Source: Parcubacteria bacterium RAAC4_OD1_1
Lineage (GTDB): Bacteria > Patescibacteriota > Minisyncoccia > Phycocordibacterales > UBA9973
Assembly (NCBI GenBank): GCA_000505065.1
Contig: AWSN01000001.1
Coordinates: 339,647 to 403,646, forward strand
Direction: 5' to 3'
Length of the DNA: 64,000 nucleotides
Shown here: piece by piece, positions 1-64,000 of the stretch
Layout of the letters: each line of letters starts with the position of its first letter
Numbering within the stretch: position 1 is the stretch's first letter
Made by a program: the position numbers and the translations under genes
Notes under the pieces: model-generated
What the model saw: only the letters and a program-made list of their open reading frames with translations
What the model was told of the DNA's origin: nothing
Database searches by the model: none

Positions 1-165
1 ACTTAGGGGGAAGTTCCTATGTATTACTACCTCGTTCGCCACTAACTTTAAACGACCTTTGACCTTGATATAATCTCAATCTCCGGAAATAAAAAGTCCG
101 TTCGACTTGCATGCCTTATCCACGCCGCCAGCGTTCATCCTGAGCTAGGATCAAACTCTATTAAA
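1..165 (-). rRNA. rrs: 16S rRNA, 5' end only (gene continues past window start)
   Basis: Reverse complement of about 100-159 reads AGAGTTTGATCCTAGCTCAGGATGAACGCTGGCGGCGTGGATAAGGCATGCAAGTCGAACGG, the universal 16S 5' region. Downstream matches the h5-h6/V1 pattern (GTGGCGAACGAGGTAGTAATACATAGG). Confidence 0.9.
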
Positions 166-213
166 AAAATAGAACGAAACAAAATAAAAAATACTTTGTT
201 TTTACTGGATTAT

Positions 214-232
214 CGTCTCGCACGTTGCGAGA
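214..232 (-). other. Perfect hairpin (gtctcgcacgttgcgagac) in the 16S 5' leader; possible rRNA processing stem
   Basis: 8-bp inverted repeat about 60 nt upstream of the mature 16S 5' end; function inferred. Confidence 0.3.
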
Positions 233-468
233 CTTAACTTTATGATTTGCTACCACTTAAAAAGTGGGCAAATATTATATTGCCTCGATTAATTTACTCC
301 TAAAATAATCGGGCTAATTGAATGATACATTTCTATATAATTTTCAAAGAAATTAAAACAGCCAGAAACTAATCAGACTGTGGGTTCTATTATATACAAA
401 TCAATAAATAAGTCAAGGGTTTTTTATATAAAATAATACATAATAAAAACCCTTATTTTAAAAGGTTT

Positions 469-918
469 TTATTTGATGTTATCTTTATTAAAAGCTTTCC
501 TTATTTTACCTTCATTTGGGTCTTTGCCAATATTAGATTTCTTGATATTAGATAATTTATTTTTCTTATTTTCAATATTTTGTCTTTTAGCTTCATTAAA
601 TCTTCCAAACAATTCCCAACCTTGATCTTCTTTCTCAAACAAAATATTATCATCTAATTTAAGTTCTTTTAAGCTTACATAAGATTCGTCTTCGTTATTA
701 TCTTTTTTAACTTCTTCTATATCTCCATTTTGTTCTAACTCTTTAATAACTTCAAAATCATACTCCGTCAAAAGATGACCATTTTCTTTTGGTGCTTCTA
801 GTGGTTCTTCTTTTTTATCATCAATCTGATTGTCAAATTTTATTTCGAGTTGCTCTGCATCTGGTTTATTTATTTTTTTATTAAAACTAAATTTTTCCAT
901 AGCTCTATTATAATACAT
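469..918 (-). CDS. hypothetical charged (Lys/Glu/Asn-rich) protein
   Basis: 149-aa ORF with no recognisable motif; a hairpin terminator follows at 415-460. Confidence 0.4.
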   Translation of the reverse strand: MYYNRAMEKFSFNKKINKPDAEQLEIKFDNQIDDKKEEPLEAPKENGHLLTEYDFEVIKELEQNGDIEEVKKDNNEDESYVSLKELKLDDNILFEKEDQGWELFGRFNEAKRQNIENKKNKLSNIKKSNIGKDPNEGKIRKAFNKDNIK

Positions 919-1045
919 TTTTAATATTTACAAAAACCTATTTTTCTGCAATAATTCATTTAACTAACATTCCCTGTTATGCTGTTTTGGTAAATCTAAA
1001 GCTAATACAGTAAAATAAAGTTTAGTTTAAGAAAATAAATAGTTT

Positions 1046-1121
1046 GCCCTGTTAGCTCAGCTGGTAGAGCAGCTCCCTCTTAAGGAGATGGTCGGGGGTT
1101 CGATCCCCTCACGGGGCACCA
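1046..1121 (+). tRNA. tRNA-Lys (anticodon CTT), CCA encoded
   Basis: Cloverleaf GCCCTGT/ACGGGGC acceptor, D-arm GCTCAGCTGGTAGAGC, anticodon loop CT-CTT-AA, T-arm GGGGGTTCGATCCCCT, 3' CCA. Confidence 0.9.
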
Positions 1122-1134
1122 AAGCGTGAGACCA

Positions 1135-1168
1135 AAGAAAGCAACCTTCGTTGCTTTCTTTCGCTTTT
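1135..1168 (+). terminator. rho-independent terminator after tRNA-Lys
   Basis: Hairpin aagaaagcaaccttcgttgctttctt followed by a T-rich run. Confidence 0.5.
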
Positions 1169-1179
1169 GTGAGACGGAG

Positions 1180-1386
1180 TCATATTTTTTTCAGCAGAAA
1201 AAATAGACGAGTCAGGGTCGTGAAATTTTTCTTGTGACGACAAAAAAAATATTCCTGACCAAATAAAAAAGCACAAAATTTGTGATTTTTAAACATACCT
1301 AAATGTATGTTTAAAAAGATCGAAAGACGGACCGCGACGGCGGGAGTCGGGGTCGCAAGATTTTTCAGTAGAAAAATACTTGTGAC
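1180..1386 (+). repeat. two partial copies of structured repeat family 1 between tRNA-Lys and its 3'-end duplicate
   Basis: Contains the family modules ccgc-gacg-gcgg hairpin and atttttcag(c/t)agaaaaat hairpin (twice). ORF 1180..1407 here is judged spurious. Confidence 0.5.
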
Positions 1387-1406
1387 CGATTCCCTCACGG
1401 GGCACA
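1387..1406 (+). repeat. partial direct duplicate of the tRNA-Lys 3' end (19 of 21 nt)
   Basis: cgattccctcacggggcaca matches cgatcccctcacggggcacca at 1101-1121 (tRNA T-arm and acceptor 3' half). Confidence 0.7.
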
Positions 1407-1435
1407 AAAATAAAAAACCATTACAAAATGGTTTT

Positions 1436-2419
1436 TTATTTTCTCAACATTTTTACAAGCCCATCTATTAAGTATTTAATAGACTTATCATCATATAATG
1501 ACAAAGTGAAAACTGAATTCCCTGTTTTTTCAAAATCACTTTTTATTTTTTCTAATTTCTTTTGATCCGTCTTTTTACTTAAATCAAGCACGTCAGTTTT
1601 TGTAAGAATTATCACTTCCTTTTTTTCTAAAAGACTTTTATCGTAACTACCCAATTCTTTCCTGATCTGTTTGTAAACTTTTATTGGATTTTCATTTTCC
1701 AAAGATACAAGATGCGCAAGCATCCTAGTCCTCTTTATATGCTTTAAAAATTTAATTCCAAGTCCTTTTCCTTCACTCGCTCCCTCGATAAGTCCAGGAA
1801 TATCAGCAATGGTAAATCCATAAAAATCACCAAGGTTTGGATCAAGAGTTGTAAACTGATAACTACCAATTTTTGCATTTGCATTTGTAATAGAATTAAG
1901 AAGAGATGACTTCCCAGCATTAGGAAGACCAACTAGTCCAACATCAGCAAAAAGCTCAAGTTCTATTTTAAAATTACCCTCTTCCCCCCTTTTCCCTTTT
2001 GTTGCTCTTGTTGGAGTTGTGTTTGTTGAAGTTTTAAATTGTTCATTACCATATCCACCCACACCACCCTTAAGTAAAAGTTCTTTTTGTCCTGCCTCAT
2101 CTAAAGATACAGAAAATCCACTTTCGATATTTGTGATCACAGATCCCACTGGAAGCTCAATGATCAAATCTTTTCCATCACCGCCTTTTCTACTTCCCCC
2201 CGCTCCATCTTCACCACTCTCTCCTTCAAATTTTTTCTTATGTTTATATCTACTAAGTAAATGTATATCTTGGAGAGCTATAGCATAAATATCTCCACCA
2301 CGTCCTCCATCTCCACCGTTTGGACCTCCCTTATCTATAAACTTTTCTCGACGCCAGCGAACAACCCCGTCTCCACCGTGGCCAGCTTGTGCATAAAATT
2401 TTATTTCATCGATAAACAT
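1436..2419 (-). CDS. obg: GTPase Obg
   Basis: N-terminal Obg fold MFIDEIKFYAQAGHGGDGVVRWRREKFIDKGGPNGGDGGRGGDIY followed by a GTPase domain (GLVGLPNAGKSSLL...DIPGLIEGA). The upstream 26 codons of the ORF come from a family-1 repeat, so the start is set at the MFIDE Met. Confidence 0.9.
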   Translation of the reverse strand: MFIDEIKFYAQAGHGGDGVVRWRREKFIDKGGPNGGDGGRGGDIYAIALQDIHLLSRYKHKKKFEGESGEDGAGGSRKGGDGKDLIIELPVGSVITNIESGFSVSLDEAGQKELLLKGGVGGYGNEQFKTSTNTTPTRATKGKRGEEGNFKIELELFADVGLVGLPNAGKSSLLNSITNANAKIGSYQFTTLDPNLGDFYGFTIADIPGLIEGASEGKGLGIKFLKHIKRTRMLAHLVSLENENPIKVYKQIRKELGSYDKSLLEKKEVIILTKTDVLDLSKKTDQKKLEKIKSDFEKTGNSVFTLSLYDDKSIKYLIDGLVKMLRK

Positions 2420-2434
2420 AAAAGCTAAAATTAA

Positions 2435-2535
2435 AATAGTCTTATTGGAGTGGCTTGCGAGCGCGACGGCGCGAGCACTTGAGAAAATTTTTAGCAAAAA
2501 ATTTTCGTGCCCTCCGAGAAGAGCTATTTTAATTT
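2435..2535 (+). repeat. structured repeat family 1, copy D
   Basis: gcttgcgagcgcgacggcgcgagc...aaaatttttagcaaaaaatttt...gagaagagctatttta shares the modular architecture of copies at 4288, 15478 and 33072. Its 3' end forms the hairpin agagctattttaattttagctct. Confidence 0.7.
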
Positions 2536-2557
2536 TAGCTCTCCATTATTTATAACC

Positions 2558-3454
2558 TTAACTCATTAAAGCTTTTTTAACAAGTTCCATAATTCCTTCT
2601 TTAGATTTAGCAACAATTAAAAATCTACCATTATGACAAAAAATTGCATCTTTCACTCCAGATACTTGTGACATTTCTTCATCTCTTTTTCCAGCCCACT
2701 CTACAGGAAATGGCTTTCTTGTTTCAAATTTATACTTTTCTTTACGAACTGCTTCTGCTCGCCAAGTATCTCCTTTTTTAAAAACTACATACAATGGTTC
2801 ACTATATTCATTTATAATTTCAAACCAAGGGTATGATTTATCAAAAATAAGAACTCTTTTATCTTCTGACTCCTCGTAAACTTTTTTAACAATAGATGCT
2901 ACTTCAATAGAATCTTTAATTCTTACAATTTCTCTTTTTAAAATATCTGCAACTAAAGGAACTAATTTAATAAATGGAGCATCATAATCTTCTTTTTCTT
3001 TCCAGCTTGGTCTAAAACTAAAAAATAAATCCTGTATTGTATATGGAGCAATTCCACTATTAACATCAAAAAGATTTATGCCATTATCGTTTGCATCAAT
3101 TGGTAAAACTAATCTCTCTTCTATCTTCTCCGCAACTTCTTTACTCTCACAAATTTCTTCTCCATACTTTTTCCAAATAAGACCAAAAGATGAGTAAGGA
3201 ATTCCATTTTCTCTTTGCCCAGCACCACCCTTCTGATGGTGATCAAACTTATTTTTCTCTGGGTCATATTCTCCACCTACATCATATAAATAATCAGCTT
3301 TCTCAAAAATTTTCGGATCTCTTGTGCGAATGATTTTGATATTTCCATCATTTAAAATAGAGAGTGTCGCTGTTGCAAAAAGATCATCAGCATGAAAAGC
3401 TCCATTGTGAGTGACACATATTTTCTTTTTTTTTAAAAAATTCATATTAATCAA
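2558..3454 (-). CDS. MYG1/UPF0160 family metal-dependent hydrolase
   Basis: N-terminal CVTHNGAFHADD and DHHQ motifs typical of the MYG1 family. Confidence 0.8.
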   Translation of the reverse strand: MINMNFLKKKKICVTHNGAFHADDLFATATLSILNDGNIKIIRTRDPKIFEKADYLYDVGGEYDPEKNKFDHHQKGGAGQRENGIPYSSFGLIWKKYGEEICESKEVAEKIEERLVLPIDANDNGINLFDVNSGIAPYTIQDLFFSFRPSWKEKEDYDAPFIKLVPLVADILKREIVRIKDSIEVASIVKKVYEESEDKRVLIFDKSYPWFEIINEYSEPLYVVFKKGDTWRAEAVRKEKYKFETRKPFPVEWAGKRDEEMSQVSGVKDAIFCHNGRFLIVAKSKEGIMELVKKALMS

Positions 3455-3788
3455 AATGAAAAAATTTTGTAAGTATCCAGTTTATAATTGAAACAACTAT
3501 AGCACTTATAAATGCCGAAACAAAAGTTGCAACAACAAATCCGTCTATAACGGTTCCAAGATACCAAAAAACTAGGCCATTTATAACAAGAGAAAAAAGA
3601 CCTAGTGTAATTATATTTATAGGAAGAGTTAATATTTTTATAACAGGTTTAATAAACATATTAAAAAGTGCTAAACAAGCACCTACCACAAAAGAAGACA
3701 AGACGGAATCTGTACTTACTCCTGAAATCAATTCGGATGTGACCCAAACTGCTATAGACAATATCAACCAACGTAAAATAATTCGCAT
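3447..3788 (-). CDS. small 4-TM membrane protein (YvlD/DUF360, phage-holin-4-like superfamily)
   Basis: 113 aa with four hydrophobic segments; resembles PF04020-type proteins. Confidence 0.55.
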   Translation of the reverse strand: MRIILRWLILSIAVWVTSELISGVSTDSVLSSFVVGACLALFNMFIKPVIKILTLPINIITLGLFSLVINGLVFWYLGTVIDGFVVATFVSAFISAIVVSIINWILTKFFHFD

Positions 3789-3799
3789 AATTTTATATT

Positions 3800-4255
3800 T
3801 TATTTATAAAGTTCATCAACCACACTTTTAACCATAGCTCCATCTGCTTTACCCTTCAAATCTTTCATAAGTGTTGCCATAAACATTCCTTTCTTTGTAG
3901 GGTCTATTATACTTACTTCTCTGATTTTATTTTTTACAAATTCTTCCACTTCTTCCTTCTCCATCAATTTGGGTAAATATTCATTGAGTATTGCAAGTTG
4001 TTTAGATTCTTCTTCAACAAGATCCATTCTTCCTCCCTTGGTAAATTGCTCTATAGAATCTTTTCTTTGTTTTGCTAGTCTTGTAATCACAATAATTGAT
4101 TGCTCATCAGTAAGAGTATCTTGTGGGGTCCTCCCTGTTGCCACAAGTTCATTCATAAATGCAGTTGAAAGGCCCCTCATCACTTCGAGCCTCACCTTAT
4201 CCCCTGCTTTCATACTTTCTTTTATTCCATTTTTTATATTTTCATGTAATGTCAT
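3800..4255 (-). CDS. yqeY: GatB/YqeY domain protein
   Basis: Typical YqeY sequence (MKAGDKVRLEVMRGL...TDEQSIIVI...EYLP). The ORF's upstream 27 codons lie in a family-1 repeat, so the start is set at MTLHENIK. Confidence 0.8.
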   Translation of the reverse strand: MTLHENIKNGIKESMKAGDKVRLEVMRGLSTAFMNELVATGRTPQDTLTDEQSIIVITRLAKQRKDSIEQFTKGGRMDLVEEESKQLAILNEYLPKLMEKEEVEEFVKNKIREVSIIDPTKKGMFMATLMKDLKGKADGAMVKSVVDELYK

Positions 4256-4287
4256 GTATTTATTATAACACAAAAATCTTGAATAAA

Positions 4288-4384
4288 ATAGTCTTTGAGA
4301 AATGCCTTGCGCAGGACGACGGTCCGAGCAGAGCAAAAATCCAGCAGGATTTTATGTGTGCATTTCAAGAAGAGCTATTTTATT
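4288..4384 (+). repeat. structured repeat family 1, copy A (reference copy)
   Basis: aatagtctttgagaaatgccttgcgcagg-ACGACGG-tccgagcagagcaaaaatccagcaggattttatgtgtgcatttcaagaagagctatttta; about 85 percent identical to the reverse complement of 33072-33168. Confidence 0.8.
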
Positions 4385-4414
4385 CAAGATTAATAAAATG
4401 CTACAATATAATAT

Positions 4415-5140
4415 ATGAAACAAATTATATTTTTTGATACAGAGACAACAGGCAATGAACCCAAAAAAGATTTCCTTTGCCAATTAGCATATAAAAATGG
4501 CACAGAAACTTTCTGTGAACTTTACAAACCATCTATTCCTATACCACCTGAAGCAAGTGCTATTACCCATATTACAAACAAAATGGTTACCACAAAAAAT
4601 CATTTCCAAGAAGATCCAAGTTATAAAACAATCAAAGAATTATTTGAAGATCCAAATGGAGTAGTCGTCGCCCACAATGCCAAGTTTGACCTTGCTATCA
4701 TAGAAAAAGAAAACATCAAGCCAGCCAATTTCATTTGCACTCTTCGTGTCGCAAGATATTTAGATAAAGAAAATGTAATTCCCCAATATAAACTCCAATA
4801 TTTAAGATACTATCTAGAGATAGAAATAGAAGCTTCGGCTCATGATGCACTTGGAGATGTCCTCGTGCTTGAGAAATTATACGAGAGATTAATTGCAAAA
4901 ATAATGAAGGAAGAAAATTGTGATGAAGCTAATGCCATAGAAAAAATGATAGAAATTTCAAGTCGTCCTTCACTTATGAATATGTTTAATTTTGGAAAAT
5001 ACAATGGCAAAACAGTCGAGGAGGTAGCAAATATTGACCGCGGATATTTAGAATGGATGCTTGCCCAAAAAGAGCAAAACCCTGACAACGAAGAAGATTG
5101 GATTTATACATTAAAACATTATTTGGGGAAATTAAAATAA
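4415..5140 (+). CDS. DEDDh 3'-5' exonuclease (DnaQ/ExoX-like) with C-terminal KYNGKT..YLEWM domain
   Basis: Exo motifs FFDTETTG, VAHNAKFDLAII, HDALGDV; C-terminal FGKYNGKTVEEV...GYLEWM. Confidence 0.8.
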   Translation: MKQIIFFDTETTGNEPKKDFLCQLAYKNGTETFCELYKPSIPIPPEASAITHITNKMVTTKNHFQEDPSYKTIKELFEDPNGVVVAHNAKFDLAIIEKENIKPANFICTLRVARYLDKENVIPQYKLQYLRYYLEIEIEASAHDALGDVLVLEKLYERLIAKIMKEENCDEANAIEKMIEISSRPSLMNMFNFGKYNGKTVEEVANIDRGYLEWMLAQKEQNPDNEEDWIYTLKHYLGKLK

Positions 5141-5161
5141 AAATATGCTAAAATATACCAT

Positions 5162-6211
5162 ATGGAAATTTTAATTATTATATTTTTAGGAGTACTTATT
5201 GTTCTAGTTATAGGATTATTTTTCTTTTTGAAAAAGCCGACAAAAGACAATAGCGACGGGGTGACAAATATGCTCCTCCAACAGATCAATGAGCTTTCTC
5301 GAACCATAGATAACAAGCTTGGGGAATCACAAAAAGAAATAAATCAATCAATGCGATACCAATCTACAGAAACTTCCCGTATCATAGCTGACATTACAGA
5401 AAAGATTACAAGGCTTGATGAAACGAACAAGCAAGTTGTTTCTTTCGCAGACCAACTTAAAAATTTACAAGACATTTTAAAGAACCCAAAGCAACGCGGA
5501 ATATTGGGAGAGTATTATCTAGAAACATTATTAAAGAATGTCATGCCTCCGGGGTCTTACCAGATGCAGTACCCATTCCCTGATGGCACAATAGTTGATG
5601 CAGTCGTATTTGTAAAAGACAAAATCATCCCAATAGATTCAAAATTCTCGCTCGAAAATTATAATCGTATAAGTGAAACTAGCGACAAGACAGAAAAAGA
5701 AAGGCTAGAAAAAGTTTTTATAAATGATTTAAAGAATAGAATTGTAGAAACTTCCAAATATATTTTACCTGAAGAAAATACAATGGACTTTGCATTTATG
5801 TTTATACCCCATGAAGCAATTTACTACGATCTACTTATAAATAAAATCGGTGCAGTGACAGAGGATACCGAGAATCTAATCCAGCGTGCCGCAAGCAAAT
5901 ACAAAGTTATCATTGTTTCCCCTACTTCATTCCTTGCATATCTTCAAACTGTACTTCAAGGTCTCAAGGCTATGCAGATAGAAGAAAGTGCTAAAGATAT
6001 AGTCAAAAGAGTTGGAGACTTGGGTAAACATTTAAAATCATATGAGGAAGTTCACCAAAAGTTGGGCAATGCCATCTCCACAGTCGCTAATCATTTCACA
6101 AAATCAAATCAGGAGTTTAAAAAAATAGACAAAGACGTTATGAGGATAACTGGTGAAGCTATAGGAATAGAAACAATACAAATAGAAAAGCCAGATCAAG
6201 AAGAAATGTAA
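5162..6211 (+). CDS. rmuC: DNA recombination protein RmuC
   Basis: N-terminal TM segment, coiled coil, and an RmuC-like C-terminal region (YILPEENTMDFAFMFIPHEAIYYDL...IIVSPTSFLAYLQTV). Confidence 0.8.
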   Translation: MEILIIIFLGVLIVLVIGLFFFLKKPTKDNSDGVTNMLLQQINELSRTIDNKLGESQKEINQSMRYQSTETSRIIADITEKITRLDETNKQVVSFADQLKNLQDILKNPKQRGILGEYYLETLLKNVMPPGSYQMQYPFPDGTIVDAVVFVKDKIIPIDSKFSLENYNRISETSDKTEKERLEKVFINDLKNRIVETSKYILPEENTMDFAFMFIPHEAIYYDLLINKIGAVTEDTENLIQRAASKYKVIIVSPTSFLAYLQTVLQGLKAMQIEESAKDIVKRVGDLGKHLKSYEEVHQKLGNAISTVANHFTKSNQEFKKIDKDVMRITGEAIGIETIQIEKPDQEEM

Positions 6212-6217
6212 AACAAA

Positions 6218-6256
6218 CAGTCCAGCTCCGGCTTAAGCCGGAGCTGGACTGTTTTT
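6218..6256. terminator. bidirectional hairpin terminator between rmuC and the GY-rich gene
   Basis: cagtccagctccggcttaagccggagctggactg followed by T-run. Confidence 0.6.
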
Positions 6257-6274
6257 AAATCTATTTTATCTTTA

Positions 6275-6742
6275 TTAGTTACAATAGTAACTTCCACATT
6301 GTGGATAGAAAAACTTTGGTCCTATAAATGATACATAATCACTAGGAACTCCACTGTATCCACCATTTAGATATGGATAACCACTCATAGTTGTTCTTTG
6401 TGATCCATAAATACTATTACTAAACATTGGATTTTGATAGTATCCATAATTTCCTCCATAATATGAAGGAGAATAACCATAGCCACCACCATAATTAGAA
6501 GCATAATTATAATTATCATAGCCGTAGCCACCATAACTAGAGCCATAACCATAATTATCGTAACCATAGCCACTATCATATCCATAGTTATCATAGCCAT
6601 AACCATACCCATCATTATAATAATTACTTGAGCCAAAACTTATATCAACCCCAAAGTAAGCATCAGATTTCTCAGGAAGAGCAAATACTGAAACTCCAAC
6701 AAGGATGACAAAAGCGACTACTAAAATGTTAATTTTTTTCAT
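6275..6742 (-). CDS. secreted Gly/Tyr-repeat low-complexity protein
   Basis: Signal peptide MKKINILVVAFVILVGVSVFA, then GYGYDNYGYD-type repeats, C-terminal CGSYYC. Confidence 0.65.
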   Translation of the reverse strand: MKKINILVVAFVILVGVSVFALPEKSDAYFGVDISFGSSNYYNDGYGYGYDNYGYDSGYGYDNYGYGSSYGGYGYDNYNYASNYGGGYGYSPSYYGGNYGYYQNPMFSNSIYGSQRTTMSGYPYLNGGYSGVPSDYVSFIGPKFFYPQCGSYYCN

Positions 6743-6873
6743 AACATATATATTATATACCTTTTAAATCATTTTGTCAAGCCTAATTAAAACCCTTTAT
6801 TTAATACCTTTTCTATAAAAAAACCATCACCTAAACGTAGGGATGGTTTAATCTTATAAAAAACAAAAAAAAA

Positions 6874-7749
6874 TTAACTAGCCAACACCTGCTCTTTAAT
6901 CTTTTCCAAATAAGAACATTTTCTAAGTTTTCGAAAAGCCACAGTTTTAATATTTTCAACTGTTTCTTTTGGAATTTTCATTTCAAAAGCTATTTCACTA
7001 ATCGTTTTCTTTTCATAACCAATTCCAAAATTTTTCACGATGATTTCTTTTTGAACATCAGATAAAACAGATAACAGTCTTTGAACATTTTCATATCCCG
7101 ACATTACTTCTAAAAGTCTAAATGGATTGGGAGCATTTTTATCTTCTAAAACATCATATAAGTTTTTTTCTTCTTCATTATTTTTATAATCAAGTGAAAA
7201 AGCTGGTATTGAATATTGAGAAGCGGCTAATATGTTTTTAACACTTTTGCCTGTAATCTGAGACAACTCTTCAAGTGTAGGATTACGATCATTTTCTTTT
7301 TCAAATGAAGCTTTCACTTTCTTAATTTTATTAATAAGTTCAATTGCATTATAAGGAAGAGATATTACTCTGTCTTGCTTATAACTAAGATCTATCATTG
7401 ATTGTTTAATCCACGAAACAGCATAAGTAATCAACTTAAAACCTTTTGTGTCATCAAATCTTTCAATTGCTTTAATGAGTCCCAGATTCCCTGCATTAAT
7501 AAGATCAGACAGTTCCGAAAAGGGATATTTCTTTTTATGTTCATTTGCGACAGAAATTACAAATCGCAAATTTGCACAAATAAGTTCGTTCCTTGCCTCA
7601 ATGTCACCCTTCTTAGCTTTTCTAACTAAAACCACTTCCTTTTCAGCATTTATTAAATGATATTTACTAACATCATTTAAATAATAAGAAATCACAGATG
7701 TTCTTTCTGTGATAGAAAATTGGGATACTTTTAAATTAAGCTTTGTCAT
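6874..7749 (-). CDS. RNA polymerase sigma-70 family factor (compact RpoD-like)
   Basis: Region 2 (ICANLRFVISVANEH...GNLGLIKAIERFD), regions 3 and 4 present. Confidence 0.85.
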   Translation of the reverse strand: MTKLNLKVSQFSITERTSVISYYLNDVSKYHLINAEKEVVLVRKAKKGDIEARNELICANLRFVISVANEHKKKYPFSELSDLINAGNLGLIKAIERFDDTKGFKLITYAVSWIKQSMIDLSYKQDRVISLPYNAIELINKIKKVKASFEKENDRNPTLEELSQITGKSVKNILAASQYSIPAFSLDYKNNEEEKNLYDVLEDKNAPNPFRLLEVMSGYENVQRLLSVLSDVQKEIIVKNFGIGYEKKTISEIAFEMKIPKETVENIKTVAFRKLRKCSYLEKIKEQVLAS

Positions 7750-7831
7750 TCTCGTAAGTTTTTAATTGTTTATTTTTTGTTTTGTTAAATTACTATTTTT
7801 AAAATTAAATTACACTATTTTTACATAAAAA

Positions 7832-8416
7832 TCAACCCTTCTTACCTTTTCTAAATACCACTAATAACAAAACCAATGTATCAAATATAAATAAATATAA
7901 TGGATAAAGGAACTCTATTGGCATAAAATTATTAACTGCAAAAAGACTAAAAAGTCCTGCCAAAGAACAGAAACCCCAAGCAAGTGCTAACTCAGATTTT
8001 GGATTTTTATATGTTTTTATAATTGTTGGAATTCCAAAAAATAGATCAGCAAGTACTGCACACACGACCGCAACAAGAGCAATATCAGTAATTTGCCATA
8101 GTACTACTCCCAAGATTCCTAATCCAAAAAACATATAATCATATGTGGTCGTAGACCATACTCCTACTTTTTTATAAACAGAATAAATAACCACAAGCAC
8201 ACATGAAAGTGTATTAGCAAAAAGTATAATAACAGACCACTCTCCACCTTCAGATAACATTGCAAGCCCCCCTATAAATGTGATGAACGCCCACCCAAGC
8301 CAAGACAAATTGTGTGGATGTATTTCCTTTTTGTGAATACTAAAAAAGTAAGGCACAATCCCAAGGAAAGTAAAAACTGCTGACAAAATCCCAAATAAAA
8401 TTTTAATATTATACAT
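7832..8416 (-). CDS. polytopic membrane protein, unknown function
   Basis: 194 aa with about six hydrophobic helices. Confidence 0.5.
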   Translation of the reverse strand: MYNIKILFGILSAVFTFLGIVPYFFSIHKKEIHPHNLSWLGWAFITFIGGLAMLSEGGEWSVIILFANTLSCVLVVIYSVYKKVGVWSTTTYDYMFFGLGILGVVLWQITDIALVAVVCAVLADLFFGIPTIIKTYKNPKSELALAWGFCSLAGLFSLFAVNNFMPIEFLYPLYLFIFDTLVLLLVVFRKGKKG

Positions 8417-8419
8417 ATT

Positions 8420-8692
8420 TTATTTCTCTAACTTTTTATATAAAGTCCCTGTTATGATTAGTATAATGACTCCAAAAGAAAACATAGCCCAAGGGTTAAA
8501 TTTCAAAAAATTTATACTAAGTATCAAATCTTTAACTCCTTGGCTCATCATCGTCGCCCCAATGACGACAAGGAAAGCAAAAAGAAGCGGATATCTCTCA
8601 AAGACAGATTTCCCTTTTTTACTAAACATCTCATTTATTTTTGCGGTAAGTTCTTCTACTTTTTTTAATAAATCTAATTGATTTTTATCCAT
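8420..8692 (-). CDS. small membrane protein, unknown function
   Basis: 90 aa with a coiled-coil N-terminus and two TM segments. Confidence 0.45.
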   Translation of the reverse strand: MDKNQLDLLKKVEELTAKINEMFSKKGKSVFERYPLLFAFLVVIGATMMSQGVKDLILSINFLKFNPWAMFSFGVIILIITGTLYKKLEK

Positions 8693-8726
8693 AATTCTAT
8701 TCTATCATTTTATCAGCCAAAAATAA

Positions 8727-8750
8727 AAAGCCCCATAGGGCTTTTTATTT
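8727..8750. terminator. hairpin terminator
   Basis: aaaagccccatagggctttt flanked by A/T runs. Confidence 0.5.
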
Positions 8751-8756
8751 TTGAAA

Positions 8757-9308
8757 TTATTTAGATTTCTTTTTTGAAGCTACTTTTTTAACTTCCACTT
8801 TCTTTACAGGTGCTTTTAAAGCTACTTTTTTAACTGAAACTTTTTCAGTAGGCTTAGATACAGTCACTTTAGCAATTTCTTTTTTAGAAGTCATCCCTTC
8901 TATTGCATTTATAAGACGATCTAATTTTATATTCATTTCACTTAATTGCTTTTTAACATCATCATTTCCACCATGTGAATCATTTCTTACAAAAGAAGGC
9001 TTTCCGCCAAAATCTCTCCTTCCTCCTCTATCTCCAAAATCTTTTCTTCCTGTATCATTTCCTTTTTTACCTGAAAAACAATCATTACAATATATTGGCT
9101 TATCAGAAGATGGGCGAAAAGGAACTTCGCAAGGTTTATGACATTCATCACATACAGCTTTATGCATAGAAATTTCTCTTCTATCTCCACCGCGTCCTCC
9201 ACCAAATCCACCCTTGTTAAAACTAGGTCTTCCACCTCTGTCTCCTCCTCTAAACCCTCCATCTCTTCCTCCACCTCTATTACCTCCCCTATCATTAAAA
9301 TTTCCCAT
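8757..9308 (-). CDS. RGG-repeat protein with CxxC-x17-CxxC zinc ribbon and Lys-rich C-terminal tail
   Basis: Repeated RGG/GGR motifs, CDECHKPCEVPFRPSSDKPIYCNDCF (exactly CxxC-x17-CxxC), coiled coil, KKV-rich tail. Confidence 0.7.
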   Translation of the reverse strand: MGNFNDRGGNRGGGRDGGFRGGDRGGRPSFNKGGFGGGRGGDRREISMHKAVCDECHKPCEVPFRPSSDKPIYCNDCFSGKKGNDTGRKDFGDRGGRRDFGGKPSFVRNDSHGGNDDVKKQLSEMNIKLDRLINAIEGMTSKKEIAKVTVSKPTEKVSVKKVALKAPVKKVEVKKVASKKKSK

Positions 9309-9449
9309 TTTTATTTTTACCCATCTCCCTTACACTAGACAAGTTATTATTATTATTTCTTAATAATACCCTATTTCCAATAAAATAGCAAGGAAAACAA
9401 AAAGAGTCTCAACAATGTTGTGACTCTTTTAGAATAAACTAATTTATTT

Positions 9450-10013
9450 TTATATCTTCCCTATCAGGTCAACTCCAGGAGTAAGCACATCTTTCCCTGG
9501 TTCCCAACTAGCAGGACAAACATTCCCATCATGCTCTCTCACAAATTTTGCTGCCTCGAGCTTCCTTATCAATTCTTTTGTACTTCGGCCAATACTATTG
9601 TCATGTATTTCTATTGTCTTTAGTACTCCGTCTGGATCTATTATAAATGTTCCCCGAAGTGAGAGTCCTTCTTTCTCAATATAAGTTCCAAAAATATTAC
9701 AAACCTCCCCTGTCGTATCGGCAAGCATTGGGTATTCTATTTTTCCTATTGCAGGTGAGCTGTCGTGCCAAGCCTTATGAGTAAATGCTGTATCTGTACT
9801 TATACTTAGTATTTCCCCTCCCAATTTTTTAACTTCCTCATAGTGACCCTGTGCATCTTCTAATTCTGTTGGACACACAAAAGTAAAATCGGCTGGATAA
9901 AATATCAAAACTACCCACTTGCCCTTATAATTAGAAAGTTTAACTTTCTTTATTTCATTTGCCTTATAAGCATCAAGCTCAAACTCAGGCACGATATCAT
10001 TAATTTTTAACAT
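9450..10013 (-). CDS. peroxiredoxin (AhpC/TSA 2-Cys family)
   Basis: FTFVCPTE peroxidatic Cys motif, thioredoxin fold, resolving-Cys region. Confidence 0.9.
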   Translation of the reverse strand: MLKINDIVPEFELDAYKANEIKKVKLSNYKGKWVVLIFYPADFTFVCPTELEDAQGHYEEVKKLGGEILSISTDTAFTHKAWHDSSPAIGKIEYPMLADTTGEVCNIFGTYIEKEGLSLRGTFIIDPDGVLKTIEIHDNSIGRSTKELIRKLEAAKFVREHDGNVCPASWEPGKDVLTPGVDLIGKI

Positions 10014-10137
10014 ATATTATATTATACTAAGAATCAATAAAAACCCAAACCAAATACTTATTCTAATAAATAAATTTGACATTATTTAAAATAAATTGAC
10101 AAAAAATAGATTTAAAGTAATATCTAATTCAATAAAC

Positions 10138-10209
10138 GGATCTATAGTTCAGGGGCTAGAACACCAGATTTTAATTCTGGAAACATGAGTTCAACTCTCG
10201 TCAGATCTA
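10138..10209 (+). tRNA. tRNA-like gene with anticodon TTA (would read UAA; ochre-suppressor-like), possibly a pseudo-tRNA
   Basis: Cloverleaf: acceptor GGATCTA/CAGATCT (one A:C mismatch, one G:U); D-arm GTTC-AGGGGCTA-GAAC; anticodon stem CCAGA/TCTGG with loop TT-TTA-AT; 4-nt variable loop; T-arm ATGAG-TTCAACT-CTCGT. A terminator follows at 10313-10345. Confidence 0.5.
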
Positions 10210-10312
10210 CGGAAAGTTCTTTGTATATATAAACATATAAAAATGTGATTTTGGGAGAGGTCAACATTAAAGGGCATTCAACCGCTCGTTTGTTTATATT
10301 TGAAGAACTTAG

Positions 10313-10345
10313 AGCCGGTATTTGTTAAAAGTATCGGCTTTTTTC
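10313..10345 (+). terminator. rho-independent terminator
   Basis: agccggtatttgttaaaagtatcggct followed by tttttt. Confidence 0.55.
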
Positions 10346-10400
10346 TTTTTTATTATCTATTTAGCATCAAAACACTATAAAATATAACTTAAAAATAGTA

Positions 10401-10436
10401 CTGGGGTACATGGACCGTGAGTACATTTATCGAACC
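10401..10436 (-). repeat. degenerate duplicate of the tRNA-Gln 3' half
   Basis: ctggggtacatgga identical to 11352-11365 in the tRNA-Gln gene, then a 16-nt insert, then cgaacc as in the tRNA. Confidence 0.55.
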
Positions 10437-10703
10437 TTACAGGTTCAGTACACCTTTTTTGTTAATTAAATCAATTTTCTTTTCTCTTCTCCATCCTTTC
10501 AATTCAGTTTCTCGTTGGCGGGATTCTCTTAATGTTTCAAATTCTTCTTTATATTTCAAGATTACTGGCCTTCTTATTTTAGTATAATGTGCACCTGATT
10601 TAGAATTATTGTGTTGTTCTAATCTTCTCTCTAAATTATTAGTGGAACCAACATAAAAAGATTTATCTGCACATTCTAAGATGTAAGTAAAGAATTTATT
10701 CAT
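10437..10703 (-). CDS. GIY-YIG nuclease family protein (UPF0213-like)
   Basis: FFTYILECADKSFYVGSTNNLERRLEQH matches GIY-YIG. Confidence 0.8.
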   Translation of the reverse strand: MNKFFTYILECADKSFYVGSTNNLERRLEQHNNSKSGAHYTKIRRPVILKYKEEFETLRESRQRETELKGWRREKKIDLINKKGVLNL

Positions 10704-10830
10704 AAAATGATTTCCTTCGCTTATTAAAGCTCAGGACCTTCGTCTCTATAATTCGGGTCGAAGACCCTGAGGAGACTAGCAAGGCGACGAAGGGCTGAGC
10801 GTCACGAGTTAGAACTTTTCAATTCCTTAT
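10704..10830 (-). other. GC-rich structured element upstream of the GIY-YIG gene
   Basis: Nested inverted repeats gctcag..ccttcgtc / gacgaagg..ctgagc enclose a GGGTC-TTCG-ACCC hairpin; GC-rich in an AT-rich context. Confidence 0.35.
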
Positions 10831-10888
10831 CCCGTAATGCTATTTTAACTAATTTTATTATATTAAAACGACGTATCAAGAGCGACTA

Positions 10889-11275
10889 TTATTTTTTATT
10901 TCTATGCTCTTTTTTTATTTTCCAATAAATACTCTTTGAATCTGAATCAACTTTTTTATCTCTGTTTTTAAATAGATGTGCTGGATATTTTTGTTTTACT
11001 TTTTTTAATTTACTTAAAAATATTTTTCCCATATCAAAATTTAATAGAACACCCATATTGAAACAATATATTAATACATCAGCTAGTTCTTCTTTTATTT
11101 CTTCAATTTTTTCTTTATCTTTTTTAACTTCATCAAGTTCTTGATTTGTCCATTGGAATATTTCCAGTAACTCAGATGATTCTATTGATATAGATTTTGC
11201 AATATCTACTGGGCGTAAATTATCCCAATCTCGTTCTTTTAAATATTTTTTAACTTCATTTTCATATTTTTTCAT
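10889..11275 (-). CDS. MazG-like nucleotide pyrophosphohydrolase (small single-domain)
   Basis: EIFQWTNQELDE...ELADVLIYCFNM matches the MazG/NTP-PPase fold. Confidence 0.7.
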   Translation of the reverse strand: MKKYENEVKKYLKERDWDNLRPVDIAKSISIESSELLEIFQWTNQELDEVKKDKEKIEEIKEELADVLIYCFNMGVLLNFDMGKIFLSKLKKVKQKYPAHLFKNRDKKVDSDSKSIYWKIKKEHRNKK

Positions 11276-11348
11276 AGTTCAATTATATCGCTAAACAACA
11301 TAAATTAATAGATACAACGTATCTCGAGCGTAATAACCTCGCTCTTGC

Positions 11349-11422
11349 TGGCTGGGGTACATGGATTCGAACCACGATTAAAGGCTTCAAAGGCCTCTGT
11401 CCTACCATTAGACGATACCCCA
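11349..11422 (-). tRNA. tRNA-Gln (anticodon TTG), CCA encoded
   Basis: On minus strand: TGGGGTA acceptor with U1:A72 and G73 (typical bacterial tRNA-Gln), anticodon stem GAGGC/GCCTT with loop CT-TTG-AA, T-loop TTCGAAT. Confidence 0.85.
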
Positions 11423-11487
11423 ATATAAAACAATATAAGGATACAATAAAAATGGTTATTTTTCAACTCGCACCAAGAATATCCTTT

Positions 11488-11496
11488 TGATATAAT
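11488..11496 (+). promoter_or_regulatory. extended -10 promoter (TGaTATAAT) giving a probably leaderless mRNA for ORF 11503
   Basis: TGATATAAT ends 7 nt before the ATG at 11503; no Shine-Dalgarno sequence is possible. Confidence 0.4.
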
Positions 11497-11502
11497 GAAT
11501 TT

Positions 11503-11820
11503 ATGAGTATAGATAAAACAATGAATCAATTATTAGATATATTTGATTTTTTTAATCAAAAAAATGATAGTGAGGAGATCGAGGTAAACAAGAAATTTAT
11601 ATATAATAATAAATCCAATACTCTTAAGGTGATAATACCTCCACGTGGTGAAGGTCATCTTTTTGTTACAGACTATCTAATCAAAAGATTAAATAAAAAT
11701 AAATATTCGTGTTTATCTTATTATTTTGATGGTGAATTACTCAAAGAAAGCACAGAGAAAACTTTAGAAAATTTTAGAAAAATAATAATTACCACTTTTA
11801 AAAGGATATTTCTAGTCTAA
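11503..11820 (+). CDS. hypothetical protein
   Basis: 105-aa ORF with no recognisable motif. Confidence 0.4.
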   Translation: MSIDKTMNQLLDIFDFFNQKNDSEEIEVNKKFIYNNKSNTLKVIIPPRGEGHLFVTDYLIKRLNKNKYSCLSYYFDGELLKESTEKTLENFRKIIITTFKRIFLV

Positions 11821-11847
11821 TATTTAATTTCTTGGTATAATATATTT

Positions 11848-12861
11848 ATGCAAACAACACAAACAGAAAGACATTTTATATTTACATTATTAATAATTGT
11901 TCTTATTTTAACAGTAGCCATACTCTTCCCATTCCTGACTGTCATTATTTTATCTGCAGCTTTTGCTGTAGTACTTTCTCCACTTTATAAATGGATTAAA
12001 AAATACATTACAAGGGGAATCTCTTGGCTTGCATCACTTCTTACTATTCTCATATTTTTAATAGGTCTTTGCGTGCCACTTTTCTTTGTCGGCAAAGCAG
12101 TCTTCATCCAGTCTGAAGAAGCATATTACTCTATAGTTGCTGATGGAAGTGCTGACAAATTTATAAATTCTCTAGACAGTTCAATAAACAATTTACTCCC
12201 GGAAGGAATTTATTTTGACACTGGGACAAAAGTTATGAATTTTGTGGGTTCACTATCTGACAATATTGCCTCTATATTTTCTTCAACATTCAATTCCATT
12301 ATAATGTTCACAATTATGATATTCGCCTTATTCTATATTTTAAAAGATGGAGAAGTTTGGAAGAAAGGAGTTATATCGATACTCCCACTTTCTAATGAAA
12401 ACTCTCACAAAATATTAGCAAGCTTATCAGGCTCAATAAATAGAGTATTGAAAGGATCTTTTGTTATTGCTATTGCTCAAGGATTACTTGCTTGGATTGG
12501 ATTTACAATTTTTGGAGTTCCCAATGCTGCGATCTGGGCAGTTATAGCAGGAATAGCATCTTTTATCCCTACATTTGGGACATCGATAGTTTCTATCCCT
12601 GCTATGATCTACCTATTTGCAACAGGAATGCAGATACAAGCCCTTGGTCTTTTATTGTGGTCACTTCTTCTTATAGGAACAATAGACAACATTCTTGCTC
12701 CTTATATTATCTCCAAAAATACAGAAATCCCTTCACTCTTTATATTATTTTCAATCCTAGGTGGTATATCACTTATGGGCCCAGTAGGCATACTTATTGG
12801 ACCGCTTGTAATAGGACTACTTTATAGTTTAGTTTCAATATATAAGACAGAATTAAAATAA
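11848..12861 (+). CDS. AI-2E family transporter (UPF0118/PerM-like)
   Basis: 337 aa with 7-8 TM helices and the family's characteristic C-terminal region (NILAPYIISK). Confidence 0.8.
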   Translation: MQTTQTERHFIFTLLIIVLILTVAILFPFLTVIILSAAFAVVLSPLYKWIKKYITRGISWLASLLTILIFLIGLCVPLFFVGKAVFIQSEEAYYSIVADGSADKFINSLDSSINNLLPEGIYFDTGTKVMNFVGSLSDNIASIFSSTFNSIIMFTIMIFALFYILKDGEVWKKGVISILPLSNENSHKILASLSGSINRVLKGSFVIAIAQGLLAWIGFTIFGVPNAAIWAVIAGIASFIPTFGTSIVSIPAMIYLFATGMQIQALGLLLWSLLLIGTIDNILAPYIISKNTEIPSLFILFSILGGISLMGPVGILIGPLVIGLLYSLVSIYKTELK

Positions 12862-12911
12862 TATAACAATAAAATTCCCACAGCTTCAATCTGTGGGAAT
12901 TTTAAATTTAT

Positions 12912-14159
12912 TTAACAAAACTTTCCTGCTATATACCCTGTCGTCCAGCAAATTTGAAGACTATACCCTCCTGAATTTCTGTTCATATCAAGTAGATCCC
13001 CAGTCACGTACAGATTATTAATTATTTTCGATCTCATTGTTTTCATATCTATTTCTTTCATATCCACTCCTCCATCTGCAACTACCGCTCTGTCATACCC
13101 CATAGTTCCAGAGATATATATAGGTAATCCTTTAATGAGCTTAGAAATTTGTTTTCTCTCTTCTTTGGTTATACTATGCACTTTTTTATTTAAATCCACA
13201 AAATTAAAAAGCTCTATAATCCCCTTTGCAATACCATCTGGAACAATTTCTTTAAAAATATTTTTAAATGTTTTATTTTTATTGTTATTAAAAACTTTTA
13301 TCAAATTCATCTCTATTGATTTGATATCAGTATCAGGGTAAAGATCAATAAAAGCTTTCACTTCTCCACTATGAAGTAATTCTTTAACTTTTTTTGCACT
13401 ATTTAAAATAAGTGGACCGGAAAGTCCAAAATGAGTAAACAAAATTTTACCAGTCTTTGAAAATTGCTTCTTTTCGTCTAGATAAAAAGTAATTTTCATA
13501 AAAGAAAGAGATACTCCAGCAAGTGAGTGAACCCAAGAGTCTGGTACCGCAAGTGGTACGACATCTGGGCTAGGTTCGGTAACCTTATGCCCCAAATTTT
13601 TTAAAAAAACAAGTCCATCTCCTGTTGATCCAGTTTCAGGATGTGAAAGTCCACCAGTTGAAAGAATAAAAGATTTGGCATAAAAGTCTCCCTGATTAGT
13701 CTTAACATATTTTATTTCACCTTTTTCTTTTTCAAAACCTAAAACCCTACAATTTGTTTTTATAAATACTTTATTATCCAAAATCTCTTTATTTAAAATA
13801 TTAAAAACATCAAGTGCTTTTTGACTTTCTGGAAAGACTCTATATCTTGCTTCAATTACAAGTGGAAGTCCTCGACTTTCAAAATAAGTAAATGTATCCT
13901 TTACTCCAAAAATAGAAAAAGGTGTGTAAAGAAAATCTTTCCCTTTTCCATATATTTCTAAAAATTTATGGATATCTGGCTCTGCATTAGTGATATTGCA
14001 TCTTCCCCCACCAGTAATTTTAAGTTTCTCTCCTAAATTTTTATTCTTTTCTAAAAGGAGTACTGACTTGCCCAAAGAAGAAGCGACAGAAGAAGCCATC
14101 ATCCCTGATGCTCCACCTCCTATTATCACCACATCCCAAATTTTATTTTGCTTATACAT
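12912..14159 (-). CDS. NAD(P)/FAD-dependent oxidoreductase, HI0933/YhiN family
   Basis: VVIIGGGASGMMAS dinucleotide fold and GGGRCNITN motif. Confidence 0.85.
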   Translation of the reverse strand: MYKQNKIWDVVIIGGGASGMMASSVASSLGKSVLLLEKNKNLGEKLKITGGGRCNITNAEPDIHKFLEIYGKGKDFLYTPFSIFGVKDTFTYFESRGLPLVIEARYRVFPESQKALDVFNILNKEILDNKVFIKTNCRVLGFEKEKGEIKYVKTNQGDFYAKSFILSTGGLSHPETGSTGDGLVFLKNLGHKVTEPSPDVVPLAVPDSWVHSLAGVSLSFMKITFYLDEKKQFSKTGKILFTHFGLSGPLILNSAKKVKELLHSGEVKAFIDLYPDTDIKSIEMNLIKVFNNNKNKTFKNIFKEIVPDGIAKGIIELFNFVDLNKKVHSITKEERKQISKLIKGLPIYISGTMGYDRAVVADGGVDMKEIDMKTMRSKIINNLYVTGDLLDMNRNSGGYSLQICWTTGYIAGKFC

Positions 14160-14180
14160 AGATTACATTATAAAAGAAAA

Positions 14181-15233
14181 TTATTTTCCTTCATTTATAA
14201 TCTTGATTAGAGCAAGCTCAAGAGGTAAAGAAGTTATAAATGAATTTTTTAAATTACCATATGATTCAAGGAGAATATAAAGTGTATGTGATGATATTTT
14301 TTCTGGTTTAGATGAAACAAGTGATGATATATAATTTATATCATTTAAAGAGAGAGTTTTATTTAAATCATTTTTCATAGTGGGCACATAGCGAAGCATA
14401 AGTGAAAAACGAAGCTTGGAAAGTATCATCTTTAGATAAATTTCCATATCTATATTTTCTTCATTTGCTTTCTTTATAGAAAGTAAACCTTTTTCTAAAT
14501 CATTCTCTGCTATAGCATCAAGAAAACCATTCACTAGGTCTTCTTTGGGTGAACCCGTCACATCTTCGATTTCTTTTATTTTTATTTTTTTATCTTTCGA
14601 AAAAGAAATAACTTTTTGCAAAGTCCCAAGTGCATCTCTAAAAGCTCCATCTGCAAGTAGAGCAATGAGATCTGCCCCACCTTCTTCGAGTGTGTATCCT
14701 TCTTTTTCCGCGACATTTTCTATTACCTGTGCAAGCACAGCATCAGTCGGCTTTTTAAATATAAAAGTCTGACAACGAGATATTATTGTCTCAGGGACTT
14801 TCTCAAGCTCAGTAGTTGCAAGTATAAAAATTACATGCTTGGGTGGCTCCTCGATAGTCTTAAGCAGTGCATTCCAAGCATCTTTGGTAAACATATGCAC
14901 TTCATCTAAAATATAAATTTTATATTTAGAATCAAATGGCATAGTATTCACACTCTCTCTGATATTTCTTACATCATCAATACCCCTGTTTGAAGCTGCA
15001 TCAAGCTCATAGATATCATTCACAGAGGAACCCAATTCAGAAGCAATAATGCGAGCAATGGTCGTCTTTCCTGTACCACGTGGACCACAAAGTAAATACG
15101 CATGAGAAACCTTCCCTGCTTCTATTGCTCCCCCAATAGCTTTTACTATATGGTCTTGACCAATAACCTCCTCCCAGTTCTCTGGCCTGTATTTACGATA
15201 TAAAGCAATATTTGAATTTTTATCTAGTTTCAT
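14181..15233 (-). CDS. dnaX: DNA polymerase III subunit gamma/tau (short form)
   Basis: YRPENWEEVIGQDHIVKAIGGAIEAGKVSHAYLLCGPRGTGKTTIARIIA, AAA+ clamp-loader motifs. Confidence 0.9.
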   Translation of the reverse strand: MKLDKNSNIALYRKYRPENWEEVIGQDHIVKAIGGAIEAGKVSHAYLLCGPRGTGKTTIARIIASELGSSVNDIYELDAASNRGIDDVRNIRESVNTMPFDSKYKIYILDEVHMFTKDAWNALLKTIEEPPKHVIFILATTELEKVPETIISRCQTFIFKKPTDAVLAQVIENVAEKEGYTLEEGGADLIALLADGAFRDALGTLQKVISFSKDKKIKIKEIEDVTGSPKEDLVNGFLDAIAENDLEKGLLSIKKANEENIDMEIYLKMILSKLRFSLMLRYVPTMKNDLNKTLSLNDINYISSLVSSKPEKISSHTLYILLESYGNLKNSFITSLPLELALIKIINEGK

Positions 15234-15256
15234 GAAATGATTATACCATTTACTTT

Positions 15257-16351
15257 TTATTTTGTCTTTTTTAAATATTCTTTCACAATTTTCTCTACTT
15301 CTTTTGCATTTTTGGTATTCATTAGTTTTATGCGAAGATCCTTAGCTCCATCCCATCCATTCACATACGCTTTATAATGCTTTTTCATAATATTAAAACT
15401 TTTTACTTTTCCTAGCATCTTCTCAAAAAGTTTTGTGTGTTCTACTAAAATTTTTAATCTTTCTTTTAGCGAAGGGATATGTTCTGAAAAGCCTTGCGCA
15501 GGGCGACTGGCCCGAGCAGAGAAATTTTTCACCAGAAAAATATTCGTGCTTTTCGGAATATATCCCAAGCGAAAAGAATCTAACCCAGCAAAAAACCACG
15601 GCTTGCCGAAAATACCCCTTCCCACCATTATCCCATCACATCCAGTTTTTTTCCATTTATTTATTCCATCTTCAAGACTTTCTACATCTCCATTACCAAT
15701 TATTTTCGTTTTCAATCCCATTTTATTTCTTATATCCACTACTTCTTTTATATGCTCCCAACGAGCTGGAACGAGGGACATTTCTTTTCTTGTTCTCGCG
15801 TGTATAGTAAGAGCATCTATGTCTTGAGAAAGAAGAAATGGTATCCATTCATTTATTTCATTTTTATTATATCCAATACGAGTTTTCACAGATATAGAGA
15901 TTTTCCTTGCCCGCCCTTTGGAATAGGGTTCTGCACTTGCATCTTTTATCCCATCTTTCACAGCTTGTATTATTTCTCCTGCAAGCTTAGGATTCTTCAT
16001 TAAGGATGCTCCTGCACCCTGCTTCTCTACTTTCTTATCAGGGCAACCCATATTGATATCTATGCCATCAAAACCAAGTGAGGCTACATATTTCGATGCT
16101 TCTCTCATTTTTTTAGGATTTGAAGAAAAAAGTTGTGCCACTATTGGCTTTTCTTTTTTATTAAATTTCAAATCTATTTCTAGTGCTTTTCTTCCTTCTT
16201 TATTTGAAAGTCCATCAGCAGAAACAAACTCTGTCCACATAACATCCGGCTTACCATATTTTACAAACATAGAGCGAAAAGAAGCATCTGTGACATCTGC
16301 CATCGGTGCAATACAAAAAAATGGTTTTTTTAATTTATTCCAAAAATTCAT
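15257..16351 (-). CDS. dus: tRNA-dihydrouridine synthase carrying an in-frame insertion from a family-1 repeat
   Basis: Dus motifs (FFCIAPMADVTD, NMGCP, GRGIFGKPWFF). Residues about 262-292 (LGYIPKSTNIFLVKNFSARASRPAQGFSEHI) are encoded by repeat copy B. Confidence 0.85.
   Translation of the reverse strand: MNFWNKLKKPFFCIAPMADVTDASFRSMFVKYGKPDVMWTEFVSADGLSNKEGRKALEIDLKFNKKEKPIVAQLFSSNPKKMREASKYVASLGFDGIDINMGCPDKKVEKQGAGASLMKNPKLAGEIIQAVKDGIKDASAEPYSKGRARKISISVKTRIGYNKNEINEWIPFLLSQDIDALTIHARTRKEMSLVPARWEHIKEVVDIRNKMGLKTKIIGNGDVESLEDGINKWKKTGCDGIMVGRGIFGKPWFFAGLDSFRLGYIPKSTNIFLVKNFSARASRPAQGFSEHIPSLKERLKILVEHTKLFEKMLGKVKSFNIMKKHYKAYVNGWDGAKDLRIKLMNTKNAKEVEKIVKEYLKKTK
15478..15568 (+). repeat. 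structured repeat family 1, copy B, inside the dus CDS
   Basis: gttctgaaaagccttgcgcagg-GCGACTGG-cccgagcagagaaatttttcaccagaaaaatattcgtgcttttcggaata; GC-rich island within the gene. Confidence 0.75.
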
Positions 16352-16353
16352 AA

Positions 16354-17217
16354 TTATTTTTCAAATTTATATAAAATCTTATTTTTAAAACGAAGATCAA
16401 GATAAAGAAGCTTATTATAACCAGACTCCAATTCATTTTTAAATTCTTTCTCCCTTAAAGATACAGAAAAATCATTAATTAAAGATTCTAAATCTTCATT
16501 GGTCTTAAATATAATTTTAGGCTCAGTTGCAATGTTTCTATGCTCTAAATATAAGTGTCCTGTATTATCACTATCTATAATCAAATATATAGGCTCAAAT
16601 CCAAGATGTTTTATGCCATTTATAAACCTAGTCATTTGAATAAAATACTCACCATCAAAAAGATTTGATCCTAAAATATTTTGGGAATCTAACTTTAAAT
16701 AATATTTAAAATAAATATTACCAGAATAATAAGGGGCCTTATCAAAAATATACCCGGCATCATTTATAAAATAACAATTCTCCCCTACATCTTTCTTTTC
16801 TTCTGGAACAATTTCTCCACAATAAAGATAAACTCCGACTCTTTCTTTAATATTTATTTTTAATTTATTAAATCCATCTTTACTAATTTCCAAAGTCTCT
16901 ATTCTTGGAAAATTAAAAATAAGTCCATTGTAAATTTCTTTTTTGGGATAAATAAAATTATTTGCTCTTGAAAATAAATAAAGATAATTGCCTGATAATT
17001 TTTGATTTATAAAATATTTTAAATCATCTTCATCTATTACGTTTACCCCATTCACCTCTATCTCTCCCAAAATAAGTTTCTTGTGATGAGAAAAAAAGGA
17101 TAAAGCAAAAATCATTGAGACAATTAAAAAAAAGAAAAGTAAAGACACCCTAATTCGGTATTTTTTTCTTTTTTTTTGTTCTTCTATTAACCTTCCGGAA
17201 ATAGGTAAATCTCTCAT
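16354..17217 (-). CDS. cell-division protein FtsQ/DivIB-like (N-terminal TM plus POTRA-like domain)
   Basis: Basic N-terminus, one TM, then an ILGEIEVNGVNVIDEDDL POTRA-like start; adjacent to serS. Confidence 0.55.
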   Translation of the reverse strand: MRDLPISGRLIEEQKKRKKYRIRVSLLFFFLIVSMIFALSFFSHHKKLILGEIEVNGVNVIDEDDLKYFINQKLSGNYLYLFSRANNFIYPKKEIYNGLIFNFPRIETLEISKDGFNKLKINIKERVGVYLYCGEIVPEEKKDVGENCYFINDAGYIFDKAPYYSGNIYFKYYLKLDSQNILGSNLFDGEYFIQMTRFINGIKHLGFEPIYLIIDSDNTGHLYLEHRNIATEPKIIFKTNEDLESLINDFSVSLREKEFKNELESGYNKLLYLDLRFKNKILYKFEK

Positions 17218-17223
17218 TCTAAT

Positions 17224-18489
17224 TTATGAAATAAATTCTTTATCATTAAAATACTTTCTCAAAACTTCTGGGATTTTTATCGTGCCATCTATTTGCTGGA
17301 AATTTTCTACAAGCGAAACCAATATGCGAGGAGTGGGAATCGCGGTACTATTTAATGAGTGTGCATAACGAAGCTTTCCATCTTCATCTCTATATCTGAT
17401 ATTAAATCTTCTAGTCTGAAAATCATGAAAATAAGAAGCAGATGATATCTCACGATATTTTTCTTCTTTTGGAACCCAAAGCTCTATATCGTATTTCTTC
17501 ACTTGTCCAAGACCAAGGTCTCCTCCGCAATTGATTACAGTGTGATAAGGTATACCGAGTGACTCGATAAATTTTTCTGTATTCCTATTTATTTCTTCAT
17601 GAAAATTTACAGATGTTTGATGATTTGCTTCACAAAGTATGACTTGTTCAAATTTATAAAATTCATGGACACGAATAAGACCTTTTACGTCCTTACTATG
17701 ACTTCCTGCTTCACGTCTAAAACAAGGAGAAAATCCAAGATACTTTATAGGAAAATCTTTCATATCTAAAATCTCATCAGAATGAAATCCCATAAGTGGA
17801 ACCTCAGCGGTGCCCGCTAGAGCATCTCCATCTTGAGTCATATAATAATCTTCTACATCTCCTGGGAGATGCCCCGTCCCATAAAGATTTTGCTTACGTA
17901 TAATAACTGGAGGAATAATAGGCGTAAATCCTTTATCACCAAAAAAGTCCATTGCGTAATTCCAAATGGCAAAACAAAGTCTCGCTCCTTCTCCTGTCAA
18001 AAAATAACCTCTAAATCCATGAACTTTTGCTCCTCTTTCAAAATCAACCATTTTAAGTTTAGTCATTAACTCAATATGATCTTTTGGTTCAAAATCGAAT
18101 TTTGTTAACTCTCCCCATTTTTTTATTTCTTGATTTTCTGCATCACTATCACCATCAGGAACTGACATATCAGGAATGTTTGGGACTTGAAGCATAAGAG
18201 CCTGCCAATCTTGCATTATTACTTTTAATTCTTCTTCTTTTTTACCCAAATCTTCCTTAAGCATTTTCATTTCATTTATCATTTGGGAACGAGCATTCAT
18301 ATCCTTTTCTATAGCGATAGATGTATTCATTTTATTTTGCTCTCCTCTTAAAGCTTCCACTTCTCCCAAAAGTGATATCCTCTTTTCATCAATATTTATA
18401 AGATCATCCACATTAAAAGAACTATGTTTCTTCTCTGAAGCCATTTTAACCAAATCCTTATTTTCTTTTATAAATTTGATGTCTAACAT
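17224..18489 (-). CDS. serS: seryl-tRNA synthetase
   Basis: N-terminal coiled coil (MLDIKFIKEN...), class II motifs, FRREAGSHSKDVKGLIRVHEF. Confidence 0.9.
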   Translation of the reverse strand: MLDIKFIKENKDLVKMASEKKHSSFNVDDLINIDEKRISLLGEVEALRGEQNKMNTSIAIEKDMNARSQMINEMKMLKEDLGKKEEELKVIMQDWQALMLQVPNIPDMSVPDGDSDAENQEIKKWGELTKFDFEPKDHIELMTKLKMVDFERGAKVHGFRGYFLTGEGARLCFAIWNYAMDFFGDKGFTPIIPPVIIRKQNLYGTGHLPGDVEDYYMTQDGDALAGTAEVPLMGFHSDEILDMKDFPIKYLGFSPCFRREAGSHSKDVKGLIRVHEFYKFEQVILCEANHQTSVNFHEEINRNTEKFIESLGIPYHTVINCGGDLGLGQVKKYDIELWVPKEEKYREISSASYFHDFQTRRFNIRYRDEDGKLRYAHSLNSTAIPTPRILVSLVENFQQIDGTIKIPEVLRKYFNDKEFIS

Positions 18490-18557
18490 ATAGATTTTAT
18501 TATACTACTTTCATATATTTTTTCAAAATAGATAAAATAAGTGGTATAATAGATGGG

Positions 18558-19421
18558 ATGGATGACATAAGAAAAATGAAAAAAGAGGAATATCCAGAAT
18601 CTCTTTTAGAAATTCCTCAACCTCCAAAAGTTTTATATATTCGTGGTGAACTTCCAAAAGAAGATTTAATTTATTTGGCAGTTGTAGGTTCTCGTAAATA
18701 CACTTCATATGGTAAAGATATTTGTGAAAAATTAATCAAAGGGTTAAAGGGTTATCCTGTTTGTATTGTATCTGGTCTTGCTATAGGTATAGACAGTATC
18801 GCACATCGTACAGCTCTAGATAGTGGTTTAACCACTATCTCTTTTCCTGGTTCAGGGCTCGACAGAAATGCTCTCCACCCAAAATCAAATATCCGCCTTG
18901 CAGATGAAATAGTGGAAAGTGGTGGATGCCTTATATCTGAAATGGAACCCAATATGAAAGCTACTTTATATTCTTTTCCTCAAAGGAATAGACTAATGGC
19001 GGGAATTTCAAAAGCAGTCCTTATAATAGAAGCTGAAGAAAAGTCGGGTACTCTTATTACTGCACGTATGGCGCTTGACTACAATCGTGATGTCCTTGCC
19101 GTCCCCGGCTCTGCTTTCTCTTCAAATTCCAATGGCACCAACTGGCTCATAAAAGAAGGTGCCACCCCTGTGACAAGTAGTGAAGATGTATTAATTGCAT
19201 TAGGATTTAATATAGAAAAACCAAAATTATCTGATAAAGAAAAATACGCCGACTGTGGCAAGGATGAAATGAAAATTATAGAACTTCTTCGTGAACCAAT
19301 ACCTCGCGATGAACTAATCCGAGCCTCCGGCCTCCCCATCTCTTCTGCCAACGCCCTTCTTTCCATAATGGAAATTAAAGAATTAATTAAAGAAGAATTA
19401 GGGGAGATGAGAAGAATTTAA
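18558..19421 (+). CDS. dprA: DNA processing protein DprA (Smf)
   Basis: VVGSRKYTSYGK...IVSGLAIGIDSIAHRTAL...SGTLITARMALDYNRDVLAVPG Rossmann-like DprA core plus C-terminal wHTH. Confidence 0.85.
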   Translation: MDDIRKMKKEEYPESLLEIPQPPKVLYIRGELPKEDLIYLAVVGSRKYTSYGKDICEKLIKGLKGYPVCIVSGLAIGIDSIAHRTALDSGLTTISFPGSGLDRNALHPKSNIRLADEIVESGGCLISEMEPNMKATLYSFPQRNRLMAGISKAVLIIEAEEKSGTLITARMALDYNRDVLAVPGSAFSSNSNGTNWLIKEGATPVTSSEDVLIALGFNIEKPKLSDKEKYADCGKDEMKIIELLREPIPRDELIRASGLPISSANALLSIMEIKELIKEELGEMRRI

Positions 19422-19423
19422 AT

Positions 19424-19672
19424 TTATTTCTTTTTAAATTTTATTTTGAGTAAAGAATATACTGCAATTAAAGCCCAGATTATTTGAAGAGTAAAAGCTG
19501 GCCAAGCTGTTTTATAAAAAACACTAACTCCAATAAAGATAGCACCAAAAAGATTAAGTAATTGATATGATTTACTGTTTTCAGTTATATCTTCTCTATA
19601 AACTAAAATAAAATATGCAAAGACAACAAAAAATGTCCCTACCCACCCAAGTATTTGTGAAAATATTTCCAT
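19424..19672 (-). CDS. small 3-TM membrane protein
   Basis: 82 aa, hydrophobic. Confidence 0.4.
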   Translation of the reverse strand: MEIFSQILGWVGTFFVVFAYFILVYREDITENSKSYQLLNLFGAIFIGVSVFYKTAWPAFTLQIIWALIAVYSLLKIKFKKK

Positions 19673-19742
19673 TTAATTATTATCTCATTTTAATATTAAA
19701 TTTGCAAAAAAATATAGTTTCGTGTAATACTTAGTGACATAT

Positions 19743-22037
19743 ATGAAACTTTTAATCGTTGAGTCACCATCAAAAGCAAAAACTATAGAAAAATATTTGG
19801 GTGGAGAATACACTGTCCGTGCTTCTGTTGGTCATATTCGTGATTTACCAAAATCAAACAAAAACGCTATCGATATAGAAGGTGGTTTTATTCCACGTTA
19901 TGAAATTTCAAAAGGAAAAGAGAAAGTGGTTCATGATTTAAAATCTCTCGGAGAAAAAGCGACAGACATAATGCTCGCGACAGACCCGGACCGTGAAGGA
20001 GAAGCTATATCTTGGCATATTAAAGAATTGCTTGATGATGATAAAAAAATAAAATCATCTATCAAAAGAGTGGCTTTCCATGAAATTACAAAAGAAGCAA
20101 TAATAGAAGCTATTCAAAATCCGAGAGATATAGATCAAGATTTAGTAAAAGCCCAAGAAGCTCGCCGAGTGCTAGACAGGTTAGTAGGTTATGATTTGTC
20201 TGGAGTGATCTGGAAAAAAGTTCGCTATGGCCTCTCTGCTGGCCGAGTCCAATCCCCTGCTCTTCGTATAATAATGGAAAAAGAAAGAGAAATCCGTGCT
20301 TTTATACCAGAAAAATATTGGGTAATTGATGGAGATTTTGAGACAAATAAAAACAAAATAACTCTCTATTGCGAAGAAGAACCACGTGATGAAAAAGTTG
20401 TAGAAAAAATTATTTCATTAGGTAAGAAAGAAGAATGGTTCATAAAAGATGTAAAATCAAGTGAACAAAAAAGAAGTCCTAGGGCTCCATTTACTACATC
20501 GACACTCCAACAAACAGCCAGCACACGTTTAGGATTCTCTCCTTCTCGTACTATGAGTGTAGCCCAGAAACTTTACGAAGCAGGACTCATCACCTATATG
20601 CGTACAGATAGTACAAATCTAAGTTCTCAAGCCCAAGGTCAAATACTTGCACTTATAGAAAAGAAGTATGGTAAAGAATACGCAGAGAAAAATTTTTATA
20701 AAACAAAATCCAAAAATGCTCAAGAAGCACACGAAGCTATTCGTCCTACACATATAAATGAATTGAATGCCGGATACAATGAAGAACAAAAGAAACTTTA
20801 CAAACTTATTTGGGAAAGGGCTGTTTCCTCTCAAATGACTGATGCAAAATTACTAAAAACAAAAATAATTGCAAATATTGAGCCAGAGGCCTTGCCTATG
20901 GCTTTAGCCATAGGCAAGGCCTCTGGTGAATTTGTTTTCCCAGACTTTTATATCAATGGTTCTCAGGTTCTTTTCCCTGGATGGCTTGTATGTGATCAAT
21001 CAGCAAAAGGAGAAGATGTAGAACTCCCTTCTGTAAAAACTGGTGAAAAAATAAAATTATTAAATATCAGAAGTACAGAAAAATCAACAGAACCTCCAAA
21101 TAGATACACAGAAGCAGGGCTAGTAAAAGAATTAGAAACTAGAGGTATAGGTAGACCTTCTACTTATGCATCTATAATGAAGACATTAGAAGATCGAGGT
21201 TATGTAATCAAAGAAGGGAGAACTTTATTCCCCACAGATACAGGAGATGTAGTCTCGACATTTTTAGAAGAAAATTTTGCAAAATATATAAGTGATACTT
21301 TTACTGCAGAAATGGAAGACGAACTCGATGATATTTCAAATGGTAAAAGAGATTATGTAAAAACTTTAAAAGATTTTTATATCCCTTTTCAGAAAGAAGT
21401 TAAAGAAAAAGATAAACTTGCAAAAGCTACAAATATGGGTGAAGCTCCAGAAGAAATAAGATGCCCTAAGTGTAATGAAAATATGATAATAAAACTTTCT
21501 CGTGGTGGTAAATTCTATTCTTGTAGTAAATATCCTGATTGTGATGGAGCACGCACAATCGAAGGAGAAATATTAGAAGGTCCAAAAGAAACAGGAGAAA
21601 AGTGTCCTCTTTGTGGCGATAAAAAACCTGTCCGCCCTCGCGGGAACTCGGGAACAGGCGGGGGAAAAAATGAAGGAGGAAAACTTGTTATTCGCACTAG
21701 GCGCGATGGAACTGGCACATTTATTTCATGTTCTCGTTATCCAAAATGCAAATTCATAAAACAAGATGAGGAGGAGCTCAAAAAGAAAATGACAGATGTT
21801 ACTTGTCCAATTTGTAAGAAAGGTAAAATGATGGAAAGAAAAGGAAGATTTGGAATATTTTATTCATGTTCAAATTATCCAGATTGTAAAAATGCCATAA
21901 AAGCAAAACCTACAGGAAATATTTGTGAATACTGTAACTCACTAATGATGGAAGGCACAAAAACTATCCCCGAAAGATGTAGTAATAAAATGTGCAAAAA
22001 TCACAATCCACTCAAGCTAGCGAGACAAAATGCCTAA
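19743..22037 (+). CDS. topA: DNA topoisomerase I with C-terminal Cys4 zinc ribbons
   Basis: Toprim MKLLIVESPSKAKTI, active-site region LITYMRTDS, and three C4 zinc ribbons (CPKCN..CSKYPDC and others). Confidence 0.9.
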   Translation: MKLLIVESPSKAKTIEKYLGGEYTVRASVGHIRDLPKSNKNAIDIEGGFIPRYEISKGKEKVVHDLKSLGEKATDIMLATDPDREGEAISWHIKELLDDDKKIKSSIKRVAFHEITKEAIIEAIQNPRDIDQDLVKAQEARRVLDRLVGYDLSGVIWKKVRYGLSAGRVQSPALRIIMEKEREIRAFIPEKYWVIDGDFETNKNKITLYCEEEPRDEKVVEKIISLGKKEEWFIKDVKSSEQKRSPRAPFTTSTLQQTASTRLGFSPSRTMSVAQKLYEAGLITYMRTDSTNLSSQAQGQILALIEKKYGKEYAEKNFYKTKSKNAQEAHEAIRPTHINELNAGYNEEQKKLYKLIWERAVSSQMTDAKLLKTKIIANIEPEALPMALAIGKASGEFVFPDFYINGSQVLFPGWLVCDQSAKGEDVELPSVKTGEKIKLLNIRSTEKSTEPPNRYTEAGLVKELETRGIGRPSTYASIMKTLEDRGYVIKEGRTLFPTDTGDVVSTFLEENFAKYISDTFTAEMEDELDDISNGKRDYVKTLKDFYIPFQKEVKEKDKLAKATNMGEAPEEIRCPKCNENMIIKLSRGGKFYSCSKYPDCDGARTIEGEILEGPKETGEKCPLCGDKKPVRPRGNSGTGGGKNEGGKLVIRTRRDGTGTFISCSRYPKCKFIKQDEEELKKKMTDVTCPICKKGKMMERKGRFGIFYSCSNYPDCKNAIKAKPTGNICEYCNSLMMEGTKTIPERCSNKMCKNHNPLKLARQNA

Positions 22038-22058
22038 TTTAAATTAGGCATTTTTAGT
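22030..22058 (+). terminator. terminator after topA
   Basis: aatgcctaatttaaattaggcattttt. Confidence 0.55.
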
Positions 22059-22089
22059 TTTTGTAAAATATATAGTATAATAAATTATT

Positions 22090-23565
22090 ATGATAGGCCA
22101 AGTAGATGAAATATTCGGAGCAATACATAAAAAGCTTACAGCTAAAGATAAAGAGCTTATAAAAAAGGCTTATAATTTTTCTCATAAAGCACACGAAGGG
22201 CAACTTCGAAAAAGTGGTGAACCATATTTTAATCATGTCTTTGCGACAGCAAAAAATTTAGCAGAATTAGGTATGAGCCCTATCGTTATATCTGCAGGAT
22301 TTCTACACGATGTACTAGAAGATACTCCAGTAAAAGAAGAAGAAATGGAAAAAGAATTTGACCACGAGATAACAAACTTAGTGAAAGGTGTGACCAAATT
22401 GGGCACAGTCAGATATAAAGGTATGGAAAGAAATGTGGAAAATTTACGAAAATTTTTCGTCTCAATGGCTGAAGATTTACGAGTTCTTGTTATTAAACTT
22501 GCAGATAGACTTCATAATATAGAAACACTCGAATTTGTAAGAGGAGATAAGCAAAAAAGAATCGCTCTAGAAACTCTCGAAGTTTATGCTCAACTTGCAA
22601 ATAGACTATCGATGGGTAAACTCAAAGGTAGATTAGAAGATGCTTCTTTTAAATATGCATATCCTAAAGAATATGAGGAGACTAAAAAATTTTTAGAAGA
22701 AAAAAAAGATGCTAAAGAAAAATATTTGATAGAAGTAAGAGATGTTCTACTTGAAAAATTGCATGAAGAAAAAATAAAAGGATTTAAAATAGATTATAGG
22801 CAAAAACATTTATATTCTCTATGGAAAAAAATGCAAAAATACAATATGGATATCGGAAAAATCTATGATATTATTGCTCTCCGCGTAATGGTAAATACTG
22901 TCTCTGATTGCTACCATGTATTGGGTATTATCCATGGAGAATGGACTCCCGTCCCAAACAGATTCAAAGACTACATCGCGACACCAAAAGCCAACGGATA
23001 CCAAAGTCTTCATACTACAATATTTACAGGTACAGGTGGAATAGTAGAAATACAGATAAGAACACATGAGATGCATGAACAAGCTGAAAATGGTATCGCC
23101 TCTCACTTTATATATAAAGAAAAAATTTCAAATATAAATGATAAAAGTCTAGAGTGGGTAAATCAACTACACGAAATAGGTAAAGAGGTTGTAAGTGAAA
23201 AAGAAAAACCAGAGAAAGTCTTAGAAAAAATTAAAATAAATTTCTTTAAAAATCGTGTTTTTGTCTTTACTCCAAAAGGAGATATTATAGATCTACCCGA
23301 AGAAGCCTCTGTTATTGATTTTGCTTATGCTATACATACAGACCTGGGTTGTCACGCTCAAGGAGCAAAAGTAAATGGTAAAAATGTTTCACTGGGGACC
23401 AAACTTAAAACTCATGACATCGTTGAAATTCAAGTAAACAAAAATGCCAAACCTTCATCTAAGTGGCTAGATTATGCAAAAACAACTCTTGCAAAAAGAG
23501 AAATAAATGCATACCTAAAAAACAATAGCCTTCTCTCCAAATTTCTTTCTTTTGGTAAAAATTAA
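22090..23565 (+). CDS. rel: bifunctional (p)ppGpp synthetase/hydrolase, short RelA/SpoT homologue (HD-Synth-TGS, no ACT)
   Basis: HD motif FLHDVLEDT, synthetase motifs DIIALRVMV and HTTIF, TGS region VFVFTPKGDIIDLPEEASVIDFAYAIHTDLG. Confidence 0.85.
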   Translation: MIGQVDEIFGAIHKKLTAKDKELIKKAYNFSHKAHEGQLRKSGEPYFNHVFATAKNLAELGMSPIVISAGFLHDVLEDTPVKEEEMEKEFDHEITNLVKGVTKLGTVRYKGMERNVENLRKFFVSMAEDLRVLVIKLADRLHNIETLEFVRGDKQKRIALETLEVYAQLANRLSMGKLKGRLEDASFKYAYPKEYEETKKFLEEKKDAKEKYLIEVRDVLLEKLHEEKIKGFKIDYRQKHLYSLWKKMQKYNMDIGKIYDIIALRVMVNTVSDCYHVLGIIHGEWTPVPNRFKDYIATPKANGYQSLHTTIFTGTGGIVEIQIRTHEMHEQAENGIASHFIYKEKISNINDKSLEWVNQLHEIGKEVVSEKEKPEKVLEKIKINFFKNRVFVFTPKGDIIDLPEEASVIDFAYAIHTDLGCHAQGAKVNGKNVSLGTKLKTHDIVEIQVNKNAKPSSKWLDYAKTTLAKREINAYLKNNSLLSKFLSFGKN

Positions 23566-23598
23566 AATCTTCCCAAAATTTGGGAAGATTTTAATTTT
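23566..23598. terminator. bidirectional terminator between rel and parB
   Basis: aaaatcttcccaaaatttgggaagatttt. Confidence 0.55.
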
Positions 23599-23599
23599 A

Positions 23600-24619
23600 T
23601 TAAATTGAAAAGTTTTTTATATTATATAAATCTTCTTCAGCTTTCTGTTTTTCCTCTTCTGTTCTATCATCGAGCATTTCTATATCTTCATCTATTAAAA
23701 CACCTTCTATGGTCGCTTCACTTGGTGCAGAAAGTACAACTTCCCCACCCTTTGATGCAATATATTTATCAAGCATTTCAGTTTTATTTCCCTCATTTCT
23801 TTCTTTTATAAGACTCAATATAGTGTGAAGATCATCATTGGTAAAGAAATCAATTTTGATTTGTCCTCCATTTTCTTTTTTGTCTATCTGAACTCTTGTA
23901 CCAAGAGTCTCCCCTAGTTTTTCTTCCATCTCTGCTATTTCTGGATCTAAAATATATTCTTTCTTTCGAACACGATCATAAGCTATTCTTCGCGCCACTT
24001 TTTCCGCGTCTCTCACTGTCATCTTTTTAAAGACAATTTCTTTAAATAAAACCATTTGCTCTTCAGGCCTATCTGTAAGCATAAGAATAGGCCTTGTATG
24101 CCCTTCGCTTATTTTACCAGCAGAAAGTGCATCTAGTACTTCTTGAGGTAAAGAAAGGAGCCTTAAAGTATTGGAAACATACTCACGACTTTTACCCATC
24201 TTCTGCCCGATTTGTGTATGAGTAAATTTAAATTCTTCAACAAGCCTAAAGAATGCTCTTGCTCTTTCAACAGCATTTAAATCTTCTCTTTGTAAATTCT
24301 CTATTATCGCAAGTTCAAGCTTGGCCATATTGTCATCCCCAACACGGATGATAACTGGCACCTGAGCTACCCCTGCAAGCTTGGAAGCCCTAAGCCTTCT
24401 TTCCCCAGCGATAAGTTCATATTCGGCTATTATCCCCCCGTCTTCTTTTTCTATTTCTACACGAGAAACTACAAGTGGCTGAAGCACTCCATACTGACGA
24501 ATAGAATCTGCCAAATCTTTCAATCTAGCTTCGTCAAATTCTCGCCTTGGTTGAAAAGGATTTGGCTTAATTTTCTCTACATCTATAAAAAATATTGAAT
24601 TACTATAAAGCTGTGACAT
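23600..24619 (-). CDS. parB: ParB/Spo0J partition protein
   Basis: IKPNPFQPRREFDEARLKDLADSIRQYGVLQPLVV and GERRLRASKLAG motifs. Confidence 0.85.
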   Translation of the reverse strand: MSQLYSNSIFFIDVEKIKPNPFQPRREFDEARLKDLADSIRQYGVLQPLVVSRVEIEKEDGGIIAEYELIAGERRLRASKLAGVAQVPVIIRVGDDNMAKLELAIIENLQREDLNAVERARAFFRLVEEFKFTHTQIGQKMGKSREYVSNTLRLLSLPQEVLDALSAGKISEGHTRPILMLTDRPEEQMVLFKEIVFKKMTVRDAEKVARRIAYDRVRKKEYILDPEIAEMEEKLGETLGTRVQIDKKENGGQIKIDFFTNDDLHTILSLIKERNEGNKTEMLDKYIASKGGEVVLSAPSEATIEGVLIDEDIEMLDDRTEEEKQKAEEDLYNIKNFSI

Positions 24620-24696
24620 ATGTCTTTATTTTAGCATAAAATTATTATATTGAAAATTTTAAATATTTGTGTATAATCTAATAGTAGTATTGTGAT

Positions 24697-24780
24697 GCGT
24701 CGGTGGCAGAGTGGTCAATTGCAACTGACTGTAAATCAGTCGCCCTTAGGGCTACGTAGGTTCAAATCCTACCCGGCGCA
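24697..24780 (+). tRNA. tRNA-Tyr (anticodon GTA), type II with long variable arm
   Basis: Acceptor GCGTCGG/CCGGCGC, anticodon stem ACTGA/TCAGT with loop CT-GTA-AA, variable arm CGCCCTTAGGGCTACG, T-loop TTCAAAT. Confidence 0.85.
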
Positions 24781-24991
24781 CAAGAAAGATATTTGTAATT
24801 ATAGATTACAAGTTGTATAATATTCTCGAATATGAAATTTAAGATATTAAATATATCAATCAATCAATTAAGTTCAAGGCAAATTGCTATGAAAAAATTT
24901 ATTGAAAATTGGGATAAAGGGCAGAACGAATGTGTCTGTCCCTTTTCTTTTTATTTGATTTTTAAGATTATATAAGTTAATCTATTTATAT

Positions 24992-25924
24992 ATGTTAAAT
25001 GATTTGTTTATTCTATCAATTTCAATTTTTCTTATCATTAAAGGAGCAACAATGGCTACCAAGTACTCAGCACAACTTGCTGAGAATTATAGATTATCTA
25101 AATACATTATAGGTTTTATTATTGTCGCCGTTATATCAATACTTCCAGAAACATTAATTTCTATAAATTCTGCTATAGAAGGAGTTCCTGAAGTAGGACT
25201 AGGAACACTTTTTGGTTCAAATGTTGCTGACCTTACACTTGTTTTTGCTATTATTATTGCTATATCAGGAAGAAGCATCAGTATAGATAGTAAAATACTA
25301 AAAAACAATATTATATATCCTCTCTTACTTATAATTCCAATAGCACTTGGAATAGATGGACATTACAGTAGAATAGAAGGTATATCGCTTATATTAACAG
25401 GAATCGTATTTTATATAATGGCTTTCAAAAACAGTGTAGATGAAGAAGTCTTAGAGCCAATAAAAAAAGAAAATCGCAAGAAGAATATTTTATTTTTAAT
25501 TTCAAGTATGTTTATACTTCTTTTAGGTTCCCATTTTATAGTTACCTCTTCAACTGATATTGCAAACTATCTGGGTATAAATCCAATTTTTATTGGGATA
25601 TTTATAATAGGCTTAGGAACAGTTATCCCCGAATTAATATTTTCTCTCAAGTCTGTTAAAAAGGACAATGATTCACTTGCTGTTGGAGACATCCTAGGTA
25701 CAGTTCTAGCCGATGCGACAATAGTTGTGGGAATACTTTCTCTTATAAATCCATTTGATTTTCCTAAAAAAATAATCTATGTATCTGGATTGTTTATGAT
25801 TATTGCATCATTTCTTTTGTTTTATTTTATGAAGTCTGGTAAAACACTTTCAAAGAAAGAAAGTTTTATGCTTCTTCTATTTTGGGCATTATTTATAATT
25901 ATAGAATTCTCTATAAATTACTAG
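24992..25924 (+). CDS. Ca2+/cation antiporter (CaCA family, YrbG-like)
   Basis: Two alpha-repeat regions (GSNVADLTL... and GLGTVIPELIFSL) in a 10-TM protein. Confidence 0.7.
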   Translation: MLNDLFILSISIFLIIKGATMATKYSAQLAENYRLSKYIIGFIIVAVISILPETLISINSAIEGVPEVGLGTLFGSNVADLTLVFAIIIAISGRSISIDSKILKNNIIYPLLLIIPIALGIDGHYSRIEGISLILTGIVFYIMAFKNSVDEEVLEPIKKENRKKNILFLISSMFILLLGSHFIVTSSTDIANYLGINPIFIGIFIIGLGTVIPELIFSLKSVKKDNDSLAVGDILGTVLADATIVVGILSLINPFDFPKKIIYVSGLFMIIASFLLFYFMKSGKTLSKKESFMLLLFWALFIIIEFSINY

Positions 25925-28617
25925 ACATTAACAGGCTTCGCAATTTTTATGGGAGTAATACTCTTTTTCTTTTTCATTTCTATCAGTAATTCTTTATCTT
26001 TTAGAGTCACATAGACAGTATCTCCTTTTTTTACCCCTTTTGAAATCATAAAGTAAGCTACTTTATTTAAAATTTTACTTTGGATGAGTCTCGCAAGTGG
26101 TCTTGCTCCATAATGTGGATCATACCCAGTATCTGCGAGATAGTTTAATGCTTCTTCACTAATTTCTAAATTTATTCCTTTAGAGATAAGTCTATCTCGA
26201 ATAACTCCAATTTTTAAATCTACAATATTTCTAATTACTTCTTTTGAAAGAACATCAAATACAATCACATCATCAAGTCTATTTAAAAACTCTGGTCTAA
26301 AATGATCTTTTAAACTTTCTAAGACTTTATTTTTTGTATTATCATAATCTTTCTCGTTTGAATTATTGGAAAAACCAAGAGATTCCATCTTCTCTATAAA
26401 TTGTGATCCGATATTTGAAGTTAAAATTATTATTGTATTTTTAAAATTTACAACTCTGCCTTTTGCATCAGTAAGCCTACCTTCATCTAAAACTTGAAGT
26501 AAAATATTAAAAATCTCAGGATGTGCTTTTTCTATTTCATCAAACAATAAAACAGAATATGGCCTATGCCTTACTGCTTCGGTTAAATTTCCAGATTCAT
26601 CATACCCCACATACCCAGGAGGAGAACCAATAAGCTTGGAAACACTATGACGCTCCATATATTCACTCATATCCACTCTTATCAAAGCCTTATCATCATT
26701 AAACATAAATTCTGCTAATGCTTTAGTAAGTTCAGTCTTTCCTACTCCAGTAGGACCAAGGAAAATAAATGAACCAATTGGCCTATTTGGATCTGAAATA
26801 CCTGCTCTGTTTAATCTTACAACATCAGAAATTTTACTAATCGCTTCATCTTGACCAAGAACTCTTTTTTTAAGTTCTTCTTCCATATTTGAAAGTTTTT
26901 TTATTTCTTCTTCCATCATTTTAGAAAGCGGTATTCCAGTCCACCCAGAAACTACCGAAGCAATATCCTCAGATGTAATATCTTCTTTTAGAATTCTTCT
27001 TGATTTTTGAAGCTTCTTTAGTCTTGCTAATTTTGACTCCAATTTATTTTGAAGTTCAGGAATAAGTCCATATCTTATTTCAGCAGCTCTTCCTAGGTCA
27101 GATCTCATTTCAGCATTTTCTGCTTCAAGCCTTAATGTTTCCAACTGTTTCTTTATTGAGCGTATTTCAATTACAGTCTCTTTTTCATTTTTCCATTTAA
27201 GTTCTATTTCGTAAGTTTTCTCTTTTAGATTTGCAATTTCTTTTTCTATAATCTTTATTCTTTCTTTTGTTTCTTTTAAGGAAGAATGATTATCTTTTAT
27301 GTCTCTTTCCATTTCTTTAGTCAAAGCTTCTTTTTCAATTTCAAATCTCATTATTTTTCTATCAGTATCTTCAAGTATCTGTGGCTTATTCTCAAGCGCA
27401 AGTCGAAGTGAGGAACAAGCTTCATCGATTAAATCTACTGCCTTATCGGGAAGATATCGATTTGTGATATATCTTGAACTTAAATTTACTGCAGTGATAA
27501 TAGCATCATCTGTAATGCGTACCCCATGGAACAATTCATATTTTTCTTTAAGTCCACGAAGTATTGCTATGGCATCATCTATGTTTGGCTCATCTATATA
27601 TATAGGCTGAAAACGGCGAGCTAATGCTGGATCTTTTTCTATATGCTTCTGATATTCTTTTAAAGTTGTAGCCCCTATCACATGAAGTTCCCCACGAGCA
27701 AGTGCTGGCTTTAGCATATTTGAAGCATCAAGTGACCCTTCAGAAGCCCCAGCTCCTACGATTGTATGTATCTCATCAATAAATAAAATTATTTTTCCTT
27801 CTGCTTTTTCTATTTCTTTCATTATTCCACGCAATCTTTCTTCAAATTCCCCTCTGTATTTAGTCCCAGAAAGAAGGAGCCCTAAATCAAGAGCCACAAT
27901 TTCTTTGTCTCGCAAACTTTCGGGAATATCATTTTTAGCAATACGAATAGCTAAAGCTTCTGCAACTGCAGTCTTCCCAGTTCCTGCTTCACCTATAAGA
28001 ATAGGATTGTTTTTGGTTCTCCTAGAAAGGATTTGCATCATACGCATTATCTCTGTATCTCTTCCTATCACAGGGTCTAGTTTATCTTGTTTAGCAAGTA
28101 AAGTAAGATTCCTAGTAAATTTTGTAAGAAGTTTTGGCTTTTTAGAACTTGGGGAATCGATTGTATTTTTATCATTTTTAAAAAGTTCTAAAATATTTAT
28201 TATTTTACTTTTTTCTATTTTAAATTTTGCTAAAATTTCTTTTGCTTCACCTTTTGTTTCAAGTAAAGATAGAAATAAATGCTCTGTTCCTACAAATTCA
28301 TCTTTGAGTTCTGTGGCAACTTTTGAAGAATTTTCAATAGCTTGTGCAAGATCTGGGGTAAGGTATATCTGATAACTTGGTGAAACAGTATTTCTACTTT
28401 CAGGAGATTCTATCATTTCACTCAAATTATCTATAAGTAGAGTTGTGTCAATCTCCATTTTATCCAAAATAGATAAAACCAAAGAATCTTCTTGAATAAG
28501 AAGTGCTGTGAGTAAATGAAGTCCATTTACATGATTCTGCCCACGCTCAATAGCGAGCTCGTGAGCCTTTCTAATAACTTCCTTTGCTTTAGTTGTAAAA
28601 TGATTAAATGGGGGCAT
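25921..28617 (-). CDS. clpB: ATP-dependent chaperone ClpB (Clp_N, AAA-1, M-domain coiled coil, AAA-2)
   Basis: Walker A GEAGTGKTA and GPTGVGKTE, long coiled-coil middle domain, N-terminal Clp repeat. Confidence 0.9.
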   Translation of the reverse strand: MPPFNHFTTKAKEVIRKAHELAIERGQNHVNGLHLLTALLIQEDSLVLSILDKMEIDTTLLIDNLSEMIESPESRNTVSPSYQIYLTPDLAQAIENSSKVATELKDEFVGTEHLFLSLLETKGEAKEILAKFKIEKSKIINILELFKNDKNTIDSPSSKKPKLLTKFTRNLTLLAKQDKLDPVIGRDTEIMRMMQILSRRTKNNPILIGEAGTGKTAVAEALAIRIAKNDIPESLRDKEIVALDLGLLLSGTKYRGEFEERLRGIMKEIEKAEGKIILFIDEIHTIVGAGASEGSLDASNMLKPALARGELHVIGATTLKEYQKHIEKDPALARRFQPIYIDEPNIDDAIAILRGLKEKYELFHGVRITDDAIITAVNLSSRYITNRYLPDKAVDLIDEACSSLRLALENKPQILEDTDRKIMRFEIEKEALTKEMERDIKDNHSSLKETKERIKIIEKEIANLKEKTYEIELKWKNEKETVIEIRSIKKQLETLRLEAENAEMRSDLGRAAEIRYGLIPELQNKLESKLARLKKLQKSRRILKEDITSEDIASVVSGWTGIPLSKMMEEEIKKLSNMEEELKKRVLGQDEAISKISDVVRLNRAGISDPNRPIGSFIFLGPTGVGKTELTKALAEFMFNDDKALIRVDMSEYMERHSVSKLIGSPPGYVGYDESGNLTEAVRHRPYSVLLFDEIEKAHPEIFNILLQVLDEGRLTDAKGRVVNFKNTIIILTSNIGSQFIEKMESLGFSNNSNEKDYDNTKNKVLESLKDHFRPEFLNRLDDVIVFDVLSKEVIRNIVDLKIGVIRDRLISKGINLEISEEALNYLADTGYDPHYGARPLARLIQSKILNKVAYFMISKGVKKGDTVYVTLKDKELLIEMKKKKSITPIKIAKPVNV

Positions 28618-28722
28618 AAAATTTATTATATATAATTAATTAAAATTGTCTGGAGGTATATTATACCACTTCTCGCCCCGTAGTAAAATTTAAATGCTTT
28701 TAATTTAAATTTTTACTTCTGG

Positions 28723-28745
28723 GGTGATTAAATGGGGGCATAAAT
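28723..28745 (-). repeat. 23-nt duplicate of the clpB start region (ATGCCCCCATTTAATCAcccc)
   Basis: Direct repeat of 28597-28620 lying 126 bp upstream of the real start. An extended -10 (TGGTATAAT, about 28655-28663, minus strand) sits between the copies. Confidence 0.5.
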
Positions 28746-28794
28746 AAAATAATTACTAATTAATAATTACCAGTTAAAAATATAAATATTGGTT

Positions 28795-29334
28795 TTAATT
28801 TTCTTTATTCTCTGACTGAATAATCGTATCAGTATTTTCTGGTTGTGTTGATTTTTCTTCTTCAATCTCTGATTTTTCTTTAATACTTAAAATAGCAAAT
28901 CCATTGTCATATTTTTTTACTACACTTGCATCAAATTCTATTTCTCCTAAAACTATAAAATATTTTTCATCTCCATTTAAAATATTTTCATCGACAAGTA
29001 TTAACCCTGTATCAGAAATGAGAACACCTTCACCTAAAATATTATTTTCTAAAATTTCATCTTTATATATTTTTATAAGTACATCTCCCGATGAAATTAA
29101 AGAATTTTTAGGTTGTTCGTTTGAAGTAGAAATATTTTCTTCTTTTGATGGTTCTGTAACTGTTGTCACTTTTTCAATAGTTCTTTGTATGACATTGTTT
29201 ACAGTATAGGGGACACTTTTAGGCATCTGGTTCATCAAAGAAACAGTAATTATTCCTGTTGCTATAGAAACAATAAAAGTTATAAGTAATGTGAGTAAAA
29301 TAAGTTGTTTTTTATCTAAATCTTTAATATCCAT
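28795..29334 (-). CDS. membrane-anchored hypothetical protein
   Basis: 179 aa, one N-terminal TM, acidic C-terminus. Confidence 0.45.
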   Translation of the reverse strand: MDIKDLDKKQLILLTLLITFIVSIATGIITVSLMNQMPKSVPYTVNNVIQRTIEKVTTVTEPSKEENISTSNEQPKNSLISSGDVLIKIYKDEILENNILGEGVLISDTGLILVDENILNGDEKYFIVLGEIEFDASVVKKYDNGFAILSIKEKSEIEEEKSTQPENTDTIIQSENKEN

Positions 29335-29448
29335 ATTACTATTATATCACAAAAGTCAATCTATTTCCACCCCTTAATTAACGGTCTGATTCTATTAATA
29401 AACTCCTAGCAAGGACGGTCCTTGCTACTTGCTAGGATACTAGGATTA

Positions 29449-30672
29449 TTAAGATTTTTTGAAATTCTTATATTTATTAAGAATTTTAATTAAAGAAGAA
29501 ATAAGATAGTCTATATCCATCTTTTTAGTCCCCCGTCCAAGAGAGATACGAACAGATCCTTCTTCTTTATTTTTAGAACAAGTTTTTCTTATTGCTTTAA
29601 TAACATATGAGGAATTTTCATCGCTAGAGTGGCAAGCACTTTTCTCGGACACTTCTATCCCCATAGCATCAAGCTCTACAACCAAAAGTTCACTAGATAT
29701 CCCTAATACTGAAATATTTATATTATTGGGAAGTCTAGCATCTTTATCTCCATTTAAAATAATTTTATATCCTGTTTTTTCTCTTATATAATTTATATTA
29801 TTTATAAAATAATTACGAATTTGTATTAATCTTTTTGATTCTTTTTCTTTTATTAATTCAGTAATTTCTAATGCCTTTGCAAGACCTACAATACTTGAAA
29901 CATTTTCTGTCCCCGAACGTAATCCCATTTCCTGTCCTCCACCTTTATATATTGGAGATATATTTATATTTCTTTTTTTATAAAGTACTCCAATACCCTT
30001 TGGTCCATAAATTTTTGCTCCATTAAAAGACATCATATCTACTCCTAATTTTTCAATATTGGAAATAAACAAATAATTTAAGGCCTGACAAGCATCAGTA
30101 TGAAAAATAGGAAAAGTTTTATTATTATGTTTTTTATAATGTCTAATCTCTTTTGCAATCTCTTCTATTTTTTGAATTGTACCTATTTCATTATTTGCAT
30201 ACATAATAGAAACCAGGATAGTATTGTCTTTAATAACATCTTTAATATCTTTTGGATTTATGATTCCATCTTTATCTGGATTTATATATGTTACCTCTAC
30301 CTCTTTTTTTTCTTCTAAAAGTTTACAATTTTCAAGTACAGCCGGATGTTCTATTGTTGAAGTAATAATATGTGGAATAATATTTCCATTAATAGATCTA
30401 AAATATTCTATGGTCCCCAAAATAGCGAGAGCGTCACTCTCTGTACCACTTCCAGTAAAGAATATCTCATCACTGTGAGCATTTATAATTCTAGCTATTT
30501 TTTCTCTTGACTCTTCTATTTTTTCTCTCACCCTAACCCCAAGAGTGTGTATAGAATTTGGATTTGCATAAAGAGAATTCGTCTCTCGCATAACAAAAGA
30601 AACCCGTTTATCAATTGGACAAGAAGAGGCGTAATCTAAATATATTCTTTTTTTATTAAATAAATTAATCAT
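29449..30672 (-). CDS. cysteine desulfurase / class V aminotransferase (IscS/NifS-like)
   Basis: PLP-fold motifs HTDACQAL and SFNGAKIYGPKGIGVLY; start set at MINLFNKK. Confidence 0.8.
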   Translation of the reverse strand: MINLFNKKRIYLDYASSCPIDKRVSFVMRETNSLYANPNSIHTLGVRVREKIEESREKIARIINAHSDEIFFTGSGTESDALAILGTIEYFRSINGNIIPHIITSTIEHPAVLENCKLLEEKKEVEVTYINPDKDGIINPKDIKDVIKDNTILVSIMYANNEIGTIQKIEEIAKEIRHYKKHNNKTFPIFHTDACQALNYLFISNIEKLGVDMMSFNGAKIYGPKGIGVLYKKRNINISPIYKGGGQEMGLRSGTENVSSIVGLAKALEITELIKEKESKRLIQIRNYFINNINYIREKTGYKIILNGDKDARLPNNINISVLGISSELLVVELDAMGIEVSEKSACHSSDENSSYVIKAIRKTCSKNKEEGSVRISLGRGTKKMDIDYLISSLIKILNKYKNFKKS

Positions 30673-30718
30673 ATTGCTACACAATATAATATAGCACAAC
30701 ATTGTAAAAAAGGCTTTA

Positions 30719-31186
30719 TTGGTATATACTCTTAAAGTTATGACTATTTCTATTTTAATTTATATATTAGTGGTACTTATTATAATACTTTTAGTATGGA
30801 ACACACTTCTAGAAAGAAGGTTTAAAAGGCTTTTTATGGGAACAAAAGCAAAAGATTTAGAAGAAATTATGATATACCTAGGTAAACAAGTAGAAAATAT
30901 TAAAAACAGCCAGATCGATACAAAAAAACATTTAAATATTATAGATTCTAGATTAGATAAAACAGTTAGAAATGTAGAAATGATAAGATTTAATCCATTT
31001 ATAGATGCCGGAAGCAATCAAAGTTTTGCAATAGCATTTATAAACGATGAAGGAGATGGGGTTGTAATGTCTAGTCTTTATGCTAGAGATAGAATGAGTA
31101 TTTTTGCTAAACCAATAAATAAAGGCAAATCAACTTTTGAATTATCAACAGAAGAAAAAGAAGTTTTAGAAAAAGCTTTAAAATAA
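30719..31186 (+). CDS. DUF4446-like membrane-anchored protein
   Basis: N-terminal TM, then RFNPFIDAGSNQSFAIAFINDEGDGVVMSSLYARDR. Confidence 0.5.
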   Translation: MVYTLKVMTISILIYILVVLIIILLVWNTLLERRFKRLFMGTKAKDLEEIMIYLGKQVENIKNSQIDTKKHLNIIDSRLDKTVRNVEMIRFNPFIDAGSNQSFAIAFINDEGDGVVMSSLYARDRMSIFAKPINKGKSTFELSTEEKEVLEKALK

Positions 31187-31189
31187 ATT

Positions 31190-32707
31190 ATGAATGATAA
31201 AGATCCACAAAAAAATATTATTAAAACCAAAAGACCACCAGTAGTGGTTGTTATGGGGCATGTGGATCATGGTAAATCTACCTTGCTTGATTATATAAGA
31301 AAAACAAATATAGTAGCCGGAGAGGCTGGTGGTATCACTCAACACATCAGTGCTTATGAAGTCAATCACAAAGATGAAAATAAAAATGATAGAAAAATTA
31401 CTTTTCTAGATACCCCAGGTCATGAAGCCTTTTCAAAAATGAGAGAACGTGGAGCAATGGCTGCAGATATCGCTATACTTGTAGTTTCAGCTGAAGATTC
31501 TGTTAAAGCTCAGACAATAGAAGCTTACAATACAATAATAGAAAGCAAGACACCTTATATTGTAGCTATAAATAAAATAGATAGACCAAATGCCAATGTA
31601 GAAAAAACCAAAATGGATCTAGTGGAAAAAGGTATATATCTCGAAGGTCTAGGTGGAGATATTTCATACGTAATGATATCAGCAAAAACTGGAGCTGGTA
31701 TAAATGATCTTTTAGATATGATAATACTTGTTTCTGATATGAATGACTTTACTGGTAATAATGAAATTCCAGCAAGTGGATTTATCATTGAAGCAAATAG
31801 AGATCCTAAAAGAGGAGTAACTGCCACTTGTGTAATAAAAAATGGAACAATAAAATCTGGGATGTTTGTAGTCGCAGGTACTGCTTTAGTAACAACAAGA
31901 ATAATGGAAAACTTTATGGGTAAAATAATAAAAGAAGCTACTTTTTCATCCCCTATTAGACTAGTTGGATTCGAATCTTTACCTCAAGTTGGATCATCTT
32001 TTGAATCATTTAATACAAAAAAAGAAGCAGAAGCTTATATAGAAATGATTAAAAATGAAACTATAAATAAATGTAAAAATAACCAATTTGAAAATGAAAC
32101 AAAAAAAATTATCCCAATATTAATAAAAACAGATGTATCAGGGACAGTTGAAGCAATAGAAAAAGAAATAAACAAACTAAATAATGAAGAAATATGTTTC
32201 AAAATAATCGGATCTGGGATAGGAGCTATTAATGAATCTGATTTAAAACTTGCCGGAATAAACAAAGAAGGTATTATTGTTGGTTTTGGGGTCAAAATGG
32301 ACAATGCTTCTAAAGATTTAAATGAATCACTTGGTGTAAATATAAAATTATTTGATATTATTTACAAACTAACAGACTGGCTAAAAGAACTTATAGAAGA
32401 AAGAAGACCAAGACAAGAAATCAAAGAAATAATAGGAGAACTGAAAGTTCTTAAAATATTTGGAGAAACAAAAGGAAAAAGAGTTATTGGTGGTAAGGTG
32501 ATAAAAGGAAGAATTGCTCAAGGCTCTAATATAAAAATAATACGAAGAGATTTTGAAATAGGAACAGGGAAAATTGTCGAGCTACAATTAAATAAAATAA
32601 AAGTAAAAGAGGTGTTAGAAGATACCGAGTGTGGAGCTCTTATAGAAACAAAAGTAGATGTATCGAGCGGAGATATACTTGAATCATTTTTAATGACCTT
32701 AAAATAA
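31190..32707 (+). CDS. infB: translation initiation factor IF-2 (short form starting at G domain)
   Basis: VVVVMGHVDHGKSTLLD, DTPGHEAF, NKID G-motifs; C-terminal beta-barrel domains. Confidence 0.9.
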   Translation: MNDKDPQKNIIKTKRPPVVVVMGHVDHGKSTLLDYIRKTNIVAGEAGGITQHISAYEVNHKDENKNDRKITFLDTPGHEAFSKMRERGAMAADIAILVVSAEDSVKAQTIEAYNTIIESKTPYIVAINKIDRPNANVEKTKMDLVEKGIYLEGLGGDISYVMISAKTGAGINDLLDMIILVSDMNDFTGNNEIPASGFIIEANRDPKRGVTATCVIKNGTIKSGMFVVAGTALVTTRIMENFMGKIIKEATFSSPIRLVGFESLPQVGSSFESFNTKKEAEAYIEMIKNETINKCKNNQFENETKKIIPILIKTDVSGTVEAIEKEINKLNNEEICFKIIGSGIGAINESDLKLAGINKEGIIVGFGVKMDNASKDLNESLGVNIKLFDIIYKLTDWLKELIEERRPRQEIKEIIGELKVLKIFGETKGKRVIGGKVIKGRIAQGSNIKIIRRDFEIGTGKIVELQLNKIKVKEVLEDTECGALIETKVDVSSGDILESFLMTLK

Positions 32708-32715
32708 TTAATAAA

Positions 32716-33042
32716 ATGTCTAATTTTAGAGATATAAAAATAGAAAATAGAGTAAAAGAATTATCTGCTAGCTTTATTGAAAGAGAAGCTAGCCCTTCTT
32801 CTCTTATTACTGTCACAAGAGTACTGATGAGCAAAGACAGTAAAAAGGCTAAAATTATGATAAGCGTTTTGCCTAAAGAAAAAGAAAATGCGGCTTATGG
32901 ATTTATAAAAAGAAATTTAGGAGAAATGAGAAAATACATATCTTCAAGTCTAAAAATAAATCCTATCCCCTTTTTAGATGTAGAAATAGACGAAGGAGAA
33001 AAAAATCGCCAAAAAATTGACGAATTGCTAAATAATAGTTAG
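32716..33042 (+). CDS. rbfA: ribosome-binding factor A
   Basis: KH-like RbfA core LITVTRVLMSKDSKKAKIMISVL; immediately downstream of infB as in most bacteria. Confidence 0.75.
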   Translation: MSNFRDIKIENRVKELSASFIEREASPSSLITVTRVLMSKDSKKAKIMISVLPKEKENAAYGFIKRNLGEMRKYISSSLKINPIPFLDVEIDEGEKNRQKIDELLNNS

Positions 33043-33071
33043 TATTAAACTACTGAGAAGAAAATCTACAC

Positions 33072-33168
33072 CAAATAGCTCTTCTCAAAATGCACACATA
33101 ATTTTCTGCTGAAAATTTGCTCTGCTCGGCTCGACAGCCTGCGCAAGGCATTTCTCAAAGACTATTTG
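33072..33168 (-). repeat. structured repeat family 1, copy C (inverted orientation)
   Basis: Reverse complement reads aatagtctttgagaaatgccttgcgcagg-CTGTCGAG-ccgagcagagcaaattttcagcagaaaattatgtgtgcattttgagaagagctattt. Confidence 0.8.
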
Positions 33169-33186
33169 GTTTCGATTTTTAAATAT

Positions 33187-33258
33187 CGGCGTGGTAGCCA
33201 AGTGGTAAGGCAGAGATCTGCAAAATCTCTATGCAGCGGTTCAATTCCGCTCCACGCC
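33187..33258 (+). tRNA. tRNA-Cys (anticodon GCA)
   Basis: Acceptor GGCGTGG/CCACGCC, anticodon stem GAGAT/ATCTC with loop CT-GCA-AA, discriminator U. Confidence 0.85.
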
Positions 33259-33261
33259 TCA

Positions 33262-33305
33262 AAAAAAATGCATTACTTCTTTCACAAAGCAATGCATTTT
33301 TATTT
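33262..33305 (+). terminator. terminator after tRNA-Cys
   Basis: aaaaatgcattacttctttcacaaagcaatgcattttt. Confidence 0.55.
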
Positions 33306-33736
33306 TAATCCGCCAGAACTGTTTCGGCTGTTTTAAAGTACCACATATACGCCAATATTTCTGCTAAAAATAGTATTGTCGCAATTGCAATACCAAACAT
33401 CACTCCAAAAAAGAAACAGGAGATCAGATTAATCATGCAGGCTGCGGCAAATCCCACAAAAAGACTTGCCGACATGTATCCGCTTTTGAATAATGCAAAT
33501 ATGCTTTGCAAAAATAAATACAAAAAAGCGTAAACAAAAAACAACTGGAACTTCACTCCCACAGAATCCCAGTATGACAAATTGCCGAAACTGAAATCTT
33601 GTGGTTCGAATTTTGCATAGAATCCAATCAGCAATTTGTATAAAACAAAAGCTGAAATTAAAAAGAATAGTACCCTTGTACTTACCTTGTAAGCCATAGA
33701 GTTTGACAATTCATTTTGGTTCATTTTTTGAAACAT
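33305..33736 (-). CDS. 4-TM membrane protein, unknown function
   Basis: 143-aa hydrophobic ORF. Confidence 0.45.
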   Translation of the reverse strand: MFQKMNQNELSNSMAYKVSTRVLFFLISAFVLYKLLIGFYAKFEPQDFSFGNLSYWDSVGVKFQLFFVYAFLYLFLQSIFALFKSGYMSASLFVGFAAACMINLISCFFFGVMFGIAIATILFLAEILAYMWYFKTAETVLAD

Positions 33737-33811
33737 TTAATTTTAATATGAGTTTACATCTAAAATAAAATTTGTCAATATTTGTTTTTTTTGTTATTAT
33801 CTCTTTTATAA

Positions 33812-33895
33812 GCCGGGGTGGCGAAATTGGCAGACGCACTTGCCTTAGGAGCAAGCGGAAGAAATTCCATGGAGGTTCAAGTCCTCTCCCCGGCA
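33812..33895 (+). tRNA. tRNA-Leu (anticodon TAG), type II
   Basis: Acceptor GCCGGGG/CCCCGGC, anticodon stem CTTGC/GCAAG with loop CT-TAG-GA, long variable arm. Confidence 0.85.
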
Positions 33896-33938
33896 CAATT
33901 TATTGCAAAAATAGCCAGAGTATGCTAATATACTAATT

Positions 33939-34172
33939 ATGACGATTATTGCTAATATATTACCTTATTTGCAGATTATTTTATCTATAATACTTGTAGT
34001 TGCTATTCTATTTCAGCAATCCAATGCTGGTGTAGGTGGTGCTTTAGGAGGAGGAGATGGAGATGGACTATATCACACACGTAGAGGTTTTGATAAGTTT
34101 ATTTTTATGGTTACTATAGTTATATCTATCCTCTTTGCTATTTCTGCAATAATCGCTGTTTTAATTAAATAA
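33939..34172 (+). CDS. secG: preprotein translocase subunit SecG
   Basis: 77 aa, two TM helices flanking a Gly-rich loop (SNAGVGGALGGGDGDGLYHTRRG). Confidence 0.7.
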   Translation: MTIIANILPYLQIILSIILVVAILFQQSNAGVGGALGGGDGDGLYHTRRGFDKFIFMVTIVISILFAISAIIAVLIK

Positions 34173-34213
34173 CTTAATTTTAAATAAATAAGTTATTTGT
34201 TCTGAATGCATTT

Positions 34214-36007
34214 ATGCATAATTTAATCTCATTTCTAAAAGAATTTAAATTTTATAAAAAAGATGAAATCTTAGAAAGCATAGCATCTTTCAAAAAAAGA
34301 GAGCTTTTGTTATTCATATCTATTTTTATAGTAACTTTTACATCATTTGTATTACTTATAAGTAAAATAAACAATACTTTTAGCATAGAAGTACCTACTG
34401 ATGGTGGTAGTGTAACCGAGGGTATTATAGGTATGACAAATCTAGTAAATCCAGTACTTGCCACTTCTGATGCAGATAAAGATTTAACCCTACTCGTATA
34501 TTCAGGGTTAATGAGAAAAAGCATAGATGGTACCCTAATCCCAGATCTAGCAGAAGAATACCCCACCATATCTACAGATGGCAAAACTTATACATTTAAA
34601 ATACGAGGTGATGCAAAATTTCATAATGGCGTTGAAGTTAAATCAGATGATATAATTTTTACAATAGAAAAAATTAAAGACTCTTCAATAAAAAGTCCAA
34701 AGAAAATAATTTGGGATAATATAAATATTAAAAAAATAGATGAAAAAACAATAGAATTTATTCTTCCAGAACCATATATATACTTCTTAGATAACACCAC
34801 ACTAGGTATACTTCCATCTTCTTTATGGAAAAAGGTAAATTCTTCAGAATTTGGAATCTCACCTTTAAACATAAAAGCTGTAGGTTCTGGTCCATATAAA
34901 ATAAAATCAGTTAAAAAAGACAACGATGGGATACCAGAAAAATATGAATTAGAAAGTTTTAATAATTTTACACTCGGTAAACCTCACATCAAATATCTCA
35001 CCATTATATCTTATGCAAATGAAAAAGATCTCATCAAAGCTCTAAATTCTGGATCTATAGATCAAGCTAATGGTATAAGTGCAAATAACATAAAAAATAT
35101 AAATGAGAATGATTTCAATATTACAACAGCAACACTCTCTAGATTATTTGGATTATTTTTTAATAATACAGACAACAAAATATTAGAAGATACATCTGTA
35201 ATTAAAGCAATAAACCTAAGTTTGGACAGAAATATTATAATAGAACAAGTCTTGGGTGGGTATGGTACCCCCATAAACAACCCTGTTCCAGAAAGTATCG
35301 TCAACTATAACGACAATATCCTCTCAAATAAAATTGAAGCTGTAAGTTTATTAGAAAAAGCAGGATGGACACTAAGAGAAGATGGTTTTAGAGCAAAAGG
35401 AGGAGATGTCGTGACCACTCAAACTAAAAAAGTAAATGGCAAAACAATAAAACAAGAAGTAAAAACCAATACTCCACTTACTAATCTTGTAATATCCATA
35501 ACCACAGGCGACACTCCAGAATTAAGAACTACAGCAATACTCGTCAAAGAACAATTAGAGCAAATAGGTATAAAAGTTGAAATTAAAAAAGTTTTTGAAA
35601 CAGGACAATTAAATCAAATAATAAGAGATCGTGATTATGAAGTATTACTTTTTGGACAAGTAGTAAACAATGAATCTGATCTTTATTCATTCTGGCATTC
35701 ATCTCAAAAGAATGATCCGGGGTTAAATATTGCAATGTATAATAATAAAAAAGTTGATACATTATTAGAATCTGTTCAAAATATATTATCTTTTGAACAG
35801 AGATTACCAAAATATGAGGATTTGTATAAAGAATTTAATTTAAACATTCCTGCAGTATTTATATACTCACCAAAATATTTATATATAACATCAAAGAAAT
35901 TAAATAACGTGTCCTTAGACACAATAAGAACTCAGTCAGACAGATTCCTATCTATATACGAATGGTATGCAGACAAAGATAATGTTTGGAAAGTTTTTGA
36001 AAAATAA
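34214..36007 (+). CDS. ABC transporter substrate-binding protein, family 5 (peptide/nickel type)
   Basis: N-terminal anchor, SBP_bac_5-like core (FHNGVEVKSDDIIFTIE...). Confidence 0.75.
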   Translation: MHNLISFLKEFKFYKKDEILESIASFKKRELLLFISIFIVTFTSFVLLISKINNTFSIEVPTDGGSVTEGIIGMTNLVNPVLATSDADKDLTLLVYSGLMRKSIDGTLIPDLAEEYPTISTDGKTYTFKIRGDAKFHNGVEVKSDDIIFTIEKIKDSSIKSPKKIIWDNINIKKIDEKTIEFILPEPYIYFLDNTTLGILPSSLWKKVNSSEFGISPLNIKAVGSGPYKIKSVKKDNDGIPEKYELESFNNFTLGKPHIKYLTIISYANEKDLIKALNSGSIDQANGISANNIKNINENDFNITTATLSRLFGLFFNNTDNKILEDTSVIKAINLSLDRNIIIEQVLGGYGTPINNPVPESIVNYNDNILSNKIEAVSLLEKAGWTLREDGFRAKGGDVVTTQTKKVNGKTIKQEVKTNTPLTNLVISITTGDTPELRTTAILVKEQLEQIGIKVEIKKVFETGQLNQIIRDRDYEVLLFGQVVNNESDLYSFWHSSQKNDPGLNIAMYNNKKVDTLLESVQNILSFEQRLPKYEDLYKEFNLNIPAVFIYSPKYLYITSKKLNNVSLDTIRTQSDRFLSIYEWYADKDNVWKVFEK

Positions 36008-36008
36008 A

Positions 36009-38078
36009 ATGAATACACAAAAAAATATAAAACATAATAACAATATAAATAGAAAGAATTTTATCAATAGAAATAAAATAAACTCCATAAGAGTACTTCA
36101 TAAAGAAGGGTCTCCTGCCAAGATGCCTATAATTAAAAGTAGCTCTTTTGTTGCTGAAAGTATAAATGCATTTAAAAAAGAAGATTCACGTACAATACAA
36201 AATATACAAAAAAAAATAGTACACTCAAATAATCATATAAACAACAATCCAAATAATAAAAATAATAGAAATATTAAGGGTAGCTATCAATATTCCACAA
36301 ATAGAAGACCAAAACATAACAATATAGATACGTCTTCAAATAAAAATCTAAATAATAGAGATATCTTTAAAAGAAAAACAAACCTTATACCAAAACCTGA
36401 TGCTGGAGTTATACGAATAATTCCACTAGGTGGAGTTGAAGAAATTGGTAAAAATATGACAGCTATTGAGATAGGAGAAGACATTATAGTTATAGATGCT
36501 GGTATGCAATTTAAAACAGAAGATACCCCAGGAATAGACTACATCATACCAAATACAACATATCTAGAAGAAAGAAAAGATAAAATAAGAGCAATGTTCG
36601 TCACTCATGGTCACCTAGACCATATAGGTGGTATACCTCTTGTCATGAGCAGAATTGGTAATCCCCCACTGTATTCTAGAAACTTAAGTATTTTGATGAT
36701 AAAAAAACGTCAAGAAGAATTTCCTCATCTTCCAGCACTCAATGTAAACATAGTGGAAAAAGACTCAGTAATATATGCTGGAAATATTAGGGTTAGATTC
36801 TTTGGTGTGACTCACACTGTTCCTGACTCAATGGGTCTCATAATAGAAACCCCTTATGGCTCAATAGTAACCCCAGGAGACTATAAACTCGATCAAATAG
36901 ATGGAAAAGTCACAGAAGAAGAGGAGAAAGAGTATTCTATTTTTGAAAAAGAGAAAGTTTTACTTTTACTTACTGATTCTACTAATATCGAAAATGAAGG
37001 TTTTGCACTACCTGAAGTAAAAGTCCATGAAGGTCTTAGTAAATTGATAAGAGGTATCAGTGGACGTATTATTATAGCAGCATTTGCTTCACACATAACT
37101 AGACTTGTAAAAGTTATAGAAGTTGCAGAATCTTTAGGTAAAAAAGTAATCCTAGACGGTAGATCACTTAAAACCAATATGGAAGTCTGTGAACAAGCAG
37201 GAATTTTCAAACCAAAAAAAGGCACAATGATACCTCTTGAAGATGTAGAGAAATATCCTCCAAATAAAATTGTTATCTTGATGACAGGAGCCCAGGGTGA
37301 AGAATTTGCAGCATTAAATAGAGCAGCCAATAAGACCCATAAAAAATTTACAATCAGAAAAGGAGACACCATAATACTTTCTGCTTCTATTGTTCCAGGA
37401 AATGAAATGTCTGTTCAGCATTTAAAAGATAATCTTGCTCGTCACGGAGTAAGAATAATAAGTTATAGAACAAGTGAAGAATATATCCATGCAACAGGAC
37501 ATGGAAATCAAGAAGATATCAAATGGCTACACAATAAACTAAAAGCTAAATTCTTTATTCCTATACACGGGCATCATTCTATGCTTGTAAAACATAAAGA
37601 GCTTGCAATATCTTGGGGGGTAAAAGAAGAAAATATAATTGTCCCAGACAATGGTTCTATAATCGAAATCATAGATAATGGTAATAAAATAATTTTAAGA
37701 AAAGAAAAAGCTCCATCAGGTCCTATGCTGGTAGATGGTTTCTCTGTGGGAGATGAGCAAGATGTAGTTATAAGGGATAGAGTAATGCTTGCTCAAGATG
37801 GTATGTTTGTCCTTATTGCTACGATAGATTCATCAAATGGTAAACTCAAAAAATCTCCAGACATTATATCTCGTGGTTTTATATATTTAAAAGAAAATCA
37901 AGAATTACTTCATCAAGTAAGACTTATTGTAAAGAAAACTATTGAAGATGGTGCTAGAGGAATGCACCCTATAAATCTAGATGTTATAAAAACAAACCTA
38001 GGAGATAATGTTTCTAAATTCTTATATCAAAAAACAGCCAAAAGACCACTTGTAATCCCCGTATTATTAAATATATAA
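36009..38078 (+). CDS. rnj: ribonuclease J with about 140-aa Asn/Lys-rich N-terminal extension
   Basis: Metallo-beta-lactamase motif HGHLDHIGG, beta-CASP and RNase J C-terminal domains; start set at ATG 36009 just after the upstream stop. Confidence 0.85.
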   Translation: MNTQKNIKHNNNINRKNFINRNKINSIRVLHKEGSPAKMPIIKSSSFVAESINAFKKEDSRTIQNIQKKIVHSNNHINNNPNNKNNRNIKGSYQYSTNRRPKHNNIDTSSNKNLNNRDIFKRKTNLIPKPDAGVIRIIPLGGVEEIGKNMTAIEIGEDIIVIDAGMQFKTEDTPGIDYIIPNTTYLEERKDKIRAMFVTHGHLDHIGGIPLVMSRIGNPPLYSRNLSILMIKKRQEEFPHLPALNVNIVEKDSVIYAGNIRVRFFGVTHTVPDSMGLIIETPYGSIVTPGDYKLDQIDGKVTEEEEKEYSIFEKEKVLLLLTDSTNIENEGFALPEVKVHEGLSKLIRGISGRIIIAAFASHITRLVKVIEVAESLGKKVILDGRSLKTNMEVCEQAGIFKPKKGTMIPLEDVEKYPPNKIVILMTGAQGEEFAALNRAANKTHKKFTIRKGDTIILSASIVPGNEMSVQHLKDNLARHGVRIISYRTSEEYIHATGHGNQEDIKWLHNKLKAKFFIPIHGHHSMLVKHKELAISWGVKEENIIVPDNGSIIEIIDNGNKIILRKEKAPSGPMLVDGFSVGDEQDVVIRDRVMLAQDGMFVLIATIDSSNGKLKKSPDIISRGFIYLKENQELLHQVRLIVKKTIEDGARGMHPINLDVIKTNLGDNVSKFLYQKTAKRPLVIPVLLNI

Positions 38079-38084
38079 TATAAA

Positions 38085-39260
38085 ATGACAAACAAATTAA
38101 ATAAAATGTATTTGGTTTCGTTTATTTTTACTCTTCATATTGCTCTTTCGGCATATGTCAATTCAACATTTTTAGTTAGTATTATGTCTGAAAAATATGT
38201 TGGGATATTATACACAGTAGCATCTCTTGTCACACTTATATTACTTACAAATAGCTCAAAAATATTAAAAAATTTTGGAAACAAAAAAATAACTTTAATT
38301 TTTCTATTTATAAACATTTTGTCATTAATAGGACTCATTGTATCAAAAAATCCAATCATAACAGGAACTTCTTTTGTTCTTTTTATGTCTACTAACACTT
38401 TGGTCCTTTTCTGTATTGATATTTTCATAGAACATTTTAGTGATCAAACAAAAACTGGTAAAACAAGAGGTACATATCTCACTATAATAAACATTGCATG
38501 GATGCTATCCCCCCTTATTTCCACATTCATTATGACAAAAGAAGGAGGATATCAGACTATTTATTCTATCTCACTTATAATGGCAATCCTTATGATGATA
38601 AGTCTTATTTTTTCAGTAAAAACATTTAAAGACAGAACATACAAAAGAACACCATTTTTTGAAACATTTTATTTTATTAAGAAAAATAAAGGAATAGAAG
38701 CAATAGTCATAATAAACTTCATATTACAATTCTTTTTCTCTTGGATGGTTGTCTACACTCCGCTTTACCTATATGATCACATAGGTCTTAACTGGACACA
38801 AATCGGTAGTATATTTACTGTTATGCTTGCTCCTTTTGTTATCCTTGGACTTCCTGTAGGTATTTTAATAGACCGATACAAAATAAGCAAAAAAAAGTTA
38901 CTAAAAATTGGACTTTTAACAATGATAATATCTACATCTATAATATCTATAGTATCCACAAAAGAAGTTGTAATATGGGCAATAATATTATTTTTTACTA
39001 GAGTTGGAGCAAGTATCATAGAAACCACTAGTGAAATATATTTTTTCTCAAAAATAAAGGAAGATGATGCATATCTTTTAGGGATTTTTAGAGATATGAA
39101 TCCTGTAGCATATATTATAGGTCCAATTATAGCTACAGTTATCCTTATAATATTCCCTTTTCAATATTTATTTCTCATATTGGGAATAATCATCATATCA
39201 GGATTTTATTATGTATCTAAGTTAGAAAAAGAAAATGGAATACCCAATCAGAATAAATAA
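38085..39260 (+). CDS. MFS transporter
   Basis: 12 predicted TM helices with 6+6 organisation. Confidence 0.65.
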   Translation: MTNKLNKMYLVSFIFTLHIALSAYVNSTFLVSIMSEKYVGILYTVASLVTLILLTNSSKILKNFGNKKITLIFLFINILSLIGLIVSKNPIITGTSFVLFMSTNTLVLFCIDIFIEHFSDQTKTGKTRGTYLTIINIAWMLSPLISTFIMTKEGGYQTIYSISLIMAILMMISLIFSVKTFKDRTYKRTPFFETFYFIKKNKGIEAIVIINFILQFFFSWMVVYTPLYLYDHIGLNWTQIGSIFTVMLAPFVILGLPVGILIDRYKISKKKLLKIGLLTMIISTSIISIVSTKEVVIWAIILFFTRVGASIIETTSEIYFFSKIKEDDAYLLGIFRDMNPVAYIIGPIIATVILIIFPFQYLFLILGIIIISGFYYVSKLEKENGIPNQNK

Positions 39261-39933
39261 ATATTTGTCATTAAACAAAATAACAACAAGAAGAGAGGCT
39301 GATTCTTTAATAGAAAAAGGTTTAATTTTTATAAATGGGAGAAAAGCAAAATTAGGAGATAAGGTACAAGAAAATGACAAAATAGAAGTTTCAGAAAGTG
39401 TACTTAACAAAAAATATTTATATTATGCTTATAATAAACCTATAGGTATCTCTACAAATAAAGATTCTGGGGTCAAAGATATAATATCAGTCACCAAATT
39501 TCCTACAAAAGTATTTCCTGTGGGTAGATTAGATAAAGACTCTCACGGATTAATAATTATGACAAACGATGGCCGAACAACAGATAGACTACTTTCTCCT
39601 AAATATTTTCACGATAAAGAATATATAGTAAAAGTAGAACCAAATATAACAGAGAAATTTATAGAACTTATGGGGAGTGGTGTTAGATTTGATAAATATG
39701 TAAGTAAAAAATGTAAAGTTTGGTTTATAAATAAAAATACATTTAATATCATACTTACTGAAGGAAAAAAAAGACAGATAAGAAGAATGAGTGAAGCTCT
39801 TCATCATAATGTAACAGATTTAAAACGAATAAGAATAATGAATATAAAATTAGGTAATATAAAAGAAGGAGAATATAGAGAAATAAAAGGTAAAGAATTA
39901 GAAGAGTTTCTAAAACTTCTTAATTTAAATTAA
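39235..39933 (+). CDS. rRNA pseudouridine synthase (RsuA/RluB family) with N-terminal S4 domain
   Basis: S4 domain IRINKYLS..., catalytic VFPVGRLDKDSHGLIIMTNDG. Confidence 0.85.
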   Translation: MEYPIRINKYLSLNKITTRREADSLIEKGLIFINGRKAKLGDKVQENDKIEVSESVLNKKYLYYAYNKPIGISTNKDSGVKDIISVTKFPTKVFPVGRLDKDSHGLIIMTNDGRTTDRLLSPKYFHDKEYIVKVEPNITEKFIELMGSGVRFDKYVSKKCKVWFINKNTFNIILTEGKKRQIRRMSEALHHNVTDLKRIRIMNIKLGNIKEGEYREIKGKELEEFLKLLNLN

Positions 39934-39940
39934 ATAAACT

Positions 39941-39985
39941 AAATCTCCCAGATAGCGCCTTAAGCGCTATCTGGGAGATTTTTAG
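39941..39985. terminator. bidirectional terminator
   Basis: aaatctcccagatagcgccttaagcgctatctgggagattttt. Confidence 0.6.
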
Positions 39986-39999
39986 TAATTTTTTATTTA

Positions 40000-42435
40000 C
40001 TAATTTACACAAAAACTTTGTAATTTAGAATTGGCTACACTTCTAGTCTCACTACCAACGATTCCATCATTTTTCAAATTATTATCAATCTGGAATTGTC
40101 GAACAGCAAATAGTGTAATGCTACCATATTTACCATCAATTCCACTACTATCCAAATATCCAAGCTTATTTAATATAGTTTGTAACGATTTAACTTGACT
40201 TGTATAACTAGAACCAAAATACAAATTATTACTTATAAAATTACTATTACAAGAAACATTACCCTCTAATATATTAAAGACTAAATCTTTTTCAGATTTA
40301 GTAGAGACGTAGTCTCCAGTCAATAACCCACCAACATGGCAACCCTTATCACCAATATCTATAAAACCATCTCCATCGTTATCTTTTTTATCACGACATT
40401 CTGAAGATGTAAAAAACATTGGAGAAATTGTAGTATTTGAAGGAGTTGTAGGTGCAACATTGCCTATTACGCTAGACACACACTTCTCTGACCATCTTGC
40501 ATTAAGAGTTGTTCTGGTATTTAATCCAACCACACCATCTACATATAATCCATATTTTGTTTGGAATGATTTAACTGCATTGTATGTTGCAATCCCAAAT
40601 TTACCATCTACATTAGTTGTACTTAAATATCCTAATCCATTTAACATCTTTTGTAATACATCTACTTGGCTACCTGACATACCAGATTCTAGTTTTTCAG
40701 TTAATTGTGCTCCGCAAGTCATGTCGTTAATGAAGGTGGAAGTATTTTCATATTTTTTAATCAAGATTTCTCTTTCATCTGATTGATCTGATGAAACATT
40801 CTTACCTCTTATTTTTAAAACTAAATTATAGGTAGAAGTATTATCAACTTTTGGTATGATAATTGTTTCTTCTCCATCATTTAAAGTAGAAATACTATAC
40901 GGATATGTATTATTTGGGCCCATAATAACTAAAGCAAGTTCATCTGTAGGCAAAAAACCACCAGATGTTTTCCATTTTACAGTAATTTTATCTCCAGTCT
41001 TAAACGTCTCCCCTCCATTTGGATAAGTTACAGTTATTAAAGGAGTTGTATCGTTATCACTTGCACATTTTGAATTCCACTTTGCTCTTAAAGCATCTAC
41101 TGTGAGTTTACCTGCTATTCCATCAGCTGTTAGATTATTGTCTTTCTGAAATAGTCCTACAGAATATTGGGTCAAACCATTCCAAACATATTTACCATCA
41201 ATATCTCCATACATATAACCAAAAACACTAAGCATCTTTTGTAAAGAAGTTATTTCACTAGAAGAAGCAGGAAAACCGTACTGCTGACTAAAAACAACAG
41301 AACCCCTATTTGTTTTTAAATATTCAAAATCAGGAAATCCAGCTTTACATACCTCATCTAAACTAACAGATGAATTTAATTTTGGAGCAGTGTCAACGGT
41401 TCCACAAGATATATATTGATACCAATCTCCTGAGCAAGTCTTACCACCGTTTTGAGGAGTTGGATTTGTACATCTTCTTACTTGTTTTTGTTGATTATTT
41501 GTACAAGTTCCAGAGTCTATCCAAGCACTCCACCCTCCATCAATAGGATCAGTTATAGTCCCAGTTCTCTGAACACATTTTGTAGACATTGTTGTATAAG
41601 TATATGCTCCTGCATTCCCTGCTGCTCTCCATGTATCTATAGTTTCATTTTTGTAATTCTCTACACTTATAGTATTTGGATACCATCTTTTACAATATGT
41701 AAGTTTATCTAAAATCGCACCTGATGATCCATCTGGATCAGTTTGCCAAACACCAGATCCATCAGTAGAAATATGCTGATTAACTTTTCCCCACCAATAC
41801 ATTATACGAGGAGTTGGATCGTTTACATCGGTAGTAGCAGTACAACTTACACTTCTTCCAATACTTCCTACACACCCTGCTCCACCATTTGCTGGAGCAG
41901 GGTTTGTACAAGATCTGATCTGTGGTTTCATTCCATCAACACAATCTCCATAATCTGCCCAATCTGTCCAACCACCAGGAACTGCAACAGCAGTATTTGC
42001 TGATTTTGTTTCAGAAGTTAGCTGTACACATTTGAAAGACATTTTAGTTCCAGTGTATGCTCCTCTATTTCCTGCAGCTCTCCAAGTATCTATTGTTTCA
42101 TTTTTATAATCTTCTACAGAAACAGTATTGGTCCAAAATTTTTTACAATAAGTAAGCTTATCTAAATTAGCACCTGAGGATCCATCAGAGTCTGTCTGCC
42201 AAACACCATTACTATCTATATGTTGGTTCACCATACCCCACCAATACATTATACGAGGAGTCATATCATTTGTAGCAGAAAGAGCTGTAGCCATCTGACT
42301 ACCTTTAAGTAAAGCAATCTGTACCCTTAATTCACCCACTTCTTTTTTGAGATCATCTAAAAGTGAAGCATCTGCAAACTTCACAAAACTAAAAACTAAA
42401 ACAAAAGAAACCAATCCGACTAAAAATTTTTTCAT
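40000..42435 (-). CDS. large secreted multidomain protein: signal peptide, 2x novel MYWWG-VNQH repeat domain, 2x thrombospondin-type-1-like repeat, Kre9/KNH-like beta-sandwich, 3x peptidoglycan-binding domain
   Basis: TPRIMYWWG(K/M)VNQHI...TYCKK(F/W)(W/Y)...ETIDTWRAAGN...KCVQ occurs twice. WxxWxxC...RxCTNP(A/T)PxNGGxxCxG occurs twice. Three LQKMLxxxGY..DGKFG..T..AVxxFQ PG_binding_1 repeats. Also a CRDKKDNDGDGFIDIGDKGC Ca-binding-like motif. Confidence 0.8.
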   Translation of the reverse strand: MKKFLVGLVSFVLVFSFVKFADASLLDDLKKEVGELRVQIALLKGSQMATALSATNDMTPRIMYWWGMVNQHIDSNGVWQTDSDGSSGANLDKLTYCKKFWTNTVSVEDYKNETIDTWRAAGNRGAYTGTKMSFKCVQLTSETKSANTAVAVPGGWTDWADYGDCVDGMKPQIRSCTNPAPANGGAGCVGSIGRSVSCTATTDVNDPTPRIMYWWGKVNQHISTDGSGVWQTDPDGSSGAILDKLTYCKRWYPNTISVENYKNETIDTWRAAGNAGAYTYTTMSTKCVQRTGTITDPIDGGWSAWIDSGTCTNNQQKQVRRCTNPTPQNGGKTCSGDWYQYISCGTVDTAPKLNSSVSLDEVCKAGFPDFEYLKTNRGSVVFSQQYGFPASSSEITSLQKMLSVFGYMYGDIDGKYVWNGLTQYSVGLFQKDNNLTADGIAGKLTVDALRAKWNSKCASDNDTTPLITVTYPNGGETFKTGDKITVKWKTSGGFLPTDELALVIMGPNNTYPYSISTLNDGEETIIIPKVDNTSTYNLVLKIRGKNVSSDQSDEREILIKKYENTSTFINDMTCGAQLTEKLESGMSGSQVDVLQKMLNGLGYLSTTNVDGKFGIATYNAVKSFQTKYGLYVDGVVGLNTRTTLNARWSEKCVSSVIGNVAPTTPSNTTISPMFFTSSECRDKKDNDGDGFIDIGDKGCHVGGLLTGDYVSTKSEKDLVFNILEGNVSCNSNFISNNLYFGSSYTSQVKSLQTILNKLGYLDSSGIDGKYGSITLFAVRQFQIDNNLKNDGIVGSETRSVANSKLQSFCVN

Positions 42436-42489
42436 AATATTTACAATAAAACTAATAATAATCGACTAATAACAAAAAAATAATAAAAA

Positions 42490-44025
42490 CTAATCTAAAT
42501 TTAATAACTCAAATTTAATACGGTCCAAAACTTCATCATTATTTATAAATCCACTAACATTTAAATTATTATTTTTTTGATACTCAACGACAGCCAAACG
42601 TGTCTTCTCTCCATAAATTCCATCTATTTTATCTATATTATACCCTTTATCTTTTAAGATTTTCTGTAAAAGTTTTACATCATTACCAGACACTCCGACA
42701 ACTAAATCTCTATAAAAAGAAACATTTACTAAGTCTAATTCTTTATATTCCTGATTTTCTTGTTCTATAATTGGATTTATTTCAGGAATAGTGGCTACAC
42801 AATCAACTTCTTCATTATTAATATCAAAACACATATTTTCATTATCTACAATAGGCAATACAGAAGGTAATGTTTTCTCAGAAATACATTCTATAGACAT
42901 CTTTGTGGCTGTATAAGCTCCGGTATTTTTAACCGCTCTCCATGTATTGATAGTTTCATTTTTATAGTCTTTTGTATTTGTGATATTTAATTTTGGATAC
43001 CATTTCTTACAATATGTAAGTTTATCTAAATTTGCTCCAGAAACTCCATCTGGGTCTGTTTGCCAAACTCCAGCATTATCTATATGCTGATTAACTTTTC
43101 CCCACCAATACATTATACGAGGAGTTTTATCTATGTTTGTATCAATAATTGTCGGTAAACATTCTTTTCCTGTTATGGTGCTAAATTTATTTCCAAAACC
43201 ACAACCAATATATGGGTCTACAATAACTAATGTATCATCTTCTGGGTCTCCAGGTTGTACACATTTCATAGACATTTTTGTAGATGTCCAATTATTTTTA
43301 TTTCCTCTTTCTTTCCACTTATCGATAGTTTCCAATTTATGATCAATAACTTTTATAGTCTTTGGATACCATTTCTTACAATATGTAAGTTTATCTAAAT
43401 TTGCTCCAGAGACTCCATCTGGGTCTGTTTGCCAAACTCCAGTATTGTCTATATGCTGATTAACCTTACCCCACCAATACATTATACGAGGAGTTTTATC
43501 ATTTGTGGTAATTTTATCAGTAATAATTTTAGTTTTATCTATAGATAATTTGTAAATTAAGCCACCAGGATTTAATTTTGGATCTGTGTGAATTGAAGAA
43601 TTATTTACAACTGTAAATTTTACAGTATTATTCCCTTGTTTTAAATAATTTGTTATATCTCTTGTTGTGATATAAGTAAACGCACTACCTAAATAATTAT
43701 CTTCAAAAATAATATTGTTAATTTCTAGTATATAACCATTATCTGTAGCAAATTGTATTTGTGCTGAATTAATATCATTTTCTATGGTAAAAGTTTTTGT
43801 AAAAGTTTCAACTTCTCCATTTATAGAGTTAGAAGCATAATATGAATTCCATATCCAAAAAGCACCAGGGATACTAACCCATTTTTTATTTTTCCATGCA
43901 TAAACAGCATTGTCTCCATTACTTAATATATCTGTATTATCACTATATATATTTAAAGTATCAGCACTAGAAATACCTCCAAATGAAATAAATAAAACAA
44001 ATATGAATAATATTTTTTTTAGCAT
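42490..44025 (-). CDS. secreted paralogue: signal peptide, beta-sandwich/lectin-like N-domain, 2x MYWWGKVNQH repeat domain, C-terminal peptidoglycan-binding domain
   Basis: Two copies of TPRIMYWWGKVNQHIDN(T/A)GVWQTDPDGVSGANLDKLTYCKKWYPK...ETI(D/N)(K/T)W...KCVQ/ECIS; C-terminal LQKILKDKGYNIDKIDGIYGEKTRLAVVEYQ. Confidence 0.8.
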   Translation of the reverse strand: MLKKILFIFVLFISFGGISSADTLNIYSDNTDILSNGDNAVYAWKNKKWVSIPGAFWIWNSYYASNSINGEVETFTKTFTIENDINSAQIQFATDNGYILEINNIIFEDNYLGSAFTYITTRDITNYLKQGNNTVKFTVVNNSSIHTDPKLNPGGLIYKLSIDKTKIITDKITTNDKTPRIMYWWGKVNQHIDNTGVWQTDPDGVSGANLDKLTYCKKWYPKTIKVIDHKLETIDKWKERGNKNNWTSTKMSMKCVQPGDPEDDTLVIVDPYIGCGFGNKFSTITGKECLPTIIDTNIDKTPRIMYWWGKVNQHIDNAGVWQTDPDGVSGANLDKLTYCKKWYPKLNITNTKDYKNETINTWRAVKNTGAYTATKMSIECISEKTLPSVLPIVDNENMCFDINNEEVDCVATIPEINPIIEQENQEYKELDLVNVSFYRDLVVGVSGNDVKLLQKILKDKGYNIDKIDGIYGEKTRLAVVEYQKNNNLNVSGFINNDEVLDRIKFELLNLD

Positions 44026-44092
44026 TTTTTTATTATTATATTGATAAAAAACTATATATATTATACACCTTATAAAATCTTAGGTAAATAGT

Positions 44093-44120
44093 AAAAATGC
44101 CACCTCGTGGTGGCATTTTT
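44093..44120. terminator. bidirectional terminator downstream of rpsR
   Basis: aaaaatgccacctcgtggtggcattttt. Confidence 0.6.
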
Positions 44121-44121
44121 A

Positions 44122-44322
44122 CTATTTAGCTATATAAGGCAATAACCCCATAAATCTAGATCTTTTCACAGCTAATGCTAATTTCCTTTGATTTTTAGAA
44201 GTAACATTTGTGCGTTTTTTAGACATTATTTTCCCACTAGGAGTAAGGAACCTTTTCAATAGTTCTACATCTTTATAGTCAATATGTTTTATGTTATTTG
44301 ATGAAAAATAATCTTGCTTCAT
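44122..44322 (-). CDS. rpsR: 30S ribosomal protein S18
   Basis: 66 aa, KRFLTPSGKI...LALAVKRSRFMGLLPY. Confidence 0.85.
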   Translation of the reverse strand: MKQDYFSSNNIKHIDYKDVELLKRFLTPSGKIMSKKRTNVTSKNQRKLALAVKRSRFMGLLPYIAK

Positions 44323-44420
44323 AATTTAGTTTCTAGTGACTAGTTTATAGTGACTAAAATTTATTAATTCTTTTAATTTGACTAGCAACTACAATCTAGC
44401 TACTAATCACTATCTTAATC

Positions 44421-44867
44421 TTAAAATGGTATATCTTCGACATTTATCTGTTCATCTGGATATTCTATAGTATCTAATTCTTCTTCTTTTGGAGAGTCTT
44501 GTTTTGTATTATCTGAACTCATTGATGGTCTTCCAGAAGAACTATTTCCAAATTGGACACGATCAGCAATAATTTCAGTTCTATATTTCTTTGTATTTGT
44601 AGCTGTATCATCCCAAGATCTTGTCTGCATTCTACCTTCTATCATAACTTGACTACCCTTTTTCATATATTGTGCTACTGTTTCTGCTTGTCTTCCGAAA
44701 ACTACAATATTGTGATAATCAGCAGATTCCTGTTTTTGACCATTTTTATCTTTCCAAACACGATTAGTCGCAACAGAGAAACTACAAACCTTGATTCCAG
44801 AAGGTATAGCTCTGATCTCTGGATCACGAGTTAAATTACCTATTATAAATGCTTTATTTAGATACAT
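44421..44867 (-). CDS. ssb: single-stranded DNA-binding protein
   Basis: OB fold NKAFIIGNLTRDPEIR...TDWHNIVVFG-like, acidic C-terminal tail ending DIPF. Confidence 0.9.
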   Translation of the reverse strand: MYLNKAFIIGNLTRDPEIRAIPSGIKVCSFSVATNRVWKDKNGQKQESADYHNIVVFGRQAETVAQYMKKGSQVMIEGRMQTRSWDDTATNTKKYRTEIIADRVQFGNSSSGRPSMSSDNTKQDSPKEEELDTIEYPDEQINVEDIPF

Positions 44868-44994
44868 CCCATTAGAAGTAGGTCGCGGTCTTAAATAACA
44901 CCTACTTGATTAATTTGATTCGACATAATAATAAACAATATATTTCATATCCCATAAGAATTGCGACCGCAACTTCTAACGGGATACATAATTA
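44868..44994 (-). other. structured rpsF-ssb intergenic region with long-range inverted repeat
   Basis: ttagaagtaggtcgcggtc (44875-44893) pairs with gcgaccgcaacttctaa (44953-44969), enclosing about 60 nt. Confidence 0.3.
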
Positions 44995-45486
44995 TTATAC
45001 CACAAGTGCGTCAATTTCTTTGTCTATTGTTTCTTCACTTACTTTCTCTGTTTCTTCAACACGTGGAGTAACTTTTCTTTTAGAATCTTGTCTATTATAA
45101 GAACGTTTTACAGACATTGTGTTTTCTCGAACAGTTTTAACAAGAAGATATCTGATGATTTTTTCATTCTTATCAAGAGCTTCTTTTATTTCTTGTGCTC
45201 CATTAGTAGAACATTCAAATTTAACCCAACCAAAATATCCATAAGAAAACTTTTGTTTCTTATTGTTAACAGAACGAGTCATTTCATACGCAAGCTCTAT
45301 TAGTTTAGGATATTCATCAGAAATAAAAACTGCTCCATAAGAAGAAAGAGAATCTTTGAAAGATGTCACTTCTCCACCGAGATTTTCTTCTGCAATAGAA
45401 GGTACCATAAGGTATCCTATCTCATAAATAGAAGTCTTTACATCTTTTTCTTCAACGATAACTTCCTCTTTATTTACTTTAACCAT
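44995..45486 (-). CDS. rpsF: 30S ribosomal protein S6 with C-terminal extension
   Basis: S6 core YEIGYLMVP...; operon rpsF-ssb-rpsR. Confidence 0.8.
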   Translation of the reverse strand: MVKVNKEEVIVEEKDVKTSIYEIGYLMVPSIAEENLGGEVTSFKDSLSSYGAVFISDEYPKLIELAYEMTRSVNNKKQKFSYGYFGWVKFECSTNGAQEIKEALDKNEKIIRYLLVKTVRENTMSVKRSYNRQDSKRKVTPRVEETEKVSEETIDKEIDALVV

Positions 45487-45624
45487 AAATTAATTAAATT
45501 TTAAAAAATAATAAAACACTTCACTATGGACCTTTGTGTGCTAGCTTCAGTGCTAGAACAAGTGAAATGTGTCTTTATATTAACAAAAAAATAGCCTTTT
45601 GTCCAGACTAAAATCGAAACAAAC

Positions 45625-45715
45625 TTTTTCAAGAAAAAATGTCTGGCACCGGCCCCCCCTAAATCCGAGGACTTTTTTATTGATAAAGTTTGTGAAGATT
45701 TTTTATATTTTAAAA
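45625..45715 (+). repeat. repeat family 2, copy 1 (in rpsF 5' region)
   Basis: gaaaaaatgtctggcaccggccccccctaaatccgaggacttttttattgataaagtttgtgaagatttttt matches 59345-59435. Confidence 0.7.
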
Positions 45716-46566
45716 AGTTTTTTAGCATTTTCTAATATCTGAATAGCAACTTTTTCCTCATCCAATCTTTTTATCTCTGCAATCTTTTTTACTATATCTT
45801 TAACATAAACAGATTCATTTCTTTTCCCCCTATGTGGAACAGGGGCGACATAAGGGCTATCTGTGTCTGCCATAATCCTATCTAACGGTAATTCTTTTAT
45901 AATTTCTTCATAATTTATTTTTCTTGGATCATTTTTTTTTGGAGGATAAGTTATAACCCCAGCAAAAGAAACATAAAAACCAAAATCAATAAAATCTTTC
46001 GCGTCTTTTAGAGTCCCAGCAAAAAAATGTATCACACCTTTGACCTTAGAATATTTTTTCAATATTTCAAGTACATCCTGATAGGCACTTATATTTAAAT
46101 TCTCATCACTATTTCTTATGTGGAGCATTAGGGGTATTTCTAACTCATTAGCAAGCTCTATCTGGTCTATAAAAGCTTTCTTTTGTTTTTCTACACTATC
46201 GGGAGATAAATGATAATAATCAAGTCCACACTCACCTACTCCTACTACCTTCCCTATTTTAGTAAGCTCTCTGTATTTATTTTTATCAAAAATTTCACCA
46301 CGTGAAGTAAATTCTTTTTCTTCACTTCCGAGCTCACTTTCATCATGATATGAGGTGCTCGTATGTATAGGGTGAAGCCCAATAGTAGAATAAACCCCCT
46401 CTTTGTATTTATTCGTCATCTCTACAGCCTTTTTTGAAGTATCATATTGTGTGCCGATATTTATTACCCAAGTATCTCCCTCTAATGCACGAGAAATAAC
46501 AGCATCACGATCTTCATCAAATGCCACAAAATTAATATGTGCATGTATGTCTATATATTTAGGCAT
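45703..46566 (-). CDS. TatD family metal-dependent DNase/hydrolase
   Basis: IDIHAHINF..., GLHP, and further His/Asp metal ligands in TIM-barrel order. Confidence 0.8.
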   Translation of the reverse strand: MPKYIDIHAHINFVAFDEDRDAVISRALEGDTWVINIGTQYDTSKKAVEMTNKYKEGVYSTIGLHPIHTSTSYHDESELGSEEKEFTSRGEIFDKNKYRELTKIGKVVGVGECGLDYYHLSPDSVEKQKKAFIDQIELANELEIPLMLHIRNSDENLNISAYQDVLEILKKYSKVKGVIHFFAGTLKDAKDFIDFGFYVSFAGVITYPPKKNDPRKINYEEIIKELPLDRIMADTDSPYVAPVPHRGKRNESVYVKDIVKKIAEIKRLDEEKVAIQILENAKKLFKI

Positions 46567-46567
46567 A

Positions 46568-48031
46568 TTATTTCCTTAAAAATAATGAAGTTTCTGGCTT
46601 TTTGTTTTGCTTAATTAATTCTTGAATTTTTTGAGATGTTTCTGGAAGCAATGGAACAAGCATCTTAGATATTACAAAGAGATTTAAAACATTTTCTCTT
46701 ATTAATTCTTTTCCTTTTTCCAGATCAACTTTTACAATCTTGAATGGTTCTGTCTCTTGAATTCTTTTATCTAATTCCCCTACTTTCTCCCATATAAAGG
46801 AAGCCGCTTTTTGTATATCAAAATTGTCTAAGTGAGCAAAAAATTCCGTAGGAATTTTTTGCTCTTCTAAATTTAAATTAGCATCCAAATATTTTTCAGA
46901 AAGTGTAAGGATTCTCGAAGTTAAATTACCTAATCCATTTGCGAGGCCTGAGTTATATGCATCCTTAAATCTCTCCATTGTAAAAGGACTATCTTCAAAG
47001 CTCCCTACTTCACGAAGAAGAAAATATCTAAGAGCATCTATACCATATTCGGCCACGATATCTCTCGGGTCCACTACATTACCCAATGTCTTTGACATTC
47101 TTATCCCTCCTTCACCAGTAATAAATCCATTGATAATTATCTGATGCGAATTTGGTACATTTGCAGCCATAAGCATCGCTTGCCACATAGCAGCCTGAAA
47201 TCGAATATTGTCTTTCCCACAATACTGAGTAGGATTTCCATTTACCCAATATTTTATAAATTTCTCACTTTTTAAAAGTTCATCTAAGGTCTCTATTCCG
47301 TCATCTGCAAGTGTTGATATATAATTAGTAAGAGCATCAAACCATACATACATCACCTGTGAAGGATCTCCTGGTACTTCGATCCCCCATGGCATTTTTT
47401 CTTTAAGTCTTGATATAGAAAAATCCTGCAGACCATTTTTCACAAAATTCTTTATCTCATTCAAGCGAAAATCAGGTATGACAAAATTTGTATTTTTCTC
47501 ATACAAATCTAAAAGTTTATTTCCAAAAAGACTATATTTGAAAAAGTAATTCTCCTCATTGATTATTTTAAGTTCATGCCCTGGATGAAGTGGACATTCA
47601 TTATTTACAAGCTCACTATCTGTCTTTTCACTTTCACACCCAGCACAATATTTAGCTTCATAAGCCTTTTTATATATATAACCATTCTTTTCTACTACTC
47701 TCCAAAAATCTTGAGCAATTTTTATATGCTTCTCATCTGTTGTTCTTATAAAATGAACATCTTCTAGTATTCCAAATATTTTTATTTGTTCTCTAAAAGT
47801 CTCAAAACTTTGATTAACAAAATCTTGAGGAGATATTCCTAGGTTGTATGCTTTATCATAAATCTTTACTCCGTGTTCATCTGTCCCAGTATTAAAATAT
47901 ACATCACATCCTATTAGCTTTTTATATCTAGCAATAGCATCTGTTCTAACAAATTCAAGAGCATGCCCTAAATGAAGTGGTGCATTTACATAAGGAAGAG
48001 TTGTTGTTATAAAAAAATTTTTATCATTCAT
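46568..48031 (-). CDS. metG: methionyl-tRNA synthetase
   Basis: HLGH (PYVNAPLHLGHA), zinc knuckle CAGC..C..H, KMSKTLGN; start set at MNDKNFFITT. Confidence 0.9.
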   Translation of the reverse strand: MNDKNFFITTTLPYVNAPLHLGHALEFVRTDAIARYKKLIGCDVYFNTGTDEHGVKIYDKAYNLGISPQDFVNQSFETFREQIKIFGILEDVHFIRTTDEKHIKIAQDFWRVVEKNGYIYKKAYEAKYCAGCESEKTDSELVNNECPLHPGHELKIINEENYFFKYSLFGNKLLDLYEKNTNFVIPDFRLNEIKNFVKNGLQDFSISRLKEKMPWGIEVPGDPSQVMYVWFDALTNYISTLADDGIETLDELLKSEKFIKYWVNGNPTQYCGKDNIRFQAAMWQAMLMAANVPNSHQIIINGFITGEGGIRMSKTLGNVVDPRDIVAEYGIDALRYFLLREVGSFEDSPFTMERFKDAYNSGLANGLGNLTSRILTLSEKYLDANLNLEEQKIPTEFFAHLDNFDIQKAASFIWEKVGELDKRIQETEPFKIVKVDLEKGKELIRENVLNLFVISKMLVPLLPETSQKIQELIKQNKKPETSLFLRK

Positions 48032-48032
48032 A

Positions 48033-49118
48033 TTAAGATTGTTCTTTATGCTCTTTAAAAATATTTTTCTTTTTCTCGATATCGTAATAAAGTTCAAACA
48101 AAAATACTGAAATAGGTATAGCGAGAACTATCCCCCAAAAACCTGCTAAGTGTCCACCAATCAATACAGAAAGTATTACAACCAAAGGAGAAATACCTAT
48201 GACATTTTTAACAATAAGCGGATAGATAAGGTAATTTTCAAATTGGTGAAGTATAAAAAACATAGCAGCTGCAATAATAGCAAGCGTAACCCCTCCATCC
48301 AAATAACTAAAAACAGTAGCAGGAATCATTGCAACAAATATTCCAAATGGTATAAGTTCACAAAATGCAGTAAGTATTGCAATAATCAAAGAGTATTTGA
48401 CCCCCATAATTGTAAGACCTAAATAAACCAAAATACCCATAATGACACCCAAAAGAAGCTGTCCCTGAAACCAAAGACCAATCTTTCTCTCTGTTCTTCT
48501 CCAAAGATCTATTACATATTCTTCTTGATTGTAAGGGGTAATTATTCTCAAAAAATTTTCTACTCCTCTTTCTGTCAGAGAAAGGAATATTGATAATATA
48601 AAAATAATAACTAAATTAAATATTCCACCAAAAGCTTGACCAAATACATTAAAAAATCCACCAGACAAACTATTTATCATTCCTCTTCCTGATTGAATCA
48701 CATTTTCAATCGAAGAATTCGAGGTAATATCAGAAACAACATCTTTAGCACCAGTTATAGTTTCAGGCTGAAAAGTATTTAAAACACTTGTATCAGGAAT
48801 ATATTTACCAAGTGAATTTACTAAAAGAGACATCTCTTCTATAAATACTGGTAAAAAAATAGATGACAATCCTACTAATGTTGCAATAACGATAAAGTAT
48901 ATTATAAAAACTATTAATGCTCTATTTTTAATATATTTTTTAAATTTCAGAACTGCATATTCAACAAAAGAAGCGATCACGATAGATGTAAGAATTATAA
49001 GGATCACATTATAGAGCTTAAATAAAGCAAAGACTAAAAAACCAAAAAGTACCACTCTTATGATAGTGCTATTAGATATATTTATATTCATATTTTGTGG
49101 ATTATTCTCCATAAGCAT
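48033..49118 (-). CDS. AI-2E family transporter (second paralogue)
   Basis: 361 aa with 8 TM helices, UPF0118 pattern. Confidence 0.75.
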   Translation of the reverse strand: MLMENNPQNMNINISNSTIIRVVLFGFLVFALFKLYNVILIILTSIVIASFVEYAVLKFKKYIKNRALIVFIIYFIVIATLVGLSSIFLPVFIEEMSLLVNSLGKYIPDTSVLNTFQPETITGAKDVVSDITSNSSIENVIQSGRGMINSLSGGFFNVFGQAFGGIFNLVIIFILSIFLSLTERGVENFLRIITPYNQEEYVIDLWRRTERKIGLWFQGQLLLGVIMGILVYLGLTIMGVKYSLIIAILTAFCELIPFGIFVAMIPATVFSYLDGGVTLAIIAAAMFFILHQFENYLIYPLIVKNVIGISPLVVILSVLIGGHLAGFWGIVLAIPISVFLFELYYDIEKKKNIFKEHKEQS

Positions 49119-49156
49119 ATATTATCACAAAATCATAATTTAGGTTAATTAAATAT

Positions 49157-50434
49157 TTATAAATTAAAACTTAAAATCTTTTCAAGTTTTAATTTATCTT
49201 TTACGGGTCCAACAATAGCTAAATTTAAATTTTTATCTTTAAAAATTTCCTTGGCAACTTTTCTTATATCTTCACTTTTTACACTCTTTACTTCTTTTAT
49301 TTTTTCATCCATTGTTTTTATTTCCTTTTTTAAAAGTTCTTGCCCACCATAAAAATTAGCTACATCATCAGTAGATTCTAACGCCATCTTCATATTCCCT
49401 ATCAAAAAAGATTTTACTTTTTCTAATTCTTTTTCTCCTACAAGTTCAGTCGTCATTGTTTTGCATTCTTTTATTATTTCATTTAAAACTTCAAAAAGTT
49501 TTTCATTATTTAATCCTACATATATCTGGAAAGAACCATGATCAAGGGAAGGATTATTTGAAGCTCTCACATTGTAAGCTACCCCCATATCTTCACGAAG
49601 TTTATTAAAAAGTCTTGAACTCATCCCTGCTCCCAAAACAGCAGAAAGTATAGAAATATCTTTATTTTTCTTATTAAAAATATCAAAGGTTCGAACTCCT
49701 AATACAAGATGAGTTTGATCTATCTCTTTGTATTTTATAAACATCTCTGGCTTATTCTGATTTATTTTAGTTTTTGGTTTCTTTCCTTCTTTGCTAATTT
49801 TAATATTCTTAAAATATTTATCTATTTCTTTATAAACTTCCTTTTCATTTATATTTCCAGAAACAACAACAAGAGTATTTGAGGATACATAGTGTAATTT
49901 TTTATAATCTATAAAATCTTTTTGAGTCATTTTGTAAATATTTTCTTTCGTTCCTAGTGTGCTTCTTCCTGTTGGTTGATCTCCATACAAAACTTTCTCA
50001 AACAAATCCTGCACTTGAGCTTGTGGTATATCTTCATACATATTTATTTCTTCAATTATCACCCCTTTTTCTTTCTCTATTTCTTTTTCTGGAAAAGTAG
50101 AATTTAAATAAATATCAGAAATTATTTCAAAAATTTTCCCAATTTTTTTCGCATCCCCCTTCATATAATACCCAGTATATTCATTACTTGTGAATGCATT
50201 ATACTGGCACCCCAAAGCATCAAGCTCGTGAGATATTTCCTTACTTGTTGGTCTCTTTTCTGTTCCTTTAAAGCACATATGCTCTAAAAAGTGCGAGATC
50301 CCATTGATTTCTTTTGGTTCATAATCACTACCCGTACCTACAAGCACAAGCACAGTCACTGTAGGATTGTCCTTCATTGGTATCGTCATTACCCGAAGTC
50401 CATTTTTATATATTTTCTTTTTTGCTTTTAACAT
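49157..50434 (-). CDS. M16 family zinc peptidase (pitrilysin/insulinase-like)
   Basis: Inverted zincin motif HFLEHMCFKGT. Confidence 0.85.
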   Translation of the reverse strand: MLKAKKKIYKNGLRVMTIPMKDNPTVTVLVLVGTGSDYEPKEINGISHFLEHMCFKGTEKRPTSKEISHELDALGCQYNAFTSNEYTGYYMKGDAKKIGKIFEIISDIYLNSTFPEKEIEKEKGVIIEEINMYEDIPQAQVQDLFEKVLYGDQPTGRSTLGTKENIYKMTQKDFIDYKKLHYVSSNTLVVVSGNINEKEVYKEIDKYFKNIKISKEGKKPKTKINQNKPEMFIKYKEIDQTHLVLGVRTFDIFNKKNKDISILSAVLGAGMSSRLFNKLREDMGVAYNVRASNNPSLDHGSFQIYVGLNNEKLFEVLNEIIKECKTMTTELVGEKELEKVKSFLIGNMKMALESTDDVANFYGGQELLKKEIKTMDEKIKEVKSVKSEDIRKVAKEIFKDKNLNLAIVGPVKDKLKLEKILSFNL

Positions 50435-50500
50435 AATGGCATTTTAGCACAAAACTTGTATATTAAAAATCTCCCACATATCGGATATGTGGGAGATTTT

Positions 50501-51796
50501 TTAATTCAATCTTTCTTTTATATATTCTACAATTTTATCTTTATGAACCCTCTCTTGCTCTCCAGTATCACGGTCGCGGATGGTAAGGGTGTCATCTCCT
50601 AATGTATCAAAGTCCACAACGATACACCATGGAGTCCCTATTTCATCTTGCCTACGGTAACGCTTGCCGATGTTGCCATTGTCATCCCACATTACCCTTC
50701 CAAATTCAGCCTTAAGAATACCATAAATTTTTTCTGCATATTCCCTAAGTTCAGCTTTGTTTTTAAGAAGTGGAGATACAGCACAAATTACAGGTGCCAC
50801 GGATGGCTTAAAAGACAGATAAGGTCTAGGTTCTTCTCCTTTCAAATCCTCCCTATAAGATGAAGAAAGAAGTGCGAGTACCGTCCTGTCTACCCCAAAA
50901 GTTGGTTCTATCACATGAGGAATTAATTTTACATTTGATTCTTCATCTTGATAATTTATATTGTGTCTAGATAAATCAAAGTCCGTCCTATACGCAAGAC
51001 CATAAAGCTCTTTCCTGCCAAAAGGAAAATCAAACTCAAAATCAATCGTGCGCTTGGAGTAGTGAGCTAAATCATCCGTTGAAACTTCTAGCTCATAAAC
51101 CTTTTCCATATCAATACCTACTCCATCCATCCATTCAAGCATTTCATCTCTCCAATATTCAAAATATTTTTGCCAATCTTCTTCTTTTATAAAATATTCA
51201 ATTTCCATTTGCTCAAACTCACGCACACGGAAAATAAAATCACGAGGTGTAATTTCATTTCTAAACGCTTTACCGATTTGACCCATTCCAAAAGGAAGCT
51301 TTGGGTGAAATGAGTCTACAATATTTTTAAAATTTACAAACATCCCTTGAGCAGTCTCAGGCCTTAGATACACTGTCGCCGAAGAATCTTCTACTGCTCC
51401 AATCTGAGTTTGAAACATCATGTTAAATTGTTTTGCTTCTCCGACGAGACTTCCACACTCATCACATTTTCCTTTTTCTTTTAGTTGATCTTCTCTGAAA
51501 CGACGCTTACATTTAACACATTCTACAAGTGGATCTGAAAATGTATCTACATGCCCTGATGCTTTCCATACAGAAGAATTCATTATGATGGCCGCATCTA
51601 CCCCATACATATCATTCCTTCCATCGACAAACTTTTTCCACCAAGAATTTTTAATATTATTTTTGAGTGAGACACCTAGTGGCCCATAGTCATATGTCCC
51701 TGCAAGCCCGCCGTAAATATCACTCCCAGGATATATAAAACCCCTTCTTTTACATAGAGATATAATCTTTTCCATTAATTTTTCATCTTTTTCCAT
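50501..51796 (-). CDS. glyQS: glycyl-tRNA synthetase (dimeric class II GlyQS type)
   Basis: MEKIISLCKRRGFIYPGSDIYGGLAGTYDYGPLG, Zn/insertion and anticodon-binding domains. Confidence 0.9.
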   Translation of the reverse strand: MEKDEKLMEKIISLCKRRGFIYPGSDIYGGLAGTYDYGPLGVSLKNNIKNSWWKKFVDGRNDMYGVDAAIIMNSSVWKASGHVDTFSDPLVECVKCKRRFREDQLKEKGKCDECGSLVGEAKQFNMMFQTQIGAVEDSSATVYLRPETAQGMFVNFKNIVDSFHPKLPFGMGQIGKAFRNEITPRDFIFRVREFEQMEIEYFIKEEDWQKYFEYWRDEMLEWMDGVGIDMEKVYELEVSTDDLAHYSKRTIDFEFDFPFGRKELYGLAYRTDFDLSRHNINYQDEESNVKLIPHVIEPTFGVDRTVLALLSSSYREDLKGEEPRPYLSFKPSVAPVICAVSPLLKNKAELREYAEKIYGILKAEFGRVMWDDNGNIGKRYRRQDEIGTPWCIVVDFDTLGDDTLTIRDRDTGEQERVHKDKIVEYIKERLN

Positions 51797-51836
51797 AATT
51801 TATTATATTATATTATTTGTGGATATAAGTCATCTT

Positions 51837-53744
51837 TTATTTTACAACCTTTTCATTTCCATATTGAAAATTAGGATCATTCTGTAAAAAAGTCGTAGAT
51901 GCTTGTTTTTCACTATTTACTTCTACTTCTGCAAAAGAATCAAATCCAGATAAGTAAATTCCTTTCATTATTGTGGGAACAGATCCTACCTGAGAAATAG
52001 AAGGTCTAAATGATATAATAAAAGAAACTTCTTTACTTGTGTCAAATCCGGTATTAGGTCTTACAGATCCCGCATTCCAAATTATTTCTCTAGTAGAATT
52101 GTTATAAGATACTGAGTCATTAGTACCTGAAGCCATTCCCACAAAATCTACATATTCTGGAAGCTCTGTTTTAGCCTGTGCATTATTAATAAAATTTGAA
52201 GTATTAGAAAGTGTCCAAGTTACAATGTATCTAGTCTCATTTTCAGCCTTAGGAGGTAAAGGACCTGAAAGATATTTTACAGAATTTGCAATTTGAAAAT
52301 CTGAAATTATTTTTATAGATTTTTTAACAAAATTATTTACTTCATCAAAAGACGTCCCTGTGGTAGGCTGTTTGCCTTTTATACTTACTTCAATGTTTAT
52401 CTGTGGATCTTTTATGCTTGTATTACCAATAAGTAAAGATGCGGGTTTGATATTGAAGTCGACAGTTCCACTTTCACCAGGCTCTATATCAGAAAGACTA
52501 GAAATAGTGTTCTTGCTCCAAATTATTTTATTATTTAAAGAATCAAAATATCCATTATATGGATTTACATTATTTTTATCAAAAACATTTCCAGAAAGTG
52601 TTGCTACAATCTCTGCATCTATTATCCTTGAAGGTAAATTATTCGCCCATACAAGAGATACATTTATGTTTCCATTTGAATAAGCAGAGGGTTCAAATTT
52701 TTCTTCCCCATTTACTAAAATTTTTGTTTCAAGAAATGGTTTTGTGATTGAAACTTTATGAAGAAAAGAATTATAAACCATCTCCACAATAGCGGGATTA
52801 TTCCTTCCTGTTGCTCCAGCATACACTCTAAAAGATTGCTCATCTCCCTCATTACCCACCATCATCCCTTTTATCTCAATTGAAAATGGTTTTGTTAAAG
52901 AGAGTTCTGATAAATTCCAAACAGAATTTCCAATAGTAGGAGAAGGAACAGCGTTTTCAAAGACGAAATTACTTGGGTAATATACCTGTACAATATTATT
53001 TCCTTCTGGTAATGTGGTATTTAAGCTAGTATTTATTTTTATAGAAAAATCCTGTTCATTTGTAACATCACTAGGAGCCGTAAGGGTAAGAGATAGTGGT
53101 GCCGAAGAAATAGTGACCGGATGCTCAATGGTCTTTGTTATGATAGCATTTGAACCCTCTGAGTGGTATTCTAGGCTCACTTTTACATTTCTCGTAGATT
53201 TTTCCTCTCCATATAAAGTCACATTTACATTTCTTATAACACTTTCGCCAGATTTAATCGTCCCAATAACATCTCTAGGAAGTCTCACTATATCAGTATT
53301 TTCATCACTAGCACCCTTAGGATATTCAATCAAAAGATTTGCAAATTCTAATTTGGCGCTATTTTTGTTTGTAATCTCTACTTGTAATTGCAACTCTTCT
53401 CCCCCTTTTGCAAAAGCATTACCAAGGACAAGTATATCAATCTTTTCACTGGAAACAGAAGAATCTCCATTATAAAATTTATAAACAGAAAATCCAACAG
53501 CAAACAAGAAAAACACAAGAGCTCCAATAAAAAACTTTTTTGAAAATGATGATTTTGGTTTTTCTATTTTATTTTGTCTTTTCATATTTTCTAATTCTTC
53601 TTTAGAATAATCATCTCTCCAACTATAAGGCACTTCATGCCCTACTCGATGAAGAACCCTATCTTTATGTCTTTCTGATATTGTATCTTCTTTATCATAC
53701 AATCTGCGTCTTAAGTCTTCTATTTTAGAATCTTTTTCATTCAT
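51837..53744 (-). CDS. large membrane-anchored extracytoplasmic protein, unknown function
   Basis: Basic cytoplasmic N-terminus, one TM (FFIGALVFFLFAVGF), then about 550 aa of predicted beta-rich extracellular domains. Confidence 0.5.
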   Translation of the reverse strand: MNEKDSKIEDLRRRLYDKEDTISERHKDRVLHRVGHEVPYSWRDDYSKEELENMKRQNKIEKPKSSFSKKFFIGALVFFLFAVGFSVYKFYNGDSSVSSEKIDILVLGNAFAKGGEELQLQVEITNKNSAKLEFANLLIEYPKGASDENTDIVRLPRDVIGTIKSGESVIRNVNVTLYGEEKSTRNVKVSLEYHSEGSNAIITKTIEHPVTISSAPLSLTLTAPSDVTNEQDFSIKINTSLNTTLPEGNNIVQVYYPSNFVFENAVPSPTIGNSVWNLSELSLTKPFSIEIKGMMVGNEGDEQSFRVYAGATGRNNPAIVEMVYNSFLHKVSITKPFLETKILVNGEEKFEPSAYSNGNINVSLVWANNLPSRIIDAEIVATLSGNVFDKNNVNPYNGYFDSLNNKIIWSKNTISSLSDIEPGESGTVDFNIKPASLLIGNTSIKDPQINIEVSIKGKQPTTGTSFDEVNNFVKKSIKIISDFQIANSVKYLSGPLPPKAENETRYIVTWTLSNTSNFINNAQAKTELPEYVDFVGMASGTNDSVSYNNSTREIIWNAGSVRPNTGFDTSKEVSFIISFRPSISQVGSVPTIMKGIYLSGFDSFAEVEVNSEKQASTTFLQNDPNFQYGNEKVVK

Positions 53745-53772
53745 AAATTTATTATATCACAAATTTCGTTAA

Positions 53773-54360
53773 TTAAAGTTGGCTTTCGTTTAAAGCCTTG
53801 TTGATATATCCAATGATTGATCTTTTATCTTTAAGTAATGATTCTGTCTTCTTTATATTAATATCTCCATCCAAATAATCTCTTAAGGTGCTCGACTCTC
53901 CAATGTAACCAAGTGAGTCCATAATTCTAAGCACTAAATGTATCTCCAAGGCTTCTCTAGAAGATTTTGATACATCTTCATCATCTAATATATAAAGACA
54001 ATTTATAAGATCATCAAATATTTTTATATTAGCTTCTTCTCCCACACAAAGTCTCTCAAGAAGAGAGCTTACTTTTGCAATAAAAAATATAGAATCTTTA
54101 TTTGCCCGAGCGATAGGAAAGGTCGATATATTTCCTGCTGTAGTTATCCTCCAAATATCCTTACCTCTAACAAAGTCTATTTTTGCATACGAAAAATCTT
54201 GAAGTGAAAAACGAAGTTTTGATCTATGAAGTCTCACTCCTTGGACCATCGCCCGCACAAGCCCAAGCTCCCGAGTATAAACTGAAAGCATTTTATTCGC
54301 CTCCCCTTTATTTTTAGAGCTTAAAACAAATCCGTGAGTATGATAAATATGGTGATGCAT
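53773..54360 (-). CDS. recO: DNA repair protein RecO (short form)
   Basis: N-terminal OB fold HTHGFVLSSKNKGEANKMLSVYTRELGLVRAMVQG. Confidence 0.7.
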   Translation of the reverse strand: MHHHIYHTHGFVLSSKNKGEANKMLSVYTRELGLVRAMVQGVRLHRSKLRFSLQDFSYAKIDFVRGKDIWRITTAGNISTFPIARANKDSIFFIAKVSSLLERLCVGEEANIKIFDDLINCLYILDDEDVSKSSREALEIHLVLRIMDSLGYIGESSTLRDYLDGDINIKKTESLLKDKRSIIGYINKALNESQL

Positions 54361-54407
54361 AAATAGTTTCTAGTGTTTAGTAATTAGTTTTTAGGTTTAT
54401 AAATAAT

Positions 54408-55613
54408 TTATGGGATAAAAATTTCTTTTTCTATATATTCATTTGATTTTTGTTTTATAAAATCACGTAAATCATTTTTAATATCATCTTTATAATCATA
54501 AACAAAATTATCTAATTTATTAATTTTTAATTCTTTTGCTTTTTTAAGCATTTCTAAATATCTTTTACCTTTATCAGTTTGTAGATAATTATATACTGCT
54601 TCATTTTTATAAAATAAATCACAAATTTCTTCATAAGACAGAGTGTCCCATTTTTCATCTATCTCTTTTGATATAAATTCAACATATTTTCTAAATTCTT
54701 TCGATTCTTCACTTATTTCTTTTAAAATAATATTCCCTCTTTTTTCCTTCGGTAAATATTTTTTAAGAAAATCTTCAGTTTTTATAAATCCTTTTGAAGT
54801 ATAAAAATCTGGTATGCCTGTCTTTATAAATTTATTCATTCTTTCTTTATTTAATTTCCCGTTCTCATCTATAAATTGGCCCCAAAATCCTTCATTACCA
54901 GAAACTTGTTCTTTTCTTCCAGAAACAATAAAACCAATTCTTTTCCCAATAGGAGAATCTACAAGCCAAGAATTTGCAGTTATTGCTTTTACTTGTGGAT
55001 ATTCATCAACTATTTTAGAAGCTAAAATAGATAATGAATCTCCTGAAAATATACTTTTTAAATTAGAATCTTTTTCTTTTTGTTTGTACAATTCCTCAAA
55101 ATGAATTTCCAAACAATCATCCATATCAGATATACCAAATTTTTCTAATTCTTCATATCCTTTTACATTAAAATGAATCAACCCAGCACTAGGTCCTGAT
55201 TTTTCTGGTAATTTATTTATCTCGGGACCAATTTTATTTAAATTTTCCAAAGATATTTCTTTTATATTATATTTCCATTGTTTTTTATCTTTTAAATAAG
55301 AATCATTAATCTGACGAGATATTACTCCTGTAGTATACCCAATAATTTGATCAATTTTATCTTTTTTCATCTTTTCAAAATTAGGAATTCTTTTTAGACA
55401 TTCATCATAAATTACCCTTTTTAAATAAGAAAAATCCATAACCAAATCTCCAATATCTTTATCTTTTTCAATTTTTTGTTTAAATTCCCCAGAATATAAT
55501 TTCTCCACATATTGAAGTTGGTAATCAAAAACTTCTTCTCGGACACTCTCAAAACGTCTAGAATTATCAATATTAGAAATATCTTCCTTTTTAGGTATAT
55601 TTATTTTCTCCAT
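54408..55613 (-). CDS. hypothetical protein
   Basis: 401-aa ORF, charged, no motif recognised. Confidence 0.45.
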   Translation of the reverse strand: MEKINIPKKEDISNIDNSRRFESVREEVFDYQLQYVEKLYSGEFKQKIEKDKDIGDLVMDFSYLKRVIYDECLKRIPNFEKMKKDKIDQIIGYTTGVISRQINDSYLKDKKQWKYNIKEISLENLNKIGPEINKLPEKSGPSAGLIHFNVKGYEELEKFGISDMDDCLEIHFEELYKQKEKDSNLKSIFSGDSLSILASKIVDEYPQVKAITANSWLVDSPIGKRIGFIVSGRKEQVSGNEGFWGQFIDENGKLNKERMNKFIKTGIPDFYTSKGFIKTEDFLKKYLPKEKRGNIILKEISEESKEFRKYVEFISKEIDEKWDTLSYEEICDLFYKNEAVYNYLQTDKGKRYLEMLKKAKELKINKLDNFVYDYKDDIKNDLRDFIKQKSNEYIEKEIFIP

Positions 55614-55660
55614 ATTTGTATTTTATCACAAATAAAATTAACTTGTAATCATACAGCCTA

Positions 55661-55701
55661 ACACACAAAATCGGAAGGTCTTGCCTTCCGATTTTGTGTG
55701 T
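55661..55701 (-). terminator. terminator after ileS
   Basis: acacacaaaatcggaaggtcttgccttccgattttgtgtgt. Confidence 0.6.
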
Positions 55702-55704
55702 TTC

Positions 55705-58700
55705 TTATATTTTTATATCAATTTTTAATAGTATGTCTCCAATTTTTATTTCTTCTCCTTCATTTTCTTTTATAGAAACTTTGGCGCTTACAGCCTTTTC
55801 AAATTCTTTTTCAAATCTATTTATTATTTTCTGCCCTTCTACCCCTGTCTCTATCTCTAGATTTACCACATCATTTGGATTAAGTCCCATTTTCTTTCTC
55901 ATATCTTGGACCGCCCGTACCAACTCACGATAATTCCCCTCTTGTTTAAGTTCTGGGGTGATTTCTGTATCAAGCTGAATTGGTAAACTCATATCTATAG
56001 TAATAGTCTTAATTACTGAAGCAGAAATTTCATTCATAGAATGACCAAAATATATCTTTTTAACATTTACTTCTTCTTTAATAAGTTCTATAAATTGAAT
56101 ATCAGATTCATTTAATATTTTTGAATCATTTATTATCATTGAATTAAGTACTTGTCTTACGGGTCTTTGGTTTTTTTGTCTAGACTCCAAACCTAAAGAA
56201 ACCAATCTTCGAGTTTCCTCCATTTTTTGATTTAAATCATCTTTTAATTCTTGAATCTCTGGCCAGTTTGCAAGATGTACACTCTCTTCATCCATATCAT
56301 TTCTTAATTTCTGCCATATATCCTCACTCGCAAATGGAGCAAATGGGGCCATTAGTTTTGCTAAATTTTTTAAAACAAAATATAAAGTCTGCCTCGCCTC
56401 GCCATAGCCTTGTGCGGAGGCAGGTTGACTTGCTTCATCTTTTATTCTTTCTCTACTTCTCCTTAAATACCAAGTCGAAAGATCATCTATAAAATCTCTT
56501 ATAGATCTCACTGGCTCTAGGAGTTTATAATTTTCTAATCCTTCTGTTATATTTTTTGCAAGCTCAGCAAATCTTACCAAAATCCATTGATCAAGAACAT
56601 TAGCCTCCTCAAGGCCTTGCCTTGGACCCCCTAAAGGCAAGGCCTTTTCCCGGCTCTCTAATTCTTTATCTCTATAAAGCTCATAAAAAGCTAAAACATT
56701 GTAAAGTAAATTGAAAACTTTATTATGAAGTTCAGAGACAGTTTTTTCATCAAAGTTTTTTGATTCTCCTGGTTGATTCACCGAATACATCCACATACGG
56801 AGAGTGTCTGCACCATATTTATGTATCATCTCCCATGGGTCAACAATATTCCCAAGTGATTTACTCATCTTCTTTCCATTTGCATCTAATATATGACCAA
56901 GACAAATCACATTCTTATACGCTTTTCCTCGCCCCATTAAAACCCCCACAGCATGAAGTGTATAGAACCACCCACGAGTCTGATCTATTGCCTCTGAAAT
57001 AAAATCAGCTGGGTAATTTATCTCTCCATCAAACGGATAGTGATCTTGCGAGAATGGCATTGTGCCAGAGTCTAGCCAGACATCCATAACTTCTTTTGAT
57101 CTTTCTAATTTACCACTACATTCACATTGCAATTCTACTTCATCAATATAAGGCCTATGTAAATCAAGCTCATAGTTCTCATCATGAGGAATAGGATAAA
57201 AGGGTACTTCTCTCCATTCTGCATTCTTCAAATAATTATAATCCTTTATCATTTTTAAAGACTCTTCTCCATTAAGCCCCATAGATCCAGCGACAGCAAG
57301 CCAAGACGGCCCACCGTGAGTTACTATCAAAATATTTTTCCCAGAATATTTATCTTCCATTTCATAAAGGAAACTCATAATCCTTCTTTTCATATCATTG
57401 TATGATTCATTGCCATCTTCCCCATGATAAAATGTCTCCACTGTATTTGGGTAATCTTTATGATATTCTGTCCAAGTTCTACCTTCATACATAGGAAGAG
57501 ACATTTCGTGAAGCCTATCATCTACTATTACTTTTTCATCCTCTAATCCAATTACATCTTGCACAATCTCAGATGTTTCTCTTGCTCTAACAAAAGGAGA
57601 AGTAAAAATAAAATCAATATTTTTATCTTTCAAATTTTCTGCATTTTCTTTTACTTGATTCTTTCCATTTTCTGTTAAATGGTCTTCATTATTATATGAA
57701 GTGCTCACAAGATCAGTCAGATTATTGTCCGCCTCTCCGTGACGCATCACAAAATATTTATTCCCAGATTTCTTGGTTTTATTTTTTAAATCTTCTAGAC
57801 TTCTTATGACTTCAATTTTATTACACTTCTCGCATTTCCAGACCGGAAGTGGAGTACCCCAATAACGCTCCCGAGAAATTGCCCAATCTTTAATATCAGA
57901 AAGCCACTCACCAAATCGCCCTTCTTTTATATATGAAGGTTCCCAATTTATTCCTTTATTTTCTTCTACAAGCTTATCACGGAGGGCTGACATTTTGATA
58001 TACCAAGAATCTCGAGCATAGTATATGAGCGCAGTTTTACAACGCCAACAATGTGGGTATGAGTGCTCATATTTTTCTTTTTTAAATAATAATCCTCGAT
58101 GTGCCAAATCTTTGATTATTTCTACGGCAGTTTCTTCATCCCCGCCTGCAGTAGCTATGCTATCAGCATTGCGGGCAGGACGCACAAATCGCCCTTCAAG
58201 GAACCCAGTTCCCGGAAGGAATTTGCCATCAAGCCCTACAAGGTGATGCTTTGGAAGCCCAATCTCATTACCAAGCACAAAGTCATCTTGCCCATACATC
58301 ACTGCAGTGTGTACTACCCCTGTACCATCCTCTGTAGTCACAAAATCCGCAGGATAAACTTTAAAAGCTTTCTCAAGTTTATTTTTTTCACTATCAGAAA
58401 TAGTATCTTTTAAAAATGGATAAAGTGGTTCATATTCTAAACCAACTAAATCTGAGCCTTTAAATTCTTCTAGAATTTCATATTCACCTTCTATTGTGGA
58501 CAAGCGAGCCTTTGCAAGAATATAAATTTCATTTTCTTTTTTTATTTTTACATAATCAATATCCTTCCCCACAGCAAGTGCCACATTCCCTGGTAATGTC
58601 CAAGGTGTTGTCGTCCAAGCCAAAATATAAGTATTTTCTTGTCCTTTTATTTTAAACTTCGCATATACAGATAAATCTTTTACATCTTGGTACCCTTGAG

Positions 58701-59277
58701 CAAGCTCATGAGAAGAAAGCGTAGTTCCACATCTTGGACACCAAGGCACAACTTTATAATCTTTAAACAAAAGTCCTTGATCATTTACATTTTTTATAAT
58801 ATTCCAAACAGATTCTATGTAATCATTATGATAAGTCACATAAGCATTCTTCTGATCCACCCAGTATCCGATACGGTCTGTAAATTTCTCCCAGATGTCA
58901 GTATACTCCCAAACGGATTCTTTACATTCATGATTAAATTTTGAAATTCCATATTCTTCAATTGCCTTTTTGGAAGTAAGTCCTAATTTTTTCTCTACTT
59001 GAAGTTCTACTGGTAATCCATGAGTATCCCAGCCACCTTTCCTGCGGACATGGTAGCCTTTCATTGTTTTATATCTTGGTATTGCATCCTTGAAAGCTCT
59101 CGCCTCTAGGTGGTGTATCCCCGGCTTTCCATTGGCAGTCGGAGGGCCTTCATAGAAAACATACTCCCCTTTTGGCGCATCCTTCTCTAAACTTTTTTGA
59201 AATATATTATTTTCTTTCCAAAATTCTAAAATTTTTTCTTCATTCTGTGCCCTTTGTGATTTTATTTCTTCGTTCAT
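55705..59277 (-). CDS. ileS: isoleucyl-tRNA synthetase (type 2) with about 185-aa histidine-phosphatase (PGAM-like) domain inserted in the catalytic core
   Basis: HIGH (PPTANGKPGIHH), CP1 editing domain, KMSKS, anticodon-binding domain. Residues about 505-690 (YFVMRHGEADNN...ILIVTHGGPSW) lie between the WKCEKC zinc knuckle and LHRPYIDE. Confidence 0.9.
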   Translation of the reverse strand: MNEEIKSQRAQNEEKILEFWKENNIFQKSLEKDAPKGEYVFYEGPPTANGKPGIHHLEARAFKDAIPRYKTMKGYHVRRKGGWDTHGLPVELQVEKKLGLTSKKAIEEYGISKFNHECKESVWEYTDIWEKFTDRIGYWVDQKNAYVTYHNDYIESVWNIIKNVNDQGLLFKDYKVVPWCPRCGTTLSSHELAQGYQDVKDLSVYAKFKIKGQENTYILAWTTTPWTLPGNVALAVGKDIDYVKIKKENEIYILAKARLSTIEGEYEILEEFKGSDLVGLEYEPLYPFLKDTISDSEKNKLEKAFKVYPADFVTTEDGTGVVHTAVMYGQDDFVLGNEIGLPKHHLVGLDGKFLPGTGFLEGRFVRPARNADSIATAGGDEETAVEIIKDLAHRGLLFKKEKYEHSYPHCWRCKTALIYYARDSWYIKMSALRDKLVEENKGINWEPSYIKEGRFGEWLSDIKDWAISRERYWGTPLPVWKCEKCNKIEVIRSLEDLKNKTKKSGNKYFVMRHGEADNNLTDLVSTSYNNEDHLTENGKNQVKENAENLKDKNIDFIFTSPFVRARETSEIVQDVIGLEDEKVIVDDRLHEMSLPMYEGRTWTEYHKDYPNTVETFYHGEDGNESYNDMKRRIMSFLYEMEDKYSGKNILIVTHGGPSWLAVAGSMGLNGEESLKMIKDYNYLKNAEWREVPFYPIPHDENYELDLHRPYIDEVELQCECSGKLERSKEVMDVWLDSGTMPFSQDHYPFDGEINYPADFISEAIDQTRGWFYTLHAVGVLMGRGKAYKNVICLGHILDANGKKMSKSLGNIVDPWEMIHKYGADTLRMWMYSVNQPGESKNFDEKTVSELHNKVFNLLYNVLAFYELYRDKELESREKALPLGGPRQGLEEANVLDQWILVRFAELAKNITEGLENYKLLEPVRSIRDFIDDLSTWYLRRSRERIKDEASQPASAQGYGEARQTLYFVLKNLAKLMAPFAPFASEDIWQKLRNDMDEESVHLANWPEIQELKDDLNQKMEETRRLVSLGLESRQKNQRPVRQVLNSMIINDSKILNESDIQFIELIKEEVNVKKIYFGHSMNEISASVIKTITIDMSLPIQLDTEITPELKQEGNYRELVRAVQDMRKKMGLNPNDVVNLEIETGVEGQKIINRFEKEFEKAVSAKVSIKENEGEEIKIGDILLKIDIKI

Positions 59278-59344
59278 ATATTTTCTATTAAATTAATAAT
59301 TTAATAAATTAAAATTTTAATAAGTCTTTTTAACGAAGCAAATT

Positions 59345-59435
59345 ATTTTATGAAAAAATGTCTGGCACCGGTTCCCGTCCCCCTTGTCCGAGGACTTTTT
59401 TCAGAATATAATTTGCGAAGTTTTTATTTTTTAAA
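59345..59435 (+). repeat. repeat family 2, copy 2 (between T-box terminator and ileS start)
   Basis: tgaaaaaatgtctggcaccggttcccgtcccccttgtccgaggacttttttcagaatataatttgcgaagttttt. Confidence 0.7.
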
Positions 59436-59660
59436 TAAAAAACTCGTCCACATATAGCAATCCAATAGATTGTTATATAAGGACGAGTTTCTATCCTAAT
59501 TCGCAATGCGAACGGACAAGCCCGTGGTACCACCTTTTTTCTTCCGCAAAGCGGAACTCATTTATAGGGTTCTACCGACTCTTGAGGCCTTGCCTAAAGA
59601 GTTTTCTTCCCAGTGCTAGCCTTATAAATAAGGCAAAGGCTGATAACCTCGATCACACTC
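59428..59660 (-). promoter_or_regulatory. T-box riboswitch leader of ileS
   Basis: On minus strand: T-box sequence AAGGTGGTACCACGGG (59521-59536, consensus GGGTGGTACCGCGG), then terminator AAACTCGTCC-loop-GGACGAGTTT plus U-run (59428-59490); ATC in a candidate specifier region; about 200-nt structured leader. Confidence 0.7.
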
Positions 59661-59711
59661 TTAAATAATAACACTAATTTAATATATTGCAAACTTCTCA
59701 TAAAATTTTAA

Positions 59712-59735
59712 AACCCCTTAATTAAGGGGTTTTAA
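59712..59735. terminator. bidirectional hairpin terminator
   Basis: aaaaccccttaattaaggggtttt immediately after the stop of the small ORF. Confidence 0.55.
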
Positions 59736-59861
59736 AATTACTTTGATTTCTTTTTACTTTTTTTATTTTCTAGCATTACCTTCTTTATTGCCAATCTTTT
59801 CTTTGTCTTCTTTGAGTGTCTAGATTTTACATGCGGGTGTAATGATGTAGCTCTTTTTGCC
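59736..59861 (-). CDS. small basic protein (41 aa), possibly ribosomal-protein-like
   Basis: MAKRATSLHPHVKSRHSKKTKKRLAIKKVMLENKKSKKKSK; the stop abuts a hairpin terminator; not in the ORF track because shorter than 60 aa. Confidence 0.4.
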
Positions 59862-59957
59862 ATATATTTACTTGAGTGAACATTTAAATAAATGTTTTAA
59901 CTTAAATTAATTAATAAATCTACCTACTTATATAATATATTATTTTAAATAAATTAC

Positions 59958-61292
59958 CTAATTTATTATTTCTTCTATTTCGCTCCCCTTTTTATAAATT
60001 ACCAAATCTTTATCACCCAAATCTTCCCAATTCTTTTTTACTTGTCCGACTATCCTCCAAGTTTCTAAGACTTCTTTACCCGAAGTAAAAAATTTATGGT
60101 CTCCTAATATCGCGCTATATATCACCTGCTCATAAGCTTTTGGTAACGATTCATAATGATTCTTAAAATTAAATTCAAGTGTATGGCTTGCTACATCATG
60201 ATCATATCCTGGCTTTTTCGTAAGTAAAGAAAAAGATATTCCTTCATTTGGCTCAAGTCTGAAAAGTAATTCATTAGACTCATGATCACGAACTTTTTTA
60301 TATAAAATCCTTATCTCTGTATATTTCTCTTTTAAAGCTTTACCTGTCGAAAGCTTAATAGATACTCCCTTCCAATTCTTATCACTTGATGAAAGTGAGA
60401 TGGATGCAAAAGTTTCTACATTACTATTATCATTATTAACTTCTTCTTTATATCCCTCATATTGACCTCTAACAGATACAATTTTATTTTTATCTTTTAA
60501 AACTTTTACTTTCTTTAAAGCCTTAAACCTAAGTTCGCCGATATCAGAAATGCTATAATTTTTATCTAGATTTATAAGAGTAAGAGAAAGCAGTCCAAGT
60601 AAATGACTTTGGATAAGGTCACGAAGAGCTCCTGTCTGCTCATAAAAGTTTGCCCGCCCCTCAATACCAATACTTTCACTCACATTAATTTCAATACTAT
60701 TTATAAAATCTTTATTCCAAGTCTTTTTAAAGAGAGAGTTGCCTTCACGGAAAACAAGCAAATTTTGCACAGTTTCTTTCGCCAAATAATGATCTATGCG
60801 ATACACTTTATCCTCATCAAAATATTTATCTATATGAGAAAGCATTAAAGATGCCGAATCATAATCCACCCCAAAAGGCTTTTCTAAAAGTAATTTAGAA
60901 TTATCACTCGCAAGTCCTGACTTACCAATAAGTTCTATAATTTTTGAAGAAGCAAGAGGTGGAACAGAAAGATAAAATAAATATTGTGGATTATCTAAAT
61001 TATATTTTTCTCCAATTTCAAATAAAAACTTTTTTAAAGATAAATAATCTTTAATCTCATTTAAGTCCATTTCAAAAATGTCTATCTTGTCTTTAAGAAT
61101 CTTTTCATCCTCTTCATTCTTACACAATTTACCTTTATTAAAGTTACTTTGCCTAGTGACTCCGACTATCCTAAACTGATCTGGGAGTTTTTCATTTTTA
61201 GATATTTCAGCAAGTGCTGGTAAAAGCTTCCTGGTAGATAAATCCCCAGTTATACCTACTATTATCAATATTGTTGGTCTTAGATTATTCAT
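59958..61292 (-). CDS. zwf: glucose-6-phosphate 1-dehydrogenase
   Basis: NAD(P)-binding IVGITGDLSTRKLLPAL and active-site RIDHYLAKE. Confidence 0.9.
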   Translation of the reverse strand: MNNLRPTILIIVGITGDLSTRKLLPALAEISKNEKLPDQFRIVGVTRQSNFNKGKLCKNEEDEKILKDKIDIFEMDLNEIKDYLSLKKFLFEIGEKYNLDNPQYLFYLSVPPLASSKIIELIGKSGLASDNSKLLLEKPFGVDYDSASLMLSHIDKYFDEDKVYRIDHYLAKETVQNLLVFREGNSLFKKTWNKDFINSIEINVSESIGIEGRANFYEQTGALRDLIQSHLLGLLSLTLINLDKNYSISDIGELRFKALKKVKVLKDKNKIVSVRGQYEGYKEEVNNDNSNVETFASISLSSSDKNWKGVSIKLSTGKALKEKYTEIRILYKKVRDHESNELLFRLEPNEGISFSLLTKKPGYDHDVASHTLEFNFKNHYESLPKAYEQVIYSAILGDHKFFTSGKEVLETWRIVGQVKKNWEDLGDKDLVIYKKGSEIEEIIN

Positions 61293-62190
61293 TTATTTTA
61301 TGCCCACCGAAAGCATTTCGCATAGAAGCGAGTAGTTTGGTAGCAAAATTAATTTTACCTTTTTGTGACTCTATTCGTACATCAAAAGAAGAAGAGATGG
61401 CTGGTGTCTCTATATCATATTCTTTTGCCACTTCAAGTGCCCATCTTGCCTCCCCTGATTCAGACACAGTTCCGCTCACTCCCTCCTGATTAGGATTTTC
61501 TTTTAATGCATCACGAGTAAGTTCATTAAGCCAAGAAGTAATCACGCTTCTGTGTTGCCATACATCACCGGCTTTATACAAATCCAAATTCTTGTATGGT
61601 CCTTCTTTAAGAAGTCTATACCCCTCAGCGAGTGACTCCATCATCCCGTATTCTATAGCATTGTGTACCATTTTTACATAATGTCCCGATCCACTCTCAC
61701 CAAAATAAGCATACATCCCTGTAGGACTTTTCAGGGTTTCAAGCATAGGCTTTATGTACTCTATTGATTCGCTATCTCCTCCTATCATCATAGAGAATCC
61801 ATTTTGGTACCCCCACACTCCTCCACTAGTGCCTATATCAATAAATTTAAATCCAGAAGAAGAGAGTTCTTCACTTCTCCTTTTTGTATCCACAAAACGA
61901 GAATTCCCACCATCTATAATGATACTTTCTTTAGGTAGTATTTTTACCCATTCTTTCATTTCATCATCTACAGTCTCGTGGGGTATCATCATCCAAAGGA
62001 CAATCTTCTCGTCACCACTAAAATTTCCTAAAGCTTCTTCTTTAGTATAAGCTCCCACCATCCCCAATTCTTTATGTACATCAACTTTTTCTTTTCCTCT
62101 ATTATGAGCGATAACTATGTGCCCACCTTCGTGGAGCTTCTTCGCAATTTGTGAACCCATCCTCCCCAAACCTGATATAATAATTTTCAT
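61285..62190 (-). CDS. gnd: 6-phosphogluconate dehydrogenase (decarboxylating), short about 300-aa form
   Basis: MKIIISGLGRMGSQIAKKL Rossmann fold and 6PGD C-terminal region. Confidence 0.85.
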   Translation of the reverse strand: MKIIISGLGRMGSQIAKKLHEGGHIVIAHNRGKEKVDVHKELGMVGAYTKEEALGNFSGDEKIVLWMMIPHETVDDEMKEWVKILPKESIIIDGGNSRFVDTKRRSEELSSSGFKFIDIGTSGGVWGYQNGFSMMIGGDSESIEYIKPMLETLKSPTGMYAYFGESGSGHYVKMVHNAIEYGMMESLAEGYRLLKEGPYKNLDLYKAGDVWQHRSVITSWLNELTRDALKENPNQEGVSGTVSESGEARWALEVAKEYDIETPAISSSFDVRIESQKGKINFATKLLASMRNAFGGHKINE

Positions 62191-62191
62191 T

Positions 62192-62845
62192 TTATTTATA
62201 ATCTGTAAAAACTGTTAATTGTTTGACCTTTTTTAAAATTTGAGCAGGCATTTCTTCTTTATTGATATCTTTATTTAAATTCTCCACCATAGCCCATTTA
62301 TCACTACCAAAAACATAAAGAAATACTTCATCAAGATTTTCTAAAATTTTAAATGTTGTGGTAAATCTCTCAAAAACCCCTCCATCATAATAGCATAATA
62401 GCCCATCTTCAAACACAGCCGGACTTTTAGGAAGTATCCCCCCTGTATGACCATCACTACCCATCCCCATAAAAGCTACCTTATAATCTGCTTTTAAAAT
62501 AGCATCACGCAATTCCCTTTCTAAATAAGATTTTGTTTCCTCTACACTTTTACCAATCAAAAATGGTATAAGTTTTTTGTTTTCAAAATTGAAACCCAAA
62601 TTTTTCAATTTTTCCCAATTTGAATCTTTGTGTCCCACTTCTCCCCATCTTTCATCTGAAAGTGTTATCGTCAAATTATCTTCATTAAAGTTTTCAAGTT
62701 TTTGAGAAACCAAAACTTCTGTTTCCAATGATGACCCTCCACAAACAAAAAACAAAACCTTTTTACCTTCTTTTAATTTTTGATTTATAATAGAAGCCAC
62801 ATATTCTGCTATCTCTTCTTTGTTTAAATTATTTTTGATTTCCAT
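62192..62845 (-). CDS. pgl: 6-phosphogluconolactonase
   Basis: Fold of the glucosamine-6-P isomerase/6PGL family (FFVCGGSSLETEV...); operon zwf-gnd-pgl. Confidence 0.75.
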   Translation of the reverse strand: MEIKNNLNKEEIAEYVASIINQKLKEGKKVLFFVCGGSSLETEVLVSQKLENFNEDNLTITLSDERWGEVGHKDSNWEKLKNLGFNFENKKLIPFLIGKSVEETKSYLERELRDAILKADYKVAFMGMGSDGHTGGILPKSPAVFEDGLLCYYDGGVFERFTTTFKILENLDEVFLYVFGSDKWAMVENLNKDINKEEMPAQILKKVKQLTVFTDYK

Positions 62846-62884
62846 ATTCTCAATTATACCACCCCACCCAATTTTAAAAAACCC

Positions 62885-62916
62885 AGATAGGGGTCGGACC
62901 CCTATCTGGGTTTTTC
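62885..62916. terminator. hairpin terminator (T-run on plus side)
   Basis: cccagataggggtcggacccctatctgggttttt. Confidence 0.5.
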
Positions 62917-62927
62917 TTATTTAAATC

Positions 62928-62956
62928 TTGACTTTTAAGTAAATAAGAATAAGATA
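62928..62956 (+). promoter_or_regulatory. candidate sigma-70 promoter (TTGACT-N16/17-TAAGAT)
   Basis: Good -35 TTGACT; moderate -10. Confidence 0.35.
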
Positions 62957-62961
62957 CTAGA

Positions 62962-63290
62962 AAATTATCCATAAAAACCTCGGGCAAGGAACCAACACCG
63001 ATTGCCAGGTTCAGGAAATTTTTTCTTTAAAACTGATGAATTGAACTTTACTGTTTGAGAAAAACATTGGAATACATATACCCTATGGTCAGGGTCTCGT
63101 CCAAAGTATTCCAAAGTAAAGGAAACGAAAGTAGAGTCAACGCAAAATCGGGCTCATTCCGTTACTTTTGTTTCAGCAATTCAATTAAATTTTGCTTTGG
63201 GGGTCGGTCGTAACTATAACGATCTTCCTTTTATACACTGCCCAAAGCTTTAGCCTCACCCAATCTTCGGACGGTGAGGCTTTTTTTATT
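62962..63290 (+). ncRNA. candidate non-coding RNA of unknown identity (about 330 nt)
   Basis: Promoter-like element upstream, no ORF over 45 codons, ends at a strong rho-independent terminator gcctcacc-N11-ggtgaggc+T7 (63254-63287). Carries local hairpins (for example ggcaaggaaccaacaccgattgcc). It does not match the tmRNA, RNase P or SRP motifs that could be checked by eye. Confidence 0.35.
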
Positions 63291-63291
63291 T

Positions 63292-64000
63292 CTACATCCT
63301 CTCCGGAATTTCGATTCCTAAGAGCCAAAGGCCATTTTTCATAGTTTGATAAAATGATTTTATGAGATTCAAATGGTAATTCATATATTTATTTTCCTCA
63401 ACAAGAATTTGGGTATTGCCATAGAAAGTGTTAAATTCACTTGCGAGCTTTGTAAGATAAACTGCAATATGATGCGGAGCAAGCTCTTGATAAGAGTATT
63501 CTACAATCTCAGGGAATTGATATAATAATTTTTCAAAATCATTAATAATTTCTGGAATTATCCCTATGTCCAGGCCTTGCCTGGACACAATATCTTTTGC
63601 TTTATTTAAAATCGAATTTGCTCGTACAGCAGAGTATTGAAGGTATGGACCTGAATCACCATCGAAAGAAATTGATTTATCTTGGTCATAAACAATATCA
63701 GAACCTAATGATGATCTAAGTATTGAATATTTTAAAGCTGAAACTCCCACTATCCTTGAAATATCATTTTTTTCTTCATCCTGTATATCTCTTTCTTTTA
63801 TTTTTTCTAACACAATATTCATCGAATCATTGAGTAAAGATTCCCCTGTAACTACATTCCCTTTTCTTGAAGACATTTTACCATCAGCAAAACGCATCAT
63901 TCCATGAGTTATATGCAACATTCTTTTCTCATAATCAGGGTGAATGAGTGAAATAGCCTTCTGGACCACTTTCATATATTCTGCTTGTTCAGTAGCAGTT
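63292..64000 (-). CDS. argS: arginyl-tRNA synthetase, C-terminal part (gene continues past window end)
   Basis: Catalytic HITHGMMRFADGKMSSRKG and DALK anticodon-binding domain (DQDKSISFDGDSGPYLQYSAVRANSIL); ends with ...PERM stop. Confidence 0.9.
   Translation of the reverse strand, partial: TATEQAEYMKVVQKAISLIHPDYEKRMLHITHGMMRFADGKMSSRKGNVVTGESLLNDSMNIVLEKIKERDIQDEEKNDISRIVGVSALKYSILRSSLGSDIVYDQDKSISFDGDSGPYLQYSAVRANSILNKAKDIVSRQGLDIGIIPEIINDFEKLLYQFPEIVEYSYQELAPHHIAVYLTKLASEFNTFYGNTQILVEENKYMNYHLNLIKSFYQTMKNGLWLLGIEIPERM

What the first reader, a model, noticed from the sequence alone, without database searches (positions are those of the whole stretch)
40000..44025. Tandem paralogous secreted proteins with a novel four-copy MYWWG-VNQH domain, thrombospondin-type-1-like repeats and peptidoglycan-binding domains
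Two adjacent minus-strand genes (811 aa and 511 aa) both start with signal peptides. They share a roughly 95-aa domain that I cannot assign to any family I know. Its consensus is TPRIMYWWGKVNQHI..GVWQTDPDGSSGA.LDKLTYCKKWYP.T..V..YKNETIDTWRAAGN.GAYT.T.MS.KCVQ, with two invariant Cys. It occurs twice in each protein. In the larger protein each copy is followed by a motif matching the metazoan thrombospondin type 1 repeat (W-x2-W-x2-C ... R-x-C-T-N-P-[AT]-P-x-N-G-G-x2-C-x-G), which is rare in bacteria. The larger protein also has a Kre9/KNH-like beta-sandwich, a D-N-D-G-D-G-F-I-D calcium-binding-like motif, and three PG_binding_1 repeats. The smaller one has a lectin-like N-terminal beta-rich domain and one PG-binding domain. 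Peptidoglycan anchoring combined with adhesion/lectin-like modules would suit a cell-surface attachment or host-interaction system. Recent duplication suggests diversification.
Basis: partly seen in the sequence, partly recalled or inferred. Interest (0 to 1): 0.8.

Follow-up and report, generated by a model that had tools for sequence, protein, structure and literature searches.

The report
Bacterial surface proteins with APP-like domains

Summary
Two minus-strand genes (811 aa, 40000-42435; 511 aa, 42490-44025) have signal peptides, four copies of an ~85-aa two-Cys domain, two TSR-like segments, and 3+1 PG_binding_1 domains.

The repeat is Pfam APP_N (PF02177), the growth-factor-like domain (GFLD) of amyloid precursor protein. 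It scores 60.1 and 37.6 bits against a cutoff of 22.1. A family profile hits only APP/APLP2 in the PDB (E=1.6e-16). The AlphaFold model (pLDDT 94.9) superposes on APP GFLD crystal structures (TM 0.83-0.91).

The TSR claim is supported. Both segments hit only animal TSR proteins (UNC5B 2.5e-14; 44% identity), although they fall below the Pfam cutoff.

The organism is Parcubacteria RAAC4_OD1_1 (CPR, Rifle sediment). The GFLD family is large in prokaryotes: 742 clusters at 50% identity and 139 sites in species-representative genomes, mainly CPR, DPANN, Poseidoniales and Myxococcota. It is always in secreted proteins, half of them with PG_binding_1 and some fused to pilins.

The likely function, which is inferred, is that of non-enzymatic adhesins anchored on the wall. 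I found no paper describing prokaryotic APP-GFLD homologues. The 2013 study of APP origins reports none in single-celled organisms.

The parts
42490..44025 (-). Gene B (511 aa; GenBank ETB63917.1). Order of modules: signal peptide, unassigned beta-rich domain, GFLD, Cys-loop linker, GFLD, Cys-loop linker, PG_binding_1.
   Evidence: ORF; Pfam APP_N 60.1 bits with 2 stretches, PG_binding_1 52.1 bits; identity of the record.
40000..42435 (-). Gene A (811 aa; GenBank ETB63916.1). Order of modules: signal peptide, short helix, GFLD, TSR, GFLD, TSR, PG_binding_1, Ig-like domain, PG_binding_1, acidic Cys-flanked motif, PG_binding_1.
   Evidence: ORF; Pfam APP_N 37.6 bits, PG_binding_1 145.2 bits with 3 stretches; TSR HMM 86.5 and 92.7 bits.
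43963..44025 (-). Signal peptide of B (aa 1-21).
   Evidence: Read from the sequence: KK n-region, hydrophobic core, S-S-A cleavage motif. Not run through SignalP.
43501..43962 (-). B's N-terminal beta-rich domain (aa 22-175), unassigned.
   Evidence: No homologues found. Weak hints of a rhamnosidase-type jelly roll: NF045579 22.8 bits against a cutoff of 50, PF08531 E=0.23, PDB 3w5m E=0.53. The single-sequence AF2 model failed (pLDDT 38.9; predicted all-beta).
43249..43497 (-). B GFLD copy 1 (APP_N-like, aa 177-259), pI 9.6.
   Evidence: Pfam APP_N 32.4 bits on its own; family HMM 136 bits; pI.
42874..43128 (-). B GFLD copy 2 (aa 300-384), pI 9.3. This is the copy that was modelled.
   Evidence: Pfam 37.5 bits on its own; AF2 pLDDT 94.9; Foldseek TM 0.83-0.91 to APP/APLP2 GFLD.
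42721..42873 (-). B linker 2 (aa 385-435), acidic, with C399-x9-C409. Possibly the remnant of a deleted TSR.
   Evidence: The Cys spacing equals that of TSR C4-C5. BLAST aligns it to the C-terminal half of a TSR in the L001 orthologue. This is an inference.
42511..42708 (-). B PG_binding_1 domain (approx. aa 440-505).
   Evidence: Pfam residues 446-496, 52.1 bits.
42367..42435 (-). Signal peptide of A (aa 1-23).
   Evidence: Read from the sequence: KK, hydrophobic core, A-D-A cleavage motif.
42016..42264 (-). A GFLD copy 1 (aa 58-140).
   Evidence: Family HMM 130 bits. On its own it does not reach the Pfam cutoff.
41833..41982 (-). A TSR 1 (aa 152-201), 4 Cys.
   Evidence: phmmer against the PDB: UNC5B E=2.5e-14, and 27 of 28 hits are TSR proteins. 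No Pfam TSP_1 hit.
41563..41817 (-). A GFLD copy 2 (aa 207-291).
   Evidence: Pfam APP_N 23.8 bits on its own; family HMM 131 bits.
41395..41547 (-). A TSR 2 (aa 297-347), 4 Cys.
   Evidence: 44% identical to UNC5B TSR1, E=3e-15. Pfam TSP_1 15.6 bits, below the 21.6 cutoff.
41071..41268 (-). A PG_binding_1 no. 1 (approx. aa 390-455), bracketed by C363 and C457.
   Evidence: One of the 3 Pfam stretches; Cys positions.
40741..41052 (-). A Ig-like beta-sandwich (aa 462-565).
   Evidence: Kre9_KNH 21 bits and Big_7 20.1 bits, both below cutoff. Kre9_KNH is significant in 7 of 52 relatives.
40486..40698 (-). A PG_binding_1 no. 2 (aa 580-650), bracketed by C574 and C652.
   Evidence: Pfam best stretch 587-644.
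40330..40410 (-). A acidic motif C680-RDKKDNDGDGFIDIGDKG-C699.
   Evidence: NCBIfam acid_disulf_rpt 23.8 bits, below the cutoff of 41.
40012..40224 (-). A PG_binding_1 no. 3 (aa 738-808), bracketed by C729 and C809.
39941..39981 (-). Strong terminator-like hairpin (19-bp stem, 9 G-C pairs) 19 nt after A's stop codon, between convergent genes.
44060..44088 (-). Promoter-like site TTTACC-17-TATAAT in the 96-nt gap between rpsR and B.
   Evidence: It is a consensus match only; the number of such sites in the region is no higher than in shuffles.

Best explanation
What it is (shown): A and B are Sec-exported, non-enzymatic, disulfide-stabilised modular proteins of the CPR bacterium Parcubacteria RAAC4_OD1_1. 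Their repeated domain is a prokaryotic, single-disulfide version of the growth-factor-like domain (GFLD, Pfam APP_N) of animal amyloid precursor protein. In A, each GFLD is followed by a four-Cys thrombospondin type 1 repeat. Both proteins end in PG_binding_1 modules. How it most likely works (inferred): after export, the PG_binding_1 modules tether the proteins non-covalently to the cell's own exposed peptidoglycan. The N-terminal GFLD, TSR and beta-sandwich modules project outward as binding heads. They recognise a ligand on another cell or surface, most plausibly a glycan or other surface polymer of the host or partner organism on which this metabolically dependent bacterium lives. The near-invariant polar cluster of the GFLD (W-x-G-K-V-N-Q-H ... 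W-x-T-D-P-D-G-x-S-G) is the candidate binding site. The basic hairpin tip (W-[RK]-x-[AR]-G-N) corresponds to APP's heparin-binding loop. B and A form a two-gene unit just downstream of rpsF-ssb-rpsR, ended by a strong terminator.
For: Domain identity. Pfam APP_N is above the cutoff for both proteins. phmmer and a family profile against the PDB hit only APP/APLP2 (8.4e-7 and 1.6e-16). The AF2 model has pLDDT 94.9, all 17 significant Foldseek hits are APP-family GFLDs (TM 0.83-0.91, rmsd 1.6-2.6 A), and the next hit has E=0.44. The two conserved Cys align with APP C73 and C117.

TSRs. The profile hits only TSR proteins (UNC5B 8e-21, TSP-1 1.7e-16). A's own segments do the same individually. The four repeats of the syntenic orthologue pass Pfam TSP_1 (E=3.7e-13).

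Extracellular location and lack of enzyme activity. Both have signal peptides and neither has a TM segment or catalytic domain. Every module has an even number of Cys.

Adhesin logic from the family. Of 52 full-length relatives, 26 carry PG_binding_1. Others carry Ig-like/CARDB/PKD, Kelch, FG-GAP or InlB-type repeats, bacterial prepilin N-termini (N_methyl/T2SSG) or archaeal Pilin_N. A three-GFLD protein lies in a cluster with a prepilin gene and cadherin/Big_9/PKD proteins. PG_binding_1 accompanies the GFLD in 32 of 70 CPR/other-bacterial ORFs but in 0 of 13 archaeal or myxobacterial ones (Fisher p=0.0012). This fits anchoring to the producer's own exposed wall.

Organism. RAAC4 OD1 has a complete peptidoglycan pathway, no LPS genes and an inferred dependent lifestyle (PMC3812714). 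Parcubacteria are inferred ectosymbionts with diverse adhesion proteins (PMC4508563).

Charge. The window's GFLDs are basic (pI 7.8-9.6) within acidic proteins (pI 5.1-5.4).

Precedent. Apicomplexan parasites use TSP1-domain adhesins to attach to hosts (PMC3417536).

Real, conserved genes. The same gene order is found in a sister species, and the genes appear in three independent assemblies including the closed 693,530-bp genome.
Against: No ligand, localisation or expression data exist, so the functional part rests on domain architecture. Basic charge is not a family-wide property (median pI 6.9; only 32% above 8). Heparin-like polyanion binding therefore cannot be generalised from APP. APP's disulfide-stapled heparin-binding hairpin (C98-C105) is absent here. 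The genes sit among housekeeping genes, not next to pilus or secretion genes. PG_binding_1 could equally bind a bacterial host's wall. The promoter-like site is no better than chance.
Confidence: 0.6

Rival explanations
1. Wall-organising or structural proteins. A and B bind the cell's own peptidoglycan, and the GFLD binds another component of the same envelope (a secondary wall polymer, S-layer or glycoprotein). Their role would be envelope architecture, not attachment to another organism.
For: PG_binding_1 is the commonest partner of the GFLD (26 of 52) and is restricted to lineages with an exposed wall. A has three PG-binding modules spread along the protein, which suits cross-linking. The genes lie in the core genome beside a ribosomal-protein operon and are syntenic in a sister species. 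RAAC4 genomes are rich in glycosyltransferases, which suggests glycosylated envelopes (PMC3812714).
Against: The same GFLD occurs in archaea and Myxococcota without PG_binding_1, as small free secreted proteins, and fused to pilins. These uses fit an outward-facing binder better. Module content changes rapidly between orthologues, which is typical of surface proteins that interact with other organisms.
Confidence: 0.2
2. Secreted host-targeting factors. PG_binding_1 docks onto the peptidoglycan of a bacterial host or prey, and the GFLD/TSR modules act there, for example by blocking or recruiting wall enzymes, or through an activity of the GFLD's conserved polar cluster that has not been recognised.
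For: PG_binding_1 is the targeting module of endolysins and cortex-lytic enzymes (PDB hits phiKZ gp144 and SleB). The GFLD has an unusually invariant set of polar residues (K, N, Q, H, D, D, S).
Against: No catalytic domain is detectable. The APP GFLD has no known enzymatic activity (established knowledge). The absence of PG_binding_1 from the 9 archaeal and 4 myxobacterial GFLD ORFs does not discriminate between own-wall and host-wall binding.
Confidence: 0.12
3. One reading: the repeat is a lineage-specific orphan domain with no known relatives.
For: Only two of APP's six Cys are kept. Copy 1 of A fails the Pfam cutoff when scanned on its own.
Against: Pfam APP_N is above the cutoff for both proteins. 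Hits by sequence and fold are exclusively to the APP family. The family has 742 cluster representatives across Bacteria and Archaea.
Confidence: 0.01
4. Artefact or very recent import. The 'animal' modules come from eukaryotic contamination or chimeric assembly, or from a recent transfer from an animal.
For: The TSRs are strikingly close to animal TSRs (44% identity to UNC5B). Among GFLD proteins, TSRs occur only in this lineage.
Against: The genes are identical in a closed 693,530-bp genome, a 183-kb contig and a third assembly. GC content matches the neighbours, and the gene order is kept in a sister species. The GFLD is only 25-28% identical to APP and is widespread and diverse in prokaryotes. 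TSRs also occur in other dense, bacterial-type contigs together with dockerin, SpaA, InlB-repeat and PG_binding_1 modules. An older transfer of the TSR, in either direction, is not excluded.
Confidence: 0.04

Closest known systems
Growth-factor-like domain (GFLD; Pfam APP_N, PF02177) of the E1 region of animal APP/APLP1/APLP2 (structures 1MWP, 3KTM, 4PWQ, 7MRK)
   Same: Same fold (TM 0.83-0.91, rmsd 1.6-2.6 A). Homology covers the full domain length (E=1.6e-16). Shared motifs are G-[KR]-[VL]-N-x-H, W-x-[ST]-D-P-x-G, Y-C-x2-x-Y-P, I-x2-W and the final C. The C73-C117 disulfide is conserved. The beta-hairpin tip W-[RK]-x-[AR]-G-N aligns with APP W97-C-K-R-G-R.
   Different: One disulfide instead of three: APP C38 is a Trp here, and C62, C98 and C105 are absent. 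There is no adjoining copper-binding domain, E2 domain, TM segment or A-beta region. The domain occurs in tandem copies within wall-binding bacterial proteins. Identity to APP is 25-28%. Basic charge is not conserved across the family.
Thrombospondin type 1 repeat (TSR; Pfam TSP_1, PF00090) of thrombospondin-1, UNC5, properdin, complement C6-C9 and ADAMTS
   Same: The W-x2-W ... R-x-C-[TN]-N-P-x-P-x-N-G-G-x2-C-x-G ... C core is shared. Identity to UNC5B TSR1 is 44%. Only TSR proteins are hit in the PDB.
   Different: A four-residue deletion removes the C-S-x-T-C-G segment and the last Cys is absent, leaving 4 of 6 Cys. This probably means the C2-C6 disulfide is lost, which is an inference. A's segments fall below the Pfam gathering score. 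The host is bacterial.
Apicomplexan TSR adhesins (TRAP/MIC2 family)
   Same: This is a works-like comparison only. A dependent or parasitic microbe displays 'animal-type' adhesion modules, including TSP1, on its surface for attachment (PMC3417536).
   Different: Those are eukaryotic type I membrane proteins linked to a gliding motor. Here the anchor is non-covalent PG_binding_1, and there is no vWA domain.
PG_binding_1-anchored wall proteins (SleB N-terminal domain, phiKZ gp144 endolysin, CtpB, L,D-transpeptidases)
   Same: Same PG_binding_1 module, well above the Pfam cutoff (PDB hits).
   Different: Those proteins couple the module to a catalytic domain. A and B have none, and the GenBank name of B ('Gamma-D-glutamyl-(L)-meso-diaminopimelate peptidase I') is not supported.

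Membership tests
APP_N / GFLD domain family (PF02177) | Match to the Pfam HMM above the gathering score (22.1 bits) | tested here: met
   B 60.1 bits and A 37.6 bits. Single copies score 37.5, 32.4 and 23.8; A copy 1 fails on its own but is 68-71% identical to the other copies.
APP_N / GFLD domain family (PF02177) | GFLD fold (N-terminal beta-hairpins, one helix, long C-terminal beta-hairpin) | tested here: met
   AF2 pLDDT 94.9. Foldseek TM 0.83-0.91 to 1MWP, 3KTM, 4PWQ, 7MRK and 7MQY; no other fold has E<0.4. This rests on a predicted, not a solved, structure.
APP_N / GFLD domain family (PF02177) | Three conserved disulfides (APP C38-C62, C73-C117, C98-C105) | tested here: not met
   Only the C73-C117 equivalents are present. 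309 of 330 family instances have exactly 2 Cys. A prokaryotic member (P0056) also has the C38-C62-type pair.
APP_N / GFLD domain family (PF02177) | Heparin binding through the basic 96-110 loop | not testable with these tools
   The loop aligns and is partly basic (K/R at position 64 in 64% and at position 66 in 36% of instances). The window's copies have pI 7.8-9.6. Binding was not measured, and the family median pI is 6.9.
APP protein family (APP/APLP/APPL/APL-1) | E1 (GFLD plus copper-binding domain), E2, single TM segment, and cytoplasmic YENPTY tail | tested here: not met
   Pfam finds only APP_N. There are no APP_Cu_bd, APP_E2 or APP_amyloid hits and no TM segment. A and B share a domain with APP but are not APP-family proteins.
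Thrombospondin type 1 repeat (PF00090) | Match to the Pfam HMM above the gathering score (21.6 bits) | tested here: not met
   A TSR2 scores 15.6 bits (E=0.019) and A TSR1 gives no hit. The orthologous repeats in L001 do pass (E=3.7e-13).
Thrombospondin type 1 repeat (PF00090) | Significant and specific sequence similarity to solved TSRs | tested here: met
   A TSR1 against UNC5B E=2.5e-14, with 27 of 28 hits being TSR proteins. A TSR2 against UNC5B TSR1 is 44% identical, E=3e-15. The profile gives 8.2e-21.
Thrombospondin type 1 repeat (PF00090) | Trp ladder (W-x2-W) with stacking Arg, and six Cys | tested here: inconclusive
   W-x2-W and R-x-C are present in all six prokaryotic repeats, but only 4 Cys.
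PG_binding_1 (PF01471) | Match to the Pfam HMM above the gathering score (23 bits) | tested here: met
   A 145.2 bits with 3 stretches; B 52.1 bits with 1 stretch. Peptidoglycan binding itself was not tested.
Kre9/KNH N-terminal Ig-like domain (PF10342) | Match above the gathering score (24.6 bits) | tested here: not met
   16.7 bits in the whole protein and 21 bits for the isolated segment. It is significant in 7 of 52 relatives, so this is probably an Ig-like beta-sandwich of that type.
Acidic double-disulfide repeat (NF033662) / TSP3-like calcium-binding motif | Match above the cutoff (41 bits) | tested here: not met
   23.8 bits. There is no Pfam TSP_3 or TSP3_bac hit in A.
Gamma-D-glutamyl-(L)-meso-diaminopimelate peptidase I (GenBank name of B) | A peptidase catalytic domain | tested here: not met
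   No peptidase family is found in Pfam or NCBIfam; only the PG-binding module is shared.

The most novel reading that the evidence does not exclude
The prokaryotic GFLD family, which is large, diverse and present in both Bacteria and Archaea, may be the evolutionary source of the N-terminal domain of animal APP. The domain would then have entered the animal stem lineage from prokaryotes, as other metazoan adhesion modules are thought to have done. If so, its near-invariant polar site (GKVNQH / TDPDGxSG, partly kept in APP as G-R-L-N-M-H / D-P-S-G) binds an ancestral ligand. Identifying that ligand in bacteria would point to the still-debated physiological ligand of the APP GFLD. The published view is that no APP-related sequences exist in single-celled organisms (PMC3660159).
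Probability: 0.3. Interest if true: 0.75.

Novelty: new variant of a known kind. Interest (0 to 1): 0.5.

Why it matters
The repeat is not a new fold, but what it turned out to be is more interesting than an orphan domain would have been. The growth-factor-like domain of the Alzheimer amyloid precursor protein is treated in the literature as an animal invention. Here it has hundreds of prokaryotic relatives, concentrated in ultra-small, cell-attached lineages (CPR, DPANN) and always in secreted or surface proteins.

This gives three things. First, it gives a comparative handle on a domain whose physiological ligand in animals is still debated. Second, it gives candidate attachment proteins for CPR bacteria, whose host-recognition molecules are largely unknown. 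Third, it gives another case of 'metazoan' extracellular modules (GFLD, TSR) circulating in prokaryotes.

It also corrects a database annotation: protein B is not a peptidase.

Tried and rejected
1. B's N-terminal domain (aa 22-175). The word-indexed homologue search found nothing. A local jackhmmer over all fetched proteins and loci found only B itself and a collapsed variant. The single-sequence AF2 model was unusable (pLDDT 38.9), so no fold search was run. The 'lectin-like' label remains untested.

2. Pfam TSP_1 on A's segments is below threshold. I did not accept this as refutation, because direct and profile searches against solved TSRs are highly significant and specific.

3. Heparin or polyanion binding as a family-wide property is rejected, because the family median pI is 6.9.

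4. P0030, a six-Cys form, was considered as a prokaryote-animal intermediate and rejected. Its 587-kb contig is gene-sparse and carries a CARD/ankyrin gene, so it is probably an animal exon. The hairpin-disulfide forms (P0064, P0096) could not be shown to be prokaryotic. P0064 lies next to a TCTP gene, which is a eukaryotic family. P0103, the all-six-Cys form, is not on record.

5. Literature. Four searches for prokaryotic APP-GFLD homologues or bacterial TSRs found nothing relevant. One further search was spoiled because 'APP_N' matched the mouse allele name AppNL. The library is limited to open-access papers.

6. The afdb50 fold library was not available, so the UniProt names of bacterial members could not be checked.

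7. The word-indexed search returned only proteins of about the query's length. Distribution figures therefore come from the exhaustive search and the genome scan.

8. The direction of transfer between prokaryotes and animals was not resolved. I had no rooted phylogeny and too few animal sequences.

Full report
**1. Observation**

Both begin with a canonical Sec signal peptide, read directly from the sequence. A family HMM finds four copies of the repeat in the whole window, two in each protein, at 130-136 bits each, and no others. The copies are 68-71% identical in protein and have two invariant Cys. PG_binding_1 is present three times in A (145 bits) and once in B (52 bits). In A, each repeat is followed by a W-x2-W...R-x-C-T-N-P-x-P-x-N-G-G segment.

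**2. What the repeat is**

It is not an orphan. Pfam places it in APP_N (PF02177), the N-terminal heparin-binding or growth-factor-like domain (GFLD) of amyloid precursor protein.
- B scores 60.1 bits and A 37.6 bits, against a curated cutoff of 22.1.
- Three of the four copies pass the cutoff on their own.
- A plain phmmer of B against all PDB sequences gives APP E1 as the best hit (8.4e-7).
- A profile of 34 prokaryotic members hits only APP and APLP2 chains (1.6e-16), across the whole GFLD.
- An AlphaFold2 model of B copy 2, built from that alignment, has pLDDT 94.9.
- In Foldseek, all 17 significant PDB hits are APP-family GFLDs (TM 0.83-0.91, rmsd 1.6-2.6 A, 25-28% identity). The next hit has E=0.44.

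The two conserved Cys align with APP C73 and C117. APP C38 is replaced by the second Trp of MYWWG, and C62, C98 and C105 are missing.

**3. The TSR-like segments**

Pfam TSP_1 gives only 15.6 bits (cutoff 21.6) for the second segment and nothing for the first. However:
- The first segment alone hits UNC5B at 2.5e-14, and 27 of its 28 PDB hits are TSR proteins.
- The second segment is 44% identical to UNC5B TSR1 (E=3e-15).
- A profile of six prokaryotic repeats hits UNC5B (8e-21), thrombospondin-1 (1.7e-16), C6-C9, properdin and ADAMTS13, with no other significant hit (three unrelated chains at E=0.087-0.88).

The Pfam shortfall comes from a four-residue deletion that removes the CSxTCG segment and from the loss of the last Cys, leaving 4 of 6. 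These are genuine, reduced TSRs.

**4. Organism and context**

Exact look-ups identify the source as Parcubacteria (OD1) bacterium RAAC4_OD1_1. This is a closed 693,530-bp CPR genome from acetate-amended Rifle aquifer sediment (Kantor et al. 2013, PMC3812714). A is ETB63916.1, annotated as hypothetical. B is ETB63917.1, annotated as 'Gamma-D-glutamyl-(L)-meso-diaminopimelate peptidase I'. That name is unsupported, since no peptidase domain is present.

The gene order is metG, tatD, rpsF, ssb, rpsR, B, A, followed by a convergent pseudouridine synthase gene. A 19-bp-stem hairpin follows A directly, and a promoter-like site lies in the 96-nt gap between rpsR and B. The surrounding genes are housekeeping genes, and there is no island or pilus cluster.

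The genome paper reports complete peptidoglycan synthesis, no LPS genes, type IV pili and probable dependence on other organisms.

**5. The family**

An exhaustive profile search of 1.84 billion representatives finds 742 proteins at E<=1e-3 and 258 at E<=1e-30, with up to four copies per protein.

In species-representative genomes there are 139 confirmed sites. Most are in Patescibacteria/CPR. Others are in DPANN archaea (Micrarchaeota, Aenigmatarchaeota, Woesearchaeota), Poseidoniales and Myxococcota.

Nearly all host ORFs start with signal peptides. Of 52 full-length proteins:
- 42 pass APP_N.
- 26 carry PG_binding_1.
- Others carry Kre9_KNH, CARDB, Big_7, PKD, Kelch, FG-GAP or InlB-type repeats, a C25 peptidase, Kazal domains, bacterial prepilin N-termini or archaeal Pilin_N.

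One three-GFLD protein lies in a cluster with a prepilin gene and cadherin/Big_9/PKD proteins.

PG_binding_1 accompanies the GFLD in 32 of 70 CPR/other-bacterial ORFs and in none of 13 archaeal or myxobacterial ones (p=0.0012).

Across 330 unique domain instances the motif W-x-G-K-V-N-Q-H ... W-x-T-D-P-D-G-x-S-G ... Y-C ... C is at least 90-95% conserved. 309 instances have exactly two Cys. The median pI is 6.9.

**6. Module shuffling**

The closest relative (L001) has the same gene order. Its B orthologue, however, reads signal peptide, GFLD x2-3, TSR x4, PG_binding_1. Only the first GFLD and the C-terminal PG-binding domain align with B.

Among about 230 GFLD proteins and loci, TSRs occur only in this small lineage.

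Elsewhere, TSRs exist sporadically in bacterial-type ORFs together with dockerin, SpaA, InlB-repeat, beta-helix, papain and PG_binding_1 modules.

The four GFLD copies are 71-78% identical in DNA. B's two copies are 96.2% identical over the first ~135 nt and 57.4% after that, which indicates partial gene conversion or a partial recent duplication. Database variants with exactly one repeat unit removed exist for both proteins. These are either copy-number variants or assembly collapses.

**7. Mechanism**

Shown: the proteins are exported, modular, rich in paired Cys, without catalytic domains, and carry PG-binding modules.

Inferred: the PG_binding_1 modules hold the proteins on the cell's own exposed wall. 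The GFLD, TSR and beta-sandwich modules act as outward-facing binding heads towards a partner cell or surface.

Support comes from:
- the family's partner modules and pilin fusions;
- the restriction of PG_binding_1 to lineages with a wall;
- the dependent lifestyle of the organism;
- the basic character of the window's GFLDs (pI 7.8-9.6 within proteins of pI 5.1-5.4);
- the precedent of TSP1 adhesins in apicomplexan parasites (PMC3417536).

Against it: there is no experimental evidence, charge is not conserved across the family, and APP's disulfide-stapled heparin-binding loop is absent.

The rivals are a role in organising the cell's own envelope, targeting of a host's wall, and the already refuted orphan-domain and contamination readings.

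**8. Comparison and novelty**

A and B contain members of the APP_N domain family, but they are not APP-family proteins. They have no copper-binding domain, E2 domain, TM segment or tail.

The precomputed Pfam annotation of the public collection already tags both genes with PF02177, so the match is visible in databases. I found no paper that describes prokaryotic GFLD homologues. [quoted passage not shown]

I therefore rate this as a new variant of a known kind: a single-disulfide prokaryotic GFLD used in tandem in wall-anchored proteins, here combined with reduced TSRs.

The direction of transfer between prokaryotes and animals is unresolved. A prokaryotic member carries the C38-C62-type Cys pair. 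The hairpin-disulfide forms could not be assigned to prokaryotes.

Noticed in passing
window 42490-44025 (-): GenBank names protein B (ETB63917.1) 'Gamma-D-glutamyl-(L)-meso-diaminopimelate peptidase I'. No peptidase domain is present; only the PG_binding_1 module is shared. This is probably an annotation transferred from a partial match.
   Followed up: yes
P0108 (388 aa) and P0001 (144 aa), compared with window B and A: Public assemblies contain versions of B and A in which exactly one GFLD repeat unit has been removed by recombination between the copies. These are either real copy-number variants or collapsed repeats in short-read assemblies.
   Followed up: partly
window 42721-42873 (-), B aa 385-435: B's second linker has C399-x9-C409, the same spacing as TSR Cys 4-5. 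It aligns with the C-terminal half of a TSR in the L001 orthologue, so it may be the remnant of a deleted TSR array.
   Followed up: partly
window 40012-41268 (-), protein A: Each of A's three PG_binding_1 modules is bracketed by a Cys pair (C363/C457, C574/C652, C729/C809), as if each module were stapled by a disulfide. Every module in both proteins has an even number of Cys.
   Followed up: no
window 42265-42366 (-), A aa 24-57; also P0026, L004, L018, L036: Directly after the signal peptide, A and several other family members share a short amphipathic motif (S-[LVI]-L-x-D-x-L...) that looks like a helix. Its role (oligomerisation or sorting) is unknown.
   Followed up: no
L163 (P0064) and L081 (P0030): GFLD homologues with extra APP-like Cys pairs lie on contigs that look eukaryotic. 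P0064 (three copies in one uninterrupted ORF) is next to a TCTP gene. P0030 is on a gene-sparse 587-kb contig next to a CARD/ankyrin gene. The domain may therefore also exist in microbial eukaryotes, which bears on its origin.
   Followed up: partly
L162 3822-7841: A 1339-aa prokaryotic protein has three four-Cys GFLDs (including the APP C38-C62-type pair) plus cadherin-like/Big_9 repeats. It sits in a same-strand cluster with a prepilin (N_methyl) gene, an AF_1845-family gene and further cadherin/PKD proteins.
   Followed up: partly
L119, L123, L122, L092, L150, L120 (metagenome contigs): Thrombospondin type 1 repeats occur in long, uninterrupted ORFs with signal peptides on gene-dense contigs of up to 340 kb. 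They are combined with dockerin, SpaA, InlB B-repeat, beta-helix/NosD, papain protease or PG_binding_1. Prokaryotic TSRs are sporadic but not unique to this lineage.
   Followed up: partly
window 35967-38078 (+): The RNase J homologue carries an N-terminal extension of about 140 aa that is Asn/Lys-rich and of low complexity. Its ORF overlaps the upstream SBP_bac_5 gene by 41 nt.
   Followed up: no
window 51837-53744 (-): A 635-aa ORF has no Pfam match at E<=1e-5.
   Followed up: no
tool behaviour: The word-indexed protein search returned only proteins of roughly the query's length (<=149 aa for an 85-aa query; <=91 aa for a 52-aa query). It therefore missed all multi-domain relatives, which the exhaustive search and the genome scan recovered.
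   Followed up: yes

What the first reader, a model, noticed from the sequence alone, without database searches (positions are those of the whole stretch)
57208..57765. Histidine-phosphatase (PGAM-like) domain inserted into the catalytic core of IleS
Between the conserved WGTPLPVWKCEKC zinc knuckle and the LHRPYIDE...DVWLDSG segment, where IleS enzymes normally have about 40-60 residues, this protein carries about 185 residues. The insert has an RHGE motif (YFVMRHGEADNN), a downstream ...TSPFVRARETSEI and a THGG His (ILIVTHGGPSW). This is the catalytic signature of the histidine phosphatase superfamily. An intact second enzymatic domain embedded in an aminoacyl-tRNA synthetase is unusual. It could act on a nucleotide or phosphorylated substrate linked to aminoacylation, or be a parasitic domain insertion.
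Basis: partly seen in the sequence, partly recalled or inferred. Interest (0 to 1): 0.65.

Follow-up and report, generated by a model that had tools for sequence, protein, structure and literature searches.

The report
Phosphatase domain nested inside IleRS
The isoleucyl-tRNA synthetase of this tiny Patescibacteria bacterium carries a complete, apparently active histidine-phosphatase enzyme inside its catalytic domain, and in sister lineages the same phosphatase is a separate gene abutting ileS, so the two enzymes look like long-term partners whose joint role is unknown and which I found in no paper of the searched library.

Summary
**Observation confirmed.** Window 55705-59277 (-) encodes a 1190-aa type-2 IleRS. 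Residues ~500-702 are a full branch-1 histidine phosphatase (Pfam His_Phos_1, E=1.7e-33), inserted between the two halves of a Zn knuckle. Insert-less relatives have ~20-35 residues there.

**Conservation.**
- All catalytic residues (R512, H513, N519, R564, E591, H654) are invariant in 120/120 homologue clusters.
- The rest of the domain drifts: mean column identity 0.61, against 0.86-0.88 for the IleRS core.

**New finding.**
- The closest free-standing relatives (~195 aa, Parcubacteria/Minisyncoccales/Nealsonbacteria) lie immediately upstream of an insert-less ileS, abutting or overlapping it.
- Of 80 species loci, 48 are adjacent, 16 nested and 1 sits one gene away. About 10 lie elsewhere and 5 are uninformative.
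- The nested and adjacent states exclude each other. The ArgRS-IleS-RecO synteny is kept in both.
- Other IleS proteins carry 2-4 copies at up to three sites, all catalytically intact.

**Interpretation.** The fold matches small-molecule phosphatases (GpgP, PspA, PhoE, CobC), not mutases. It is most likely an active phosphomonoesterase kept in obligate linkage with IleRS. The substrate is unknown, and no paper in the searched library describes it.

The parts
55705..59277 (-). ileS ORF, 1190 aa: a type-2 (eukaryote-like) isoleucyl-tRNA synthetase hosting the nested domain
   Evidence: ORF found. TIGR00392 scores 882 bits (cutoff 621). Pfam finds tRNA-synt_1, Anticodon_1 and DUF5915. Best PDB matches are PmIleRS2 8c8w and T. 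thermophilus 1ile. Identical to an NCBI protein named 'isoleucine--tRNA ligase [Candidatus Nomurabacteria bacterium]' on a 693,530-bp contig.
57172..57780 (-). Nested histidine-phosphatase module including linkers (residues ~500-702). It corresponds end to end to a whole free-standing protein of ~195 aa.
   Evidence: Alignment with insert-less IleS from L001, L003, L005 and L008, and with the free-standing protein. Gap in the PDB alignment. AF2 domain model has pLDDT 86 and pTM 0.85.
57250..57753 (-). Pfam His_Phos_1 core, residues 509-676
   Evidence: E=1.7e-33. Foldseek TM ~0.75 to Rv2419c GpgP, PspA, PhoE, HFP and CobC.
57736..57744 (-). R512-H513-G514, the 'RHG' motif. H513 is the predicted phospho-accepting nucleophile.
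   Evidence: R and H are invariant in 120/120 clusters, G in 119/120. Aligns to the RHG motif of PhoE 1ebb.
57586..57588 (-). R564, second phosphate-binding arginine (SPFVRARET)
   Evidence: Invariant in 120/120 clusters. Kept in all copies at sites A, B and C and in free-standing forms.
57505..57507 (-). E591, predicted general acid (DDRLHE)
   Evidence: Invariant in 120/120 clusters. E or D in the free-standing family.
57316..57318 (-). H654, second catalytic histidine (THGG)
   Evidence: Invariant in 120/120 clusters and across the mixed nested/free alignment.
57823..57834 (-). First half of the Zn knuckle, C482-E-K-C485, directly upstream of the insert
   Evidence: Cys present in 119/120 clusters. 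Same motif in insert-less relatives.
57118..57126 (-). Second half of the Zn knuckle, C718-E-C720, downstream of the insert
   Evidence: Cys present in 119/120 clusters.
56857..56871 (-). KMSKS class I signature (residues 803-807), intact
59110..59121 (-). GIHH (residues 53-56), the swapped G/AxHH variant of the class I HxGH signature
   Evidence: Sequence. 112/120 homologue clusters read GxHH. The motif is described for IleRS2 in PMC10485003.
59278..59957 (.). Gene-free spacer upstream of ileS. It holds no separate phosphatase gene and no relic of one.
   Evidence: Only short ORFs. No Rfam hit. Six-frame hmmsearch with the domain HMM finds only the nested copy in the whole 64-kb window.
59958..62845 (-). 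zwf-gnd-pgl (oxidative pentose-phosphate genes). They occupy the interval between argS and ileS, where sister lineages have the free-standing phosphatase gene.
   Evidence: Pfam. Synteny comparison with L001-L009.
63292..63975 (-). C-terminal part of argS (the gene runs off the window), the conserved upstream synteny anchor
   Evidence: tRNA-synt_1d, DALR_1. ArgRS precedes the phosphatase gene and ileS in related loci.
53773..54360 (-). recO, the conserved downstream synteny anchor
   Evidence: RecO follows ileS in related loci.

Best explanation
**Shown.**
- The segment is a complete, independently folding branch-1 histidine phosphatase (a compact phosphomonoesterase of the PhoE/PspA/GpgP/CobC type). 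It is nested in the loop of a CxxC...CxC zinc knuckle in the second half of the catalytic domain of an otherwise intact type-2 IleRS.
- It is the same protein that, in sister Patescibacteria lineages, is encoded by a ~195-aa gene directly upstream of ileS, abutting or overlapping it.
- Where the domain is nested, the upstream slot is empty.

**Inferred.**
- The polypeptide is bifunctional.
- IleRS charges tRNA-Ile as usual. The class I motifs, editing-domain motifs and Zn ligands are all kept.
- The nested domain hydrolyses a phosphomonoester through a phospho-His513 intermediate. R512, R564, N519 and H654 would bind the phosphate and E591 would act as general acid.

**Why I think the two are coupled.**
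- Linkage persists in every configuration: a tightly abutting or overlapping cistron, a nested domain, 1-4 copies, and three insertion sites.
- All three sites lie in the KMSKS half of the catalytic domain.

This argues that the phosphatase is a dedicated companion of IleRS, made with it in fixed stoichiometry and probably acting close to it. I consider it most likely to act on a small phosphorylated molecule or a phosphorylated end group that arises at, or interferes with, the aminoacylation site. The substrate is not identified.
For: **Identity and integrity**
- Pfam E=1.7e-33.
- The six catalytic residues are invariant in 120/120 clusters, while the domain overall is much less conserved than the IleRS core (0.61 against 0.86-0.88 mean column identity).
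- The AF2 domain model has pLDDT 86 and pTM 0.85.
- The nearest solved folds are small-molecule phosphatases at TM ~0.75.
- The host passes TIGR00392.

**Linkage with ileS**
- 6/6 free-standing relatives looked up lie immediately upstream of an insert-less ileS of 949-989 aa.
- Among 80 species-representative loci: 48 directly upstream, 15 nested plus 1 split-nested, and 1 one gene away. About 10 are elsewhere and 5 are uninformative.
- The nested and adjacent states are mutually exclusive, and the ArgRS-IleS-RecO synteny is kept.
- The window has no second copy.

**Recurrence**
- In an exhaustive search, 100 of the 150 best hits are IleS-embedded (nearly all at the same junction). The other 50 show no IleS flank: mostly free-standing ~190-210-aa proteins, a few of them IleS fragments (P0138, P0150). 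No other host protein was recognised.
- Relatives carry 2-4 copies at sites A, B and C, all with intact catalytic sets.
- Nested Nealsonbacteria domains are closer to free-standing Nealsonbacteria proteins (57-65% identity) than to the window's nested domain (32-37%). States are interleaved on the IleS tree.
Against: - No biochemical data exist and no substrate has been identified.
- About 10 of 75 informative loci have the free-standing gene away from ileS. In L027 it stays in the ArgRS-RecO slot although ileS has left, so it can function without adjacency.
- The closest characterised relatives are ordinary metabolic phosphatases.
- Gene order in this region is conserved in general, so adjacency could be historical. 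Proximity alone could then explain why IleS is the recipient.
Whether the phosphatase active site faces the synthetic site, the tRNA or bulk solvent is therefore unknown.
- The IleS tree is a rough NJ tree without support values.
Confidence: 0.6

Rival explanations
1. Hitch-hiking housekeeping phosphatase. The domain is an active, ordinary metabolic phosphatase with no mechanistic tie to aminoacylation. It happened to lie next to ileS in a conserved housekeeping gene array. Local rearrangements moved it into permissive surface loops of IleS, where it is kept only because the cell still needs the phosphatase and gets constitutive co-expression for free.
For: - Nearest characterised relatives act on small metabolites.
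- About 10 loci show the free-standing gene in other contexts, and L027 keeps it without ileS.
- The whole region (infC-rpmI-rplT, smpB, argS, ileS, recO, class II aaRS, M16 peptidase) is syntenic across lineages.
- Gene proximity offers a simple route to insertion.
Against: - The easiest fusions, read-through into the IleS N-terminus or onto the ArgRS C-terminus, were not seen among the 150 best hits. Instead there is internal nesting at three sites, all in IleS.
- The two cistrons abut or overlap.
- 2-4 copies occur in some IleS proteins, all with catalytic residues intact.
- Linkage persists across two divergent IleS types within Nealsonbacteria.
Confidence: 0.33
2. Catalytically dead structural module. 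The domain has been co-opted as a scaffold or tRNA-binding appendage, an enlarged connective peptide, and no longer hydrolyses anything.
For: - Class I synthetases tolerate and exploit non-catalytic insertions. One example is the LeuRS leucine-specific domain (PMC3643597).
- The linker residues are well conserved.
Against: - All six catalytic residues are invariant in 120/120 clusters and in every copy at every site, while surface positions drift.
- The free-standing orthologues keep the same set.
Confidence: 0.04
3. Parasitic or mobile insertion, or an assembly or annotation artefact (chimeric contig, intein-like element, or a gene-calling fusion of two genes).
For: - Some related proteins do carry mobile-element-like matches. 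P0217 has an IS200-like Y1_Tnp match.
- Metagenome assemblies can be chimeric.
Against: - A single uninterrupted frame, with IleS sequence on both sides and the Zn knuckle halves preserved.
- The same junction is seen in 100 of the 150 best hits from independent samples, and an identical protein is held in several public databases (ncbi, lgn, ena; 2 contigs).
- GC content of the insert (0.31-0.35) is slightly below that of the flanking ileS sequence (0.36-0.39).
- No bracketing repeats.
- No intein-type junction residues. The junctions read ...KKSGNKYF and ...PIPHDENYELDLH.
- No PADLOC match.
Confidence: 0.02

Closest known systems
Compact branch-1 histidine phosphatases: PhoE/YhfR (1ebb, 1h2e), phosphoserine phosphatase PspA (4ij5), glucosyl-3-phosphoglycerate phosphatase Rv2419c (4pz9), HFP (9mmh), CobC (6nru)
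   Same: - Same fold and size (~200 aa), with TM 0.70-0.76.
- Same catalytic constellation: RHG, Asn, Arg, Glu, His.
- Same cap-helix region.
   Different: - Only 22-26% identity.
- Below every curated NCBIfam cutoff for these families.
- Own subfamily signature: invariant E624 and R632, and an HG[GD]P motif.
- Encoded inside ileS or abutting it, rather than as an unlinked metabolic gene.
Type-2 isoleucyl-tRNA synthetase (IleRS2), e.g. P. megaterium IleRS2 (8c8u-8c9d) and T. thermophilus IleRS (1ile)
   Same: - Full-length collinear match outside the insert.
- DUF5915 C-terminal domain.
- CxxC...CxC knuckle.
- G/AxHH signature variant, as described for part of IleRS2 (PMC10485003).
   Different: About 200 extra residues forming a second enzyme in the knuckle loop, where the solved structures have about 8-35 residues.
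NCBIfam NF040702 'isoleucine--tRNA ligase, N-acetyltransferase domain-containing' (ileS_w_GNAT)
   Same: A precedent, by the model's name, for an IleRS that carries an additional enzymatic domain. A relative (P0217) has both His_Phos_1 and GNAT matches.
   Different: The window protein scores 317 bits against a cutoff of 1999, has no GNAT domain, and carries a different extra enzyme.
Bifunctional RNase H / acid phosphatase (NCBIfam NF005567, PRK07238; Rv2228c type)
   Same: A His_Phos_1 domain is combined with a nucleic-acid enzyme in one polypeptide. The insert matches the phosphatase half (81.8 bits).
   Different: - That is an end-to-end fusion, not a nested domain.
- The score is below the cutoff of 326.
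- The partner enzyme is different.
LeuRS leucine-specific domain and other class Ia connective-peptide insertions
   Same: [quoted passage not shown]
   Different: - The LSD is non-enzymatic.
- It sits directly before KMSKS, which is not this site. I first recalled it as equivalent, and the paper corrected that.
- It has no free-standing gene counterpart.

Membership tests
Histidine phosphatase superfamily, branch 1 (Pfam PF00300) | Profile match above the curated gathering score | tested here: met
   116.4 bits against 21.7, E=1.7e-33, profile positions 2-169 of 194.
Histidine phosphatase superfamily, branch 1 (Pfam PF00300) | RHG motif with nucleophilic His, plus the second Arg, the acidic proton donor and the second His | tested here: met
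   R512, H513, G514, N519, R564, E591 and H654 are present and invariant in 120 clusters. They align to PhoE and are kept in all copies.
Histidine phosphatase superfamily, branch 1 (Pfam PF00300) | Alpha/beta phosphoglycerate-mutase-like fold | tested here: met
   AF2 pLDDT 86, pTM 0.85. Foldseek finds 309 PDB matches at E<=0.001, and all 50 matches listed are superfamily members.
Histidine phosphatase superfamily, branch 1 (Pfam PF00300) | Phosphomonoesterase or phosphotransfer activity via phospho-histidine | not testable with these tools
   Requires an enzyme assay.
Cofactor-dependent phosphoglycerate mutase (dPGM) | Score above curated equivalog cutoffs, plus the mutase-type features: the C-terminal tail and the motif following the second His | tested here: not met
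   dPGM_arch scores 97 bits against a cutoff of 225, and all other dPGM models fall far below their cutoffs. The domain reads HGG, or HGD in the free-standing form, and ends about 35-45 residues after H654. That true mutases have HGN and a longer tail is from my own knowledge.
CobC alpha-ribazole phosphatase, PspA phosphoserine phosphatase, SixA phosphohistidine phosphatase | Score above the curated NCBIfam cutoff | tested here: not met
   TIGR03162 scores 85.6 against 162.9. NF045917 scores 54 against 350. TIGR00249 scores 46.6 against 74.5.
Isoleucyl-tRNA synthetase (TIGR00392) | Equivalog model above cutoff | tested here: met
   882.2 bits against 621.4.
Isoleucyl-tRNA synthetase (TIGR00392) | Class I signature motifs, CP1 editing motifs and Zn ligands retained | tested here: met
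   - GIHH at 53-56 and KMSKS at 803-807.
- WTTTPWTLPGN at 221-231 and GTGVVHT at 318-324.
- C482, C485, C718 and C720.
Type-2 IleRS (IleRS2) | Closest to IleRS2 and eukaryote-like enzymes, no C-terminal IleRS1 zinc-binding domain, and the G/AxHH motif that is tolerated only in IleRS2 | tested here: met
   - Best PDB hits are PmIleRS2 and TtIleRS (E 1e-246 to 1e-231), against S. aureus IleRS1 at 1e-96.
- DUF5915 C-terminal domain.
- GxHH per PMC10485003.
ileS_w_GNAT (NF040702) | Score above cutoff and presence of a GNAT domain | tested here: not met
   317 bits against 1999. No acetyltransferase Pfam hit.
Intein or mobile-element insertion | Splicing junction residues, a homing endonuclease or transposase, and flanking repeats | tested here: not met
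   The junction sequences are not intein-like. The only Pfam domain is His_Phos_1. There are no bracketing repeats.

The most novel reading that the evidence does not exclude
The phosphatase is a purpose-built accessory of IleRS that removes a blocking phosphate at the aminoacylation site. Candidate targets are a 2'/3'-phosphorylated or pyrophosphorylated tRNA-Ile CCA end, a phosphorylated residue of IleRS itself (as toxin kinases do to other synthetases), or a phosphorylated adenylate-mimicking inhibitor. That would make it a previously unknown repair or immunity layer built into, or translationally coupled to, an aminoacyl-tRNA synthetase across a large part of the Patescibacteria.
Probability: 0.2. 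Interest if true: 0.85.

Novelty: new variant of a known kind. Interest (0 to 1): 0.62.

Why it matters
- **A rare case among bacteria.** From my own knowledge, extra domains that give aminoacyl-tRNA synthetases new functions are discussed mainly for eukaryotes, so a bacterial synthetase hosting a second, intact enzyme inside its catalytic domain is unusual.
- **Strong genomic signal.** The same phosphatase is either a gene abutting ileS or a nested domain, in one to four copies at up to three sites, in hundreds of Patescibacteria species. Gene fusion combined with conserved adjacency is among the strongest genomic indicators of a functional partnership.
- **A hypothesis to test.** The pattern points to an unrecognised requirement of isoleucyl-tRNA synthesis, or of its protection, in these ultra-small symbionts.
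- **Directly testable.** One carrier of the two-gene form, Minisyncoccus archaeiphilus PMX.108, is a cultured strain per its genome record title. The nested form can be expressed with a single His-to-Ala control.
- **A natural experiment in domain insertion.** The data show repeated switching between 'neighbour gene' and 'nested domain' states at one loop.
- **If ordinary after all.** If the phosphatase turns out to be a plain metabolic enzyme, the case still documents how genome-reduced bacteria pack enzymes into essential genes.

Tried and rejected
1. **Full-length AF2 model.** The insert is confident (pLDDT 85-94), but the IleRS core is poor and pTM is 0.49. No coordinates are exposed, so I could not place the phosphatase active site relative to the synthetic site, the editing site or the tRNA.
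2. **LeuRS leucine-specific domain analogy.** I first recalled that site A equals the position of this domain, next to KMSKS. PMC3643597 shows the LSD sits directly before KMSKS, a different position, so I dropped the analogy. Calling site A 'CP3' rests on my memory of ValRS/IleRS nomenclature. PMC11685878 names CP2 and CP3 but the text gives no boundaries.
3. **Mixed nested plus free alignment (A2).** It was too divergent for the genome pattern scan. I used the free-standing family (A3) instead, so the census is seeded from one side.
4. **P0138 and P0150.** They looked free-standing by length but are IleS fragments ending in the LDLH/HRPYVD flank.
5. **Relic of a free-standing gene.** A search in the 680-bp gap upstream of ileS and in the whole window found none.
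6. **PADLOC defence models.** No hits for the insert, a free-standing orthologue or the two unknown neighbours.
7. **Flanking repeats.** Only short AT-rich chance matches.
8. **Literature.** Five term combinations found no paper describing an IleRS, or any aaRS, with a histidine-phosphatase domain. A 2026 preprint on IleRS domain evolution mentions neither phosphatases nor Patescibacteria.
9. **GxHH regex on locus ORFs.** It missed most sequences, so I make no claim about a motif-state correlation.
10. **Domain nearest-neighbour analysis for site B and C copies.** Distances are all large (0.64-0.75), so duplication versus independent capture is unresolved.
Full report
**What is there**

- Window 55705-59277 (minus strand) is one uninterrupted 1190-aa ORF.
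- It passes NCBI's curated IleS equivalog model (TIGR00392, 882 bits, cutoff 621). Pfam shows tRNA-synt_1, Anticodon_1 and the IleRS2-type C-terminal DUF5915.
- Its best solved relatives are Priestia megaterium IleRS2 and Thermus thermophilus IleRS (E 1e-246 to 1e-231), far ahead of IleRS1 enzymes.
- An identical protein is in NCBI as 'isoleucine--tRNA ligase [Candidatus Nomurabacteria bacterium]' on a 693,530-bp contig.
- The window therefore comes from a small, low-GC (about 0.3-0.4) Patescibacteria genome.

**The observation**

- Pfam His_Phos_1 matches residues 509-676 with E=1.7e-33, nested between two tRNA-synt_1 segments.
- In the alignment to 8c8w, query 6-498 and 702-1084 match chain 7-475 and 484-856. 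About 203 residues replace about 8.
- Close insert-less Parcubacteria IleS proteins have 20-35 residues between the CxxC and the H(R/K)P(Y/W) elements, where this protein has about 220. The extra stretch, about residues 500-702, is as long as a complete free-standing phosphatase.
- The insertion lies between the two halves of a zinc knuckle (C482/C485 and C718/C720). These cysteines are kept in 119/120 relatives.

**Is the domain functional?**

- In 120 homologue clusters (62-100% identical overall), R512, H513, N519, R564, E591 and H654 are invariant, and G514 is 119/120. Two further residues, E624 (119/120) and R632 (120/120), are also nearly or fully invariant.
- Mean column identity is only 0.61 in the insert, against 0.86-0.88 in the IleRS catalytic parts. 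A drifting surface with a frozen active site is the signature of selection for catalysis.
- These residues align with the catalytic set of PhoE.
- A domain-only AF2 model is confident (pLDDT 86, pTM 0.85).
- Its nearest solved folds are compact small-molecule phosphatases at TM about 0.75 and 22-26% identity: Rv2419c glucosyl-3-phosphoglycerate phosphatase, PspA phosphoserine phosphatase, PhoE, HFP and CobC.
- It fails every curated family cutoff: dPGM, CobC, PspA and SixA. It lacks mutase-type features. I therefore file it in the superfamily only, as a phosphatase rather than a mutase.

**How widespread**

- All 120 best clusters in the 5.8-billion-protein collection carry PF00300. Where named, they are Nomurabacteria, Pacebacteria or Paceibacterota.
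- An exhaustive phmmer search with the insert alone gave 1210 representatives at E<=1e-10.
- Of the best 150, 100 have IleS flanks. In nearly all of these the domain sits at the same junction: the N flank ends at query 497/498 and the C flank starts at 702-704.
- The other 50 have no IleS flank. Most of these are free-standing proteins of about 190-210 aa, and a few (P0138, P0150) proved to be IleS fragments.
- No other host protein was recognised.

**The key result**

- The genuine free-standing relatives are a ~190-200-aa family in Parcubacteria/Paceibacterota.
- All six members whose contigs I fetched lie immediately upstream of ileS on the same strand, from a 4-nt overlap to a 41-nt gap. 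In L009 a second, tandem phosphatase gene lies between the copy I looked up and ileS.
- That ileS is 949-989 aa and has no PF00300.
- The neighbourhood matches the window: ArgRS, phosphatase, IleS, a small ORF, RecO, a ~550-aa unknown protein, a class II synthetase and an M16 peptidase.
- A scan of GTDB species representatives found 293 genomes with a relative. They include Nealsonbacteria, Wildermuthbacteria, Minisyncoccales and the strain Minisyncoccus archaeiphilus PMX.108.

The 80 best loci classify as follows:

| State | Loci |
|---|---|
| Gene directly upstream of ileS | 48 |
| Domain truly nested at the same loop | 15 |
| Nested but in a split ORF (L086) | 1 |
| One gene between the phosphatase gene and ileS (L036) | 1 |
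| Uninformative (contig ends) | 5 |
| Elsewhere (including L027: ArgRS-phosphatase-RecO, with ileS gone) | about 10 |

- No adjacent locus has a nested copy, and no nested locus has an upstream copy.
- Nested loci keep ArgRS-IleS-RecO with the slot empty.
- The window has no second copy and no relic. Its slot is occupied by zwf-gnd-pgl plus a 680-bp spacer.

**Recurrence**

Other IleS relatives carry more copies.
- P0161 has domains at three sites. Site A is inside the knuckle. Site B is just after DVWxDSG. Site C is after KMSKS, directly before the anticodon-binding domain.
- P0168 and P0202 have copies at B and C with site A unoccupied. P0254 and P0235 have A and C.
- P0122, which is truncated, has four tandem copies.
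- Every copy keeps the catalytic set.

On the direction and number of events:
- Nested domains of the Nealsonbacteria clade score higher against the free-standing-family HMM than against the HMM from the window's clade.
- They are 57-65% identical to free-standing Nealsonbacteria proteins but only 32-37% identical to the window's domain.
- On a rough NJ tree of the host IleS with the insert masked, nested and adjacent states are interleaved.
- This suggests more than one switch between states, or exchange of the module. I cannot give a direction or a number with this tree.

**Interpretation**

Shown:
- an intact histidine-phosphatase domain nested in a functional-looking IleRS2;
- the same protein as a tightly linked upstream cistron in sister lineages;
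- mutual exclusion of the two states;
- multi-site, multi-copy variants.

Inferred:
- The protein is bifunctional.
- The phosphatase is a dedicated companion of IleRS. Fusion plus conserved adjacency is a classical indicator of functional linkage.
- The trivial end-to-end fusions, with the IleS N-terminus or with the other neighbour ArgRS, were not seen among the best hits. Internal nesting recurs instead.

I put 0.6 on this coupled-partner reading.

The main rival (0.33) is an ordinary metabolic phosphatase that hitch-hiked into ileS because it lay next to it.
- It is supported by the small-molecule-phosphatase fold.
- It is also supported by the roughly 13% of loci where the gene is unlinked.

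A dead structural module and a parasitic or artefactual insertion are both unlikely.

The substrate is unknown. The geometry relative to the synthetic site could not be assessed.

**Novelty**

- Seven full-text searches and two targeted reads found no description of a histidine-phosphatase domain in, or operonically coupled to, an aminoacyl-tRNA synthetase.
- The architecture is visible in precomputed Pfam annotations, and JGI even labels some free-standing members 'isoleucyl-tRNA synthetase'. The raw fact is therefore in databases, but its meaning is unexplored.
- I rate it a new variant of a known kind: a synthetase with an accreted domain.

Noticed in passing
window 10138-10210 (+): A well-formed tRNA gene (Rfam 58.4 bits) whose anticodon is UUA (anticodon loop TTTTAAT), so it would read the UAA stop codon. 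Yet TAA terminates 42 of 48 long ORFs in the window, so UAA is not reassigned. It is an unexplained suppressor-like tRNA.
   Followed up: partly
window 59110-59121 (-), IleS residues 53-56: The class I HxGH signature is replaced by GIHH. This is the swapped G/AxHH motif that PMC10485003 links to mupirocin hyper-resistance in type-2 IleRS. 112 of 120 homologue clusters read GxHH.
   Followed up: partly
L082 4516-8061 and 8065-11109 (GTDB MAG contig CAYUUM010000002.1): Two tandem IleS genes. The second (~1015 aa) lacks the CP1 editing domain (IleS N-terminal HMM positions 196-386 are missing), yet it also carries the nested phosphatase.
   Followed up: no
P0217 (1066 aa): An IleS relative with an IS200-like Y1 transposase match inside the CP1 region (residues 340-461), a nested His_Phos_1 domain (680-854) and a GNAT acetyltransferase domain (935-1063). 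Compare NCBIfam 'ileS_w_GNAT'. Patescibacteria IleS seems to be a hotspot for domain accretion.
   Followed up: no
P0122, P0161, P0168, P0202, P0254, P0235, P0240: IleS proteins with 2-4 histidine-phosphatase domains at up to three different insertion sites, all with intact catalytic residues. P0223 and P0224 are tandem double phosphatases without IleS flanks. L009 has two tandem free-standing genes upstream of ileS.
   Followed up: partly
window 59278-59957: A 680-bp gene-free, slightly GC-richer spacer upstream of ileS. It has no Rfam family, no tRNA and no phosphatase relic, and its function is unknown (leader, promoter region or unannotated RNA).
   Followed up: partly
window 54408-55613 (-) and 51837-53744 (-): Two conserved-position ORFs (401 and 635 aa) between ileS, recO and the class II synthetase. 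They have no Pfam or PADLOC match. The counterpart of the larger one in related loci shows only faint DUF7619/CLIPPER hits.
   Followed up: no
window 1-166 (-): The 5' end of a 16S rRNA gene, cut by the window edge (Rfam SSU_rRNA_bacteria, 71.8 bits).
   Followed up: no
L001, L005, L008, L079 versus L003, L069 and the window: Two divergent IleS types occur among these Patescibacteria, only 37-40% identical to each other outside the insert, with different motifs ('ISKKRYWGLALP...NPWLDAG' against 'ISRERYWGTPLP...DVWLDSG'). Both types occur within Nealsonbacteria, and both are linked to the phosphatase.
   Followed up: partly
L010-L089 record titles: Many of the GTDB MAGs carrying the Parcubacteria-type phosphatase-ileS module are titled 'uncultured Candidatus Saccharibacteria bacterium', one is titled 'Candidatus Pacearchaeota archaeon' and one 'candidate division WOR-3'. 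These are probably loose or wrong submitter taxonomy.
   Followed up: no

What the first reader, a model, noticed from the sequence alone, without database searches (positions are those of the whole stretch)
59428..59660. T-box riboswitch leader upstream of ileS
On the minus strand the ileS 5' region contains AAAAAAGGTGGTACCACGGG, a 12/13 match to the T-box antiterminator consensus (GGGTGGTACCGCG). It is followed by a mutually exclusive intrinsic terminator (AAACTCGTCC...GGACGAGTTT + UUUUAUUU) about 140 nt upstream of the start codon. Further upstream is about 150 nt of structured leader with ATC in a candidate specifier region. T-box regulation is classical in Firmicutes but sparsely documented in ultra-small or candidate-phylum genomes, so its presence here is phylogenetically informative. 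A family-2 repeat copy is lodged between the terminator and the ileS start.
Basis: partly seen in the sequence, partly recalled or inferred. Interest (0 to 1): 0.6.

Follow-up and report, generated by a model that had tools for sequence, protein, structure and literature searches.

The report
Reduced tRNA-Ile T-box leader of ileS
The leader of the isoleucyl-tRNA synthetase gene in this candidate-phyla (Patescibacteria) genome is a real but stripped-down T-box riboswitch: it reads tRNA-Ile with a tiny hairpin instead of the usual long arm, yet still appears to act through a transcription terminator, a combination that standard annotation models miss.

Summary
On the minus strand, 59659-59433, lie a T-box core (AAGGUGGUACCACG, 59536-59523), an antiterminator, and an overlapping 51-nt terminator hairpin plus U-run, about 160 nt upstream of the ileS ATG (59277). 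A palindromic repeat is inserted in between.

Rfam RF00230 scores only 34.7 bits (gathering score 93; whole-window E = 5e-4). The 3' half is canonical, but the decoding half is not a classical long Stem I.

Comparison with 17 Patescibacteria ileS leaders and about 120 metagenome loci shows a conserved reduced architecture:
- a short hairpin with an invariant AUC (Ile) + purine in its apical loop;
- a Stem II with an S-turn (GGGAAGAA...GUAGAACCC);
- an optional IIA/B pseudoknot and Stem III;
- always a strong hairpin followed by U4-7.

Covariation supports the terminator and the decoding helices. In related loci the same loop position carries GAC before aspS and GUC before valS.

The decoding module matches the "class III" type known from actinobacterial ileS T-boxes, which mostly act on translation. 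Here it is coupled to a terminator. The window copy also lacks the K-turn (it has a three-way junction instead) and the pseudoknot.

Verdict: a genuine T-box and a new variant of a known kind. It is moderately interesting. I found no report of T-boxes in CPR bacteria in the searchable library.

The parts
59665..59692 (-). Promoter-like site: -35 TTGCAA (59692-59687), 17-nt spacer with TG, -10 TATTAT (59670-59665). The inferred transcription start is near 59659.
   Evidence: Consensus scan. The same TTGCAA-N17-TATTAT/TATTCT sits at the same distance from Stem I in relatives L001, L002, L005, L006, L082, L134 and L178. The start site is inferred, not shown.
59612..59659 (-). Stem I domain, a three-way junction. 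Base helix: AGUGU (59659-59655) with GCACU (59616-59612). Specifier hairpin: GAGG (59650-59647), loop UUAUCAG (59646-59640), CCUU (59639-59636). Extra hairpin: GCCUU (59634-59630), AUUUAU, AAGGC (59623-59619).
   Evidence: Independent MFE fold, -13.7 kcal/mol. The same three-arm layout, with covarying arm sequences, occurs in L013, L020, L021, L082/L198, L178, L112 and L115.
59642..59644 (-). Specifier codon AUC (Ile), followed by A59641.
   Evidence: AUC is invariant in the hairpin loop in 18/18 genome-derived leaders while the flanking stems vary. The same loop position carries GAC before AspRS genes and GUC/GUA before ValRS genes in related loci.
59567..59611 (-). Stem II. Base: GGG (59611-59609) with CCC (59569-59567). 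S-turn strands: AAGAAA (59608-59603) and GUAGAA (59575-59570). Upper helix: ACUCUU with AAGAGU, capped by AGGC-AAG-GCCU.
   Evidence: Fold at -13.0 kcal/mol. GGGAAGAA...(G)UAGAACC is nearly invariant across the family, with a covarying upper helix. [quoted passage not shown]
59557..59566 (-). 10-nt linker UAUAAAUGAG. There is no room for a Stem IIA/B pseudoknot. It contains AAAUG, which fits the RRRxG purine string 5' of Stem III.
   Evidence: Read directly from the sequence. Relatives L011, L013, L020, L021, L023, L027 and L031 have a CGGG...CCCG pseudoknot-like insert here, while the window group does not. The RRRxG-Stem III-AA motif is described in PMC7583486.
59542..59556 (-). Stem III hairpin UUCCGC-UUU-GCGGAA.
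   Evidence: Aligned to Stem III of RF00230 with high posterior probability, and present in the folds.
59479..59536 (-). Antiterminator. Helix A1: AAGG (59536-59533) with CCUU (59482-59479). T-box bulge: UGGUACC (59532-59526). Helix A2: ACGGG (59525-59521) with CUCGU (59487-59483). An inserted hairpin (59516-59494) caps A2.
   Evidence: Rfam alignment. Constrained fold at -16.4 kcal/mol. 94.9% of cells are paired across 18 sequences, and the sequence is almost invariant.
59433..59490 (-). Intrinsic terminator: 51-nt hairpin (59490-59440) plus U-run UUUUUUAUUU ending at 59433.
   Evidence: -24.5 kcal/mol. Across 18 sequences there are 21 pairs, 11 with changes on both sides, 96.4% paired, and 0/500 shuffles reach the observed values. 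All 17 relatives have a hairpin of -21.5 to -29.9 kcal/mol followed by U4-7.
59328..59432 (-). Inserted palindromic repeat of about 105 nt. It is not part of the riboswitch proper and lies between the terminator and the ancestral short spacer before the ATG.
   Evidence: A second copy lies at 45608-45723, and nhmmer finds only these two in the window. It folds as a long hairpin on either strand, with compensatory changes between the copies. Relatives without an insert have the ATG 13-41 nt after the terminator stem.
55705..59277 (-). ileS coding sequence (1190 aa), the regulated gene.
   Evidence: Pfam tRNA-synt_1 at 2.6e-117, plus Anticodon_1 and DUF5915. It is 80-86% identical to Paceibacteria/Nomurabacteria IleRS.

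Best explanation
The leader is a tRNA-Ile-sensing T-box riboswitch that controls ileS by transcription attenuation. Transcription starts near 59659.

Decoding. The nascent RNA folds into a reduced decoding module: a short Stem I that presents AUC-A in an apical loop, and a Stem II whose S-turn is expected to clamp the codon-anticodon duplex. This is the arrangement of 'class III' ileS T-boxes, except that the window copy has a three-way junction where a K-turn would be and has no IIA/B pseudoknot.

Sensing and switching. If the bound tRNA-Ile is uncharged, its 3' ACCA pairs with UGGU in the T-box bulge. [quoted passage not shown] If the tRNA is charged or absent, the more stable terminator (59490-59440 plus the U-run) forms and transcription stops.

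Shown: the sequence elements, the mutually exclusive alternative structures, the conservation and covariation across relatives, and the match between specifier and downstream gene. Inferred: tRNA binding, the transcription start, actual termination, and the role of the S-turn.
For: - T-box core and discriminator: the core is unique in the window. RF00230 aligns Stem III, the T-box bulge and the antiterminator with high posterior probability, and it is the only T-box-like hit in the window.
- Alternative structures: the terminator is -24.5 kcal/mol and the antiterminator -16.4 kcal/mol, and they share the strand CUCGUCC.
- Conservation: 17 Patescibacteria ileS loci have the same leader.
- Terminator covariation: 11/21 pairs change on both sides, 96.4% paired, 0/500 shuffles.
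- Decoding-module covariation: 11/14 pairs change on both sides, 93.1% paired, 0/500 shuffles.
- Specifier: AUC is invariant in the loop in 18/18 leaders. In related loci the same loop position carries GAC before AspRS and GUC/GUA before ValRS.
- Expression platform: every relative has a hairpin plus U4-7. The start codon is 13-321 nt beyond the stem, and the hairpin holds no SD at a working distance.
- Independent transcription unit: the upstream gene has its own terminator, and a conserved promoter-like site precedes the leader.
- Match to the known class: the architecture fits class III as defined in PMC10482949, and the S-turn residues fit PMC7583486.
Against: - RF00230 reaches only 34.7 bits against a gathering score of 93.
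- The window copy scores only 19.3 bits (E = 0.14) with my decoding-module model, because its Stem I is the three-way-junction variant.
- It lacks the K-turn consensus and the IIA/B pseudoknot. In N. farcinica, deleting the pseudoknot costs about 1000-fold in tRNA binding (PMC7583486, PMC10482949).
- The literature holds that transcriptional T-boxes generally need the long Stem I platform for fast tRNA capture (PMC7583486 section 6.2).
- The G.U wobble at the base of helix A2 is A-U here.
- No tRNA-Ile gene is available to check the anticodon and the discriminator base.
- A 105-nt palindromic insert lies between the terminator and the ATG, and its effect on expression is unknown.
- The decoding alignment used for the pair counts was fitted to the model.
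Confidence: 0.8

Rival explanations
1. It is a translational T-box like the actinobacterial class III ileS leaders: the 3' hairpin sequesters the ribosome-binding site instead of terminating transcription.
For: The decoding module is of the class III type, which mostly regulates translation (PMC10482949). The 3' arm GGACGAG corresponds in position to the SD-bearing strand of the high-GC and GC 0.47 relatives, for example GGAGGA 7 nt before the AUG in L090 and GAGGA in L105.
Against: In the window the hairpin ends 163 nt before the ATG. In all 17 relatives it is followed directly by U4-7, and the start codon is 13-321 nt away. The 25 nt before each start are AT-rich and lie outside the hairpin.
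Confidence: 0.05
2. It is an intact-looking T-box that has been functionally uncoupled in this genome. The palindromic repeat inserted after the terminator supplies a promoter, or an extra terminator, so ileS expression no longer depends on the riboswitch.
For: The insert of about 105 nt is absent from relatives that have the basal arrangement. Weak promoter-like matches occur at 59434-59405 and 59287-59259 on the minus strand. The element has an A6...U6-flanked hairpin.
Against: All T-box elements, the promoter and the terminator are intact and conserved. The promoter-like matches score 9/12 in very AT-rich DNA, where such matches are frequent (13 found against 5.4 expected in the region). 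Similar inserts coexist with conserved T-boxes in L014, L009, L001, L004 and L005, which suggests they are tolerated.
Confidence: 0.1
3. It is a classical (class I, Firmicutes-type) T-box whose long Stem I is simply too diverged for Rfam.
For: The 3' half aligns well to RF00230. The closest non-Patescibacteria IleRS genes, from Clostridia, carry canonical T-boxes scoring 105-148 bits.
Against: Only about 48 nt lie between the start of the leader and Stem II. They fold into a 4-bp specifier hairpin plus a 5-bp hairpin, with no AG bulge or distal loop that could form the elbow-binding platform. Rfam could place its Stem I only on the upstream gene's terminator, with low posterior probability. 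All 13 relatives that RF00230 detected score 31-52 bits.
Confidence: 0.03
4. It is a chance resemblance with no riboswitch.
For: It lies below the Rfam gathering score.
Against: The core is expected 0.03 times by chance. The whole leader is conserved, with covariation, in dozens of loci upstream of the same gene.
Confidence: 0.01

Closest known systems
Class III T-box riboswitches (Nocardia farcinica / Mycobacterium tuberculosis ileS; 'ultrashort Stem I' of Sherwood et al. 2015, as summarised in PMC10482949 and PMC7583486)
   Same: - It regulates ileS with an AUC specifier followed by a purine.
- The specifier sits in the apical loop of a short Stem I that has no elbow-binding double-T-loop platform.
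- Stem II has the GAA/GUAGA S-turn next to it.
- The discriminator is canonical: Stem III with a 5' RRRxG string, a UGGUACC bulge, and helices A1 and A2.
- An insertion caps helix A2, a feature the review notes for translational T-boxes.
- My decoding-module model, built only from Patescibacteria seeds, matches high-GC leaders full length at 30-44 bits.
   Different: - The expression platform is an intrinsic terminator (hairpin plus U-run, far from the ATG), not an SD sequestrator.
- The window copy has no IIA/B pseudoknot and no K-turn consensus (a three-way junction takes its place).
- The loop is 7 nt, not 5-6 nt.
- The base pair of helix A2 next to the bulge is A-U, not G.U.
- The host is a low-GC Patescibacteria genome, not Actinobacteria.
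Class I T-box leaders (Rfam RF00230; B. subtilis tyrS type)
   Same: [quoted passage not shown]
   Different: It has no long Stem I, no AG bulge or distal-loop platform, and the specifier is not in an internal loop. It scores 34.7 bits against a gathering score of 93.
Class IV T-boxes (Actinomyces odontolyticus ileS; intermediate Stem I, specifier in a side bulge)
   Same: Some relatives (L009, L024, L025, L026) carry the specifier in a bulge at the junction of two Stem I helices.
   Different: The window copy has the specifier in an apical loop, and its extra hairpin lies 3' of the specifier hairpin, not above it.

Membership tests
T-box riboswitch (general) | Conserved T-box sequence (AGGGUGGNACCGCG) forming a 7-nt bulge between helices A1 and A2 of an antiterminator. 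| tested here: met
   AAGGUGGUACCACG at 59536-59523 matches 12/14. The A1/A2 pairing appears in the Rfam alignment and in the constrained fold.
T-box riboswitch (general) | Mutually exclusive, more stable terminator (or sequestrator) that shares a strand with the antiterminator. | tested here: met
   The terminator is -24.5 kcal/mol and the antiterminator -16.4 kcal/mol, sharing CUCGUCC. The terminator covaries.
T-box riboswitch (general) | Specifier codon matching the amino acid of the regulated gene, followed by a purine. | tested here: met
   AUC-A at 59644-59641 lies upstream of ileS and is invariant in 18/18 relatives. GAC pairs with AspRS and GUC with ValRS at the same loop position elsewhere.
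T-box riboswitch (general) | UGGN of the bulge complementary to the NCCA end of the cognate tRNA, and specifier complementary to its anticodon. | not testable with these tools
   The bulge reads UGGU, which would pair with ACCA. No tRNA-Ile gene is in the window or in any held locus. That bacterial tRNA-Ile carries A73 and a GAU anticodon rests on general knowledge only.
Rfam RF00230 T-box leader | Score at or above the curated gathering score (93 bits). | tested here: not met
   34.7 bits. The 13 relatives that RF00230 detected score 31-52 bits.
Class I T-box | [quoted passage not shown] | tested here: not met
   The Stem I domain is 48 nt: a 5-bp base helix, a 4-bp specifier hairpin and a 5-bp hairpin. 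Rfam's Stem I alignment is spurious.
Class III T-box | Short Stem I without the platform, with the specifier in a 5-6-nt apical loop. | tested here: met
   The loop is UUAUCAG (7 nt) on a 4-bp stem. Relatives have 5-7-nt loops.
Class III T-box | Stem II bearing an S-turn, which is required for tRNA binding. | tested here: inconclusive
   The motif is present and conserved (GGGAAGAA...GUAGAACCC) and matches published residues. Whether it is required for binding cannot be tested here.
Class III T-box | K-turn joining Stem I to Stem II. | tested here: not met
   The window has GAUC on the 5' strand and UA on the 3' strand where relatives have NNN-GA and GA. Most relatives (L001, L002, L004-L006, L011, L014, L026) show the consensus: C-stem, 3-nt bulge, then tandem G.A/A.G. 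In the window a three-way junction replaces it.
Class III T-box | Stem IIA/B pseudoknot after Stem II. | tested here: not met
   Only 10 nt (59566-59557) separate Stem II from Stem III. A pseudoknot-like insert is present in 7 of 18 family members.
Class III T-box | Translational control by SD sequestration (typical, not absolute: 'mostly', PMC10482949). | tested here: not met
   The platform is a hairpin plus U-run with the ATG 163 nt downstream, and the same holds in all 17 relatives.
T-box discriminator | Stem III flanked by the purine string 5'-RRRxG ... AA-3'. | tested here: met
   AAAUG-AG-[UUCCGC UUU GCGGAA]-GAAAAA. Half of the relatives lack the Stem III hairpin but keep AAAUGAG.
T-box discriminator | G.U wobble pair at the base of helix A2, next to the bulge. 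| tested here: not met
   It is A59525-U59483. Across the 18 sequences the pair is A-U in 17 and G-C in 1.

The most novel reading that the evidence does not exclude
The window carries one member of an uncatalogued lineage of minimal, terminator-coupled T-boxes that is widespread in Patescibacteria and in other low-GC uncultured bacteria. These T-boxes have a class III-like decoding module without an elbow-binding platform. They often also lack the IIA/B pseudoknot, the K-turn or Stem III, and they are as short as about 157 nt. They control ileS and, in related organisms, valS and aspS. If they function as transcriptional switches, they contradict the view that co-transcriptional T-boxes need the long Stem I platform for fast tRNA capture, and that the pseudoknot and Stem III are indispensable. 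They also link sequestrator-type and terminator-type platforms in one evolutionary series.
Probability: 0.45. Interest if true: 0.7.

Novelty: new variant of a known kind. Interest (0 to 1): 0.52.

Why it matters
- Distribution. T-boxes are textbook regulators of Firmicutes and Actinobacteria. This places one in the candidate phyla radiation, where cis-regulatory RNAs are poorly charted and where the Rfam model would not annotate it: every detected family member scores 31-52 bits against a cut-off of 93.
- Mechanism. The family is a natural experiment. A decoding module thought to suit slow, reversible translational control is joined to a one-shot transcription terminator. Parts that mutagenesis in model T-boxes marked as essential (the pseudoknot, the K-turn, Stem III, the A2 G.U wobble) are naturally missing or replaced.
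- Uses. This offers compact templates for studying the minimal requirements of tRNA sensing and for engineering. It also gives a marker for tracing transfer of ileS with its leader between Actinobacteria, Chloroflexi, Clostridia and Patescibacteria.

Tried and rejected
- Rfam at the gathering score on the whole window found no T-box. Only the permissive search found it.
- A single MAFFT alignment of whole leaders (A2) scrambled the Stem II/pseudoknot region and put the window, L011 and L023 out of register in Stem I. I used it only for the discriminator and terminator, and I built a covariance model for the decoding module.
- That model (R1) recognises the window copy only weakly (19.3 bits, E = 0.14) and mis-places its Stem I. 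Support for the window's three-way junction therefore rests on independent folds and on by-eye comparison with L013, L020, L021, L082, L178, L112 and L115, not on a formal pair count.
- Looked for a tRNA-Ile gene in the window and in 46 loci and found none.
- Tried to read Sherwood et al. 2015 (PMC4313828); it is not held. Looked for a published Mtb ileS T-box sequence in PMC11297988; none is in the main text.
- Considered that the palindromic insert is a known RNA. Only chance-level Rfam hits cover it.
- Considered the 61-aa GTG ORF at 59348-59533 as a gene. It has no Pfam hit and overlaps the T-box core and terminator, so I treated it as spurious.
- Considered SD sequestration and rejected it on distances and U-runs.

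Full report
**What is there.** On the minus strand, the ileS ORF (55705-59277, 1190 aa; Pfam tRNA-synt_1 at 2.6e-117) is preceded by a 460-nt non-coding stretch. A 41-codon ORF ends at 59738 and has its own terminator hairpin (59739-59704). A promoter-like site follows: TTGCAA, 17 nt including TG, then TATTAT (59692-59665).

- AAAAAAGGTGGTACCACGGG lies at 59540-59521.
- The terminator arms AAACTCGTCC and GGACGAGTTT lie at 59490-59481 and 59449-59440, with the U-run ending at 59433.
- ATC triplets occur upstream.
- A repeat copy lies before the start codon.

GGTGGTACCNCG occurs once in the 64 kb, against 0.03 expected by chance. Three small corrections apply. The core matches the quoted 13-mer at 11/13. 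The terminator ends about 156-163 nt before the ATG. The structured part upstream of the core is about 120 nt.

**Rfam.** At gathering thresholds the window has no T-box. With permissive filters, RF00230 hits 59476-59763(-) at 34.7 bits (gathering score 93), with E = 6e-6 for the leader alone and 5e-4 for the whole window. It is the only T-box-like hit. The alignment explains the low score. Stem III (59556-59542), the T-box bulge and the antiterminator align with high posterior probability. The model's long Stem I, however, is forced onto the upstream gene's terminator, and 94 nt are left as an insertion.

**Alternative structures.** The terminator hairpin is -24.5 kcal/mol. The antiterminator is -16.4 kcal/mol and consists of A1 (AAGG/CCUU), the bulge UGGUACC, A2 (ACGGG/CUCGU) and an inserted capping hairpin. 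The two share the strand CUCGUCC, so they exclude each other. These energies are in the range TBDB reports for transcriptional T-boxes.

**Whose genome.** The IleRS N-terminus finds its best matches (68-86% identity) in MAGs labelled Paceibacteria, Nomurabacteria, Minisyncoccia or Patescibacteria. The next tier, at about 60%, is Clostridia, Chloroflexi and Actinomycetota. The window is therefore from a CPR/Patescibacteria genome.

**Comparative evidence.** Seventeen of about 30 Patescibacteria ileS loci carry AGGTGGTACC(A/G)CG upstream of ileS. Split at conserved anchors, they show one architecture:
- a base helix;
- a short hairpin whose loop ends in AUC plus a purine (AUC in 18/18, counting the window), with freely varying stems (GAGG/CCUC, GGAG/CUCC, AGGG/CCCU, GAAG/CUUC, AGACA/UGUCU and others);
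- GGGAAGAA, a variable hairpin, then (G)UAGAACC(C);
- an optional CGGG...CCCG pseudoknot-like insert (7/18);
- an optional Stem III;
- the T-box core;
- a terminator.

Independent MFE folds of each Stem I and Stem II domain recover this layout in nearly all sequences.

Pair counts support the helices:
- Terminator: 21 pairs, 11 with changes on both sides, 96.4% paired, 0/500 shuffles, and slid controls at 38-51% paired.
- Antiterminator: 94.9% paired but almost invariant, as expected for the T-box core.
- Decoding module: I built a covariance model from ten simple members (R1). It recovers the non-seed members L009 and L026. On the resulting 12-sequence alignment there are 14 pairs, 11 with changes on both sides, 93.1% paired and 0/500 shuffles. 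The caveat is that this alignment was fitted to the model.

**The window's own variant.** R1 scores the window only 19.3 bits, because its Stem I is a three-way junction:
- base helix AGUGU/GCACU (59659-59655 with 59616-59612);
- specifier hairpin GAGG-UUAUCAG-CCUU (59650-59636; AUC at 59644-59642);
- a second hairpin GCCUU-AUUUAU-AAGGC (59634-59619).

The K-turn consensus, which is clear in most relatives (for example AUGC-AGU-GA-A... paired with ...A-GA-GCAU), is absent here. The same three-arm layout recurs in L013, L020 and L021. It also recurs in the window's closest relatives from the metagenome scan (L082/L198, IleRS 87% and 78% identical; L178, 85%; also L112 and L115). In each, the extra arm has a different sequence but still pairs (GCCCC/GGGGC, GCCC/GGGC, GCCUGCC/GGCAGGC). 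Between Stem II and Stem III the window has only UAUAAAUGAG, so there is no IIA/B pseudoknot.

**What kind of T-box.** PMC10482949 defines four classes. Class III (N. farcinica ileS) has a short Stem I without the elbow-binding platform, the specifier in a 5-6-nt apical loop, and a requirement for Stem II. [quoted passage not shown] Classes III and IV 'mostly regulate translation initiation'.

PMC7583486 describes the Stem II S-turn residues G37-A38-A39 and G67-U68-A69-G70-A71. These correspond to the conserved GAA and GUAGA here. [quoted passage not shown]

The Patescibacteria family therefore has a class III decoding module, with some members class IV-like. Its expression platform, however, is a terminator. 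All 17 relatives have a hairpin of -21.5 to -29.9 kcal/mol followed directly by U4-7. The start codon lies 13-321 nt beyond the stem, and the hairpin holds no SD at a working distance.

The GC 0.47 and high-GC leaders from the metagenome scan differ on this point. They keep GGAGG or GAGGA in the 3' strand of the hairpin, 7 nt before the AUG. R1, built only from Patescibacteria seeds, matches these leaders over its full length at 26-44 bits. The ascertainment is biased, though, because the scan pattern already fixed GGAAGAA and TAGAACC.

**Independent validation of the specifier.** Several metagenome loci have the same architecture with other codons at the same loop position:
- CUGACA and UAUGACG (GAC) lie upstream of aspartate-tRNA ligases (L187, L085, L107).
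- ..GUCA and GUA lie upstream of valine-tRNA ligases (L150, L169, L088).
- AUC lies upstream of another IleRS (L166).

The codon tracks the gene, which is the hallmark of T-box specifiers.

**Distribution and annotation.** All 13 relatives that RF00230 detected score 31-52 bits, below the gathering score. Clostridia ileS leaders score 105-148 bits. The element is patchy among close relatives: L004 has it, while L007, L008, L012 and L068, which have the same upstream gene, have a 40-60-nt spacer instead. Full-text searches for T-box together with Patescibacteria, candidate phyla radiation, Parcubacteria or Saccharibacteria returned nothing. The library does not hold most subscription papers, so this is absence of evidence only.

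**The repeat.** In the basal arrangement the ATG follows the terminator stem by 13-41 nt. The window retains that ancestral spacer (...aattattaatttaatagaaaatatATG) but has about 105 nt inserted after the U-run. This segment has one other copy in the window (45608-45723; nhmmer finds only these two). It folds as a long imperfect palindrome on either strand, at -23 to -27 kcal/mol. Its outer stem shows compensatory differences between the copies (GCAAAUUAU/AUAAUUUGC against ACAAACUUU/AAAGUUUGU). Related elements sit at the same place in L014 (two copies in opposite orientations) and L009. A different insert sits there in L001, L004 and L005. I read it as a small MITE/REP-like palindromic element that lands in this spacer. 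It is not part of the switch, and its effect on ileS expression is unknown.

**Mechanism and confidence.** The best explanation is transcription attenuation by a tRNA-Ile-sensing T-box with a reduced decoding module (confidence 0.8). The sequence elements, the alternative structures, the conservation and covariation, and the specifier-gene correspondence are shown. tRNA binding, termination and the transcription start are inferred. The main doubts are these:
- whether a module without platform, K-turn and pseudoknot captures tRNA fast enough for a co-transcriptional decision;
- whether the insert uncouples regulation in this particular genome.

No tRNA-Ile gene was available for the anticodon and discriminator check.

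**Verdict.** The finding is real and its interpretation is supported. It is a new variant of a known kind: a class III-like T-box coupled to a terminator, in Patescibacteria, invisible to RF00230 at curated thresholds. Interest is moderate, at 0.52.

Noticed in passing
window 10138-10210 (+): A tRNA gene (Rfam tRNA, 58.4 bits) has a clean 7-nt anticodon loop UU-UUA-AU. Its anticodon UUA would read the UAA stop codon, and ARAGORN calls it tRNA-Stop. Genes in the window, including ileS, still appear to end normally under table 11, so this looks like a suppressor-type tRNA and not wholesale recoding.
   Followed up: partly
window 57250-57753 (-), IleRS aa 509-676: A histidine-phosphatase-superfamily domain (Pfam His_Phos_1, E = 1.7e-33) is inserted inside the IleRS catalytic core. 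By tblastn, the insert of about 180 aa is present at the same site in essentially all Paceibacteria-type IleRS loci held. It is absent (3-26 aa at that site) from the Clostridia, Chloroflexi, Actinobacteria and L031 enzymes.
   Followed up: partly
window 45608-45723 (-) and 59328-59441 (-): Two copies of a palindromic repeat of about 105-115 nt share the core AAAAAAGTCCTCGGA...CCGGTGCCAGACATTTTTTC, and the outer stem shows compensatory changes between the copies. Both lie in intergenic spacers between co-directional genes. Related copies occur in L014 (two, in opposite orientations) and L009.
   Followed up: partly
L002, L004, L006, L014, L081, L114 (leaders upstream of ileS): Many relatives have neither a IIA/B pseudoknot nor a Stem III hairpin (...GUAGAACCCUAUAAAUGAGAAGUAAACGAGGUGGUACC...). 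This gives complete T-box leaders of only about 157-170 nt. In other members, Stem III is present at exactly the GAAGU|AAAA junction. The literature calls Stem III indispensable.
   Followed up: partly
L187, L085, L107, L186, L150, L111, L169, L088, L141 (metagenome loci): The same reduced architecture with a terminator carries non-Ile specifiers: GAC before AspRS, GUC/GUA before ValRS, and AAC (L141) before a 202-aa protein with no NCBIfam hit. In the papers I could read, short-Stem-I T-boxes are described only for ileS. I did not determine the taxonomic origin of these contigs.
   Followed up: partly
L090, L097, L110 and about 50 similar loci (GC about 0.47, lake metagenomes): These class III-like ileS leaders have a 3' hairpin that contains GGAGG(A), followed by U5-7 and then the AUG directly. 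The platform looks both like an SD sequestrator and like an intrinsic terminator, so it may be an intermediate between the two modes.
   Followed up: no
window 59738-59863 (-): A 41-codon, very basic ORF (MAKRATSLHPHVKSRHSKKTKKRLAIKKVMLENKKSKKKSK) lies between zwf (G6PD, 59958-61292) and the ileS leader. It has its own strong terminator hairpin (59739-59704) and no Pfam hit.
   Followed up: no
L007, L008, L012, L068 versus L001, L002, L004, L006: The ileS T-box is present or absent among close relatives (IleRS about 80% identical) that share the same upstream gene. The loci without it have only a 40-60-nt spacer, which implies recent gain or loss of the whole leader.
   Followed up: no
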